DNA of 64,000 nt from Raja brachyura (Eukaryota): the NCBI GenBank assembly GCA_963514005.1, contig OY740797.1, positions 17,298,001-17,362,000 on the forward strand. Reading direction: 5' to 3'. Under the pieces are notes generated by a model. It made no database searches. It had not been told where the DNA came from and saw only the letters and a program-made list of their open reading frames with translations. Below, in pieces: positions 1 through 64,000 of the stretch. Position 1 is the first letter of the stretch. Each line of letters opens with the position of its first letter. A program made the translations under genes and the position numbers.

Positions 1-1060
1 ACTGCAGTAGTAATGGAAGACGTTTCAAAATGAGACCATGTGATTAGAGTTTGCACACAGAAAGGAGGCAATCGCCTTGCTTGGGGTGTATTACAGACCT
101 CCTAACAGTCCGCAGGAGATTGAGGAGCAGGAATATAGACAGCATCCAGGGAAAGTTGTTACATTGGATTCAAAATTGGCTTAATGTTAGGGGGTAGAGG
201 GTGATGGTGGAGGGTTTTAAATGTGCTTGGAAGGCTGGTGAACCACCGATATGGATGTTTACTGTTTCCTACATATATTAGTGATTTGGATAGTAAATAT
301 AGTAGGTATGGTCGGTAAGTTTGCAGATGACATGAAAATTGGTGCTGTTGTTGACAGTGGGGAGTATATTTGTAGGTGCAGGATGATGCTGATTAGTTGA
401 TAAAGTTATGATACATTTCATGATGGGTAGAGTAATGCAGGTGGAATGTAATCTTGATAAATGCAAGGGAGCACTAATACAGATAGGACATACACAATGA
501 ATGGTGTGGGCTTAAAGGGTATTGAGAAACAGAGTGACCTGAGTGTACAAGCCCACGAAACCTCAAAGTTGGCAGATTAGGTGATATAGATGGGTGAATA
601 TCTGCTGGGACATAGAATATAGGAGCGTGGTATTAAAATTATTGTTTAAGCTACAGGTAGACTGCCATGTTGCTACACTACAGGAAAGATGCTCCCTGGT
701 CTGCTGAGTTCTTCCAGCAGTGTATTTTCCTGCGACAGGAAAGGCATGATTGCACTGGAGAGTGCAGAGCAGATGCATCAGATGCACCCTAGCACAGAGC
801 ATTTCCATTATGAGGAGGGACTGGAGTTTCTGGGATTGTTATCCTTGGGTGGAGGAGACTGAGATGGGTCCTGATTGAGGAATATAAAATGATGAGTGAT
901 GTAGATGGGATGGGATGTGCAATAGAAAACAGTTCCCCGTGGCAGAGATATCTAAAACTAGAAGACATTGGTTGAAGGTAAGGGGTTAGATGTTTCAAGG
1001 TGATCTAAGGAAGAACGTTCTCACCCAGAGGGGTGGTTGAAATCTGGAACACATTGCCTG

Positions 1061-1180
1061 TTAACTTTTATGTGGTTGTGTGTCTTGGTGCTTTTCACTT
1101 AGTATGGCTGTACGGTATTTCAAATTTCACTGCACCTTAATTGGTGCATGTGACAATAAACTGACCTTGAAACATTGAAT
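1061..1180 (+). mobile_element. 3' tail of a Rex1/Babar-like non-LTR element nested in CR1
   Basis: tttcactgcaccttaattggtgcatgtgacaataaa followed by a short repeated tail; related tails at ~4900 (+) and ~28050 (-). Confidence 0.55.
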
Positions 1181-1255
1181 AGGTGATAGCGGCAAGTACT
1201 TTCACAATGTTTATGAAGTATCTAGATGAGCAAATAAATCCTCAAAGCATTCTTT

Positions 1256-1563
1256 GGGCAACACTGTGGCGCAGCGGTAAAGTTGCTGCCTTACAGCTCC
1301 AGAGACCCGGGTTCGATCCTGACTACCGATGCTGTCTGTATGGAGTTTGTATGTTCTCCCCATGACCTGTGAGGGGGTTTTCCGGCTGCTCTAGTTTCCT
1401 CCCACACTTCAAAGACATACAGGTTTGTAGGCTAATTGGCTTGGTAAACTTGTAAATTGTCCCTTGTGTGCAGGATAGTGTTAGTGTGTTGGGATCGCTG
1501 GTTGGCGCGGATACGGTGGGCCAAAGAGCCCGCGCTATATCTCTAAACTAAACTAAACTAAAC
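1256..1563 (+). mobile_element. HE1-type tRNA-derived V-SINE, full length
   Basis: A-box tggcgcagcgg, B-box ggttcgatcc, V-domain ggagtttgtatgttctcccc...tttcctcccac, LINE-derived 3' end, (CTAAA)n tail. Confidence 0.9.
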
Positions 1564-2504
1564 ACAGAAGGCTATGGACCAAGTGCTGGTAAATTGAAAT
1601 AGTATAGAAAGCACTTGATAGATGACATAAACATGGTGAGCCAAAGGAACTGTTTCTGTGCTAAATGATTGTAAGAAAGGTGCTATATTAACGCAGTGTT
1701 ATTTTCTTTCATGAGTTTGGTTTTTGCTAATGATTTACTAATTGCTAATGAATGAGAGCCACTGAATCATTCAAAATGGGACGAGTGCCCTGTCTGTTCA
1801 CTTACCAGATTTAGGCTGTGCACTGTTCATCTTTCTCTTCAGCTTGTGCCTTTCTGTTCTGATCACGGAGATCAATTTTCTTGTCAGTAGAGGTTATAGC
1901 AGGTACATATCAGGCTGATCATGTAACAATGGAAGCCATGCGAGTTCTCTGTTGAGAGACCAAATTGCCAGGCTCCATGGGAGTTCATGCCTTCACAGTC
2001 ACTGATGATGGCTGTACTGATCTTATGCCAATAGAAAACATGCCAATTACAAGCTGAGAGAAACCATGCCCTTTCTGTGCCAAGAGACCAAACTGGTTCC
2101 TGCGGTGCGGCAGCACTTTCCTACGTTAGGTATTCATGGGGCAAATCAACCACATATCTAGAAGAGCCATCACGACATATGCCTTGGAGACTCTGCCAAC
2201 CTTTGCCAGGCTTCTCGTAAATTGAAGTTGCATTAAGAGACCTTGCTCAGTCTATTCCTGGAGAGACCATCTGCTCTCCTGCAGGAGCTGATGCACGTGC
2301 TCAAGTTATATAAACTTTGCAAGTAACTGGCTCCTGTTACAAAACAGTCGCACAGCTTGTCTGATTGCACAGTTGGTGAGAGTGGGATGAAAGTGAACCA
2401 TTGGTTTCAAGATATCCCAAGGTCAGAGTCTCTGCGCACATCTAACATATAGTGGCGTACTCTGAGCTATAGACAGAAAGTTGTTGATCATTTACATCTT
2501 GAGG

Positions 2505-2900
2505 TCAAATCAAGAATGTTTTCTCATTATGTATCCCAAAACAGAACAAGAAAATTATTTTTTGCAGCAGCACAACAGATATGTAAAGATAGTACTCTGT
2601 AAACATCATAATAAGCAATAAAAAAGTTCAGTATTTAAAAACAAACAATAATTGTGGAGAGCAAAAACAAGGCCCCAGATCTATGTAGTTCTGAGCTCAG
2701 TTGGAAGTTGTAGCGTTTAATAGCCTGATGGGTGTTGAGAAGTAGCTGCAACTGAACTTGGATGTTACTGTTTTCAGGTTCCTCCTATACCTTCTTCCCA
2801 ATGGCAGGAGTGAGGTGGGAGAGTGGCCAGGGTGGTGTGGCTCTATGATGATGCTGGCTGCCTTTTTGAGACAGTGACTCTTGTAGATCCCTTCGATGGT
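2505..2900 (-). mobile_element. Rex1/Babar-like LINE 3' fragment
   Basis: tagcctgatgg...tttcaggttcctcctataccttcttcccaatggcagg resembles the antisense of a Rex-type ORF end; its tail resembles the one at 24928-25012. Confidence 0.5.
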
Positions 2901-3559
2901 TGGGTGGACTTGCTACAGTGAGATTACCCAGTGCTGGTAACTGTATACATTGAATGAACTAACAGTCACAACACACAGAGAACACTGGGGTTATGATGAG
3001 TTGCATACTGATAAATTATGGACAGCTACAGAGAATGGATTCTCATCTGGTTATTGTACCACTAGGAAAGCCAAGGTGTGATTGACCCATCTAAGTCAGT
3101 TTTGAGTTCATCTGAATAAAAATTTGTCACAAGAATAAGAAAATCTCACTTGATTTTTCAGTCTGGAAAGAAGAAGAATGGAATTGGTCCCTTTTGGAGA
3201 GCTACATGTGAATATGGACATTGGGTATAGATAGGGTTAAGTCTGGTTCTGAATTACTCTCAGAATAAAATAGGAGGTCTTGCGTATGAGGCCAATTTTT
3301 CCTGCCAGATTTTGTCTGCAGCAAAATTATAAACCCATTTATAGCATGTATTCGAAGACTTTGCTATATTTGGGAAATATTACCTCATGTCAAGCATCCG
3401 TGCATCTCTGGAAAGGGGCGGAGTTTCAGGGGGGAAATTAAAGTATTGTTTCCAGAAGGGAAACAATGAATTGGAAGAAATTATACCTTTTTTAGGGCTT
3501 CAAATTAAATACAACTTTTTTAAAAAAGTGATAAATATTTTATTCCTGTTTGAAGCAAT

Positions 3560-4145
3560 GAACCACCTTCTTGCGAATTGGAGATTTTTCTTTAAGCAAG
3601 AAAATGATCAAGCTGCCTGAAAGGGTGGAGGGACAGATTCAATGATAACGCTCAAGGAAGATTGAATAAATGCTTGGAAATGAAACACAAGTCTGTGAGA
3701 TTATTGAGAAATTGTCAAGGGATGGGGTTAATCGGAACACTCTTCCAAAACAATTGGCACATGTACAATGGTTAGAATTACTTTTTCTACTTTAACACTG
3801 AGTTTGTTGGTTTATCTAATCTTGTTTCCGTCGCGGGAGAGTCTGGAATGAGAGGGCAAAGTTACAAGATCAAGCAGTGGCCATTCAAAACTTCACCCAG
3901 ACGATGGCCAATCCCTAGAATTCTTTCGCCCAGAAGGTTGTGGAGGCTTGATCACTGGGATATTTAAAGAGGAGCTAGATATTTTTTTTGAGAGGTCACA
4001 GAATTGGGGCACTGGGTAACTGGCACAGAAGATGAGCAGAAAGGAAGCGTGGATCAGAATGGGCCATTATCATATTGAAGGGCAGGCAGGCTAGAGGAGC
4101 TGAGTGGCCTCCTCCTGCTCATCTTTTATATCTTTTTATGTTCTA
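3560..4145 (+). mobile_element. Two decayed CR1-type LINE 3' ends
   Basis: agaaggttgtggaggc...tatttaaagaggagctagat...ggcaggctagaggagctgagtggcctcctcctgctc: CR1 3' UTR signature. Confidence 0.7.
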
Positions 4146-4709
4146 ATATATACTGGGCGAAGGCTCATTCATAGAAATATTTCATTCCTCTTTATGCTGA
4201 AACAAGAAGGGATTCCTTCCATTGAGAAGATCAGTAAGTCTTTCCTGAATGCTTTCCCAACAATTTGGTGGCTTTTGCGTATCTGTGTTTTGCTAAGGCA
4301 GGCTGATGATTTTACAAACCTTCTCAAGCATTTAGCAGAGGAGAAAGACTCATTTTGTTCTTGTATGTTACCCAAACCAAGAATAGAACCTTATATTTCT
4401 GACTAGAAGAGTCCACTGTTGGTAAATGTTGAACACTGACCTATCTCTTTCACACATGGCTTCCTGAAAAACCAAACACTCTCTGGTATCATTCATCAGA
4501 AAATGTCAAAGGAACAATGCTAGAGGGAGATTAGTGCCAATTATTTTTAGTCAATAGGATACACTGAAATTGCAAATTTGTACTTATTTAAGTTCACGCT
4601 CTACATTACACTTTATCACACCGAATATTATTTTGAAGCATGGTCACTTTTGTCAGTATGATTAGGAGAGGAAATGTTGCATTCACCTTGCACTAGTGAG
4701 CCTCCAATA

Positions 4710-4953
4710 GATATCTCACAGCAACCAGAGAGCAGTCCTGAACTACTATCAGACTATCTTTGATCAGACTTTAATGGCTTTACCTTGCACTAAACATTAT
4801 TCCCTTGTGAATACAGATACATGAATACATACTGTGAATGTACAGATACATGATTGTAATTATGTATTGTCTTTCCACTGGCTGGTTAGCATGCAACAAA
4901 AGCTTTTCACTGTACCCCGGTACACGTGACAATAAACAAAGCTAAACTGAACT
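4710..4953 (+). mobile_element. Rex1/Babar-like 3' end inserted in an old Deu-domain SINE relic
   Basis: gcaacaaaagcttttcactgtaccccggtacacgtgacaataaac plus tail; flanks at 4600-4710 and 4955-5055 resemble an antisense DeuSINE. Confidence 0.55.
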
Positions 4954-5559
4954 GCTTCCAACAGCGTTGTCTCTGATTATTGTGCTCACATCTCTTATTG
5001 GCTTCAGACCACTTAGTCTTCAGACTCAGAGTCAAGGAGCTGAGCTTTGGCTGACATTAATTATATGCCAATTTCTTGAGATCTCTGCTGCTCTGATAGG
5101 AACATGATCTTGACTCGATCCGTCATCTATCCATGTTCTCCAGAGATGCGGTCTGACCCACTGAGATACACCAGCATTTTGTGTCTTTTTTGTAAACTGG
5201 CCTTTACAGTTCCTCATTTCTACTCTTTTCTGGGATGTCTTTGTTTGGATGCCCAAGTTCATCCCTTTGACCAACTTTTTATGTCACCCTGTATTAAATC
5301 TCTTCCTTTCTAGCCTGGCTTCCATTTCCCGTGTGTCTCTTTATGTGTGTACAGTTTATAAAAGCAGAGTTGTGTAAGTGAAACTGATGTACACTGGGGT
5401 GACATTTACAATGAATTCAACCTTTAATGGAGTGTAAAGCTGACTGAAGGGGAGTTTCAGAGTTGTATCTCTGAAATCAGTGTGCGGTTTTGTATTTTGA
5501 ATGAGACACGAGAGTCCCTTTCATTAAATAACCTCTACAGCAGTCAAACCTTTATGGAT

Positions 5560-5700
5560 CTTCTTCTTCTTGCATATGGCGTGCACAGCCTAAAGTCGTA
5601 GGACAACTTGTTCTATTTGATCTTATTTGATTGTGCACGCTGGGTTGATTGCATTCCTCGAAACCGGGCAGACCACGTGAAGGTTGCAATCTTCCACCCC
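5560..5700 (-). mobile_element. Complete 141-nt non-autonomous non-LTR element (Vingi/Ingi- or RTE-like) with an HDV-like ribozyme head and (GAA)n tail
   Basis: 13-bp TSD with one mismatch (aacctttatggat 5547-5559 / aacatttatggat 5701-5713). The minus strand starts GGGGTGG, ends ccatatgc(aag)n and has a 3' stem gcgtgcaca/tgtgcacgc. Confidence 0.85.
5647..5700 (-). ncRNA. HDV/CPEB3-like self-cleaving ribozyme fold (this copy probably inactivated)
   Basis: P1 GGGGUGG/CUGCCCG, P2 GAUUGCA/UGCAAUC, P3 ACC/GGU, L3 UUCACGU, GU, mini-P4 with UUCG, J4/2 GGAA (C expected at 5657). Confidence 0.8.
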
Positions 5701-5826
5701 AACATTTATGGATAGAAAAGATCTTGAGGAATGTGGGCAGGTGGGACTAGTATGGATGGGGCATGTTGGTCGGTGTAGGCAAGTTGGGACGAAGGACCTG
5801 TTTCCATGCTGCATCACTCTATGACA
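5701..5826 (+). mobile_element. CR1/HER1 LINE 3' end
   Basis: ggcatgttggtcggtgtaggcaagttgggacgaaggacctgtttccatgctg...ctctatgac terminal motif. Confidence 0.8.
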
Positions 5827-6407
5827 GGATAGGATGCCGTTATACAGTAGCTGGTCTATTATTGTGGAGACAGATTTTCTTAGTATGAATTAGATGCAAG
5901 TCTGACCTTGGGACAAGGGCAGGACTATTCTTACCTATGTCTGACGAGTAGGTGTGAAGTGCCTTCTGACGCACTAACCTGAGAACAAGAGCAACCTGAA
6001 ATGCTTCCGTTTTATTCCATCTGTTTAGAAAGTGATGAAGGGAGTAATATTGTGATTCGTGCATTGGGAAATGGGTGAATGATGTTGTAATTGGCAGCAA
6101 TTAACAGATTGCATTAGATTTGGTTCTTGCCTTGGTGATTAAATGAATACCATAGACTCTCATTGGGCTTCAACATTATCTATCCCTTGATAGGTGATGT
6201 AGGTAAGGACATGAGGGACAAAGGATTAGAAGGATGTGCTGATGAAGTTTTCATTATTGGGGTAGGAGAAAGCTCACTTGCATTGTAAGCACAGAGCATT
6301 AGGGACCCAATGACCCACTTCTGCATTATATTCCGTAATTTTAGAGAGTGTTGTCCACCCTTATGGTTGCAGCTGCAGGGTAAAATCAGCATTTGGAAAC
6401 TGGATAT

Positions 6408-6628
6408 GTATAAGAAAGAACTGCGGATGCCGGAAAAATCGAAGGCAATCAACAAATGCTGAAGAAACTCAGTGGGTGAGGCAGCATCTATGGAGAGAAG
6501 GCATTGGCGACATTTCGGGTCGAGACCCTTCTTCAGACTGAAGAAGGACCTCGACCTGAGACGTTGCCAATTCATCTCTCCATAGATGCTGCCTCACTCG
6601 CTGAGTTTCTCCAGCATTGTTTGTCTAT
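6408..6628. mobile_element. Inverted dimer of the Penelope-derived short unit with hammerhead cores on both strands
   Basis: Inverted repeat centred at 6537 (cttcttcag-a-ctgaagaag) with ~90-bp arms. Confidence 0.85.
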
Positions 6629-8472
6629 TTAGGAACTGGATATGGTTTGTAAATATTATTAACGCTAGTTTACAGGATTATAATCCAGCAATGTGCTCAG
6701 CACAGGAGATTTGAGAAAGGTAATCCAGGATATGGCTTGAAACAGAACATCCATGGCATCAATTCATGAGCAGAGCAAAAGGGGGCAGTGCTGATGGTTA
6801 ACCCGATGGACATCTGTAGAGACACCATTAACAGCCGAGAGTTGACCAGAGCTCTGTGAGAGTGGGGACTGCAGTCGGGCTCTGCGGTTGTCAAACTATA
6901 TTGTTTTATTGGAATTTGAGGCAGAGCGATAGCTTGCGGTCCGCAGGGCAGTGTTTTTTAGTGCTATCAGTTACTGGTACGTCCCGTCCACAGGCCGATG
7001 ACAACTACTCAATGCCAGACTTCTACAAAATGACAACGAAATAAGAGCAGCTGCTGAAAAGAAATGTGATTAAATGACATTAGGCCAAGTTCCATTTATA
7101 TTTAATAGCAGGATTTGTACATCTGGACAGAGGAAAAAGCAACGTGGATTGCCGACGTGGGGATTGGCAACAGATAGAGATTACTGATTAAAAGTACCTG
7201 CCAGGATTTGCCCATGGCTTTTGATTTTGAGAAAGAAATGCAGCTGTTTGAGGATAAGTGGGTTGATTTGAGGTCTGCAAAGTAAAATGTGCTTCAGAAC
7301 CCTCTGGTGTGTGCTTGTACGTAGCAGACGAGTGATGGGATGTGCAGAATAGCAACAATAGCAGAATAGCACCAGCAGACACTAAACCATTGGATGCTCT
7401 CAGTGCAGAGAGAGGCTCTCTAGTTAATTGTGTTTGTGCCAAGTCTTTGCCAAAAAATCCAAAACCAATCCCACTGCCCTCCCCTCTCTGCACACACATT
7501 TGTTGTTGTTTCAAATGTTTATTCACGTCCCTTAAAATAAAACCTATTGATATTAGATTGATATCAGTTTCTCCCAGTCGTAAACTATTTCATACTTTCA
7601 ATACAAAACACCAAGATAGTTTTCATAACCTCTCCGCTCACTCCTGGGAATTTTTTTTTTAATTGCCTATTCCCCATTTCCCTGTGAAATCGGCTCAAGC
7701 CCGGTTGAGAATCTTAGAGTTGTTACTCAAGTGCAGGACCGAGGGAGTAGTGGCTTTTAAACAAGAGGATCCCCATTCCTTTCCATCAGGTCATAAAACG
7801 AGCAAGGTGCCATTCATTCACTGATGAAGAGCAAGGGCGTTTTCCCCATCGTCATTCATTAATAAATACAATGACTACTTGCTGTTCCTGTGACAGTTTT
7901 GCCAGATAAAGATGTCTTGACCTTTTCAAGATTCTGATTTGATTAAGAAGCTTGCGTGTGGCCTTGCATTATTTCTGCTCCATCTGTTACTTGCTCCCTA
8001 GGCAGAGTATCCTTCTATTTCTAGTGTTCTATTTCTTGATTTTTTTTTCTCTCCTTATGCTAAATTTACTACTTGGAACCTGAACTCAACACTCTCCCGA
8101 TCTCCCTGGCGCTACAACATTCTGGTCAATTACCTTCCACCACAATGATACATACAGAATAAATTGCAATACATCATTGTTAAAGAGACCCCAGCCAGCT
8201 TTTCTTTTACATTGATGGTTATACACATCAATTAATGTTTGTCCATTAATCTTTTAAATAGTTAGAAGATGAAGGGTGGTACAGCGATGGTTTAGGCAGA
8301 TCTAAAAGCATAGCAGTTTAGGCCCCGCATTTGGGCTCAATTAATTCTTCCAGTCGTTTCATTTCTGAAGGTTATTTTGGGGGATTTTAATCCTGGTACT
8401 GAATCTCTATAAATGTTGAGTATTCGTTGCTAATAAGACCCAATAAAGTACACTATCGGAAACTTGAACCAT

Positions 8473-8680
8473 GGCCACAGTGGCACACGGGTAGAGTTGC
8501 TGCCTTACAGCGCTTGCAGCGCCAGAGACCCTGGTTTGATCCCGAATATGGGTGCCGTTTGTACGGCGTTTGTACGTTCACCCCATGACCGCCTGTGTTT
8601 TCTCCGAGATCTTCAGTTTCCTCCCACATTCGTTGGGCTGAAGGGCATGTTTCCGTGCTCTAAACTAAACTAAGCTAAAC
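8473..8680 (+). mobile_element. HE1-type V-SINE with internal deletion
   Basis: tRNA head, V-domain and ctaaactaaac tail; middle section missing. Confidence 0.85.
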
Positions 8681-8699
8681 ATTTGTCCAATTTGACTAG

Positions 8700-9900
8700 A
8701 TTCATTTCTCAAGTATACATTCAGTTGATAAGTTTTCGAACCATGTTGTGTAAATAAGTGGTATGAATTTCTGCTGCGAGTGTAGGAAACAAATTTCCAA
8801 TTATAAACAGTTGATGACTCAGGACAATGAAATGTTATAAATGTCACATAACTGTTCTTTAGTATTTTTAAATTTGCAATGACACAACCATATTGCTCGT
8901 ATTGCAGTTTATAGATGTCTTGGTCAAAACAAAATATTTTGGCAAGGGAAATATATCTATAAAAAATGGTCAATATAACTCTTTGGCTTTCTCTTAATTT
9001 CCAAGGTTTTCTGCTTCCCTTTATGTGGAGTCTTATTTTATCATCACCAATAATTACTTGTTCCATCTCTGGCCTGCAAAAGTTCTAATCGTTCCCACTT
9101 GGAAGCTTGGAGAGACAGGACAGCTTCCAAATATCTCCAATCTGCGCCTGATGCAGATCAATTGCATAACTGTTGCAGTGATTAATCAACAGCTCTGCTC
9201 CACCTGTATCATTCTACAAAGATTTTGGACGGTAAATTAAAGAGACCTTGGGCCGTCTTGCCTAATAATTCATTTTTATTGGCCAATAATTCCTCCATAC
9301 AATGTTGTCATTCCTTTTCAATATTAACACTTCATTTTACAGTGTAAAGAAAAATAAATGTGACCCATAATATCATTCAGAATGAACATCCTTGCGTTCT
9401 TAGTGCATCCTTGAAAACACGTTGCCACTTATGTTTTTCTTTCTACCCTAATTATTGGAACGTCCATGTCAGAATATGAAGACAATCTTCATCCTTGAAT
9501 GATAGAAGGGAATACATCCTTTACTCTACAAATTAATGACCCACGACCAAAAATCACAGTTTCCCCAAAGACCACTGTGCAGCCACAATGCCTTTTGATT
9601 TTGTTGGCGTACCATTTATTTTGAAAGGTTACAGATAAAGTTTTCTTCCAATACTGTTCAAAAAGTTGAAGGCTTCAAAGAACCAAGATCTGTTCTTGTG
9701 TGTTTAATGAGGGGGAGCCAGTGTGTCCAGAATTAACAGTTACTCATTTCAACTATAATTGGATTCCAGAGACCATAAAGATGTCCAGCACACACACCTT
9801 ATGCTTTGGGCAAGTAGACTCTCAGTACCAGATCAAGCTGCACAGGTTAATATTGTTGAGCATTCAGATTTAGAACAATACAATGAAGTGCTTGAAGGCA
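8700..9900 (-). mobile_element. Possible very old LINE (L1/Tx1-like ORF2 C-terminus) fossil
   Basis: The minus strand gives interrupted, Trp/Cys-containing coding-like text (e.g. KHKWQRVF, GSCPVSP); no intact motif. Confidence 0.25.
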
Positions 9901-10679
9901 AGAAGATAGGGAAATATTAAAAATATATAAAACAGTTCACAGGAGTTTTAAAAATATTTTACAAAATTGCAGCAGTTTCTTTGTAGATTTCTACAAAGCA
10001 GAAGTCACGTAACATTTCAATTCTAAGTTCAGATCCCAAAATAGAATTAAATCTGCTCTATCAGAACCATAATTTATGTCAAGTGAAACTTTTCTGGGTT
10101 ACAGTAAAGCTGTAGATCAGTAGGTATTCTGAGAGTAATTTTATTTATCCCTTGTGGAGAGAGTTTAATGTCAGGATGTAACCGTCTATCAGCAGAAAGC
10201 TTTCATTTCTGCTTTAATTAAATTTCTCCATCCTTGTGTATACTAACTATCACACATTAACATGTTGCACATCCTGTCCAACATAAGTATTAATCAATCT
10301 TTGAGTAGAGGTGATGATACAAGGAGAATTTACCCAGGACAGAAATTTCTAATAATCAGACAATGTCTGAGCTTTGATTATAGAATCCTCTATCAAATTT
10401 CCAGATCTGTCTAGTTCTCTAATGGCTGCCTAATGCCTGCCTCAATTAAGCAAAGATTTCCTTATAATTCAAGCTTATCTTCAACATTTTTTTAATCCTA
10501 AACATGTACAATTCCACATTTCCTTCTCCAGTTTCATAAACCTGGCATTTTTCCATTTTCCATTATTAGTATTCCGCCTCATCCATAACATGCATGTCAA
10601 AGGAATACTGTTATACCTTGGTCCTTGTCAGTTGTAGCATTGAAGTGCATTCATTTAATATGCTAGGCAAGTGATAATA

Positions 10680-11230
10680 TTCTTACCACTGCATTGAATA
10701 ATGAGGGCAGTACCAGTCAACTTATCCCCCATGATATCAATATAGCAGTTCCTAAGGCTTAGACATCTTCAACTGCTTCGTCAAAGTCATACCTTGAACC
10801 AGAATTTCAGGCATGGAGTTGTTTGCATGTTCAGTTCCGTTCTCAGCTAATGTAGTTGTGGCCTATGTGCATCAAACCCGAGGGAATAATGAGACTTTTG
10901 CTGACAAGTCATATTTCCATGACTTTGTTAAGAAACAGCCATATTATTACTAGAATCAAACCCGAACCATCAACATCCTGGAGGCCACCATTAACCAGAG
11001 CCCTGATATAAATATCATGGCCAAGAAAACATTGTGCATGAAACCTCATAAAATGTGAAGCATCACTCGTGAAGTGACTGTCATTCACGAAAGAGCCAGC
11101 TTTGACCAATTCTGAAGGTATGGCAACAATCATATTTGAAGGCCAGTCCACCATCCACCTGCAGTCATCACCAGCCTCACTCTGCACAATGAACATCTCA
11201 ATGAAACACTCTTGCATCTACAAACACCTT
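10680..11230 (+). mobile_element. Decayed CR1/L2-clade reverse transcriptase fragment
   Basis: gcagttcctaagg...catcttcaactgcttcgtcaaag...ggagttgtttgcatg resembles a degenerate GVPQGS/IFSCFIND/MFADD series. Confidence 0.45.
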
Positions 11231-11948
11231 GTCACAGCCAATATCTACACCTAACACACATCTTCACAGATGGCATGGACCTCAATTCACCATCTCCAGG
11301 GCATCTCAGAGACCATTCCATAGGAAGCATACAGGATGCCAGCACTGTTTACAAGGAGCCACTGTCTTATCACAATACTAATGTCTGTCTAGGCTGTACT
11401 TCCCCAAGATAATCCTCAAGGAGGTCTATGCTCATAAAATCTCACGTGCAAGCGCACATATGTTCCTGGACAGCACGTGGTCGAGGTCCATGTCTCTGTT
11501 AGTGAATTACAAATGTTCTCAAATGGGTCATAAGATATATGATCAGTATAACATGGATCAGGAGTAGTAAACTCAGCCACTCAAGCCTGCTCTACCGTTT
11601 AATACGATCATAATTGATCTAACTGCAACTCAACTTCAAATACCCATCTCCCCAAAACTAAGCCTTCAATCTCTTGCTAATCAACGATCTATTTAACCAG
11701 CCCGAAATATATCCCTTTGCTTTCGCTGATCTGCGAGGAAGAGAGTTGCAGAGACTGAGGACCCGCTGAAAGAGGTGCACCTGGAAGATTGGCTTGCTTT
11801 GTAGGTATTTGGCCTCTGACATTATCTCAAGGGAAAAGTCAATGTAATTTAAATGAGGAATGAAGTTGCTGTTTTTCCAAGGATGGATCGTGATGACAAA
11901 CAGACTTTCTCAACAATGCCTCGGGTTCTGAGTAAGCCCCTGTTGCTA

Positions 11949-12187
11949 CATAGAAACATTAAAAAATAGAAAAATAGGTGCAGGAGTAGGCTATTTGGCC
12001 CTTTGAGTCATCACCGCTATTCAATATGATCATGGTTGATCATCCAAAATCAGTACCCCATTCCTGTTTTTTCCCCATATCCCTTGATTCCTTTAGCCCA
12101 AAGAGCTAAATCTAACTCTCTCTTGAAAACATCCAGTGAATTGGCCTCCACTACCTTCTGTGGCAGAGAATTCCACAGATTCACAAC
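11949..12187 (-). mobile_element. CR1-type LINE 3' end
   Basis: catagaaa tail, aggtgcaggagtaggc, ggcagagaattccacagattcac. Confidence 0.85.
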
Positions 12188-12607
12188 ATCTAGCTGCGAC
12201 TGAGGAAGGAAGGCTTTGTCCATTTTTGGCTCAGTAGATGTCTTGGAGTCACAGCTGCAGTATGAAGGTTGCAGTGAGAGATTGGATCATTCTAATGAAG
12301 ACTACTTGTAAGGTTGTGGTAGCTGAAATAATGTTGCAACTGTAAGTGATTTTAAAGTGAGCGTGCGTGAAGTGGTGGACGTAACGGGATTTACAAGTAC
12401 CTTTCCCTGATCAGACGCTGTATCTTGGTACATCCACACGTGTGTCCTCTTGAGGTTGCCGGATGCCTGTGAGGCTCCTGTGGCTATGGGTCTGGGCTGA
12501 GTAGTTCTCCATCCTCAACTTCCTCTTCCTCCAGGTGCACATTTTCACCCGAGTGCTTCTGCTGTCTGGCCTGTTGGTCCACCACAACAAGCAGTGCTTC
12601 AGCTCAT

Positions 12608-12739
12608 CTGAAGAAGGGTCTCGACCTGAAACGTCGCTCGTTCCTTCTCTCCAGAAATGCTGCCTGTCCTGCTGAGTTACCCCAGCATTTTGTGTCCACC
12701 TTCAATTTAAACCAGCATCTGCAGTTCTTTCCTACACGG
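12608..12739 (+). mobile_element. Penelope-derived short unit with intact minimal hammerhead core
   Basis: CTGAAGA-A-GGGTctcgACCT-GAAAC-GTC at 12608-12635; 12-bp direct repeat ttcagctcatct at 12598-12609 and 12740-12751. Confidence 0.85.
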
Positions 12740-13819
12740 TTCAGCTCATCTAATGGCCAAATTATCCTGTGCACTGCAGACCACACTAATATAAGTAACT
12801 CTGGCTGGTGAACGTTGCACTTTCTGCTGCCCTGCCGTGGTCTCTGCTAAGGTCCGTGGCTGTGACATTGTCCAGTTGGTATGCTTGGAGCTGTGAGCGG
12901 AGATAACTGAACAGGGGAGTGAGGGGTTGGGAGGGGGTATGGCTTTGTCCCTCAAAGTCCATCCTTAAGGGCAGTGCAGCCCCTGAAAAATGAGAAGCAG
13001 TTGTGATTATTTCTGAATGAATGAGCCGTAGGAGTTGCTGGAATTGACCATCAAAAATGGCGGTTTACAAAATTCCATGCATGTTGTGAGAATGTAGCCC
13101 TTCCTATCAATGATCGTTTGTGGGCTGTGAATGGAAACGCCAACAAGTGTGGTGTAGGCATGTCTGCACAATGGGGACTTCTCTGTCTTCTGGTTTTGGA
13201 CCAGAGGGTCAACTCAGCACTGCAGGCTAATGCTTCTGGAGCAGAGAGGGTTCTGGTTCTGTCTTCTCCTGGGGTTTCAAGGAAGGCAGAGAAAGAGAGG
13301 GAGAGATATGTAGGACTGCAGGGGAAGAGAGAGAGAGCAGCAGGAAAAAGGAAAGAGGAACAAGGGCGAAAAGAGGCAGAGTGCGTGTGTGCGTGTGAGA
13401 AAATAAGTGTGATTTGAGGAAAGAAGTTAGTAGAGAATGAATGGAGGGTTGGAGGGTGAGATCAGGAGTTGTAAATGTAACAGAGCAGTCTTGATTTGTG
13501 AGGATCTTCCTTGACCAATCCATTTTCCTACCAATGCTGATTTTGGCTGAGCTCCGCCATTATTAAGTGTAGGAATGTTCACAGATTCACCTCTCTTCAT
13601 TGGTTGCTTATTTGTCCACATTGGTTAATGACTGTTTGCAGTGGGATCACTTCAGTTCATAGCTTGTTGCTGTTGTAGTCTCAAAATACATTTAAATTCC
13701 TAGATTTTAGCTTCACCAGTTTAGCAACTCATTTTTCATCTGACCGATCCCATTCTTTAAAGGCTTTTGCTATCTCCACAATGAATCAACACGGTATCAG
13801 GGTTGCTGGTAAGGGTAAA

Positions 13820-13988
13820 CATAGAAACATTGAAAATAGGTGCAGGAGTAGGCCGTTCGACCCTTTGAACCATTCAATATGCTCCTGTCTGTTCATCTAA
13901 AATCAGAACCGCGTTCCTGTTTTTTCCCCATATCCCTTGACTCCGTTAGCCCTAAGAGCTAAATCCAACTCTCTTGAAAACATCAAGT
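13820..13988 (-). mobile_element. CR1-type LINE 3' end
   Basis: catagaaacattgaaaataggtgcaggagtaggcc; same family as the copy at 11949. Confidence 0.85.
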
Positions 13989-15024
13989 AGGTTGGTTGAG
14001 GGATATGCTATACCACGTGGGTATTTTTTGGTAAATCACACAAAGGTAAGATTATGATTTATTGGATCAACATTGTTAGTCTGTAGCTCTCGGGAAGGCT
14101 GCTAGTTGGAGACCGTTCTTTATGTTTGAATAAGTACTCTTCATTAGGCTGAATGCTGGGAGACAGGTTCCGTACAATGGGACATATTAATCTAAGGTCA
14201 GGAATATTTATTGTTCCTTCATTAAGTTTTCTAATCGCAGATCAAAATTGGTAAAAAGAAGTAAAGAATGCAATCTTCCAATCCTTCCACTGTCTGAGAA
14301 TGTGTCTGTAATATATCTTCTCCTGAGGTAACCTCTCAGGGTTGAGCATAATGTGCTTTCACTCCAGTTTTGAGGAATAGATGATGCCTGTGTGTGAGTT
14401 ATTTTAGAGTGTGTTTGCTGCACGCCCACTATCACAACGTCTTGGTCCAATAGCAAGGAGGTCCAAGACACTTGGAGACCAGAACCTGCTACTCAGACAT
14501 GGGGCACATATGTGGGTGGACACGCACACTCACGTTGTAAGCAGGCACAGACTCTAACCACAACCGCACTCCAACCCAATCTTCAAGGCCACACATGCTC
14601 ATCACCATCCCCCCACTCCCCAGTCCCAGCAGACCCTGTTCTGGTCCAAGCACCTCAACCTCTTCCGGCCCAGCCCGAGTATTTCCAGCCACATATTTAA
14701 TGTCGCCCAATGTTGGCAGATCCCTGCCAGTTGGTAAATCACGTGATGTGGTTTTCTTGGCCAAATGAAGGGAATTCCCTGACAGAATAGAATCACCTTA
14801 CTCAGCATTCACAATAACCACGACCCATAGCTCCCCTGTGTCCCACTGGCCTTAAACCAGAGAACCACTATCTCGCACTGACCCATAACCCATGAGGCCT
14901 CTGTTATCCATTGACCTATAACCCAATGGTCCTCTCACTCATTACTACCCCTAAACCCACAGGGCCTTTGTTTCTCCCTCTGTCCCTGAACCCTTGTGGC
15001 CTCCGTGTCCCCTGTCACCAAGGA

Positions 15025-15198
15025 TTATAAGACATAGGAGCAGAGTTAGGCCATGTGGCCCATCAAGTTTATTCCACCATTTGATCATGACTGATCTATT
15101 TTTGCCTGTCAAACCTATTCTCCTGCCTTCTCCCCGTAACCTCTGATGGACTTACTAATCAAGACTTAACGATCTCCACTTTAAATATACCCAATCTT
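15025..15198 (-). mobile_element. CR1-type LINE 3' end
   Basis: ataggagcagagttaggccatgtggcccatc...cctattctcctgccttctccccgtaacc. Confidence 0.75.
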
Positions 15199-17017
15199 GG
15201 GTACTTACAAATACCCATTAAACTCATGGGGCCTTTATCGCCCGACTACCCGTAAACTACCAGAGACCCAGAGACTACCCTAACCTCTCTGGACCTCATC
15301 CTTTATCCCAGTGGTCCAAACTACCTTGCTGTCACTGAATTACGGTAGTGGTCTAATAAAAGGATGCATGATATCCGATTTATGGACTTCACATCATCCA
15401 CTGGAGCATCAACCTAGAACATGCTTGTAAGTCTCCAAAACGCACGTCCACCAGCTGTCGGTTGCAAACTCAGCCTGGCACCTTGATTTCCTCATGTACG
15501 CCAAGCGAAAACAACAAAGAAATTGATTCCCTCCCAACCAACACTTCACTGTCAAGATAGCGGCAGGGTGTTTATTCACTGCATCTTATGACCTCCAGCC
15601 GTTTGTGACGTTAACACTTCATTCTTTCTTTGCAAGTGATGTAGATAAATCAATGACTGACTTAATCTCATTGTACTAGTGATTTTGTGGAACTTATTTT
15701 CCTCCCAATGTAATTTTACTGAGGTAGGACTTTGGCTGGTCATAAAAAGCAATGTCCATTTCCTAGCTTTGGTAAATGAACCCACCACAAGTACACTCGC
15801 TTATTCTTTGTCAACATCATAGCAGGTGTCCCTGTGGCTGAAGGTCTTTAAGATTGTACAGCAGACAATAAACACTCTGCATATTTAGGAATTCTAAAGC
15901 CATTAAATAAATGGTTGCCACATTGGTAAACATTCCAAAGGCCATAGCACCTCTCTATTCCCTTCTGATACTGCAAGATCAGAACAAAACCTACTATTTA
16001 TATTCTGCCTTTAATGTAATAAAGTGCCCAGTGCACTTCCCAGGAGCATTTCGGACTCGTTTGCAGGAATGTTCTGAGATATAGAATTTTATAATGCATT
16101 AACTGAGTAATGCATTATAGTCTATGCAAGGTAGTCTGGGAACCTGTTACATTTTTTTATGGATAGCTTAACTTGCAATTCTGTAGCCCCACTTTGTTGC
16201 AATGAAAGCCAGGATTTTCCCTGGTCAGCTGCCAGTTCCAGTTTTGAGTCGCTTTATTTCAAACTGAGTGGATTAGGTGTTATGGGTTCAAAGGATGGCT
16301 CCGTCTTGTAGAATTAGGACCTATTTGATTAAGTGTAGCAGCGTGGAGCTTATATGCGCACATTCAGGATATAACAGCAATGTGGATTTAACTGCTTAAT
16401 TCTCATTTGCGCTGCTTTTTAACATGTGGTAGAATCAATGTTTTTTGCTCTGTGTAGTAACAACATTGGATTCTCTCCAACAATGTTCTGGACTTGCTTT
16501 TCTGTGAAGGAAGAAATTTAGACTCTTGAATCGGGTCTCTTTCAAAAGCTCCCACTCTTCAAATGCTTTGTCCCTGTTTCCAAAATCTCTGAGTGTCACT
16601 AGTTAATTGCCTTCAATTTGAAGAATTCTGACTTTGGGAGTTGTTCTGTCACCTACCCAAGCTAGAACTTTCAGGAATTCCCTCTAAGAACTGGTCACTA
16701 TCCTCTCACCTCCCTTGAGATAGATATCTTTTGAAACCTAGATCGTTGACCAAGGTTTTGAGGCAGTATCTCTTTTTGTAGCCAGCTATTGATAGTGTGA
16801 CTGTTACAGTAAGTAGCTAAAGATCCCAGATAAGTGCTTGTAGTTGGCTTTCCAGAAAGATGGCTTGAGGTTGTGTAGAATTGTTCAATGGAAGCTTGTA
16901 GGTTTGGAGGAAGAGAATGTTACCTGTGATCTGGCATTCGTACTGATCCAGTGGAGACCTAAGATCGTGTCACCATTCTGAATAGCAAAGGAGGCAGCTC
17001 TACAATTGCAATATTAT

Positions 17018-17300
17018 GACGATGGTGCAGCTGTATAGTTACTGCATTAGAGCGCCAGAGACCCGGGTTCGATCCTGACTACGTGTGCCATCTGTATGGA
17101 GTTTGTACGTTCTCCCTCTGACTGCATGTGTTTTCTCCGGGTGCACAGGTTTCCTCCCACATCCCAAAGACGTCCAAGTCTGTACGTTAATTGGCTTTGG
17201 TAATAATTGTAAAATAGGACAGTATTGGCGTACGGGGTAATCAATGGTCGGCACGGACTCAGTGGGCCGAAGGGCCTGTTTCCGGGCTGTACATCTAGAT
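17018..17300 (+). mobile_element. HE1-type V-SINE
   Basis: B-box gggttcgatcc, V-domain, gtgggccgaagggcctgtttcc 3' end. Confidence 0.88.
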
Positions 17301-17742
17301 TATAATAATTGATAGAGATAGCTTTTTTTAAAGGATGGCTGATGCAATTTCCTCCTTCAGAAGTGGGATTTGATATTGTAAAATGACCATTTCTAATTTA
17401 GAGGAGTATTCAATTCTCTGCATGTTTGGATCCCAGTCAGCCAGTCTGAACAGAGAGTTCCCAGAAGGAATCTATGAGTTTATGAGGTGAATATGAGTCC
17501 AGCAGTGAGCCCCTCACCACCCTGGCCTCCATGGTCCCTGTCCACACTGAGCTAGTGCCTTCCAACTGTAGTTGTGAACAATCCTCAGAGATCAGTCCTC
17601 TAAACTTTGAGTTTGGGAGGAGGGATATCACAGTTGGGGCTGTCATTTGGAGGGACTGTGCCATCATTCTGCTGAATGTGTACAGGTTTAGATAGCTGCA
17701 AAGGATGAGATTGGGTTTGTCAGTGAATTCCCCCACTGTCAA

Positions 17743-17990
17743 CTCTGTTGCTTATGATCGGGACTTTGCACATTCTCCCTCTGGCCGTGTGGGTTTTCTC
17801 TGGGTGCTCTGGTCTCCTCCACATTCCAAAGATGTGCAGGTTTTCAGGTTAATTGGCTTCTGTAAATTGCCCCTAACATGTAGGATAGAACTAGTGCACG
17901 GATGATAATTGGTCGGCACAGACTCGGTGGGCCTAAGGGCCTGTTTCCATGCTGTATCTCTAAACTAAACTAAACTAAACTAAACTAAAA
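17743..17990 (+). mobile_element. HE1-type V-SINE, 5' decayed, with (CTAAA)n tail
   Basis: V-domain plus about six CTAAA units at 17960-17990. Confidence 0.85.
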
Positions 17991-18464
17991 ATGAAGTGTG
18001 TAGGAAGGAACTGCAGATGCTGGTTAAAATGAAAAATGACTTTCTCATTAATATTGTCACTTGATTCATGGAAAGACAGGTCTCCCTATAATTGCAGCAC
18101 AGAGTACCTGAGGCAGAAGGTTCCTGATTTGTCAGTCACATGAGAAATAATTTTACAGCTAATAAAGGTTAATGGGTAGAATAATGACTTTCAAAGCCTG
18201 TTTAGATATTCCCTTTCTATATTTTCAAAAACACTGTCAGCATCGCCTTATGAGGTACAATGGAAACTCTCTCCAGCAGTTATCCGTGAAAGACAGACAT
18301 ACCGGAAAAAGATCGACACCAAAGAAGAACGACTTTGGCCTAGCCGCTGGTAAAGGATTGTGACTTAAGAGTTCCAAACCTTTTGTATACTCTTGTCATC
18401 TTCTTGAGCTGGGCAAAATGTTAGACCAAGGTTTGCATATATTTATTGAGATAAACTCCTCAAT

Positions 18465-18622
18465 AAGTTTAAAGGGTGTGTGGGAACCAGGGCCCCAGTG
18501 AGTTGCAAGGAAGCATAAGTACCGGAATTCCAATTAGTTTCAAGGGAACACTGGAAATGGGGCACCAGTAAGTTTAAAGAGTGTGGGGACCAAGGCACCA
18601 GTGAGTTTTAAGGGAGAGCAGG
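18465..18622. repeat. Degenerate tandem repeat (~37-nt unit)
   Basis: Recurring ...ccagtgagttt(t)aagggag... units. Confidence 0.5.
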
Positions 18623-19850
18623 AAATATTATCTACTAAGAAAGATGGCAATTCATTGGCTTTCAGAATAATAGTATAGTGAATTATCCACATTTTTACAA
18701 ATTCTTTCAGATTATGGAAATCAGGATGTTTTACAGCTTACTCATGTTCAGTATGAAGGCTGCAGATTGTTCTGCTATATGGCCAATGGGAAATAAAGCA
18801 AGTGGTTTCAACTGTCTGATGCTGGTGGACCTCATTAACCTACTTCTCTTTAGTTTTCTCAAGTTTGCCTACGACAGACTTCCAGCCTTCCTGCTTTTGC
18901 TTCCCCTTTCTGCGCACCATAAAATAGAAACATACTTGCTGTGGAAATGATTGATCCAGGTTGGCTGCCAGTATAGGGCAGATTGGGTGAAAGCAGTGAT
19001 GGTTGCCACTGCCTTTAAGGTGCCAAGACATGGGGTTGAGTTTGACTCCAGCTGATACTGACCACAGAGTAAGTTAAAGTGAGGCATGAGTTTGGCCTTA
19101 ACCTCCTCTTCTAGACAGCAGATGACAGCTGATTCCTGGATTAAAATTATGATTAGGCTCTGACGGTCTATTCAGGTTCCCAGTGAGAGTTCAAAAGGCA
19201 ATCTGGATTTCCCTGCCTAAGCCAATGCAGCAGCACAAGGCATTGGGGGCCTGGAGAGGGACAAGACTGCATGGATTGTTTCTAGTACTTGTGTGACCCA
19301 CTTGATCCAGTACCTGGAGCCTATCAGTTGAAGACCTCCTGGTCCTAATTGATAGCAGAGCTCCTCGGGGTTTGCTGAGAGATGGCCAATGCTTCTCATC
19401 AAATGAGCTTCTCTGCAGAGGTCCTTGTTGGAAGTTAAATTTAGCGTGGCAAAGTGGCACTAGAGGCTATCAGACAGTTGCCTGTGGACACTGAATTGGA
19501 GAATGTATCATCAAAATTAATGAGCCCCAGGAGAGATTATTAATGAGAAAAAATTGAGATTTTCTTCAAACTTTTATGGAAACTGCTTGGCTAAGGCTGT
19601 CGATTATCTTTGTTCGCACCTTCAAACCAAGATCTAAAATGTGCTTGTAAATGCTTGACAAGGTGAACTGTAGGTGAAAAGAATGGTGCTTGCTGAGGAT
19701 ATTGTGGAATGTTCCTTCTATTTGTGGCTTACAGTATATTTCACTTGAGGTGCAGCAGTGAGGAATGCATGCCCGAGTGGGTTGTAGGTGGAGGTGGATG
19801 GGCAAAGATGTCATAAGTAACAGAAGTAAGATCTAGACAACCATTCATTT

Positions 19851-19960
19851 GATAGACACAAAGTGCTGGAGGAACCCAGCGGGTCAGGCAGCATCTGACT
19901 GAGTTACTCCAGCACTTTGTGTCTTATCTTTGGTGTAAACCAGCATTTACAGTTCCTTGC
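19851..19960. mobile_element. Collapsed inverted dimer of the Penelope short unit
   Basis: gacacaaagtgctggag...ctccagcactttgtgtc inverted arms; centre including the hammerhead core is absent. Confidence 0.75.
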
Positions 19961-20082
19961 TTTTTATGTGATAGCCTAGCTACTCTGTCCCGCAGGTTCG
20001 TCTAGGCTTGCTTTGCCTTCATTACCGCCCACTACTCTTTTCCAACCAGGATTATTTTACCTCGGTTGGGAAGCCTTGATTC

Positions 20083-20925
20083 TAGAAACATAGAAAATAG
20101 GTGCAGGAGTAGGCCATTTGGCCCTTCGAACCAGCACCGCCATTCAGTATGAGCATATCTGAAAATACACAAACTGTGATGAGAGGAGGGCACCCGCATT
20201 TTACTGCCCTTGGCGAAACTGAAGTTGGCTCCTCTGTTGGTAAACTGCTAGGAATCTTGATATAGCACTCTTGATGAGATGAAGATAATGGTTCTGAGAA
20301 GAACAGAAGAACACATGAACAGATTTCCAGCAGCTGCAGGAGCAGTCGGCCAGGCACCTCAAGCCTACCCTTTAAAATGGTCATGTTTGATCAATGCTGG
20401 CCTTAGCAACTCTCATGTGCCAGTTCCCCATAACCCTTGATCTTTCAAATATCTATCTGTCTTCACCATAAATACATCTAATGACCTGGCCTCCACCACT
20501 CTCAGGGGCAGAAAGTTTCAAGAATCTCTGAGAGAAGACATTTTTATACACATCATTTTTAGATAATCAAGCCCTTATTTAACAGCAATGTCCCCTTGAT
20601 TGTTTCCTCGCCCACTTTTGAAAACATCTCCACATCTAAAGAAGGGTCTCGACCCGAAACGTCACCCATTCCTTCTCTCCAGAGATGCCGCCTATCCCGC
20701 TGAGTTATTCCAGCTATTTTGTGTCTATCTTTGGTTTAAACCAGCATCTGCAGTTCCATCTTCCACATCTACCATGCCAGGCTCCTTATTTATTTGAATG
20801 AGGTTGGTTTGAACTCCAGGGAGTGTCGACCTAAACTGTCTCTTGCCAGGTAAACCCTCTCATCCCAGGAACTAGCCTTGTGCAACTCCTTTATACTGCC
20901 TTCAACACTACTATCCTTGCATCAG
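20083..20925 (-). mobile_element. CR1-type LINE 3' fragments hosting a Penelope short unit
   Basis: tagaaacatagaaaataggtgcaggagtaggcc tail at 20083; older CR1 3' text at 20400-20925. Confidence 0.65.
20636..20765 (+). mobile_element. Penelope-derived short unit (hammerhead-like core)
   Basis: ctaaaga-a-gggtctcgaccc-gaaac-gtc; direct repeat tccacatcta at 20629-20638 and 20762-20771. Confidence 0.85.
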
Positions 20926-22474
20926 TAACTTCTGGTTCTCTCTCCACGGATGTTGCCTGATCTGCTGAGTGTTTCCGTTTTTGATTCAGATTTCCAGCAG
21001 CTGCAGTTTAATATTTGATTTTTAAATAGTTCCTCCATTTCTGGAGCAATCTCTGCAGAACATAACTGAGAAATGTGAAATTATTTTTCAGCTGCTGAGC
21101 AAAATCAAAATGTCCAGTAGACTTCTTGAATGATATCACAGTTGAGCCTCTTCGATAAATTTTCAGGAGTTTCTTGAAAGGCCATTGGCGATATTCATAA
21201 TGCTGTACTCTCATCTCTGACGCTGAGATCATTTCCATTGTCCAAGCTTACAGCTTTACTGCCAGTTCCTGCCTACAATGACCATGGACAACATCTAGTA
21301 GGTAAAAACCTGCAGCTAAAACGACTAGCCATGTTGGTACTGAATAAATTGATGGACTGGTATGAGAAAGAGAACAATTGTTCTCAGCTAAATGCTTGCC
21401 CATTGGGATGAAACAACATGCGACCATAGGACTTCTAGCAAGAGGTCTAATTACTTGGATTACTCTTTTGATCAAACATAATAGAAAATTCCAATCAAGA
21501 AGACCCTGGAAGGACCATAATTTGTTTTTGGTGGCAAATATCTGCCTTTTCTCAGAGGGAAAGGCTTTCTGTAAAATCATTAAATTGTGCAGAAAGAATA
21601 GTAGCTTTTTCCTAGACAACAACATCTAATTAGGAATGCAGCACAGATACTATAGCCTTATTCTGGACTGTACTGTCGAAGTCAGCCCAGATTTTGTGCC
21701 CCATGTTCTAGAGTCTTGAACCGATGACCTGAGTATTTATACAATCATATTATTAACATAATTTCTAGGTTATGGTGTACAAATTGAAAGCCTATGTTTG
21801 GCTGTGCAGTGTGATTAGTCATCAAGGGATTGAATATTAATCATGAAAGGTCTTTGAGAATAATGTCTGACACATATCTTGGATCATTCATCCTCTTAAT
21901 AATAGGCCCTTACAGCATGACAACCTTTCGCATTTGTTCAAGATATGAAAATCCCAAATCGGTGGTCTCCTTTCAGCTCAAGGCTCGAAATAAATCAGCT
22001 GTGATATTATTGCCAATACTACTGGAGTGACTCAGTGCAATCAAATCAGTTTATATTAACAACAACACTGCGAGGGGAAGGGACAGAAAATGAATATTTA
22101 TTTAATTGCCTGCGGCCATAGTGGTTTGTTCCCTAATGTTTGTGTTGTATAGTCGGAAATAAAGTATTCAGATTCCTTTCCCCTCCACATGCTTCATACA
22201 CGACCAACTCGGTCTTTATTGCTTGGACTGAAATGAGATTTGGTTTAATCAAGCAGAGCTGTTGACAAGCTCAAAGTATATTCTCTGCCCCTGGAGACAC
22301 CGGTCGTAATGCAGGCAGGAGCACGGTGTGGAAATATACAGCAGCACTGGTGGTGTTAAAGTAGGCCCAGTAATCCAGCACCCCACCCCCACCCTGTTCT
22401 GCTCCTCAAAAACAACATGGCTGCATATCAATGTCACCAGCACACCTTGAGTTTATTGATAATTAAAGGTTTTT

Positions 22475-22775
22475 GGTTTAGTTTAGAGACACAGCATGGA
22501 AACACGCCCTTCTCCCTACTGAGTCAACGCCAACCATTGGCCACCCATTAACACTAGTTCCGTGCTATACCACTTTCTCATCCACTCCCTACACATTAGG
22601 AGATTTTATTTTAATTTACAGAGGCCAATTAACCTAAAAACTCACACGTGTTGTGGGATGTGAGTGGATACCTGGAGAAAACCAACATGGTCACAGGGAG
22701 AACATACAAACACAGACAGACGTCAGGATGAAGCTATGAGGTAGCAGCTTTACCAGCTGCGCCACTGCGCTGCCC
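22475..22775 (-). mobile_element. HE1-type V-SINE
   Basis: tttagtttagagacacagcatggaaac ... gcgccactgcgctgccc (antisense head). Confidence 0.85.
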
Positions 22776-23299
22776 TAATTAACGGGAGCCAGTAAAGTTC
22801 TTAGGTTCACATTCAGACTAGATGTAACATGAGTCAGATTAGCTTTGAATATATACGTGTAGGACTAGGGTGTGCGGGTTGCGGTGAGACACAAGTCCAC
22901 ATTAGATGGGTTAGTGAGGCAACAGTTGTTCAGATGGTGGGATCTGACGAGTTAGTTAGGCTCATATTAGGCCTGGGAGTGTACATATTGGGGACCTGAT
23001 GTGCTGGTGGCACTCTGTACCTTTTTAGATCGGTGTGTTGAAGGTGCGATGGTTTGGTGTGGGCTGATAACCACAGCTGGTGCACACCTTGTCAAAACAA
23101 CCTTATTTTGCAAACCTAAAGGCCCCCTGGGTTATAGTACCATGAGAGTAACCAGTCCACAGAGACACCCCACAAACCTTGCTTCATTTGTTTCACAAAG
23201 AACAACATGCATGTAATGATGGTGATGGAAAGAGCGATGCTTGTCCTTCCTCAAGAGTACACAGAGTTCAGCACAAAGCGATCTTTCAGTGATCCACTG

Positions 23300-23515
23300 T
23301 GGAAACAAGGAACTGCAGATTTGCTGGTTTACAAAAAAAAAACATAGTGCTGGAGCAACTCAGCGGTTCAGACAGCATCTCTGGAGAACATGGATAGGTA
23401 ACATTTCAGGTCACGATCTGAAGTCTGAGGAGTGGTCCCAACCCAAAACGTCACCAGAGGTGCTGCCTGTTCTCCAGACTTTCTGCCTGACCCGCTGAAT
23501 TATTCCAGCATTTTC
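23300..23515. mobile_element. Inverted dimer of the Penelope short unit (diverged)
   Basis: Antisense arm ggaactgcagat...ggtaacatttcagg, then sense arm gtctgagga...aaacgtcacc...ctgacccgctga. Confidence 0.75.
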
Positions 23516-23774
23516 AGATCTACCACTTGCAATCCACCAATTATCCCGAGTTCAATGATTCCCTGTAGACAATTCTTTAGGCACAATGGCTGACGTTGGG
23601 ATTCTGCCATTAACACACTTGAAAATGGCTTGCGTTTTCAGTGCAAGGAATAATGCCAACTTGGGGATGAATGTGAGAAGAGAGATCATTTGTTTTATTT
23701 GTAGAACAGGAAAAAACTCCCACATTCGGACAATGCTACCTATATTGAATTCAAGAGATCAAGAGATCACCAAA

Positions 23775-24000
23775 TACATAACAGCCAATTAAGTGATTAT
23801 CATGGATGTAATGCAGGAAACATGGTGTGCCGAGCAAGATCCCACTATGACCAGACAATCATCGCTAAAATGTAGATTGAATGGTTGCTGTTAGCATTGG
23901 TGAAAAGCTGTGCTCTTTCAAAGAGTGCATTGGGATCTGTTGTGATTTCCCAAGAGAGCAGATGGGGCTATCGAAAGGATGTATGGAATGGGAGGGCGTG
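23775..24000 (-). mobile_element. Deu-domain SINE relic (SacSINE1/AmnSINE1-like)
   Basis: tgtaatgcaggaaac...agcaagatcccac...gctctttcaaagagtgcattgggatc...gagagcagatgggg matches the antisense Deu domain as recalled. Confidence 0.55.
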
Positions 24001-25079
24001 TATTTTGAAAAAAACTGTCTCCTGCCTTCTGCAATTCCCAAGAGTGGGAATATTTTCTTTCAGTCCTACCCACGAGTCCTGCTAAAAACACAATAATAAC
24101 ATGAGGGATAAAATCAGCTGTGGCCATTCAGCCCCCTTTTGGCATCTCAGTATGATTGCAGCATTTATTTCATCGCCACTTTCTTGCTCTGAGCCCATAC
24201 CTTTTGATTCCTTTGATCATTGGAAAATTTACAGATCTCTCCCTTGGATATATTCTTAGCCTTCACAGCCTCCGGGGATGGAAAATTCCAAAGATTCCTC
24301 CTCCCCGGGTGAATGCATTTCTCCACCATTATCCCACGGCATCCATCTTGCCTGCGCTGAGAGATTTTGACAGACAGCTGATGGGTGAGGAACCTCATGA
24401 ATGCATCATGACGCTGCTTGTGCACAACAGCGTAAGAATAAGAAATGCTCTGGAAGTCAGATGTAGACCCAGCTGATCTCTCTAGCCACCTCCAGACCCT
24501 CATCACAGATGCTGCCTAACCGGAGTGTTTCCAGCAGTTTCAGTCTTTCCTACTCTTCTGAAATGCTTTTTTGTCTTTTAGGTTATAGGTTGTGATATGT
24601 TAAGAATTTTTTTGGATAAATTCTTCTCTCTCTCTTTGGGTTCATTTCCACCTTCTTCATTGCTCTATTCCTCAATATATATTCCCTGTGGCTTCCACTC
24701 TTTCACGCCCATTCTTTGCAAAACCCTTGGCCATGTTAACACACATCTGTGAACCCAATCTTCTATGTTAGAACCTAACCAGTCACTCTTACCACAGCAA
24801 TAAATTGGCAGCAGAGTCACCAACAATATCCCCTGGCTGTGACCATGGTTCCCCATCCTTCCTCAATCGTCCTGCCATCTTTGCAGTTTTGGGTGTGGTT
24901 CAGATTTGTCCCTCGTTGGACACCTCAAGTCAAGAGTCAAGAGAGTTTATTGTCATGTGTCCCAGATAGGACAATGAAATTCTTGCTTTGCTTCAGCACA
25001 ACAGAATATAGAAGGCACCTGATAGACCTCCCCAAAAGATAGAAGGCATCTTATGGCCCTCCCCAGGTTCCAGCCATAG

Positions 25080-25680
25080 CCACGGAATCTCCTGCAAAGG
25101 CACTTCTTCCCATCAATCAGCATCACTGTCAGAATCCTCCCCCGAACACCATTCCTTGGAGACCATCTTCCATATCATCCATTTGTTCTCCTTCAGTATT
25201 ATAATTCAAAGGCATCAGGCAGGGCACATTATCAACAGGCTTCAGTTCTTTCTCCCTATCCTCATCTCCTCCTCTCACTACTTTTGTGCTCTCTGGTTGC
25301 CTGTCTGATACATAACACCAGGTTGAAACCAGTGACAATTGCAACATGCCCTTTGATACATGGCTTGTTCATGCGCAACCCTGAATGAGTTGCATTTTAC
25401 TCTGGTTAAATGTTTTGAAGGTCAAAGCCAGGTCTGATGCCACAAGTTTGGTGCCATTCCATGCCAGGCCAGTTTTATGATGGGGTAGGTTGGTTGTGAT
25501 CCCAGTGTCCTCTCCAACCCCAAGATTATCATCTCCCCAATAGGAGTACCTACTTCCAGCTGTTCCTTTTATGCCACACCACAATCAAAGTTGGAAAAGT
25601 TTGTGCTTATTTTACCACCGGTTGTCCGAGCTGCTCCCTCATCTTCAACATTTACTAAAGCACGTGGTGATCCAAAATGC
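25080..25680 (+). mobile_element. Decayed L2-like LINE fragment
   Basis: Degenerate RT-like text (ggagaccatcttccatatcat..., atggcttgttc..., tgatcccag); no intact frame. Confidence 0.35.
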
Positions 25681-26638
25681 TTGTTATATCATAACTGCAC
25701 ATGTGAAAAATTGGCTTGTATTTGCTGCGGTTTAGAAGAATAGGGGAATGTCTCACTGGGAGGGCTTGAGAAGTATATGTAGCAAGACCAAGACAAATTC
25801 AAGACCAGTACATTTTAATACCAGTGTAAGCTTAGAAATTAGATAGTGATTATTTCGCATTAATGAATTCAGTGTCATGGCAATAACTGTTTGGAGGTTC
25901 TTTCAGTTTATTTTTAGAATCCCTCCAGCTGTTTTCTAGTGAGTAATGGTTGCACAACATGCATGGTTTCCACATCAGCAGCCTGCAAGCCATGCCTTTC
26001 TCCGCCAACTAACCCACCCTTTTGGTCCATTGCTGGGAACATTAGACCACCCTGGTGGTCAGCATTCAGCATTCAGGATCAGCTAGAAATTAGAAACAGC
26101 TCCGTACTTCCATGTGAAGTCAAAACATTGTGTCGCCCGCCTGACAGTGTTGGAGTTGCATGAAGTGTGAGAATGATGCACAGTTCATACAACAACATCA
26201 AAGGCTTGCCTTGTGCAATGCTGCGGTAACACTGACATCACTTTCAGTCTGGTGTGCCCTGAGGATATGTTGAAAGGCCTGGCTCTACTCAGCAAGAAAC
26301 ACCGCAGGGGCCATCCTGACATGCAGCTCCCGAAAGGACAAATCACAGAGCAAGCAAAGCTCTTCTAACGCCATCTGGATCGTGCAAATGAATAAATGGA
26401 TGGTGCAATAATGGGAGCGTGTAGCAATGATCAGAGGGAGAGGGAGGGTCTAACAGTAAGAGGGCGACGGAAAGCTTTACAGTGCCAGAGGGCAAAGGGG
26501 AATGTTAAAGTGAGGGGAAGAGGGAGAATATTATAGTGAAGCAGGGTGAGGGAGAACGTTATAGTGTGGTGGTGAAAGATAATATTACAGTGAAGGGACG
26601 AGGAGAGTGGTACCATGTGGGTATGAGAGGAGTTGTTA

Positions 26639-26898
26639 TGCCCCTGTCCCACTTAGGAAACCTGAACAGAAACCTCTGGAGACTTTGCGCCCCACCCAAG
26701 GTTTCCGTGCGGTTCCCGGAGGTTTTTGTCCTCCGGCAACCACCTTCAACTAGCATCGCAACCGGCTTCGACTAAAGAATTACCGATTGCGACCATTAGG
26801 GAGACTGGCAAACACCTCCGGGAACCGCACGGAAACCTTGGGTGGGACGCAAAGTCTCCAGAGGTTTCCGTTCAGTTTTCCTAAGTGGGACAGGGGCA
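26639..26898. mobile_element. MITE (PIF/Harbinger-like) with ~85-bp terminal inverted repeats
   Basis: tgcccctgtcccacttaggaaa...cggttcccggaggt / acctccgggaaccg...tttcctaagtgggacaggggca; flanks tta / taa. Confidence 0.85.
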
Positions 26899-26984
26899 TA
26901 ACAGTGAGTTAGTGAAGGAGTGTGTTACAGTGAGGGGTGTGTGTTACAGTGAGGGGGGGAAATGGTGTGGGTTAGCAAGAGTTA

Positions 26985-27197
26985 CTTTAAAAAGAAAATT
27001 CAAAATAGACTTTATTCAGGTAATAAATATATACAATACATGAACCGTGCAAAAAAATTAATCCGACATTTTCGGAGGGTATACCAATTGTTCAATACAG
27101 TCTATATACATTGCTCAAATTTCAGGAATCTGTCCCCCACCCGTGCCACTCATGTGGCCCCCTGGCGTGGGATACCTTCCCTTATTTTGAGGGGCGT
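26985..27197 (-). mobile_element. Non-LTR element 3' tail (family uncertain)
   Basis: AATAAA on the minus strand (tttatt at ~27011); sequence interrupts the minisatellite. Confidence 0.4.
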
Positions 27198-28037
27198 GTT
27201 ACAGTGAGATGGTGAGGGAGAGTGTCGCATGACAAATGCCTGCTTTGGTTTTAATTTCAGCTTATTATCAGTATTTAAATTCCATATCTGCCGTGGTGGG
27301 AATTGAACACAGGGTCTCATTGGGGCCCACTAAATTGTTAACATTGTAATTTAACTGCTGCACCACCATCATGTAAATCCACGTGCCCGACTTGACCCTC
27401 ATCTCTCAGTTCAGGATAGATGATTGCCATTGATGTTCACACCCTGAGAACCAATAGAATAAGCACCAAGTAACATTGGTCATTTTTATTCTGTAAAAGC
27501 TACAGGTGATCCAACAATCTGTCTGGTGATGTTCACCAGCAACAGGGCACTGTTGAGGGAGTTTGATCTGGAAAAACTTAACTTTTATGGACAGCGGGAT
27601 TTTAGGTATTTTCATTGTCCTTCCAATATGCAGTCAGCATGAGTAAATATTCCCATCTCTTTGCATTTATCCGGCCACCACCACACGTCATTGACAAGAT
27701 ATCTGCTCCTGTCTGTGATGTCCAATGTGTTTGGCTGTGGGGAGAACTTTGGAAACACACCAAGGAGGTTTTACCTTTCTTGCAACTTCATTGTTGTTGC
27801 ATTTATTTAGTTTTCATGTACTGATAAGGAAATAAACATCTTCCTTTGACAAAGAGTTTATTACTTGTGACAAATGTAGGTGATGATGTAGGTGTTTTAT
27901 GCTGCATTTGATGGCAACATCCTTTCCATGTAAATGGTGAGCGTAGTTTTGATTGTAGTTAATTGAACACAACTTGATTCAGTGACATGGAACAATTGAG
28001 TAGGTCAAGAAGCTTCATTTTGTTTCATGTGTTTGGT

Positions 28038-28470
28038 AAAAGGACAAAGGACATTTATTGTCGCATACACCAATTGGTGCAGTGAAATTTGAGTTACCAT
28101 GCAGCACACAAATAAGATAAACACAACACTTTAGAATTTAACATAAACCATAAAAAACATCCCCCCACAGTGGAATCATAATTTCCCACTGTGAGGGAAG
28201 GTACCAAAGTTCAGCCCTCTCCCTCTGTTCACCCGTGGTCGGGGCCTATTGAGGCCTCCGCAGTCACCGCTACAGGCCCGATGTTTCAGGCCCTCGAACG
28301 GAAGAACACTCTCAGTGGCCCAGAGCCTCCGAATCGGCCGCTTCCTACCGGAGACCGCGGCTTCCAAAGTCCACAGGCTGAGCTGGCGGAGATTCAACGC
28401 TGGCGACCTCGGCGAGGGATCCCAGGGCTCCACGATGTTAAAGTCAGTGCCACCCGCGGCTGGAATGCCA
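28038..28470 (-). mobile_element. Young CpG-rich Rex1/Babar-like element fragment with (CCTTTGT)n tail
   Basis: aaaggacaaaggacatttattgtcgcatacaccaattggtgcagtgaaatttga is the antisense of the tail at 1061-1180; body is CpG-rich. Confidence 0.6.
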
Positions 28471-28494
28471 GTGCCCAGGTGAGGAATTGTGAGG

Positions 28495-28610
28495 GCCCAG
28501 ATGGGGAATTGGGGGGAGGGGGGAAGGTATGCTGAGAGGTTACCTAAAATTGTACATTTCAATGTTCGTACCACTGGGTGATGCGATACGAAAGCAAAAT
28601 ACGAAATTTG
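28495..28610 (-). mobile_element. Penelope (Neptune-type) GIY-YIG C-terminal fragment
   Basis: gttacctaaaattgtacatttcaatgttcgtaccactggg is homologous to 56641-56700. Confidence 0.55.
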
Positions 28611-29638
28611 ATCTCAGTCTTGTTGGTGTAGTTTTAAGAAGTATAATTGAACTGGAGAACACTCAGTGGAACAAGGCCACATCTACAAGGGAGAAGGTCT
28701 TATTTTTATTGTATACCACTCTCTGACCCCAGTGCCGAAATGGCACTCGGCAAAGGGGGTTTACAAGTTGTGTCATTCACACAGAATAACATTCCTTATC
28801 CCATCTCGAAGCTGTTTCATTTCCAGTATGTCATAATGAATGGGAGAGTCAATTGGGGCCAAAACGTTAACACTATTTAACAACCATCAGGCCAGCAGAT
28901 ACATGAAGGGCACTCCAGAATCACCATTAGTTGTGATTTACATCAAAATTATTACAGTATCCTTTTATTTCACATTTACTAACGAGGACCCTGAACTCTA
29001 CTAAAAGGGTTATTTGACACGTTTAAACCTAGCCCACTGGCTAACATGCGAATGCTAACTGATGTACAAGGACCTTTCCAGATTTTTTCCAAAATGCCAA
29101 GTGGCAATGACAATTATATCTTGAGACCGAATGATGAAGAGAGTGGTATCCATTTCTACCAGTTTCTAACTGGATGGGCTAGGTTCAGCCTCTCCTTCCT
29201 CTTAACTCTGCCAAGGGAAAACAGGGAAATGTTTCACAGTCTAATTTCCTAAACTGTACCCTGGTCCTTTTATCTCCTTGTGGTGAACACTGTCATGATT
29301 GCTACAATGATCCAGGTTTGACTGTTGGAACGTCTGGGGTTGAAAGGAGGATTGTGTAAACAGAACTTGGTTTACTGATCATAGGAGGAGGTGTGTATTC
29401 ACATAATTGTTTTAACCATATGTAACAGAGAGTAGGCTCTGTTAACAATGTTAAAATGGTAAGAATGAAAGAACAAAACATTTGGAGCTAAAAAATGTCA
29501 CACATAATGGGACATGTGTAGGCGGTGCAATGGTGCATGAATTCAGCATTGTGCTGCCACGTACTGCAAGTGGAGGACTTGGTGCAGTTGTATACATGGG
29601 CTGCTCTTCACCATCTAAGTTGGTAAACGGGCTGCACA

Positions 29639-30245
29639 GGACGGCACAGTGTTCAGTTCCTTTCAGTTCAGAGATACAACACTGAAACAGGCCCTTCGGC
29701 CTACCTAGTCCACACCGACCAGAGATCCGGACCACACATACTAGGGGCATTTTTTTAACATTTACACCAAGTCAATTAACCTACAAACCTCCGTGGTGTA
29801 CGTCTTTGGAGTGTGGAAGGAAACTGAAGATTTCGGAGAAAACGCATGCAGGTAACGTACAAACTCCGTACTGACAGCATTTGTAGTCAGGATCGAACCC
29901 AGGTCTCTGGCGCAGTAAGGCAGTAGCTCTCCGACTACGCCAACGTGTTGACCCAGTGATGCGGCAGTAGAGTTGCTGCCTTACAGCGCCAGAGCCCCTG
30001 GTTCAATCCTGACTATGGGTACTGTCTGTAGGGAGTTTGGATGTACTCCCCCTGACTGTGTGGGTTTTCTCCGGGAGCTCCGGTTTCCTTCCACATTCCA
30101 AAGATGTGCAAGTATGTAGGTTAATTGGCTTATGTAAATTGTCCCTAGGGTGTAGTGTAAGATAGAACCAGTGTACGGGTGATCATCGGTCGGCATGGAC
30201 TTGGTGGGTTAAAGGGCCTGTTTCCACACTGTTTCTCTGAACTAA
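29639..30245 (+). mobile_element. HE1-type V-SINE interrupted at its A-box
   Basis: ggacggcacagtg | insertion | cagtgatgcggcagtagagttgctgcc...gggcctgtttccacactg. Confidence 0.8.
29652..29954 (-). mobile_element. HE1-type V-SINE nested in the head of another copy
   Basis: Antisense full-length copy flanked by cagtg at 29647-29651 and 29954-29958. Confidence 0.85.
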
Positions 30246-31479
30246 TCTGCATTACGGCATAGAGGGAATGCTCAACAAGTCAGTGTAATGTACAAAGATT
30301 TGTGCTGGTGTTCAAATTTTGGAGGAGGATGTTGGCATAAGGATCTCATTCAGATTTAGAAGGGAACCAATCTTAACTGTGACAGGGTAACATTTAGTGC
30401 AAGTCAATATTCTATACACAGCTATAAAACTAATGCAAACCATATGCATGGGATGCAGGGCTCTGAACTGAAGTTTGTTGACTGGAATGATACTATGATC
30501 AGTACTGTATTATTGTAGCAAAGGCGAAACTGATGGGGAGGTGGCAAGTGAATTCCAGTTCTGAAACAGTAGATGCAACATGGCTTATTTGCTTTATCTT
30601 GTTTTGGAACCTTGAAAGATATAGAGAGAGAGAGGTTAAGTCTCAAATGGCATCTGCATCTCAGATCAATAGGAAATGTGTCCAGTGTTTAAAAATGCAT
30701 ACACTTTCCTTAGTGTTGTGTCTCACTGATCTATTGCATGCAATTACAACTACATGAGCATTCTCCGTCTAAATGCAATCTCTGCTGTTGGAACCACAGT
30801 ATGTACTAATTCTAATTCTAGATGACATATTAAATGTTAATTTAATTGCACAATTGGCCGCTTTATATAGCAAAATCAGATTGCATTAAGATGAAACTGT
30901 TTTTGTAATTTCTCTCGGCTGTTATAACTTTCAGTGGCAAGAGTGTAGTCCTGTACTAATATTAATTCCCTGGAATTTTGGAACCACCGTCCACAGAATG
31001 CATGAAGGTTACATCGTGATGGACAGAAGTTCTAATGTTGAACGGTATAGTTACAGTAGAATAATTACCATCAGGCCTTATTATTGTTTATGTATGCAAA
31101 CAAATATTTGTTGTGCTTTGCAAAAATCGAATGGGATGCAATGGAGCAGTAACCATTTATTTTAACTAAATTAATCTCGCAACTAAAACATAATAAGTCA
31201 TAAGTTCGCTAAAAGGACCTTTTGTGCAAGTGGAATAAATTGGTTCCACTGTCTGCATTTATGGATCAACATGGTGCAAAGTCACAAGGAGCTACCAAAA
31301 AACATATTGTTTGCTCGCAAACTCTACTCTAGCTTAGGATTGCTAACACTAAAACGTCAAATGATAAAACTTATTTAAGGCACTCTTAGTTAATGCATTA
31401 CCAAATAATAATACTCTTAATTATGGTCCTCATCTAATCAATTACTAATCTTAAATACCTACAATGAAAACTACAAGGT

Positions 31480-32560
31480 CTCATTGGCTGATGACATGAA
31501 GATTGGTAGCATTGTAAATGTAAATCTGTGCTCAAATGATTTGAACATTGGCAAAGTTAAGTTTATGTACTTTGGACCTAAATAAATGCAAGAAGAGCAA
31601 ACTTTCTAAAATTGGAAAGCTAGAATAGGAGAAGACTAAAACGTCTACAATCTTTGGAGTCCGGTGATTATTATTATGCAACCAGGCCACACACGTGTTC
31701 CTCATGTTTGATGTACAGAGCTGTTAACTGTACGCGTATGGCCATAATCTAGACTTTATAAAGCTTCAGCGTAATCTTTACCTCCTAGTGTTCTAGAACT
31801 GTGTGGTATTTTGAGCCCCATACCCAAGCATATTAACACTGGATAATGCAGTTTATATGCATCCATATGATATTCAAATAGATTGAGGGAATTAGACGAT
31901 AGATTAGATCGAAGTTGGAGCACAATGAATAGTTCTGGATAACATTCTTTGAAAATAGGTCAATTGGCCTTGGGAGCAGAACACCCTAGATTTAAGAGAA
32001 TATTACTTGGATTCCAAGAGTTACATAACAAGGAGAACCATTTTGCCCTGGAGTAAAGAAGAGTAAGAAGGAATGAACAAAGTTTTTAGGATTCTCAGGG
32101 GACCTGATATGGTGGAAAGAGAAGATTATTACAGCTGGTTGATAGGTCTGAGGCAAGTTGAAGGGATTGGGCCTTTGAATGTATTGGGAAAGACTGGTTC
32201 ATGGAAAAGGGGGTGGATGTGTGGAATTGTGCTCCACTCCTGGAGTCATACATCATGGAAACAGGCCCAAGATGTCTAAGCTGGTCCTATTTGCCCACGT
32301 TTGACACGTTTTCTTCTAAACCTTTCCTATCCCTGTACTTGCCCAAATGTCTTAAGTGTTGTTACTACATATAAAGATTAAATATAAGAGTTATAATAAT
32401 ATTAATAACATAATATTAAATGTTAGATATAAGATCTGACTGTGGGTAGTAAAGGATTTGGAGCAAAGGCAGAGAAATGAAGTTCCTTCTTAGATCTGTC
32501 ATAATGCCAAAGGACACATTAGGATTGAGGAGCTAAGCGCCTGACACATCCCTTGTTCAT
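31480..32560 (+). mobile_element. Old CR1-type LINE fragment with a younger antisense CR1 tail (32243-32370) inserted
   Basis: ttggctgatgacatgaagattggt (LADDMKIG) at ~31484 and CR1-like 3' text. Confidence 0.6.
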
Positions 32561-33519
32561 GAACTTCTACCCTCAATCTCACCACTGAGCGCAGCTCTGA
32601 TTTGAGCAACACACGAGCTCAATATAGCAAGACTAATAATCTTCATTTTATTGCAGTTCCTTTCAAAGGTTGCTGTTTATTGCGGGATAAGGCATGAATT
32701 TGTGTTTTCCAGATGTCAATTCAGAGTTTTAAAGCGTAACCTACTGCAGTCCTTTATATTGCTTAAATAGCTACATTCATTTTATTTTTAATATAGACTG
32801 GATATAAAGCTTTTCCCCAGTAGCTGATATATGTGGTCAACTAGGAGTTTTGGGAATACCTGTAACCTGATGAGGCTCCTTACCTGTGCACAAGACTCTG
32901 AAAAGTCGTCTTCCTGCCATTTCAAACGCACAGTATTATGTAAATATTGTGTGAATATTGTGTATTTTTTACTCATTGTACTGCAAATCTTTTGTTCACT
33001 CATTTTAATTCAGTTTATCAGGAAGCCAACATAGCAGCCAAAGCACTGGAACGTTTAGATTAGTTGTATTTTCCTTGCTTTCTTTAACTTGCTGATTTCC
33101 CATTCAAGCTCAATGCGTTGGATATGTAAGCATTGTAATCTTTGAGTAATTTTAACCATTTGTTTGAGGTGATGAAATTCATGGACGTGATTGTCAACCC
33201 AGCCCGTTGGGTGTAATTTGCATGTATATACTATGCATAATGTCAATGTTGTTATGTAGAATGGTGAGTGACAAACATAATGTTGACTGGGTGCGGTTGT
33301 GTTATATAATAACTCAGGTTTGAGCTTTCTCTACTCAAAGCACTTCTCCCCATTAGATGGTTTTGGGTCCTGTTCGTATCATACTCTTTTTGGTCACATG
33401 AACCTCTTGTTATTTGGGGGAGAGGAAGACTGAGACACAGAGAGACACATTCCTATATTCCTATATTACAACATTTCTAAAAGGCTTTCATGGTTTTTGA
33501 AGCATTTTGAAATTCTTGA

Positions 33520-34040
33520 AATCATTAAAGGACACTAGGGGTAAGCTTGCCCTCTCTTCATCAGACACTCCCTTGAGTAGAGTGGTCCTGTTCTTTGTTT
33601 TCAACAATAGTAGCTGCTGAAACACATTGCCATAGCGGCGTTGAGAAGAATAAAGGGTAATCTTACAAAACATGTAATTTGTTAGGGGGCTTTGCAGGGT
33701 AGATGTTGAGATGTTTTCACCAACGGAAGTCTTGAATGAGGAAGCATAGTTTCAAGGTAAAGGGCAGGCCATTTAAAACCAAGGTACACAGAAATTACTT
33801 CTTGCAGCAGGTAGTGAATCTTCTGCATTCTCCAGTCCAGAATTGTCTGGAGGCTTGATCATTGGAAGTAGTTAAGGTGCAGGTAGATCAAATTTTAAAG
33901 ACGTGAGAGATTGAGAGATCCGGGACAGAGGAAAAGTTGAGGTCTTCAGTAGATCAAACCAATGAACATGTTGAATGGTGGGGCAGGGTTGAAGGGCCAG
34001 ATGATCTACTCCTTGCCTTATTTCCAAATGTTCTACATAA
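33520..34040 (+). mobile_element. CR1-type LINE 3' end
   Basis: gtagtgaatc...ggaggcttgatcattgg...ttgaatggtggggcagggttgaagggccagatgatctactcc. Confidence 0.75.
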
Positions 34041-34351
34041 ATGCATGCCTGCAGAGGAAGAAAGGTGGAGAAGAGGTGAGGTGCACAGAAAATCACATCG
34101 TGAGGCTGACGTGGAGCATAAAGTAACAGCCAGTGTAGACCAGAATAACTCGCACACAGAATCATTGACAAATCAGATTTGACAGATCTGTAGAGTCGGA
34201 GATTTCAGCCCTTTATTCACCATTAATATTATAAACAGCAATATTCCAACAGTGTAACTGGAGGAGGGAGTCGGGTTACCCAGACAGAAAAGATAGTTCC
34301 CACGAGTGAGAAAGGATCCGAAAGATGCATGGGAGAAGGATCTTGATCTTT

Positions 34352-34478
34352 TGAAGAAGGGTCTCAAACCAAAACGTCTCATATTCCTTTTCTCCAGATA
34401 TACTGCTTGAGCCTCTGAGTTACTCCAGCATTTTGTATCTATCTTTGGTGTAAACCACAATCTGCAGTTCCTTCCTGC
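34352..34478 (+). mobile_element. Penelope-derived short unit (degenerate hammerhead core)
   Basis: ttgaagaagggtctcaaaccaaaacgtc...ctgcagttccttcct. Confidence 0.8.
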
Positions 34479-35164
34479 ATCGAAAGATGTATTGGCAGGT
34501 TAATAAATAAAAAGGATGGGTGGTTTGTTTGGAGGTAAATGATAGCAGAGAGTATTTGGGCCTAGTGGTCAGGCACGATGGAGTTCACTTTTCAAGTACA
34601 GTATTAGTAAATTTGGTAATTCATTGAAGATAATAGATAAAACAGAAAAATAATCTTGTTAGTTACATGCTTTCTGTCACTCACTAGCTTCTTACAGTCT
34701 TCCCACAATCTTTTCCTTTGGCAAAACAAGCCAGTGTGGGGCAAACTGAGGCTGCTGCAAATGGTGTTTTTGCAAATGAGAGTCTGGCTAAAATGCTACG
34801 AGAATGACGTGAGAATATTTGTTCAGAAGCAGCCTGAATTTACAGCAGCAGTCAGACTACATTTGCTGGAGGCATGGTGAGGCGAGATTGTGGCTGTGGC
34901 AATGTGTTTCAGCAGTTGCTATTCTTGCAAACAAGCAAGCAGCAGAACCACTCCACGAACGCAGTGTATGATTAAGGGAAGACGAGCTTGCCCCTAGCAA
35001 CCTGTACAGGACATTATAGTGAATCCAGCAAGTATCACTATCCAGTAGTAATATGCCTCGCCTTTTCAAGTACAGTATTTTAATATAATACCAGGAATCT
35101 GCACAATTTACAGTTTCCTCCCAGGAACACATAGCTGGCATGTTCCTCCAGTTGCCTGATTCTG

Positions 35165-35494
35165 ATTGTGAGTTCCCCTGGTCCTCATCTTTCACCCAAC
35201 ACCCTCTGCAACCAACACATCTTTCTCTGACACTTCCGCCATCTTCCACAATTGACTTTTCAGCAGTCCCATCTTTCCGGACCCCTTTGTATTTTTCATA
35301 GGCACCAATCTCTCTGCAACGTTTTGGTTTGCTTATCCCTTCCCACCCAACCAGCCCTTGCACAGGCACTTTCCTCTGCAACCACAGGAGATGTAATACC
35401 TGCCCCTTCAACCCCTATTTAACATCCATCGAGGGACATCAGCAGCTCTTTCAGGTGAAATAGAAGTACCTCTTCCAACCTCATCAATTGCCTT

Positions 35495-35556
<62 letters not shown>

Positions 35557-36088
35557 TATTTTATTGTCATTACACATAAGTGCAACAAGATTTGGTTTGC
35601 AACTCCATTCATGGTGCTCCCGATGTGGCCTCCTTTACATCGGCAAGACCAAACATAGACGAGGTGGACATAGGCCTTCCTGTCCTAGGCCTCCTCCATT
35701 GCCAGAGTAAGGCTACACATGAATTGGAAGAGCAGCACCTTATATTCCACATGGGTAGCAGACAACTCAACAATTTGAGAAATGCATTCTCTAAATAATC
35801 CTCTCTCTCTCCCAATAATCCCAACTTCCCTCTCTTTCCCCTGTCCCCTTCCCCACCACAGTGCGCACACATTTCTTCCAACTTCTCCTCCCACTCTACT
35901 CACACTATCCCTTTCTCTTCCTCTACACTCAACCCTTTTCCAGCTTTCTCCCCCCAACTCCATGTCGGAAGAAAGGTTCCATCCCGAAACGTTGCCTGTC
36001 CATTCCTTCCACATATGCTGCCTGACCCACTGAGTTCTTCCAGCGCCTTGTGTTTTTCTCAGGATTCCAGCATCTGCAGCTTCCTGTG
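35165..36088 (+). mobile_element. Decayed Penelope-like element (Neptune type): RT C-terminus, Cys-rich linker, GIY-YIG endonuclease, 3' UTR and hammerhead-bearing terminal unit
   Basis: Frame-shifted VPLVLIFHP, GTFLCNHRRCNTCP, CSRCGLLYIGKTK, VLGLLHCQSKATHELEEQHLIFHMGS; then cggaaga...gaaacgtt at 35966-35993 and the same terminal sequence as the short units. Confidence 0.85.
35498..35556. repeat. (AAT)n microsatellite, tail of a short antisense non-LTR insertion (to ~35611)
   Basis: About 19 AAT units followed by ttttattgtcattacac; tggt is repeated on both sides of the insertion. Confidence 0.9.
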
Positions 36089-36888
36089 ATTCCTGCTTGT
36101 GATTGGTGCTTCTCTATGGTATTTGATTCACAATTCTCTTGAAGGCTGCTGACTCTTCTTTCCTCCGCCATCTCCATTAGTTATTGAAGTGACTGAACAG
36201 CAGGTTTTGTCTTCGTGTGTGCCACATATTGTACAAGGAGTTCCCTTCAGCTCAGTGCATGGCAGTGGAGATGACAGTTCTCTGTGCACTGGGTTGACAG
36301 TCAGTAGAAAACAACCATCTAGTAGAAACAAAACACCTTCATCTCCACTTCCCTCCTAATGCCCGTACCCTACCCCAGCTTCTGTCATTTTTCTTCAATG
36401 TATTTGAGATTCTGGCAACAACAAATTGGATCTCTGCAGCTTCTTTGACATGGTATTTTACAGGAGCATATTGAACAAAAATTGCTACCTAGCTTTTTCA
36501 CGAATGGGCTGCCTGTGCTAAAAGGTATCTTTGATGCCAAAGCAAGCAGAATATGATCGAGATACAGGTCAGTGAAAGATGTTGGCTGTCTCACTTACAT
36601 CTAATCACGGATGAAAGAAGCCAAGCACACCTTTGTATTCAATCCACCCTGAAGATTTCTTGGCATCCATGGGCCCCGCCCATGACTTTTCTGATTTGTA
36701 AGTTTATTTATTTTTGATTCCAAGCTCAAGTCTATAATTCTGCACCTTTGGCAGTCTTGGGAAGGTTGTAGATTTGTGCAGCAGAGAAATAGGCCCATCA
36801 GCCCACCATTTCCCTATCAACCATGCAAATACCTATTGTACTAGTTCCATTTACATGCATGCAGTCGGTCAGGGTTTATCAATATTCA

Positions 36889-36982
36889 GTCTGACGAAGG
36901 GTCCCGACCTGAGACCTCACATATCCATGTGCTTCAGGGATGCTGCCTGACCCACTGAGTCACACCAGCACTTTATGTCATT
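36889..36982 (+). mobile_element. Penelope-derived short unit
   Basis: gtctgacga-a-gggtcccgacct-gagac...gatgctgcctgacccactgag. Confidence 0.8.
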
Positions 36983-37465
36983 AAAAAAAAATCAATATTC
37001 TAATTCTGTTGATCTAATTCAAACAAATTGACACTGACAGATCACCAAAATGTGCTGCATTAAAAGCATTAATTAATATGAATAAAATCACTCTTTAATC
37101 TGTTATCCGTCTTCTGCTCAATGTTGAATTACCAGGGTTTTGTTTTTATATTTTTGTGTTCAGTGTTCAGTTATGCAGACAGCTTGTCATCTGTCATTCC
37201 GACATGATAAAAGAATGTCATGACAACGGAAAAGCACTTGGCAAGTGAGGGCATCAAGACCTCATGAAGAGGAATGAAAAATTGTGAGACATTTATTTTA
37301 ATTTAATGGGGAGTTGACTGAACAATGGAGCAAGACAAAGGGTTAAATTACATTTGTTAGTTAGTTTTAGTACTTAAACACCAAACTGTGGATTTTCCTC
37401 AGCCTAGCATAGGCTCAGCACAGGAGGTAGCACAAATGCACAGTTAGTAGAGTCACTGTTTTAGA

Positions 37466-37800
37466 GGCAGCACAGTGGTGCAGCGGTAGAGTTCCTGCCC
37501 TACTGCGCCAGAGCTGCCAGTTTGATCTTGATAATGGGTGCAGTCTGTACGGAGTTTGTGCGTTCTCTCCGTGACCGCGTGGGTATTCTCCAGGAGTTCC
37601 GTTTTCCATTCACATTCCAAAGAAGGCAGGTTTTCAGGTTAATTGGCTTCTGTAAAATGTCCCCAGTATGTCGGATAGAACTTGTGTACAGATGATCGTT
37701 GGTCAGTGCGGACTCGGTAGGCCGAAGACCCTGTTTCCACACTGTAGCTCTATGCTAAACAAATCTCCAAACTAAACTAAACTAAACTCTAAACGAAACT
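37466..37800 (+). mobile_element. HE1-type V-SINE with extended (CTAAA)n tail
   Basis: ggcagcacagtggtgcagcggtagag head, V-domain and tail. Confidence 0.9.
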
Positions 37801-37911
37801 GTCTCACAGCGCTTGCAACCCAGGTTCAATCCTGGAGTTCACACAATATCCCTGTACCACATGATTTTTTTCCCCGAGTATTCTGTTTCCACCCATAGCC
37901 CAAAGACATAC

Positions 37912-38032
37912 AGTGTAGGAAGGAACTGCAAATGCTGAATAGACACAATATGCTGGAGTAACTCAGCGGGACAGGCAGCATCTCTGGAGAGAAGGAATGA
38001 GTGGCATTTCGGATTGAGACCCTTCTTCAGAC
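37912..38032 (-). mobile_element. Penelope-derived short unit nested in an older V-SINE (37801-38250)
   Basis: gtgtaggaaggaactgc...gagacccttcttcagact; agacatac is repeated on both sides. Confidence 0.8.
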
Positions 38033-38744
38033 TGAGACATACATTTTTGAAGGTTAATTGGCCACTGAAACATAGAAACATAGAAACATAGAACACGTAG
38101 ATGTTCTAGTAGGCTCTTGGAGTGGGGGGTATTAATGGGAATATGGGGTGAATAGGTTTCAAGGAAAATTAGTGGGTAATTAGTGGGTAATTGGCAATGC
38201 TCTAAAACCAAGATTGAGCACAATGCTAAGAGCCTGCCCTACATGTCATAAGAAAACAGGGTAACATAGAAATCCTCATTACCATGCCACCCATTACTTC
38301 AGTGGAAGAATGGTGTTATTTTGTTCTGTATCTTGAACTGTCATGGTTTAAAGTCACATTTCACGGCGGTATTCCAGTGCACTGACCTACCTCAGAATGC
38401 GACATTAATGCAAATCAAAATACTGCAGATGCTGGAAATCTGAAATAAAAACAGAAAATACCACAAACAATCAGCAGAACAGAGGACACCTGTTGAAGGG
38501 ACTTTGACTGGAATGTTAACTGTTTCACTTTCCGCAGATTGTTACTTGATGATATAATTTGCTTTAGGGGATGTTGTCAGCATCTTTCTCTTCACTAGAT
38601 AAAATGGGATAAACTCTGAATTTTACACAAAATAAAGACCGAAAATGCTTATTATTTAGTCCAGGAATGTTTATTTGTCATTTATCAGTGCTCTCACCAG
38701 TTTCTGCATTTTCTATATTAAAATTATAGTTTTGTACAGTCTAT

Positions 38745-38965
38745 CCATTGAATGCAATAGACACAAAGGGAATGAGTGGAGTTCTCAAAGTGTCCTTACC
38801 AAAATATAACCCTCAACCCGTGCTAGTCAACTATCTCGTTGTGGAACCTTGTATACTAAATGCCCACTTTATTTCTGAGATCACAGTGATCACATTTGAG
38901 CAGTGGTTCGTTGGGAGCGGTGCACATTGGGACGTTTTGAGCTGGGAAGGGCAATTGTATTTCCG
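38745..38965 (+). mobile_element. Deu-domain SINE relic
   Basis: ggagttctc...gtgtcct...aatataaccctcaac...tgtggaaccttg...acagtga...ttgggacgttttgag. Confidence 0.55.
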
Positions 38966-39989
38966 GTTTGTTCATATTTGACATCTGCTTTTTTTTCATA
39001 CTCTATTTTCTCAGCCCTTTCTTTGGGCCGGTGCAAAAAGCACTGGAAAGGCGCTTTAAAAAACTGTTCTTCCCACTGTGCTTATTAGTCAGTCGTAGAA
39101 GGTTTATTGTGTCAGTTGTCAGTGCTCCCCACCCACTGCACCAGTTCCTGCAGCTCTGGAACAGATCACTCGCCTTCATTTGAAATAATTAATTGAATCT
39201 CTGCCCCCAAGGAGTACTCATTAAGTAGGCAACCTTTCTATTGGTTACTGTTTCCAGATTGTGGTTATTTTGGTATTTACTGGAAATTGCCATTCTGGTT
39301 TTGATTTGTACATGGGCTAAGACTTTATTAAGATTTCTAAATTATTTTTACTTTGTTAAACCAATTTATTGATTCTGTACACTGTATGTATTTAGAAGGA
39401 CAGGCAGTGGAATAATTGAGCACTTTATCAATTGCTTCGTTTTAAGGAAGAGGACCAGGGTAACGGCTGCCCAATTTCATTATAAGTTATCAATGCTTCT
39501 TAAAAGTCAACATTAGGATTCCCATAACTGTTTCTAATTATTACTGAGATGGAAACAATCAGCAAAAGATTTTGAAAAAGGGTATGTTACTGTAGTAATT
39601 CCACTTCCATCGACAAATAGTTAATATTTGAGCTCAGCTTGATTGGAGGATGTCTGAGAACAATACAGCAGTAAAGGAGAACAATGGCCTTTTGCACCTC
39701 TTTGTTAAAGCTAGGTCATTAGTTCCATTCCCCCCCCCCCCCCCCACCCCCCGCAGTACAATTTATTTTGCTCTTTAGGAATGTATCTAATTTCCTTCAT
39801 GCAGTTACTATTCATTGTATCTCTGTCACTTTTTTGGGTAGCGCAGTCCATGCATCTCCAATTTTTTCCCCCAGTTATCTCAACTCTGCATTCTCCAGCA
39901 ACTGTTAATGCCCCACATCCACACTCCTACACATTAAGAGATACTGCTCAGAAATAGTGGAGCTAATAACAAATAATCCCACTATAATG

Positions 39990-40520
39990 GAATTACAGAA
40001 TTGTTATAGCACAGAAGGAGGCTATTCAGCCCATTGTGCCTTTACTGGCTCTGATCCTCTTCCCAAACCTTCCCATATTTATTTTCAGGTCTCTATCCAA
40101 TTCTCTATTGAAAGTCACAATTGATTCTGTTTTTGGTGCCTCTATAACTGCTGAGTTCCAGATCACACTGCTTTACAGCTTTCCATCTCATCCCTCTTGT
40201 CTCTTTGACTCCAAAATTTCAAAAAAATAATATGTGCTCCCTGTTCCGTGAAGCATTTCAAATGGGACCAGCTTCCCTCTACTCGCCCTTTCTAACTTAG
40301 TGATGATCAATTCTAAAACCTTCTTTGTCCAAGGAGAACAAGCGCAGCCATCTCCATTGTACCTTTGTAGCCAAAGTCCCTCATGCCCAGATCCATTTCC
40401 AGTGAAGATTTTCCACAACCATTCCAGGATCTTTACACTCTTCCTCAAGTGGGCAGACCTGAATTGGATGTTAACATTAAGTGCATAGATGGATTAACTT
40501 GCAACACTTGTCCCTATGAA
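39990..40520 (-). mobile_element. Old CR1-type LINE 3' end
   Basis: tagcacagaaggaggctattcagccca tail and CR1-like body. Confidence 0.65.
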
Positions 40521-41084
40521 AGCTCCACTGCTTTTGATGAGCCATTCACGTATCATGATGTTATCTGAGACTTTGTAATAAAGATCAAAAGGGCCGCACC
40601 AATTACGATGTTTCATCCAAGAACTTTTCTCAAAATGTTATTTGCACATGTGACATTTTTGCACAAATATTAGTCTTCACCTTAGACTTCACCTTTTGGG
40701 GTATCAAACTTTGGATTGTCATCTACCTTTACACAAGTATTGAAAATGTACATGGTGCAGTAAGTAAATGGTTTGATTCTCCAACTCCCCTTAGCATTCT
40801 GTATGCTACTGAATAAGTGAAATCCTTGCATGAGTTGCGTACTGATTGATCCACACAACGCCACTATGACTGGTTAAAATGAGAGTTGACCAACCCTCCC
40901 CAAACAAAAAACAAATAACTAGAAACCAAGTTCATGGTGGATGTGAGTAGCTGATAGGTTCAAAATAACACTTTGAGATTTTTGGCTTGGTATTACGTAC
41001 ACTGCAAACCTTCTGTTTTACACTCGTTTTATTTTCAGTGAATGGTACAATTTGTTTTTCAGCAAAGGCTCCACTTGTGCTCAG

Positions 41085-41255
41085 CCCTGACATCCATCCC
41101 GTTTCATAAGTTAGATTTAGCTCTAAGGGCTAATGGAATCAAGAGATATGGGGAGAAAGCAGGAATGGGGTACTGATTTTGGGTGATCAGTCATGATCAT
41201 ATTGAATGGGGGTGCTGGCTCAATGGATTGTACTCCTGCACCCATTTTCTATGCT
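41085..41255 (+). mobile_element. CR1-type LINE 3' end
   Basis: agttagatttagctctaagggctaatggaatcaag...tactcctgcacccattttctatg. Confidence 0.8.
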
Positions 41256-42176
41256 TCATCTCTGTATCAACCATCCACTTTCCCCAAACATTGGAGATAA
41301 CAAAGAAACACAGAGAGATCACGGACTCCTCCCGAAGAATACTGCAAGTGTAGCTGGACATCTCCAATTGTTTTTCCTAGTTCCCTTAACTGTGCACCCT
41401 CCAGCAACTGCTAATATCACACATCCCCACCCCTATACAATAACAGATACAGCTCATTAATAGCGACGCAAAAACAACAGCACATTCATTGGTCACAGTA
41501 AAGTTCTCTGCAACAAATATTAATATCTGCAACAAGATTAATATGTGATTCATTACTTTGTACATCTGGTGGATAGTGAGTTACAACCAGACAGTTATGT
41601 ACGTTTCTCCTGTTCCTGGCTTTCTTATACTATCTCAGTAATAATTGCTGCATTTTTAGCTCTGAATGCTCTATGGATTCCTTACTAAAATCCTCTTCGA
41701 ACATCATTTCTCCCTCCTTTGCCTCTACCATTGGAAGATGTGCCTGTGCCTTGCTGCTTACTGGACCAAAACTATGGCTTTTGACCAAGAGGTTTAACTC
41801 CCATCTCCCAACTATTTTGTTGCTCTATTCAGATTTGAAAGCTTGACCAATAATTCCAATTACTGTCTAGCAACCAAAATCTCACAAATCTTGTACTGCT
41901 GAGGCTTTGCATGTCTGGAGTTCTTCAACAACAAATGTCGCCTTAAAAGTGATCACGATTACATTTCAAAAAAGCAATAGATTATACCTGACAAAGTGTC
42001 TTGGCCAATCCTAGTGTTGTCTGTACGCAATGCCACAGGAAATTAGCCAATATGGTTGATTTGCTTTCATTATTCTTATCATTTTTCTACATATTTGCCT
42101 GAAGCTGGAGTGTTATTTGAAGATGCCAGTATCTTTACTGTGGTACCGGGATGGAAGTTCCAATCCCTGTCTAGGT

Positions 42177-42458
42177 TTGGGTACAGTGGTTGCTGCCTTA
42201 CGTCATCAGAGACCCGGGTTAAATCCTAACTATGGGTACTCTCTGTAAGGAGTTTGCACGATCTCCCTGGTACTGCGTGAGTTTTCTCTGGGTGCTCCGG
42301 CTTCCTCCACAATTTCAAAAACGTGCAGATTTGTCGGCTAATTGGCTGCTGTAAATTATCCCTGGTGTGCAGGATAGAACTAGTACACGGGTGATTGCTG
42401 GCTGGCGAGGTCTCGGTGGGCGAAGGGCCTGTTTCCACACTTTAGCTCTAAACTAAAC
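42177..42458 (+). mobile_element. HE1-type V-SINE
   Basis: gttgctgccttac, V-domain and ctctaaactaaac tail. Confidence 0.85.
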
Positions 42459-43004
42459 CATCTGACCTTTGCTGCACTGTTGCTCAGTGGTACCAAGTGA
42501 GGTTCAAATTGGAGGGGCTGCTGTTGTCTCTCGGTGCTGTGGTTCATCACAAGCCCAATAATGGGCCAAACTGCAATCGCAAACAATATCTCTTTCAATG
42601 TCAGCTGAAGAACAGCTCCCAAAAACATGAAACAATGCTTTCTCTTGTTTTCATTGCAGCTTTCGAAATACTTATAAATAAATCCTGTGAGACAGTAAAG
42701 GGCCTGATTGAATGAGCAAGTTGACAAAGTCACTCCTTTATTGTGAGCAGGCCACGTGTTAGCTCACATTCTCTGTGGCGTTATTGCCACACTTCAGATC
42801 CACAGGGTGCAGCTGCGCGATTGATGCCATGGAGTGCCTTTCCCCCAGGAGAAAGCACTGGAGCTGGAATGAGGCCATATGATGTCTTATATCTGCAGAG
42901 ACTGCGTGAAGCACAAGAGCTTCAGTTAATAGGCCACTGGGTGTGGCTGCAACAGTGAAAGCACCATTTGGAAGGAACCAGCAGCACTCATCCCTGACTG
43001 GTGT

Positions 43005-43600
43005 GGTTTAGTGTAGTCTAGAGACATTGCATGGAAACAGGCCCTCGGCCCATGGAGTCCACGCCGACCATTGATCATTGGTCCACGCCGACCATTGGTT
43101 CACACTCATTCTCTGTTTTCCCACTCACCCACTGCCCACACACACTATTTACAGGCGCCAGTTAACCTACAAACCCGGAGGTCTTTGGGTTGTGGGAGGA
43201 AACCGGAGTACCCGGATGAAACCCACATGGTCCTGGGGCCGACATGCAAACCCACAACGTGCAGTACATTTATTCTCTCGGGCTGCTTTCCAATTTATAA
43301 ATATGTAGAGTCACAAAGAGATACAGCATGGACACAGGTCCTTCTGCTCACCAAGTCCAGGCAGACCATCAATCATTCATTGACACAAATCCTGAATTAA
43401 TCCCATTTTTTTGTCTCCATATTGCTAACAACTCTCCCCAGATTCTACCGCATACTTCCACACTGGGGTTACCAACCTGCACACCTTTGAGATGTAGGAG
43501 GAAACTAGAGTACCCGAGGAACCCCACGCAGTCACAGGGAGATTGCGAAAAACTCCACAACAGAGGAATTGAGGCCTGAGGTAGATCAGCCACGAGAGCC
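43005..43600 (-). mobile_element. Two tandem antisense V-SINE copies
   Basis: catggaaacaggccc...gggaggaaaccggag (43005-43255) and gatacagcatggacacagg...aaactccac (43310-43600). Confidence 0.8.
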
Positions 43601-43740
43601 TGATGAACGATTCTGCCCCTACTTCTTGTATTGGACTCGGTGGGGAATCACTGGTGGAGCATGGCCTGCAGGGCTGTGTAAGACTGGCAGCCATAACACT
43701 CACTTTCCAGGTGACTGCTAGATTGGATTTGGTGGCAATC

Positions 43741-44050
43741 GAGGGGGCACAGTGGCATAGCTGGCAGAGCCGCTGCCTCACACCTCCAGGATCTTGGTTC
43801 AAGTCTAATCTCTGGAACTGTCTGTGTGCAGTTTGCACATTCTCCCTATGATGGTCTACGTTTCCTCCTTTCTTCCATTTCCCAAAGCTGTACAGGCAGA
43901 TTAATTGAACTACAATAAATTGGCCATAGTGTGTTGGTCAGTGGTAGAACTTGAGGAGTTGAAGAGAATGTGGGAAGAATGAGCATGAGATTAATGTAGG
44001 GACTAGTGTAAATGAGTGCTGAATGAATGTTGTGGACTAGAGACTGTGAG
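43741..44050 (+). mobile_element. Older V-SINE subfamily copy
   Basis: ggcacagtggcatagctggcagagccgctgcctcac head and V-domain. Confidence 0.75.
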
Positions 44051-44249
44051 TGCCTTGCATCCTGTGCATGCGTCATCACTGAGCCTCCACTTCCCCCTTG
44101 CTTCTTGATTTTAAGCTTCATGTGGGCAAGAGGGAGGTTGAGGCTCACTGCTGAACATCCTGTTTTGCAAAACCACCACATTTGAGGCAGAATCGCTGAG
44201 GAAAAGTCTATGCTTAAAGCTTTCTGTACCGATAATAATATATGAAAAC

Positions 44250-44655
44250 ATAGTTTAGAGATACAGCATGGAAACATGCCCTTTGGCCCACTGAGTCCAC
44301 GCCGATCATTGATCACATGTACACTAGTTCTATGTTATCCCACTTCCGCATAGGGTAAATTTACAGAAGCCAGTTAACGTTCAAGCCTGCATGTCTTTGT
44401 AATGTGGGAGGAAACCGGAGCACCCGGAGAAAGCACACACCAGTACAAAGAGAACATACAAACTCTGCACAGAAAGCACCCATGGTCAAGATCAAGATCA
44501 AGATCAAGGTCTGAAGAAGGGTTTCGGCCCGAAACATTGCATTTTTCCTTCGCTCCATAGATGCTGCTGCACCCGCTGCATTTCTCCAGCACTTTTGTCT
44601 ACCGTCAAGATCAAGCCTGCCTCTGGTGCTGAGGCAGCAGATCTACCACTGCTCC
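44250..44655 (-). mobile_element. HE1-type V-SINE interrupted by a Penelope short unit
   Basis: Antisense SINE broken at its B-box region by the insertion at 44509-44603. Confidence 0.8.
44509..44603 (+). mobile_element. Penelope-derived short unit with hammerhead core
   Basis: CTGAAGA-A-GGGTttcgGCCC-GAAAC at 44511-44535; gtcaagatcaag flanks both sides. Confidence 0.85.
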
Positions 44656-45116
44656 ATTTACATAGATATAACGCATACAATGACTTGAGATGCCCAGCAG
44701 CCAGCATTAGGAGCATAAGCAAAGCTTCGGTGTAGGAAATGGAATAGTCAAATGGCAAACTGCAATGTGATCATAACCAGGTCATCTGTTTGAGTGGTGC
44801 CGGTTGAGGGATAACAAGGCTATTAAATGGTTGCAGTGTGAGCACAGACTGCAGCCCTGCATGTCCCCACTGCAGGCAACGACAGCAGATGCATCAGTCT
44901 GCCACCATCACTCTCCATCATGAATGGCAAGGGGGGACACTATATTAATCAGGATGCAAGCAGACTGCCCTACTCTGTCAGAGAATATGTTATCACGACC
45001 AGTGACTTTGATTAGCAAGCAGATTTTACCCTCCTGGTGAACCTGCTTTTTATTGTGACCCTTTGTTCTGCTTGTCTTTTAAATGTGTGAAGTGAAAAAT
45101 GCCATCAGTGTATATA

Positions 45117-45420
45117 AGAGCACAGTGGTGTAGTTGGTAGAACTGCTGCCTCACAGCACCAGAGACCCTGGTTCGGTCCTCACCTCCGGTGCTGTCTTTG
45201 TGGAGTTTGAATGTTCTCCCTGTGACTGTGTGGGTTTCCCCTGGGTGCTCAGATTTTCTCAAACATTACAAGGACATGCGAGTCTCTGTAAATTGTGCCT
45301 AGTGTGTAGGGAATGGATGAGAAAGTGGTATCACACAGAAAAGGTGTGAACAGGTGATCGATGGTCAACGTGGACTCGGTGAGGGGAAGGGCCTTTTTCC
45401 AGGCTGATACTTTTCAATCA
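45117..45420 (+). mobile_element. HE1-type V-SINE
   Basis: tRNA head, V-domain, (TCAA)n-type tail. Confidence 0.85.
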
Positions 45421-46184
45421 ATTCTCATGGTTATCTAGTCCTCACACCTGCAGCTGTGAAAACTGGTGTACATCAAGCATGCTTCCAGGGTTACACTCAA
45501 CTGGTGGGGTTACCCTATGATTTCTCCTTGAATCCCACTTTATAACTTCTCTTCCAAGCACTTGGCAAAGGTATCAACCTGAAACTTGCAGAGTCCTGGG
45601 TTTAAGAATAGTCTTGGCATCCATCTCCAGCCCAGGTGAGGAATACACGGCATCTTTCCCACCAGGTTCGGTCAAGAGGGAAAGCGAACATATTGGAAGA
45701 GGCCATTCCTTCTGAGTTCTCTGTGGAGCAAGGGGCAGGAATGTTTTCTCCTTCTATTCCCTGTCACTTGCCTCCCCATTCTAAACCAGAGTGCTGGTAA
45801 CATAGGTCACCTGAATGTACACTGCTCATAAACTGAAACCTTTAATTTCCCCGGTTAACACCTATCCGTTTGCCCAGTGGTCTGCTCCTCCAAGCCTGCC
45901 ATATTTACACAACGTGTCCATCTGCTGGGATTTGACTTTCTGCAATCTGAGAGTCTAAATGTCACGTTAATAGTTACAGTCCCGGATGGGGAGGGGGACA
46001 AGTAAACACTGCAAGTTTCGAGTTGCTGCAGACAGGGTGGCACAGCATAGTGTCTCATGTTACATTGATAAGGAAGATTTACTGCTTTTTATATATGCAA
46101 CATTATCTTAGGCAATGAACATATGGTGAGGTCCTGGACCAATCTAAATGTTGTTTAAAGAATAAAGTGGGAGAAAGCTTCATT

Positions 46185-46475
46185 TGTGGGCCCAAGCTCT
46201 TGGGAACTATGGGCGGATTATAGGCCCAGGCTCTGTGGGGACTGTGGGCCCCAGGCTCTATGGGCTCAGCCTCGGTGGGGACTGAGGGCCCAGGCTGTGT
46301 GGGGAATAGGCCCCCAGACTCGGTGGGCCTGGGCTCTGTGGGGACTGAGGGCCCAGGCTGTGTGGGGAATAGGCCCCCAGGCTCCATGGGCTCAGGCTCT
46401 GTGGGGACTGAGGGCCCAGGCTGTGTGGGGAATAGGCCCCCAGACTCGATGGGTCTGGGCTCTGTGGGGACTGCA
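46185..46475. repeat. GC-rich minisatellite, 63-nt period (~4 copies)
   Basis: actgagggcccaggctgtgtggggaataggccccca recurs at 46281, 46344 and 46407. Confidence 0.9.
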
Positions 46476-46749
46476 AGTGCTCTCTGGGGAGCAGATGAAC
46501 CTTTCTCAACCTGTAGAATGGTCTGCTCCAATTCTTTTGATTGGATTAGTTTCAGATTGGGTTGTAATGGTCCTGTAAAGGTATGTAGGTAAACATGCTA
46601 CCCGTCCCGACGTAGTGCGGACCATGGAATGCACCAGCAGAGCCTCGCCCGTGGCCCCGTCGGTCGGCAGCCCGGCCAGCTGTTCGATCTTCAGACCTTC
46701 GCTTACCGCCGACACCACTATCCCTTTTTCTCGTGGCCGATCATCGGTC

Positions 46750-46976
46750 CATGAGTTGGATGGGGTGCCAGACTTTGCGCGAGTTTGCCCTTGACTCATA
46801 CTCGCAGCATGGTCATCACGAGATCGTAGGAGGTCGTAGGTAGTTCTTAGGTAGGTCGTGATGCTAGTTGTAGGTACTCGTGGCATCAAATAGGTCGGGG
46901 CGTTTTTCTAGCCTGATGAATAATGTCCACGAGTAAAAAAGGTCGTGAATTAGGTCGTGAAAGTGGGACAGGCCCT
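46750..46976. mobile_element. One half of a Harbinger-like MITE
   Basis: Ends in aagtgggacaggccct, the same TIR core as the 26639-26898 MITE; internal ggtcgt repeats. Confidence 0.6.
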
Positions 46977-46979
46977 TTT

Positions 46980-47136
46980 GCTGGCCCACTGACTGGGCTT
47001 TGTGTGCAGCCCAGCACCCGGGTCAACTCATCATTCACCCAGCCACGACCGAGTTGGTGAACGAATTGCCATTGGGAATTTGTCCCGTATTTTGACCTTT
47101 TGTCCCATATTATAAGTGAGAATGTTGGCAACCCGA
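46980..47136. mobile_element. hAT-like DNA transposon terminus
   Basis: Subterminal tgtcccgtat/tgtcccatat repeats and terminal gttggcaaccc. Confidence 0.5.
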
Positions 47137-47412
47137 GTGGTACCCAACAAAGAACGAATGGAAAGGGGAAATGGTCCCCTTTGAACGCTGGAGCTACCAT
47201 AGAAATGACCGAGCTCCCAATCATAGGAGAGCTGTGTTTAATTCACAGAGTGTGACCGTGTAAGTCTATAAACACTCATAAAATTGATCTTCAGAGGGCA
47301 GGTTTGCTATCCTTTGTTTCCTCAGTGTCACTTTAATGATCAACAACTATTCGTGCTTTAATGCTATAAATGTGTGCATGGTCTCCCTGGGTAATAAGCA
47401 TGGGTTTTTTTT

Positions 47413-47672
47413 ACAGTTGTCTGTAAGTTGATTTTGTCCATAAGTAGGAAAATACACAAAAATCACTCAATATGTAACCATACCTCCACTGTACCTTTAC
47501 AAATGGGATCAAAAATCATATTAGACTGATAAAAAAGATCAATTACCAGAAGTGGAGAGGGAGAAAGGAAACTAGTTCTGCCACTCATAGGCACGAACAT
47601 GTACATCGGTCTTTTGACCACTATTATGGAAGCTCATTTCTAGGGGTGTACATAAGTCGGGTGTTCATAACC
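47413..47672. mobile_element. TcMar/Tigger-like non-autonomous relic
   Basis: gtctgtaagttg...gtccataagtagg and gtacataagtcgggtgttcataacc subterminal-type motifs. Confidence 0.4.
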
Positions 47673-47771
47673 TACAATAATAACAACAATAATAACAACA
47701 AAAACTCTACAATAAATAATAGGCTGATTGCCTTGCCTAATGGTTAGTTATGGATTAGAGCAGACAAAACA

Positions 47772-47866
47772 GTCTGAAGAAGGGTCTCGATCCGAAACGC
47801 CACCCATTCCTTCTATCCAGAGATGCTGCCTGTCCCGCTGTTCCTCCAGCAATTTGTGTCTATCTT
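47772..47866 (+). mobile_element. Penelope-derived short unit with hammerhead core
   Basis: CTGAAGA-A-GGGTctcgATCC-GAAAC-GCC at 47774-47801. Confidence 0.85.
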
Positions 47867-48052
47867 AGGATCAGGTTTGTCTATCAGCCCCTCAAAGCTG
47901 CTCATTATTCAGCCAGATTATGGATGGTCCAATATTGATGTCAATGTCATTCTTCCACCATTCTCTCAAGAGGCATGAGATTAAGGTGAAATAACTGATT
48001 GAATTTCTGGCACAGCATTAAACACGACAATAAAGTGGTGCAGCGGCCATTT

Positions 48053-48422
48053 AGAGTCATAGTCATAGAATGATACAGTGTGGAAACAAGCCGTGCGGCC
48101 CAACTTGCCCACACCGGCCAACATGTTCCAGCTACACCAGTCCCACCTGCCTGTGCTTGGTCCATATCTCTCCAAACTTGTCCTATCCTTGTACCTGGCT
48201 AACTGTTTCTTAAAAGCTGGGACATACCCATCCTCAACAGCTTCCTCTGGCAGCATGTTCCATACACCCACCACCTTTTCCGTGAAAAAGCTACCCCTCA
48301 GATTCCTATTACATTTTTTCCCCTTCGCCTTGAACCAATGTCCTCTGGTCCTCGATTCCTCTACTCTGGGCAAGAGATTCTGTGCAAATCTACCCGATCT
48401 ATTCCTCTCATGATTTTATGCA
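48053..48422 (-). mobile_element. CR1/HER1 LINE 3' end, relatively young
   Basis: Minus ORF PRVEESRTRGHWFKAKGKKCNRNLRGSFFTEKVVGVWNMLPEEAVE is the CR1 ORF2 C-terminus; (gtcata)n tail. Confidence 0.9.
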
Positions 48423-49149
48423 TGGTCCATAAAGATGCAGCTTAGCAGCATCCAGCATCCAGGTCAAACATTGTCAAAGTGTAGTCACAGTCATGATGCA
48501 TGGAACTGAATGGGGTACTCTCACCCAATGATGCCCTGTAGACTGCAATGGAATTAAAAATCAATTTGACTGAGGTTGAATGGAACTTTCTCCAATCTTC
48601 TGACATAATCATAGGGATCCTTGATATTCTATGACTGTGAGTCTATTTGCTTGAGAGAGGAAATAGTTTAACACCACATCTTTCATCCCTTCAATGCTGC
48701 ATGGTGGAAAATATTGCTCATGGTTCTCAGTTTTCCCATGATATAAAGGAGGCCATTCGGCCTATCAGGGCTGATGATATTTCTCCTCATATTTGGGTGG
48801 AAATGTGAGTGCCCCGAGGGCAATCCACACAGTCATAGAGAGACCGTGCAAACTCCACACAGGCAGCACTAAAGGTTAGGCGTGAACCTTGGTCATTGGA
48901 GCTCTGAGCATCAGCAGTGTCTGCTGCACAACTGTGTCGCCCAAGGTTAGGGTGTTACTCTGCTGAAGTCGCTGAAGCATGACACTCGGCAGGAGAGAGA
49001 ATTGCAAAGTTGGGGTGTTTGTCCCATCGCTTACAGTAAACCCCAGGCCTTTACTTTCAATGTAATAAGGAGGCAAAGAGGGATTACAGGCAACCTAATG
49101 TGTTGAAATTCATAAATCACCAGTATTCATAAATCACCACCTAAAAATG

Positions 49150-49470
49150 GCAGGACAATGGCGCAGCCGATATAGCAGCTGCCTCACAGCATCAGAGTCC
49201 CAGGTTCGATCCGGACCTCAGGTGCTTTCTGTGTGGAGTTAGCACGTTTTTTCAGTAACCGTGTAGGTTTCCTCCCACTGCTTCGGTTTCCCCCCACATC
49301 CAAAAGGCATGCGAGTTTGTAGGTTAGTTTGCCATGGTGTATTATCCCTCGTGTATAGGGAATGGATGTACAAGTGGAATAACATAGAATTAGTGTAAAC
49401 CAGTGATCAATGGTTGACATGGACTCAGTGGGCCAAAGGGCCTGTTTCCATGGTGTATCTTTCAATCGAT
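49150..49470 (+). mobile_element. HE1-type V-SINE
   Basis: tggcgcagc head, ggttcgatcc B-box, V-domain and LINE-derived tail. Confidence 0.85.
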
Positions 49471-49486
49471 TAATCAAAGTTGTGAT

Positions 49487-49606
49487 GTGTAGGAAGGAAC
49501 TGCAGATGCTGGTTTACACGGAAGATAGACACAATGCTAGAGTGACTCAGCGGGTCAGGTAGCATTTCTGGAGAAAAGGAATAGGTGATGTTTCGGGTCG
49601 AGACCC
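49487..49606 (-). mobile_element. Penelope-derived short unit
   Basis: tgtaggaaggaactgcagatgctgg...ggtgatgtttcgggtcgagaccc. Confidence 0.85.
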
Positions 49607-50594
49607 GTGTGATATGAAATTAAATTCACTCTCACAGAATTTATGTGAGAAAAGTACATTCATTTTTTTAACAACTCACATTTTGTGCTACACACACAGA
49701 AAACATGATGTTGTGGAAAAGCGAAATAGGGACAGTTTTCACAGTACTCTGTTCTCCTGTAATACATTGTTTTAATCAGAGTGTATTTGCCAACCTAAGG
49801 TGCAAAGTCATTCTAAGATAATTTGTTACTCATATTTTCTTCTACTTTGTTCTCCATGATTTATCTTTTACTATATACTGTATTTGGATGTGCAAGGAGG
49901 ATATGCATTAAAAAGTGGGCAGATAATACTGCATGTGGGGATTATTTGTACTTCAGGCACCCGATTAATATGTTTTCATAAGAGTTTGACAACCAGTAGA
50001 TTTTGTGTTTTAATTCATCTATATTGAGAGACAATCTGGTTGGTCAGTTAGTTCGATGGAGTGTCAATTATGCTATTTGAAGTACAATCTTGTGTGCCCT
50101 CTCAAAACTAAATGGCGTGTGAGGAAAGATTATAGTAACCTTGCTTGAAGAATGGCATGGACCTTCCAAATAAAATGTTGCAGAGTGGCTTTAAACTACT
50201 GTCTGTTATCTACCTAACTATAAGAAAGTTCAAGATTCCTGAGCAATGCCGGAAATCCAGAAGCTCCAAGCTTCCTAGTAAGTTATATCCCTTTAACCAA
50301 CAGCAATCTTCCAAAGTGTTTGTTATTTTGGTTGTGTGTGCTCTAAGGATTCAATAGGAACATCTCATTTTTGGGCCATTGCAAGTTGAGCCACAGGTAG
50401 TTTTCCGTTTGTTCTATCGTTTTTTTTTCCATATTAGACAAAACACATGATGGCAATCGGCTGGAATAACTTTGATCTGCTAAAAATCCTCCAGAATATG
50501 ACTGTGCAATAGCAAAATCTATGGATTCAAATTTAGAATGGATTTTGTGTTAACTGATATCGTTCACAAACGTGCAAATGGGCGCTTGTTATGC

Positions 50595-50800
50595 CCAATA
50601 CAAACAGAACATGCCGGAAGTACTTAGCAGCAAAGACGGCAACTATGGATCCAGAAGCAGGGTTAACGTTTGAGGCTGAAAACCCCTTGTCAGAATTTGA
50701 CCGTTCTGATGAAGGGTCCTCAATCTTAAAGCTTAACTCTATTTCACTTTCCACAACTTATTTAACATTTCCAGCATTCTCTGTATTTATTTAATCTACA
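50595..50800. mobile_element. Older-subfamily inverted Penelope dimer with hammerhead remnants
   Basis: gttaacgtttg...ccccttgtcagaa / ttctgatgaagggtc...ttaactct. Confidence 0.65.
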
Positions 50801-52644
50801 GTGTTTTGACTTCCTTATGCAGCCCAGTTCTTATGGCAGACACCCTCTAAAGACAGGCGTATCGATTAACCTTTCTGTTGCCAAGATCGTCAGTGGAATA
50901 GACTGTGTAAACTCAATTTAACCTAAGCCACTGAAATTAAAGTTTGATATTCGGAATCTGAACTCTCGTTTCAACTTGTGAGAATTTAAATCTTTTGGCA
51001 AGCTTATCCAAGTGCTTCATTCTAATTATTTATCTTTTGAATAATTGAGTATCCTTTCACGGAATCTGATCAGATGACTAATTCCTGAAACAATGATCCT
51101 TTTAAGCAGCAGTGCTGCATTAAATGAGCAGAAAGACTGTGCGAAAGGAGTGATATCAGAGCACTAAAGGGGGAGTGATACAGCACTAAGGATTCAACAA
51201 AGCATCATTTGGTATGATTGAGCACCACTTGGTTTGCGTTCAAGTGGCCTTTTATTTGTATCTTGAAAGGAATCTCAAGCACATGGTTTGGCTGGATGTC
51301 CAACTGGAATGCTCTCAAGCTTTATGTTGCCGCCTCCAACTGGCATCCCCCCCAACTATGAAAGGACCCACATTCCATCTGAGCTTAAACCAAGCAGGTC
51401 ACTATTTGAACTACAGAACACCACTTCCTATCCAAGCTGCCAATTGGCACCATCTCAAAAGCTTTGCTATAATGATTCAGCCTGTTAGATGGGGGAAGAT
51501 CAGGCTATCAGTGGGAGATTCTATTTATTAGCCTGCTAGAGATACAAGTCCAAGACTGGCAACATCACTCTCAATAAATGGCTTATTTCCATAGATAAAC
51601 CTACAGGAAAAGTTATACTGCGAGAAGGTTTGAATAGTAAAATAAACCACGAAGGGAAGGTTGGTTGATTGAAGGCTTGGAATTTTAAAATCATGTTAGG
51701 AGGTCGAAACATGCTGGGGTTAAGAGGTCCATAACGTTTGAGTCAAGGACTGAATTGGCTGTTGGATGCAGCTGAAATAAAGAGAGAGTGAATGAAAAGT
51801 GCATTGAAATGGAAACAAATTGGTGGTGACCCCTTTCATTGGTGAAGCCTTTCAATAATGTGGTGACCCCTTTCATTGTTGAAGCTTTTGCTAAACCAGG
51901 TGGAAAATGTTCTATCTAGACCATCCCCACCTTTAGAGAAGTCTGGGTTCAGATGGCTGCTAAGACCATTGGGTTGTATTCCAGGATCGTTGGTGTATAC
52001 GATGCAGGGACTGCGGAGGTCCTGTCATCTAGAGTGGGTTGAGAGTAACTGGGTAGGAAACTGAAGAACATAAACAGCACAGAAGGGACAGTGGGTGTAG
52101 TTTGGGTGTCCCTAGTCCAGGAGAAATTGATGGGATGAGAGAGTTCGCATATGAGAAATTTGAAAGAAAAATGAATATCAGACTAAGGTAGAAGTCGTAG
52201 AATGGAAATAAATGGTTTAAAGAATAGAACAGTGCAAAGGGGTTTAACCAGAAATTAATGTATGATAGTTAATCGACTGTTTAGATTAACATTACCTAAT
52301 TAGAGAGGTATGCAACAAAACTCAAAGTAAATAGCATTGCCTTGTGTGTTTTATATATATATATATATATGCAACCTGAATTGTATGCCTGAACATAAAG
52401 GATTTAAATATGACACTGCGCATAACAGTTTCCTGCAGGTTATGTACACATGTCTTCTGGTTGTTGGGACCAAATAAGATTGAACTGGACTGAATTTTGA
52501 AGACATTAATTAACTTGTTAGCAAATGTTGACAATGTCCGTAACACGAGACGACTAATGAATTGGGCTAAATTTTTTTTAAATCATCTGAGGAACCATAT
52601 TTGATACAAAAATGAATTTGTATCTACTGTATCTTGCATCATCT

Positions 52645-52997
52645 TGTACCTCAGAAGTATGTCATGGTGCTGCTGAATTACTATGTAGTTATGAGGGGAT
52701 AACATTGACCATTTTGTACAGATGGTTAATCTATTTTAGCATGATCTCTTGGCAAAGAATTTGGTAAAGAGACCAGGCAGAACTCCTGCAACCATAGAAT
52801 CTTTCAGCATCTGCTCCAGCACTATTACAAGCAGATTAGGATTTGATATGTATCATATTTAAAGAGGAGGATACCATCAGAGGACAGTGCATCACTGTCT
52901 CGGTACTGTGTAAAGAAGCAGTCTATATGTTTGTGTCCTTGCAATGAGGTTTCAACTTGCAACATTCTGATCTAGAGGCAGGACTTCTACCAACTCA
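52645..52997 (-). mobile_element. Deu-domain SINE relic including tRNA-like head
   Basis: agaccaggcagaactcctgc..., gacagtgcatcactgtctcggtactg, ttcaacttgcaacattctgatctagaggc. Confidence 0.5.
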
Positions 52998-53769
52998 AGT
53001 TGTTTCTCCAAATAAATTCAACAACTGCTTATTATAAATGACAGCATTAAGATATTAAGAAAACAGCAGGTGGAAATCAATGAATGAGCAACTGATTGCA
53101 GTGATCATTGTAATATTGACGAACTAAAGTGTTCTTGCATCAATTTAAAGAGTAATGGAACTTCAAGGTTATTGGTTGAGAGAGGGAAAACTGATATTTT
53201 AGGGAACAGGTTAAAATCAGAGAATGCCAACAGTTTACATTGGCTTAAGATTCGCTAAAGTGTATTGTGTGGAAACAGACTATGGAACAATACCACCAAT
53301 GTGTATGAAAGTTTTTTTTTTTAATTATGAGTGATTTAAGAAAATTGATGAAAAGAAAGGGTTTATTTATACTGACGAAATGTGTTTATTTTTGAGTGAA
53401 TTTTGAATCAATTTGGTGGAAATGTGTGATAGTTAATCAGCTGTTTAGAATAACTCTGGGATTCACCATTATATTCCAGAGAATCGGGAGTTATTAGAAG
53501 GTGAGAAGGGGGAATAAGTCTTCATAAAGGATTTTGTCATTAGATCCAGTCCAAGCAGGACTGGCAATCTTGGGCTGTCACTGTAGCAACTGTGAAATCC
53601 AATCACATAGTGTTAGTTTTTCAGTACAATGTGATTGATTTTTTTTTTCCAGGAGTAAAATGGATAAATATAATTTCTATGTTGTTTCATTCACTCTGGA
53701 AATTTGACCGGGCACTTCCTGTAGCTTATCATCTTTTGCGCCCAACAAAGTTTCAATCTCAGTTGTGCA

Positions 53770-54308
53770 CGATATGATTCATAGCCTCTGCAACACTTGA
53801 CAAGGTTCTGCATGGTAGGCTGCCCTGGAAGGTTAGATGGCATGGGATCCAAGGGGAGCTGGTTGACTGGATGGAAAATTGCATGTGACTGGTGCTGGGC
53901 CATTTGCTGTTTGTCATCTATATCAATGATTTGGTTGAGAATGTACTTGGCATGATTAGTAAATTTCCAGATGATGCAAAAGTGGGTGGTATTATAGAAA
54001 GTAAAGATAGTCAAAAATTGCAAATTGCAGCAGAAATTGATTGGTTGGACCGGTGAGCTGAGGAATGGTAAATAGAAATTAATGCAGAAAAGTGTGAGAT
54101 GTTGCATTTTGGGAAGTCCACCCAGGGCAGAACCTACACAGTAAATGGTAGGGCTCTGGGGAGTTTTGTAGAGCAGAGGAATCTAGGAATGCAGGTACAT
54201 CGTTCCTTGAAAGTGGTGTGACAGATAAATAGGGTGGTCAATAAGGCTTTTGGCACATTGGACTTCATGAGTCAGAGTGTTGATTATAGAAGTTGGGAGG
54301 TCATGTCA
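53770..54308 (+). mobile_element. CR1-type LINE reverse transcriptase fragment
   Basis: DKVLHGRL..K..HGIQG, GPF-LFVIYINDL and SKFPDDAKVGG motifs with frameshifts. Confidence 0.9.
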
Positions 54309-54659
54309 CAAGTTCAATAAATAAATGGTACAGGTCAATATACTTATCATTTGGATATTTACGATGGATATCTGCCAATAGCTAGTAACCAGTGAAGTAA
54401 AGTACTCAAGGGCACCTCGCCTTTCATCTTGCCATTTTATCAATATATCTTCTAAAGATTAAAGTGCACATTGTATAAATGGATTTCAGAATCAAGTGAT
54501 CAAAAGTGGGAGATTGCATTAAAAAAAATTAGTCATTAGAAATGTGGGTTCACAAAGAATCGCCCGGGCACCATACACACCCAGATTAGTTAATATTAGA
54601 CTCCTTCGTACAAGTGGTAAAATAATTAAATTTAAAAACAACATAGAGGGAAAATTAAA

Positions 54660-55005
54660 TAGAATCATAGATACAATGGAGAAATTGGTCCCTTTTGTAC
54701 TACCAATTCTACCCATACTAATTCAGCAATTGGTCTGCAGCAAACTATGCTTTTGGAGTATATCTGGCCCCACCATCTTCTTGGGCATTGCATTGCAGAA
54801 TGCAACTATTCTCTGGGTGAAAAAAATAACTTCTTCAGAGTTATAGCTCTCTCCACACCACTGACTCCTCACCTTAAACCTTTGTCCACTTGACTTAGTC
54901 ACCTCTGCCATCGGGAAAAGATTCTTCTACCTACCGTAGTTATGCCTCTCATAATTTTGTGCACCCCTCCTACAGCGTACAGCGCCTCCTCCGCTCCAGT
55001 GAAAA
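54660..55005 (-). mobile_element. CR1-type LINE 3' end
   Basis: Minus ORF GQRFKVR...FFTQRIVAFCNAMPKKMV is the CR1 C-terminus. Confidence 0.75.
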
Positions 55006-55007
55006 TA

Positions 55008-55640
55008 GATTCAGATTAGTTTATTGTCATATACACCAGGATGCAATGAAATTCCTTGTTCGCATGAAGCTCTGTATACAGTATACGTGGTGATGAATAC
55101 AATAATGAATGCAAAACGGCAGAATGGTGCTAAGATTGTAGTGCAAATTGAAATCATGCAAAAAAAAAAGTGCATTCATGCAATAACCTAATGAGGTGGT
55201 GTATGTGGTACCCCCTCTAGGAATGGGGTGTGAAAGAGGTGACTAGTTCAGAAATGTAAAAACAGAAGGTGTGCCTAAGTCTGGACATCAGAGCTTTCAA
55301 GCTCTGGTAAATTCCAGAATTTCAGATTGAATGCAAGGAATACAAGCATCCTTGATGATACTTCCAGCCTCTGGATGTATTCCACTGTGAAGATGGACTT
55401 GACGGAAGGAAGTGAATGATGGAAGGGGTTGTGTTCACCTCTCTCTGTAGGTACAAGAGCAATCTAGAGCAGAGCAGGCTGAGATGCAACCCGTCAAAAT
55501 ACTTTCTATAGTGGATCTGATGCACTTTCTAGATCACTGCCTATCCTGCCTATGTAGCCTCTTCCCATAATGAAATATTCCATCCCACGCTAAATCCCAG
55601 TGAATCTCTTCCGCATCATCTCCGGTTGTGCCGATCTCTC
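55008..55640 (-). mobile_element. Rex1/Babar-like LINE 3' fragment
   Basis: tttattgtcatatacacc tail; minus text resembles TIES.L..CIS. Confidence 0.5.
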
Positions 55641-55927
55641 TCCTGTTATTCTCCATGAAGACAAGCCTTCTTCACCACCCTATCTTTCTGCCAAGCCACC
55701 TATAGGGACGTTTTCAAAGACATAAGAGATCAGGGAAAGTGAAGTGGAAGCTGCGAAATAGATGATCCTGGTTAAAGGAAAATTGAAAAAACATATATAA
55801 AAATGGTCAGAGAAAAGTGAGAGATGACTTGTACAGGTAATTTGTTTTGTTATAAGGGTCATGATGAGAATATTAGAAATGCCTTAATAGGTCTAGATAG
55901 AACTGAAAGCAGATTAGGTTTTATATA

Positions 55928-56000
55928 AGGAGGAACTGCTGTTTTATACCAATGATAAACACAAAGAGCTGGAGTAATTCAACAGCATCTCTGGAGAAGT
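55928..56000 (-). mobile_element. Truncated Penelope short unit ~50 nt upstream of the GNAO1 acceptor
   Basis: ggaggaactgc...acacaaagagctggagtaa...cagcatctctggagaa. Confidence 0.7.
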
Positions 56001-56010
56001 CTTGTTTTAG

Positions 56011-56244
<234 letters not shown>

Positions 56245-56330
56245 TGAGACATGATACACTGTGTAAAATGAACCAAACAGAACCAGGGAAATGTCAGTAT
56301 TATCTGATAAAAGTGGGGTAACCTGCGAGA

Positions 56331-56718
56331 TGTAGGAAGGAACTGCAGATGCTGGCTTAAACTGAAGATTGCCACAAAAAGCTGAGTAACTCAGTGGGAC
56401 AGGCGGCATCTCTGGAGAGAAGAATGGGTGATGTTTCAGGTCAAGACCCTTCTTCAGACTAGGTAGAGAAGAGGGAAATGGGAGATATAGTCGATGATGT
56501 AGAGAGATAAAGAACAATGAATGAAAGATATGCAAAAAAGTTACAATGATAAAGGAAACAGGCCATTGTCATCTGTGGGGTGAAGACGAAAAGCTGGTGC
56601 GACTTGGATGGGGGAGGGATAGAGAGAGAGGGAATGCCGGGGTTACTTGAAGTTAAATAAATCATTATTCATACCACTGGGCTGTAAGCTGCCCAAGGAA
56701 AATATGAGACGCTGTTCA
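56331..56718 (-). mobile_element. Penelope (Neptune-type) 3' end: GIY-YIG C-terminus, 3' UTR and hammerhead unit
   Basis: Minus strand EQRLIFSLGSLQPSGMNNDLFNFK*; CTGAAGA core at 56457-56451. Confidence 0.85.
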
Positions 56719-58592
56719 TATTGGACATATGATGTCTATCTAGTCTTTAAATAGTCAACACTTGAAATTACAGTTTAGTAGAATTGGGGAATTGGGTACA
56801 TAATCTATAGCTCCGATAAATTACATGTATTTCACGAGTTCTGAGAGATTAGTGAAATCTCAATTATAGATAAATCTGGATTTGTCTGTACCTTACACTT
56901 GTTTTATCACAATGACCTCCACATTTTACATATTGAGCAAATGTATGTTTTACTTCCTGAGTTGCTGAGGCTTTGATAATTTGCTTGCACTAAAATCGAT
57001 GGTTCGTTTCTGTCGTTGGATATCATGACACCAGTGTGCTCTGGTGTTGGGACCCGGGGTAAGTGTCTCTCCTACTCTGCCAGGCCTAAACTTTGTTCAA
57101 TTTACATTCACAAGCATTTTGAGAATTGGCTCACACCACCCAGGGTAAAATGGGCAACATGTTTCCATTGCAGTGCCAATGCAGCATTTTAGACGGACCA
57201 TTATTTCTTCTGCTACAGCATTTCAGTCACAATTTAATGCACGATCAGTTTGCTGTGGGTGGAGCTTGAACATGCAAATTTGGGTTTTGTTGGTGTCGAG
57301 AGTGCATGGACTCCCTCCTGTGGTCTGGTGATTCACAGGATTGCACCATTTTACCAGTTAATTTGGAGTGGCATTTGTGAAAATGCAATCTTGGAATCAA
57401 TACTGAGTTTATTTTGCAATCAAATTACATCATTATTGAGGAGTTTAAGCACAATGAATTGGTGGCTCAATCAATCCTCCCCCCTCAGCTCAAACACGCT
57501 CAAATATAAGCAGGAAACTGTGCCCAAAATTGGACCTTGAACTTTGGTAGGCTATATGTACGTTCAGATATAAAACCCATTTAAATTGCTGTAGATTAAC
57601 GTGCAACTTTGAAACGCCTTTACTTGCACTGTGTAGACAAATAAGCTCTTATGATTGCTATCATAACATTTCTGAAATATAAATATAAAGCTGATCAAAA
57701 TCCTTTCTTCTTTACTATGTTAATGCTTGTACAAGATATCAGTGAAAGAGACGCACAGATGTGCAATGGAGAAACCAAGAGCATACAAAAATAGCTCTGT
57801 GTTATCGGAAGGTAGATTGTGTCGCATTTAATTTAGCCATCTGATCAACACTGTATAGTTATTTATGAGGGGCATTGCTAATGGTTACATAGTTGGAAAC
57901 CAATGGATCCGTAAAATACTTTTAGAGATGTGAAATGGTTGCCTAAGCATGAAATATACATTTTAATTGAGGGAGGCCAGATTTCTGACTATTGATTCCA
58001 ACCCTATGATTTTTGAGTTGGAAACTATATTTGGGAGAGCACATCCAATCCCGTCATCAGAAACATAATAAGGTGATCTTGTTTTGAATTCCACTTTCGA
58101 CCGAGCTGTACACGTGAGCTATCCCGGGGGGACATTTCAGATGTCACATCCAGTGAAAAAAACAAATAACAACTCAGTCTACATTCAATTCTTCGGTAAA
58201 AATGTCAACAAGAACTGTTTAAATTGCCTTTGTTTACTGCGTTTCGTGAAACTCTTACTATATTTAAGTATCTTATAAACCCTTGTGATCATCAAATGGT
58301 TTGCACAAGATTCAGATTTTAATGTAATGGAATGCGTTCCCTGCCTGTGGTGATTATCTTTTAATGTGCTCATTAGAGGTTTGTTGGGATATTCATTTGT
58401 AAGCATATATAATTCTAAACATTTGTAGAATATCGAACTTATGTGCTGGTGGAAGGTTTTCTGATTTTCCTCACTCCCCCTCTGCTCGACCTGTACCCTG
58501 GAAGATGCAGACTCTGGAGAATGAATCCGTCGACAGGTTTTGGTCCATCTCATGCTGGAGATGTCATTTTCCATGCATGGGTCTTCCTGTAG

Positions 58593-58790
58593 GAGTCAGC
58601 AGCCTGTTTCCCCCATGGGTGCATCACAACTGACATAGTGCTGTACTCTCTGATCACAGATGGCAATTCCAACAGGGGTTAATGGTTGGTGATTAGGAGC
58701 CGGTAAACATGCCAGACTTCTGCTACCTAATCCAGAAATTCAATTGTAGTCATTGCTTCCGTTTCAGCATTGGACCATAGGCTGTGAGTT
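58593..58790 (-). mobile_element. Ancient SINE relic resembling AmnSINE2
   Basis: gtcagcagcctgtt..gggtgcatcaca, ttccaacagggg, gattaggagc and caattgtag follow the antisense AmnSINE2 consensus as recalled. Confidence 0.45.
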
Positions 58791-59510
58791 TAAAGTATGA
58801 CTGTTTTCATACCTCTCTTCTGCTTCAAACTCCCTAACCAGCTGAGTTATATCATACTGTAGAACTTAAAGAACACGTCTTGACCTAACTGTGGCATGCA
58901 CTGGATTGCTGGAAGAAATGAACCAAGACGTAATATTTAAAAACAATTTTACTTCTAGAACTGAAGGGATACAAATACATATGTTCTATAGCTGATAGTT
59001 CCCTTGAGACTGGTGTGATATGATTATAGTTGTTATGTAGAGGATATTCCCTTAAGACTATGTAATGTGATTAGAGCTGTTCTGTCGAAGATGTTTCTCT
59101 GGGTATAATTAGAAGTGTTATACAATGGATACTCTGTCCAAACAATCTTCTGCTCAGGATCAAGCCCAAGGCCGGTGGCAATACTAACCTCTCTTTTTAT
59201 CACAAACTACGTTTGCTAATCTTCCCTACCCCATCTGCTCTATCCTCACCCCTCACTTGTGAAGCTGACGGGCGACTTCTTCAGAGCCAAGCTTGTCCAC
59301 CAGCTGCCTGACCATCTGTCCATCCTGCAGAATTGCTCAGACCGCCACCTACAATGGGTTGTTTGATTCATTTTCTTCCAGAAATGCCCAAGCTTCCAAC
59401 ATTGGAATGACTGCATTTCACTCTGTTTGCTCTCTATATATTGCTCCATCTCCACTCTGCCCTTCCTCCCCAGACAATCTGTTTCTTATGTTCATCCACT
59501 AGTCCTTCTA

Positions 59511-59872
59511 ACTGAAGATAGACACAACATGCTGGAGTAGCTCAGAGGGACAGGCAGCATCTCTGGAGAGAAGGAACCAGCATCTGCAGTTCCTTCCTAC
59601 GCAGTCCCTCTAACTGGCTTTCCTTACACCCGTCTCCAGTCAAGATGGTCTTCTGGTCACTGCCATCAATGCCAGTCAAACTGAGTGACCGAGGCATCCT
59701 GCCATCAGGCAACATCCCCATTAACCCGTGACAAATGCCGATATGTGCCGGTTCAGAATGGAGAAACAGGAAACTGCAGATGCTGGTTAATACATGAAAA
59801 GACACACGGTCTCGTAGTAACTTAGAAGGTCGGGCAACCTGCTGATTACTCTGGCACTTTGTGTTCTTCTAC
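59511..59872. mobile_element. Two collapsed Penelope inverted dimers flanking an RTE-like fragment (59605-59740, -)
   Basis: Inverted arms at 59511-59601 and 59761-59872; minus ORF MLPDGRMPRSL resembles an RTE C-terminus. Confidence 0.65.
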
Positions 59873-60499
59873 TCAGAATGGCGCTGCTCCCCGCTTTTTA
59901 CTTGGAGTTATTGCACACAGAAAATCAGGTTCACCGTGCCCTCATATGGAAGATGAAAGAAAGCCGTGCTGTTCCTCAGAGGGAGCAGCCCTCGGACCGC
60001 TGTGGTTCAGGAGGATCTAGGCAATGACCTTCCCAACGGCAGACAGTATTTTGAATAGACTTATCTCCTTTCTAGAAGATGGGCACAAATTTAGCATCTC
60101 TGAGATCTCCGGGCTTGTGCTCATCTTCCCAGGCATAAGAGTTGAGTTTGTCAATTTATAACTAAACTTTCTCTCTGCTGAGTTTGAGAACTAAATTGCA
60201 GGCCACCTAACCCTCATATCAGGGATACTAATTTGCCCGATATCCTTGATGACTTTGCATCCTTGCCATCATCCCCTTTTGAAAAGACCAGCACCAGATT
60301 CCTATAACTTTACGACCAGCAATATTTTCTCTTTCTTCTCCAAGTAGCATTCAGGCCACATCAGATAATGCTTGACTTCAACTAGAGAAGATCTAATGGA
60401 CTATCCTTCACATTCGGCAGCACCACCAGGTGAACTCCCCACCAACAATACCCTGGGGGGCACCACTGAGTACAACCTGGACTGATAATAACTGCAAGA

Positions 60500-60838
60500 G
60501 CAGATCAGAGGCTGCATAGTCTTTTACCCATAGTAGGTTAATCAAGAACCAGGGGACAATGGTTTAAGGTGAGAGGGCAAAGATTTAACAGGAACCCGAG
60601 GGGCAATTTTTTCACACAGAGGGTGGTGGGTATATAGAATGAGATGCCAGAGGAGATAGTTGAGGCAGGTACTATAACAACATTTACAAAACATTTGGTA
60701 AGGTACATGGATAGGAAAGGTTTAGAGGGATATGGGCCAAATGCAGACAGGTGGGTCTAGTGTAGATGGGGCATCTTGGCTGGCATGGGTAAGTTGGGCC
60801 GAAGGTCCTGTTTCCATGCTGTACGATTCTATGACTCT
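60500..60838 (+). mobile_element. CR1/HER1 LINE 3' end
   Basis: tcaagaaccaggggac...ttcacacagagggtggtggg...ttgggccgaaggtcctgtttccatgctg...ctatgactcta. Confidence 0.9.
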
Positions 60839-61993
60839 AATATTCCAGCAAGATGACACCAAGACTACTGTGACAGCGCCTAGCAAACCCACTGGCTCTG
60901 TCCACACTAGGTACTAGGACTTTATGTGCTTGTGAACACTGATGCCTGTGGGATCCCCCCCATGTCCTGCTAACTGGCAAATATATCACCATTCCTTCAT
61001 TGTTGCTGGGGCAAAATTCTGGAACTCACTACCCACAGGCCAGTGGAAGTAGCTTTACCAGAAGGACTAGGGTTACACATGAAGGCATCAGCTCCATAAG
61101 GAAAAGTAGGGATGGCACCAATGTTCACAATAAAAGGAAAGAATCTAAACGTCAGGTATAAATTTACATATGAGCATAGAAATTAGGAGCAGGAGTTGAC
61201 CATAAACATATGTGCCTGCTCTGCCACGTAATACGTTTCAGCAATAGGTGAGCTAATGTGAAGTGTTATCAGACAGTTATGTTGCTGGTAGATATATGGT
61301 CTAATGTTGTACCAAAGATGGGAACCCTTTGGTTCAGTCTTCGACAGTCGCCAAGGGGAGAGGCAGAGTTGGAGACCCAAAAGAGGACTTCATGACAGGG
61401 ACCAAAGAAGTTGCAGAGGTATTACAGGATGATGATTAACCATCTAAAAGATTGAATAATTTGTATTCCTAAGTTCTACAATTCCATCCCTAAGCAGGTT
61501 CAACTTTCAACCTCTGAACCTTTTAAACTTGCCACTAAAAATCTATCTTTTGGACTAATCATCTGGCCTTCTGTCCTAAAACATCCAGAGTGGTTTGATG
61601 CCAGATTTTTGGATATTATCCTTGCGAAGCCTCCTGCGATACGTTGTTATCTGAGGTATGTCATATTAGCTGTTGTAGTTGGTGGTGACTATTGATGCTC
61701 CTTGAACCCAAGCACATGCTACAGCAGTCTAGTGTTCATTTTGTGCCTGAGAACCTTTACTGTCACCACCTATCCCCCATTTCACCCTTAGTACTATTAA
61801 AATCCTGGTTTATCTCATCCACATTGTTAGGATCAATTACTTTCCTACACTCCTGACCTTGCTCAGTTTTGCTGATTCGCAGAGCATTGATTTCAAAATC
61901 TTGGTCTACATCTACAAACCTGTGGCCTTGCTTTGTCAGTCTTCTGTGGTCTTCTCGTACTCCACCCATCAGCATACTTGCTCTGTCCTTCCT

Positions 61994-62139
61994 TGAAGAT
62001 AGACACAAAATTCTGGAGTAACTCAGGCAGCATCTCTGGAGAGAAGGAATGGGTGACGTTTCAATAAGGGACCAGCTGAGTTCCCCCAGCATTTTCTGAC
62101 TATCTTCGGTGTAAATCAGCATTTGTGGTTCCTTCCTAC
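61994..62139. mobile_element. Collapsed inverted Penelope dimer
   Basis: gaagatagacacaaaattctggagtaactcag...ctgagttcccccagcattttctgactatcttc. Confidence 0.75.
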
Positions 62140-64000
62140 CCTCTCTTTGTGTCTTAAGAATCTTTATTCACCACGCATGCGCACATTCTAATTCAAAGAC
62201 AACATTCTCTGTTTTGCCATTTTTCCTTCGTCCTTCAAACGACTCCTCAAAATGTATCTATTTGTCCATGTTCCTCAGGCTTCTTCTCTGCCCTTCTACC
62301 AAAGGTAAGCACCTAGTTGCAAGACATGTGGAAACAGTCAAGTGATTAGTGGTGTTAAGTTGAGCGTATCCTCTGAAGACTGGTACAGTATGATTAGAAT
62401 TATACTTCAGGGATGTTCACTCAGGACCGATATATTTAGAGGTGTGTACAGAATGGAACTGTTGGGGGAATACGAGTGACAAAATTAGCCAGTTGGAGCT
62501 GCTGGTGAGTAGCAGCTACACTGCCATGAAATTGCAGCATCCCAGCAATAAGTTCACTTCTACTTTTCATAATCAGGGACTTTTATAGACCTGTGTGAGT
62601 GAAAGACGAGGGGTAAATAAAATAGCTTGTCCTTTTTGTTTCCTGAGAACTAAATGTAGACTTAACCATGCACACTTTCAAAAAAGGTAAGCATAAATAG
62701 CAGACATATGGGCCTACACTGGATTATATCTAACATTCTCTGTTTGTCCTCATGTAGAGACTGCGTGATAACACTTCTGATAAGCTTCTATTCACAGTGC
62801 TGGCAGTGCAGCGGACAGAGACAGGGGTGTGCAGAATTTAATTCTCACTTCAAGTTATTAATAACTCCTTATCTTTCACTCCCACTTAAAGAAAGCACAG
62901 TGTCAGTGCCTTGAATCGGCTTCAGTAAATTTGGACTCATCACCACTGTAACGTAGGAGCAACTTCCCATGAAAATGCTGCAGTGATTTCTCCAATCAAT
63001 GCTTTTATTTAGCTTCTGGCACTGACCTCTACTCCATTTTTCTGTGCCTGCCTTTATTTAATTTTTTTTGTTGGTTTGATGTCTGTTCCATTCCTGTTTA
63101 ATGCCTCCGGCTATTATTAACTTGGCTTCAGCAAAGAGGACTGTGAGCATATATTTCTGGTTATCGCTGCAGATTTTAGAAAGGTTTTAAATTAAAGAAC
63201 CCTCACTTTTTCTACGTATTCCTCTTTGACAATTTTTAAAAATCTATTCAGGAAACAGGTGTTGGGCTTTAAGTAACATGACACCACCTCAAGCAGTCAA
63301 CCTTTCATTGAAATTATGCTATGGGAATGATTGATATTATTGAACATGGAATCACTAATGCTTTATTGTTCCTCAATCACTTCCATAAAAACTGCCAAAC
63401 AGAAGAATTTATTTTAATTTTAAATATGGCCATATGTTTACAATCTTAACATATCGGCGAAATCCAAACACTGATGATATTGGAGCATCAAAGGATTGAG
63501 TGTAATTGATAGGTTGGCCATTGTGACTAGACTGAAATCGTTGATTGTGTTAGTGATTTGGGTTACACAAACTCCGTCTAAAGGAAATAGCTGGACTTGA
63601 AATGTAATCCTTATTTAAACCATTCACATACGATAGTCATATATCAGAACAGGAGAAAAAAAATGTGGTTTAGTGTTTCTACAGTCGACGAAGCACGTCT
63701 CGATATTTCATAAATAAATACATTAATTCAGCCGATCAATCTTGTCTAAAACAGGGGGATTCTGTGTTTGGGTCTGTGGCTTGATATAGAATCCTTGATC
63801 GTAGGAGGAAGGAAGGTTCCTGCGCGTTATTGCATATCCTATATCTTTCGCACCAGGACTCGAAACAGACTTCCTTCGCTAGGTAAAACATTCACCATCT
63901 GCTAACAGAAAGAGAAATGGGATTGGACTCAGCTATGATGTCCATTTATCTTTAGACTTCAGAAATACAGCAGAGAAACAGGCCCTTCAACCCACCGGGT

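What the first reader, a model, noticed from the sequence alone, without database searches (positions are those of the whole stretch)
5547..5713. Ribozyme-headed mini-retroelement: a 141-nt element that starts at G1 of a compact HDV/CPEB3-like ribozyme
Seen in sequence: the minus strand from 5700 reads GGGGUGG-AA-GAUUGCA-ACC-UUCACGU-GGU-CUGCCCG-GU-UUCG-A-GGAA-UGCAAUC. This maps onto the HDV double pseudoknot: P1 5700-5694/5671-5665, a perfect 7-bp P2 5691-5685/5653-5647, P3 ACC/GGU and a 7-nt L3 UUCACGU, with P4 reduced to a UUCG mini-hairpin (54 nt in total). The 13-bp TSD abuts G1, so the element's 5' end coincides with the predicted cleavage site. The remainder is a 3' stem-loop and a (GAA)n tail, with no tRNA A/B boxes. 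Established: UUCACGU is also the CPEB3 ribozyme L3, and HDV-like ribozymes process the 5' ends of R2, RTE and L1Tc/Ingi retrotransposons. Inference: a promoterless SINE-like family that cuts itself out of host transcripts and borrows a Vingi/RTE-type enzyme. This copy has G at the expected catalytic C (5657) and a G-G pair instead of G-U at the base of P1, so it is probably dead. It is antisense to GNAO1. I do not know whether the family has been described.
Basis: partly seen in the sequence, partly recalled or inferred. Interest (0 to 1): 0.88.

Follow-up and report, generated by a model that had tools for sequence, protein, structure and literature searches.

The report
Minimal ribozyme heads tiny jumping gene
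This is one damaged copy of a 141-base jumping element, present in over sixteen thousand copies, made of the two ends of a longer Vingi-type jumping gene; its first 54 bases are predicted to fold into an unusually small self-cutting RNA that would likely free the element from host transcripts.

Summary
Confirmed and extended. Window 5560-5700 (minus strand) is a 141-nt insertion with a 13-bp target-site duplication in an intron of a G-alpha(o) gene. The family has at least 16,197 copies; 92% keep the catalytic-position C that this copy has lost, and most sampled copies keep the G1-U pair. I found the parent: a 3.1-kb, single-frame APE+RT LINE without RNase H (Vingi-type, 'family F') whose first 81 and last ~45 bases make up the element, so it is a short internally deleted element (SIDE). 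Five other Vingi-type families of this genome and two from metagenomes begin with the same fold in different letters (142 of 144 pairs kept, 6-9 compensatory each). F and the SIDE lack P4, a minimal form that the one paper I read on it places in phages and metagenomes. Self-cleavage is untested; one polyA library shows read-through and no pile-up at G1, and 'promoterless' is unproven. Ribozyme-headed SIDEs are known (R2, NARTc/RIME); this combination was not found in seven literature searches. The scan noted an HDV-headed module on fungal LINEs elsewhere, not this family.

The parts
5560..5700 (-). 141-nt non-autonomous element (SIDE of Vingi-type family F), one copy of at least 16,197
5701..5713 (-). 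target-site duplication, 5' copy (13 bp), abuts G1
5547..5559 (-). target-site duplication, 3' copy (one mismatch)
5647..5700 (-). 54-nt HDV-like fold without P4 (predicted); this copy damaged
5694..5700 (-). P1 5' strand; G1 = 5700 = predicted cleavage site
5685..5691 (-). P2 5' strand
5672..5684 (-). P3 - L3 (UUCACGU) - P3
5665..5671 (-). P1 3' strand; 5665 is G here, U in 23 of 26 sampled copies; 5670 is a C-to-U change
5658..5664 (-). J1/4 (GU; its G can pair with the third base of L3 = P1.1) and a 5-nt loop in place of P4
5654..5657 (-). J4/2; 5657 is G here, C in 92% of copies; in the parent this junction reads C-UAA and overlaps the ORF's first AUG
5647..5653 (-). P2 3' strand
5620..5700 (-). 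segment derived from the 5' end of family F (69 of 81 columns identical to L304)
5607..5619 (-). junction, variable between subfamilies (looks like a short duplication plus a few bases)
   Evidence: origin inferred
5562..5606 (-). segment derived from the 3' end of family F (40 of 45 identical to L347): last codons, stop TAG at 5592-5590, 3' UTR
5579..5640 (-). predicted 9-bp stem joining 5640-5632 (5'-derived) to 5587-5579 (3'-derived); z = -2.7 for the 3' 87 nt
5560..5571 (-). (GAA)n tail
56050..56190 (+). host context: exon 3 of the G-alpha(o) gene; exons 1-2 lie left of the window
   Evidence: gene name from recalled motifs

Best explanation
The element is a 141-nt internally deleted derivative of a 3.1-kb Vingi-type LINE, and its first 54 bases are predicted to fold into a minimal HDV-like ribozyme that would likely cut the element out of host read-through RNA at G1, after which a Vingi-type protein likely copies it into new sites. 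Shown: bipartite origin from family F, target-site duplications of 8-15 bp, (GAA)n tail, 5' ends at G1, a fold supported by compensatory changes across eight families, a catalytic-position C in 92% of copies. Inferred: (1) a sense copy in an intron or UTR is transcribed by the host polymerase; (2) intact copies self-cleave 5' of G1, giving a defined uncapped 5' end shielded by the pseudoknot; (3) an APE+RT protein from F, or later from a sister Vingi family, binds the 3' UTR and primes reverse transcription at a nick; (4) new copies then decay, as the window copy did (G for C at 5657, G-G at the P1 base), so this copy is predicted to be inactive and, being antisense to its host gene, would not cut the host pre-mRNA anyway.
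For: Parent shares both ends: 13 F copies show the 5' head running on into an APE frame, and L336 (3,102 bp) carries both ends. Closest intact relative P0001: 1,019 aa, APE + RT, no RNase H family. Fold: 142 of 144 pairs kept in 8 representatives, 6-9 of 18 pairs changed on both sides relative to the SIDE; column shuffles reach at most 108; P1.1 switches from C-G to U-A in family B. Rfam CPEB3 model hits an intact copy at 19.2 bits, E 0.0034 in a 106-nt search. C at the catalytic position in 14,969 of 16,197 and 14 of 14 F copies. Among 56 copies the subfamily-level changes in the head fall on J1/2 (8), the loop (42), the free base of J4/2 (45) and one U-A/U-G exchange (32), whereas the body carries many substitutions and indels (same pattern in three other data sets). 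Single extra bases before G1 are T 6, A 3, C 2, G 2 of 13, so no cap-derived G (weak). R2 SIDE and NARTc/L1Tc ribozymes self-cleave in vitro (PMC3414825, PMC4035085 passages); P4-less ribozymes do too (PMC10879173).
Against: No cleavage assay. In one polyA RNA library (X24, about 6% read, 840 reads laid on L266) no place reached the pile-up threshold at G1, and 253 reads run through G1 into mixed flanks; strand of those reads is not separated and about 60% of the depth lies on one orientation, so this weakens but does not refute. Both Rfam hits are below gathering score (19.2 of 35; 14.4 of 44), the window copy gave none, and 15 loci scanned whole gave none. Only 5 of 30 and 12 of 40 sampled copies keep a strictly intact fold. 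Competing pairings exist: G2-U5 with 56-59 in the full-length window copy and a possible GU-UUCG-AC hairpin that would bury the catalytic C (seen in sequence). Some trypanosomatid elements with adequate folds were inactive (PMC4035085). No uninterrupted F frame among 60 matches, so the present mobiliser is unknown. About 8 of 14 F copies start 5-13 bases inside G1. The covariation parse was structure-guided and I chose the representatives.
Confidence: 0.72

Rival explanations
1. Dual system as in L1Tc/NARTc: the head is also an internal RNA polymerase II promoter, most element RNA is initiated at +1, and self-cleavage only trims read-through RNA.
For: Pr77 of L1Tc/NARTc is both (PMC3383444 abstract) and Vingi is the sister clade of Ingi (PMC5786205, PMC13708176); Kojima 2018 expects bipartite LINEs to be Pol II transcribed; 5' ends at G1 fit either model.
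Against: No excess of an extra G before G1 (2 of 13 single additions); no pile-up of RNA starts at G1 in X24; head sequences differ widely among sister families while the fold is kept.
Confidence: 0.15
2. The fold is kept mainly as a 5'-protecting, protein-binding or translation-start module; cleavage is slow or dispensable in the SIDE, which inherited it from F.
For: In an R2 system the ribozyme structure itself raises insertion efficiency (PMC11331408 section 6); the ORF start AUG of F, A and B sits at the J4/2-P2 junction; abundant read-through RNA; weak P1.1 (one pair) and no P4.
Against: The catalytic-position C is kept in all subfamilies and in all eight families; without cleavage or a promoter nothing would fix the 5' end at G1; the same paper found the C-to-A change strongly inhibitory.
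Confidence: 0.11
3. An ordinary Pol III SINE, or a chance resemblance to HDV.
For: A B-box-like stretch (3 mismatches of 11) overlaps the loop.
Against: The head is the parent LINE's own 5' end; no tRNA; 0 descriptor hits in 100 shuffles; compensatory changes.
Confidence: 0.02

Closest known systems
R2 SIDEs of Drosophila (Eickbush and Eickbush 2012, PMC3414825)
   Same: Ribozyme-bearing 5' end plus 3' end of the parent LINE, no ORF; the J4/2 stop codon of the parent is lost in the short element (here in 33 of 56 copies, while 13 of 13 F copies keep it).
   Different: R2 SIDEs are about 500 nt, rDNA-specific and few; this one is 141 nt, dispersed, over 16,000 copies, with a P4-less fold and an APE-type parent.
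NARTc / RIME / SIDER of trypanosomatids (L1Tc/ingi clade; PMC4035085, PMC3383444)
   Same: Short derivatives of an Ingi-group LINE that start at G1 of an HDV-like ribozyme; dispersed.
   Different: Protist hosts, 77-nt hallmark with P4 and with shown promoter activity; here a vertebrate, a 54-nt head, promoter untested.
Non-autonomous Vingi derivatives (hedgehog Vingi-1_EE; cited in PMC5786205)
   Same: Internal-deletion derivatives of a single-frame APE+RT LINE without RNase H.
   Different: The list of clades with a shown 5' ribozyme in that paper (R1, R2, R4, RTE, Ingi, LOA) does not name Vingi; the original paper could not be read.
Minimal HDV-like (theta) ribozymes (Kienbeck 2024, PMC10879173)
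   Same: P4 absent, short loop, catalytic C first in J4/2, cleavage site at G1.
   Different: Reported almost only from gut phages next to tRNAs; their search of human, mouse and protist genomes reports no eukaryotic case.
Mammalian CPEB3 ribozyme (Rfam RF00622)
   Same: Same L3, J1/4 GU, J4/2 CGAA, one-pair P1.1.
   Different: Single-copy, has P4; score is below the family cut-off; no shared ancestry shown.

Membership tests
SIDE (bipartite non-autonomous LINE) | 5' part equals the parent LINE's 5' end | tested here: met
   69 of 81 identical to L304; 13 F copies run on into the APE frame
SIDE (bipartite non-autonomous LINE) | 3' part equals the parent LINE's 3' end and tail | tested here: met
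   40 of 45 identical to L347; includes the ORF stop
SIDE (bipartite non-autonomous LINE) | Independent amplification with target-site duplications | tested here: met
   92 of 130 full-length copies with an 8-15 bp duplication; at least 16,197 copies
SIDE (bipartite non-autonomous LINE) | Mobilised in trans by the LINE protein | not testable with these tools
   inferred; no intact F frame found
HDV-like ribozyme | Nested double pseudoknot P1, P2, P3, P1.1 with 7-nt L3 | tested here: met
   family copies and 7 related families, 142 of 144 pairs; P1.1 is one pair
HDV-like ribozyme | Catalytic C first in J4/2; G1 paired | tested here: met
   family: 14,969 of 16,197 C; U opposite G1 in 23 of 26. 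The window copy itself fails both
HDV-like ribozyme | Mg2+-dependent self-cleavage 5' of G1 | not testable with these tools
   RNA reads inconclusive
Rfam CPEB3 / HDV-F-prausnitzii families | Score above gathering threshold | tested here: not met
   19.2 of 35 and 14.4 of 44 bits; none for the window copy
Minimal (P4-less) HDV-like ribozyme | P4 absent | tested here: met
   5 nt between J1/4 and J4/2 in SIDE and F; 17-46 nt in the other families
Theta ribozyme | Phage, beside a tRNA 3' end; published descriptor | tested here: not met
   vertebrate retroelement, no tRNA; the published descriptor file itself was not run
Vingi clade (parent F) | Single frame, APE + RT, no RNase H, about 3 kb | tested here: met
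   L336 is 3,102 bp; P0001 has Exo_endo_phos, RVT_1 only; none of 120 listed relatives shows an RNase H family
Vingi clade (parent F) | RT tree placement with named Vingi elements | not tested
   no named Vingi reference was available; hence 'Vingi-type'
tRNA/5S/7SL-headed SINE | Small-RNA-derived head with Pol III boxes | tested here: not met
   head is LINE-derived

The most novel reading that the evidence does not exclude
A P4-less, 54-nt HDV-like ribozyme, a form so far reported from phages and metagenomes, is catalytically active in a vertebrate and is the only expression device of a 141-nt parasite that reached over 16,000 copies, leaving some thousands of intact self-cleaving sites in host introns and UTRs; and a 5' HDV ribozyme whose J4/2-P2 junction holds the start codon is a general, so far unlisted feature of Vingi elements, including those being developed for gene writing.
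Probability: 0.5. Interest if true: 0.8.

Novelty: new variant of a known kind. Interest (0 to 1): 0.64.

Why it matters
It gives minimal HDV-like ribozymes, whose origin and function one 2024 paper calls undetermined outside phages, a clear eukaryotic context with a parent, a parasite and thousands of natural variants to test. It would define about the smallest cis-kit a LINE parasite needs (54-nt cutter plus about 45-nt 3' end). Six Vingi-type families in one genome all start at G1 of the fold, which suggests an explanation for why only RTE, Ingi, Vingi and R2 make bipartite derivatives (a question left open in PMC5786205) and bears on template design for Vingi-based gene-insertion tools (PMC13708176 passages mention a ribozyme only for R2). 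If intact copies cut in vivo, sense insertions would be mutagenic to host transcripts, a testable orientation bias.

Tried and rejected
Rfam on the window copy: no ribozyme hit; on 15 loci whole: none. Top 30 endonuclease hits in the genome were an unrelated two-frame LINE. Families A, B, D, E and G were each considered as parent and rejected: they share only the P3/L3 core and a GAAGAAG-type tail. A pattern for a long-P4 version of this head gave 34 matches, all short-element variants; a pattern joining the head to an endonuclease motif gave 14, all short elements (it missed F). 0 of 30 tail-picked and 0 of 40 core-picked loci were LINEs. No RNA holder was listed for the stretch. The strict descriptor found nothing in 353 kb of metagenome loci; of 5 loci with the start of the frame, 2 show a clear fold by eye (L361, L407), 1 a damaged one (L405), 1 none (L352), 1 lacks upstream DNA. 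Three key papers were not held (Ruminski 2011, Webb 2011, Kojima 2011), and Repbase/Dfam could not be searched, so a database entry for this family or a published Vingi ribozyme cannot be excluded. Seven searches showed no paper on this family; PMC3391268 passages added nothing. No earlier scan note on this sequence or genome. No covariance model was built, because the second pseudoknot helix cannot be modelled there.

Full report
Observation. Every helix coordinate is right, and a 13-bp duplication with one mismatch brackets the element, its 5' copy touching G1. I wrote an HDV-fold descriptor (P1 7 bp, P2 6-7 bp, P3 3 bp, L3 UYNNCGY, first P1.1 pair, J4/2 CNRA; features recalled, and a bulge option added after seeing family D). 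It gives no strict hit in the window and one relaxed hit, at 5700(-); 100 dinucleotide shuffles gave 0 and 0. The element is antisense in intron 2 of a G-alpha gene: exons 1-2 in L432, exon 3 at about 56050 (the name GNAO1 is from recalled motifs).

Family. The 141 nt have 996 first-look candidates in the genome; the 40 scored are full or nearly full length, 94-96% identical apart from the window copy itself. An exact 19-mer of the tail occurs 3,051 times. An 18-letter pattern over J4/2 and P2 gives 14,969 copies with C at the catalytic position, 1,026 with T (nearly all at a CpG in the rows listed) and 202 with a purine; reversed controls 0: 16,197 at least, 92.4% C. In 30 loci picked by the tail alone, 25 reach position 8 or better, 24 of 26 have C44 and 23 of 26 have U36 opposite G1. 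The window copy differs from the commonest letter at 8 positions, among them 31, 36 and 44, so it is a damaged copy, as predicted. Of 146 loci, 130 hold a full-length copy; 92 of these show a duplication of 8-15 bp (median 11) and 38 show none; 80 of the 92 start within -1..+2 of G1, 38 exactly at G1 (these sets were picked by similarity or by patterns, and ties were broken towards G1). Several subfamilies exist; mean pairwise identity is 87% over 56 copies. A strictly intact fold remains in 5 of 30 tail-picked and 12 of 40 core-picked loci, which would mean a few thousand genome-wide (rough extrapolation). Contigs of three runs, from coded organisms A, E and G, carry the family with the same ends.

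Parent. A Pfam endonuclease search led to an APE+RT LINE of 3.1 kb (L097, family A), and protein searches from it to further families B, D, E, F, G. Family F is the parent: L255 begins with the element's first 81 bases and continues into an APE frame; L254 and about ten more copies end with the element's last 40-45 bases, which include the last codons and stop of the frame. L336 (G000:C11, 3,102 bp) has both ends. The window copy matches L304 at 69 of 81 and L347 at 40 of 45. F has 62 candidates for its 5' third, copies are 83-90% identical to L336, and no uninterrupted frame was seen among 60 protein matches (that search used a stricter first look). A short copy sits inside an F copy with a 9-bp duplication (L340) and a D element sits inside a short copy (L157), so the short element outlived some F copies and overlapped in time with D. 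The nearest intact relative, P0001 (1,019 aa, 64% identical to a degenerate F piece), has endonuclease and RT families only, like the other listed relatives of about 1,000 aa. That fits the definition of Vingi given in PMC13708176 (passages); a tree with named elements was not made.

Fold. All six families begin with the same architecture in different letters. One natural copy each of the SIDE, A, B, D, E, G and two metagenome elements (L361, L407) keep 142 of 144 pairs; each differs from the SIDE by 6-9 changes on both sides of a pair; shuffling 3' letters among families gives a mean of 92 and at most 108 in 10,000 trials. The parse was guided by the structure and the copies were my choice (a second E copy with a deletion was left out of the count; L407 has G-G at position 1), so this is not a blind test. 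P4 regions are 17-46 nt in the other families but 5 nt in F and the SIDE. In the loci held (1.2 Mb, chosen for these families) all 55 strict rows lie at element starts. Rfam's CPEB3 model hits intact copy L266 at 19.2 bits (E 0.0034, cut-off 35) and the F. prausnitzii HDV model at 14.4 bits; wider scans found nothing. Folded alone, the 54 nt of L266 give P1+P3 as the best nested structure; in full-length RNA competing pairings appear. Subfamily-level changes in the head fall where the fold tolerates them (positions 8, 32, 42, 45), the body is much more variable, which suggests selection on propagating lineages (inference). In F the junction reads C-UAA-UG and that AUG runs without frameshift into the endonuclease in 7 of 13 copies (two of them with one stop); in A and B the AUG sits at the same junction. 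The UAA is kept in 13 of 13 F copies but lost in 33 of 56 short copies, as R2 SIDEs lose the J4/2 stop of R2 (PMC3414825 passages).

RNA. One polyA library (X24, organism G, about 6% read) laid on L266 gave 840 reads; 253 leave the element just before G1 into mixed flanks, and no start pile-up was listed; depth is 325 against 208 by first-mate direction over the core, with library strandedness unknown. So much of the steady-state RNA is uncut read-through, part of it antisense or from damaged copies. This neither shows nor excludes cleavage. Single extra bases before G1 are not enriched for G (2 of 13), a weak point against a capped start.

Mechanism. Most likely (0.72): host transcription, self-cleavage at G1 by intact copies, capture of the 3' end by a Vingi-type protein, target-primed reverse transcription. 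The bipartite origin and the fold are shown; cleavage, lack of a promoter and the identity of the mobiliser are inferred. Rivals: promoter plus ribozyme as in L1Tc/NARTc (0.15; PMC3383444 abstract), or a fold kept for protection or binding (0.11; PMC11331408 abstract and section 6).

What is known. Ribozyme-headed internally deleted elements are described for R2 and L1Tc/ingi (PMC3414825, PMC4035085, PMC6765202 passages); bipartite derivatives for RTE, Ingi, Vingi and R2, with Vingi absent from the list of clades with a shown ribozyme (PMC5786205 passages and section 23). P4-less ribozymes are described from metagenomes and phages, with no eukaryotic case reported from a search of human, mouse and protists (PMC10879173 passages and section 7). 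Seven searches found no account of this family or of a Vingi ribozyme, but three key papers, their supplements, Repbase and Dfam were out of reach. Verdict: new variant of a known kind, interest 0.64.

Noticed in passing
L097:1058, L145:4104(-), L167:1379, L251:~407, L256:527: Five more Vingi-type LINE families (A, B, D, E, G) in this genome, each starting at G1 of an HDV-like fold with its own P1/P2 letters and a longer P4; D and B copies are 90-96% alike.
   Followed up: partly
L361:54-130, L407:~3800: Vingi-type elements on metagenome contigs also begin with an HDV-like fold; L361 scores 15.8 bits on the CPEB3 model.
   Followed up: partly
F, A and B 5' ends: The first AUG of the frame lies at the J4/2-P2 junction; in F it overlaps a UAA (UAAUG).
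   Followed up: partly
L332:2452-3033: An intronless, uninterrupted ferritin frame (Pfam Ferritin, 123 bits) is inserted inside an F copy; likely a retrocopy.
   Followed up: no
L062, L073: Short elements with other middles; L062 keeps more of the F 5' UTR and 3' frame, suggesting independent deletion events.
   Followed up: no
G000:C1:14794470-14951971: A tandem array of about 11-13 kb units carries pairs of short-element copies in opposite orientation (list).
   Followed up: no
L192-L195 and rows ending near query 220-250: Many family B matches stop after about 240 bases; B may have its own internally deleted derivatives.
   Followed up: no
L448:9531-9671: The next copy of the short element lies about 175 kb left of the window, also on the minus strand.
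   Followed up: no
L341: An F copy is interrupted by another retroelement with long frames that looks DIRS-like (label recalled).
   Followed up: no
window 46103-46600: A tandem repeat of about 48-nt units gives long open frames on both strands.
   Followed up: no
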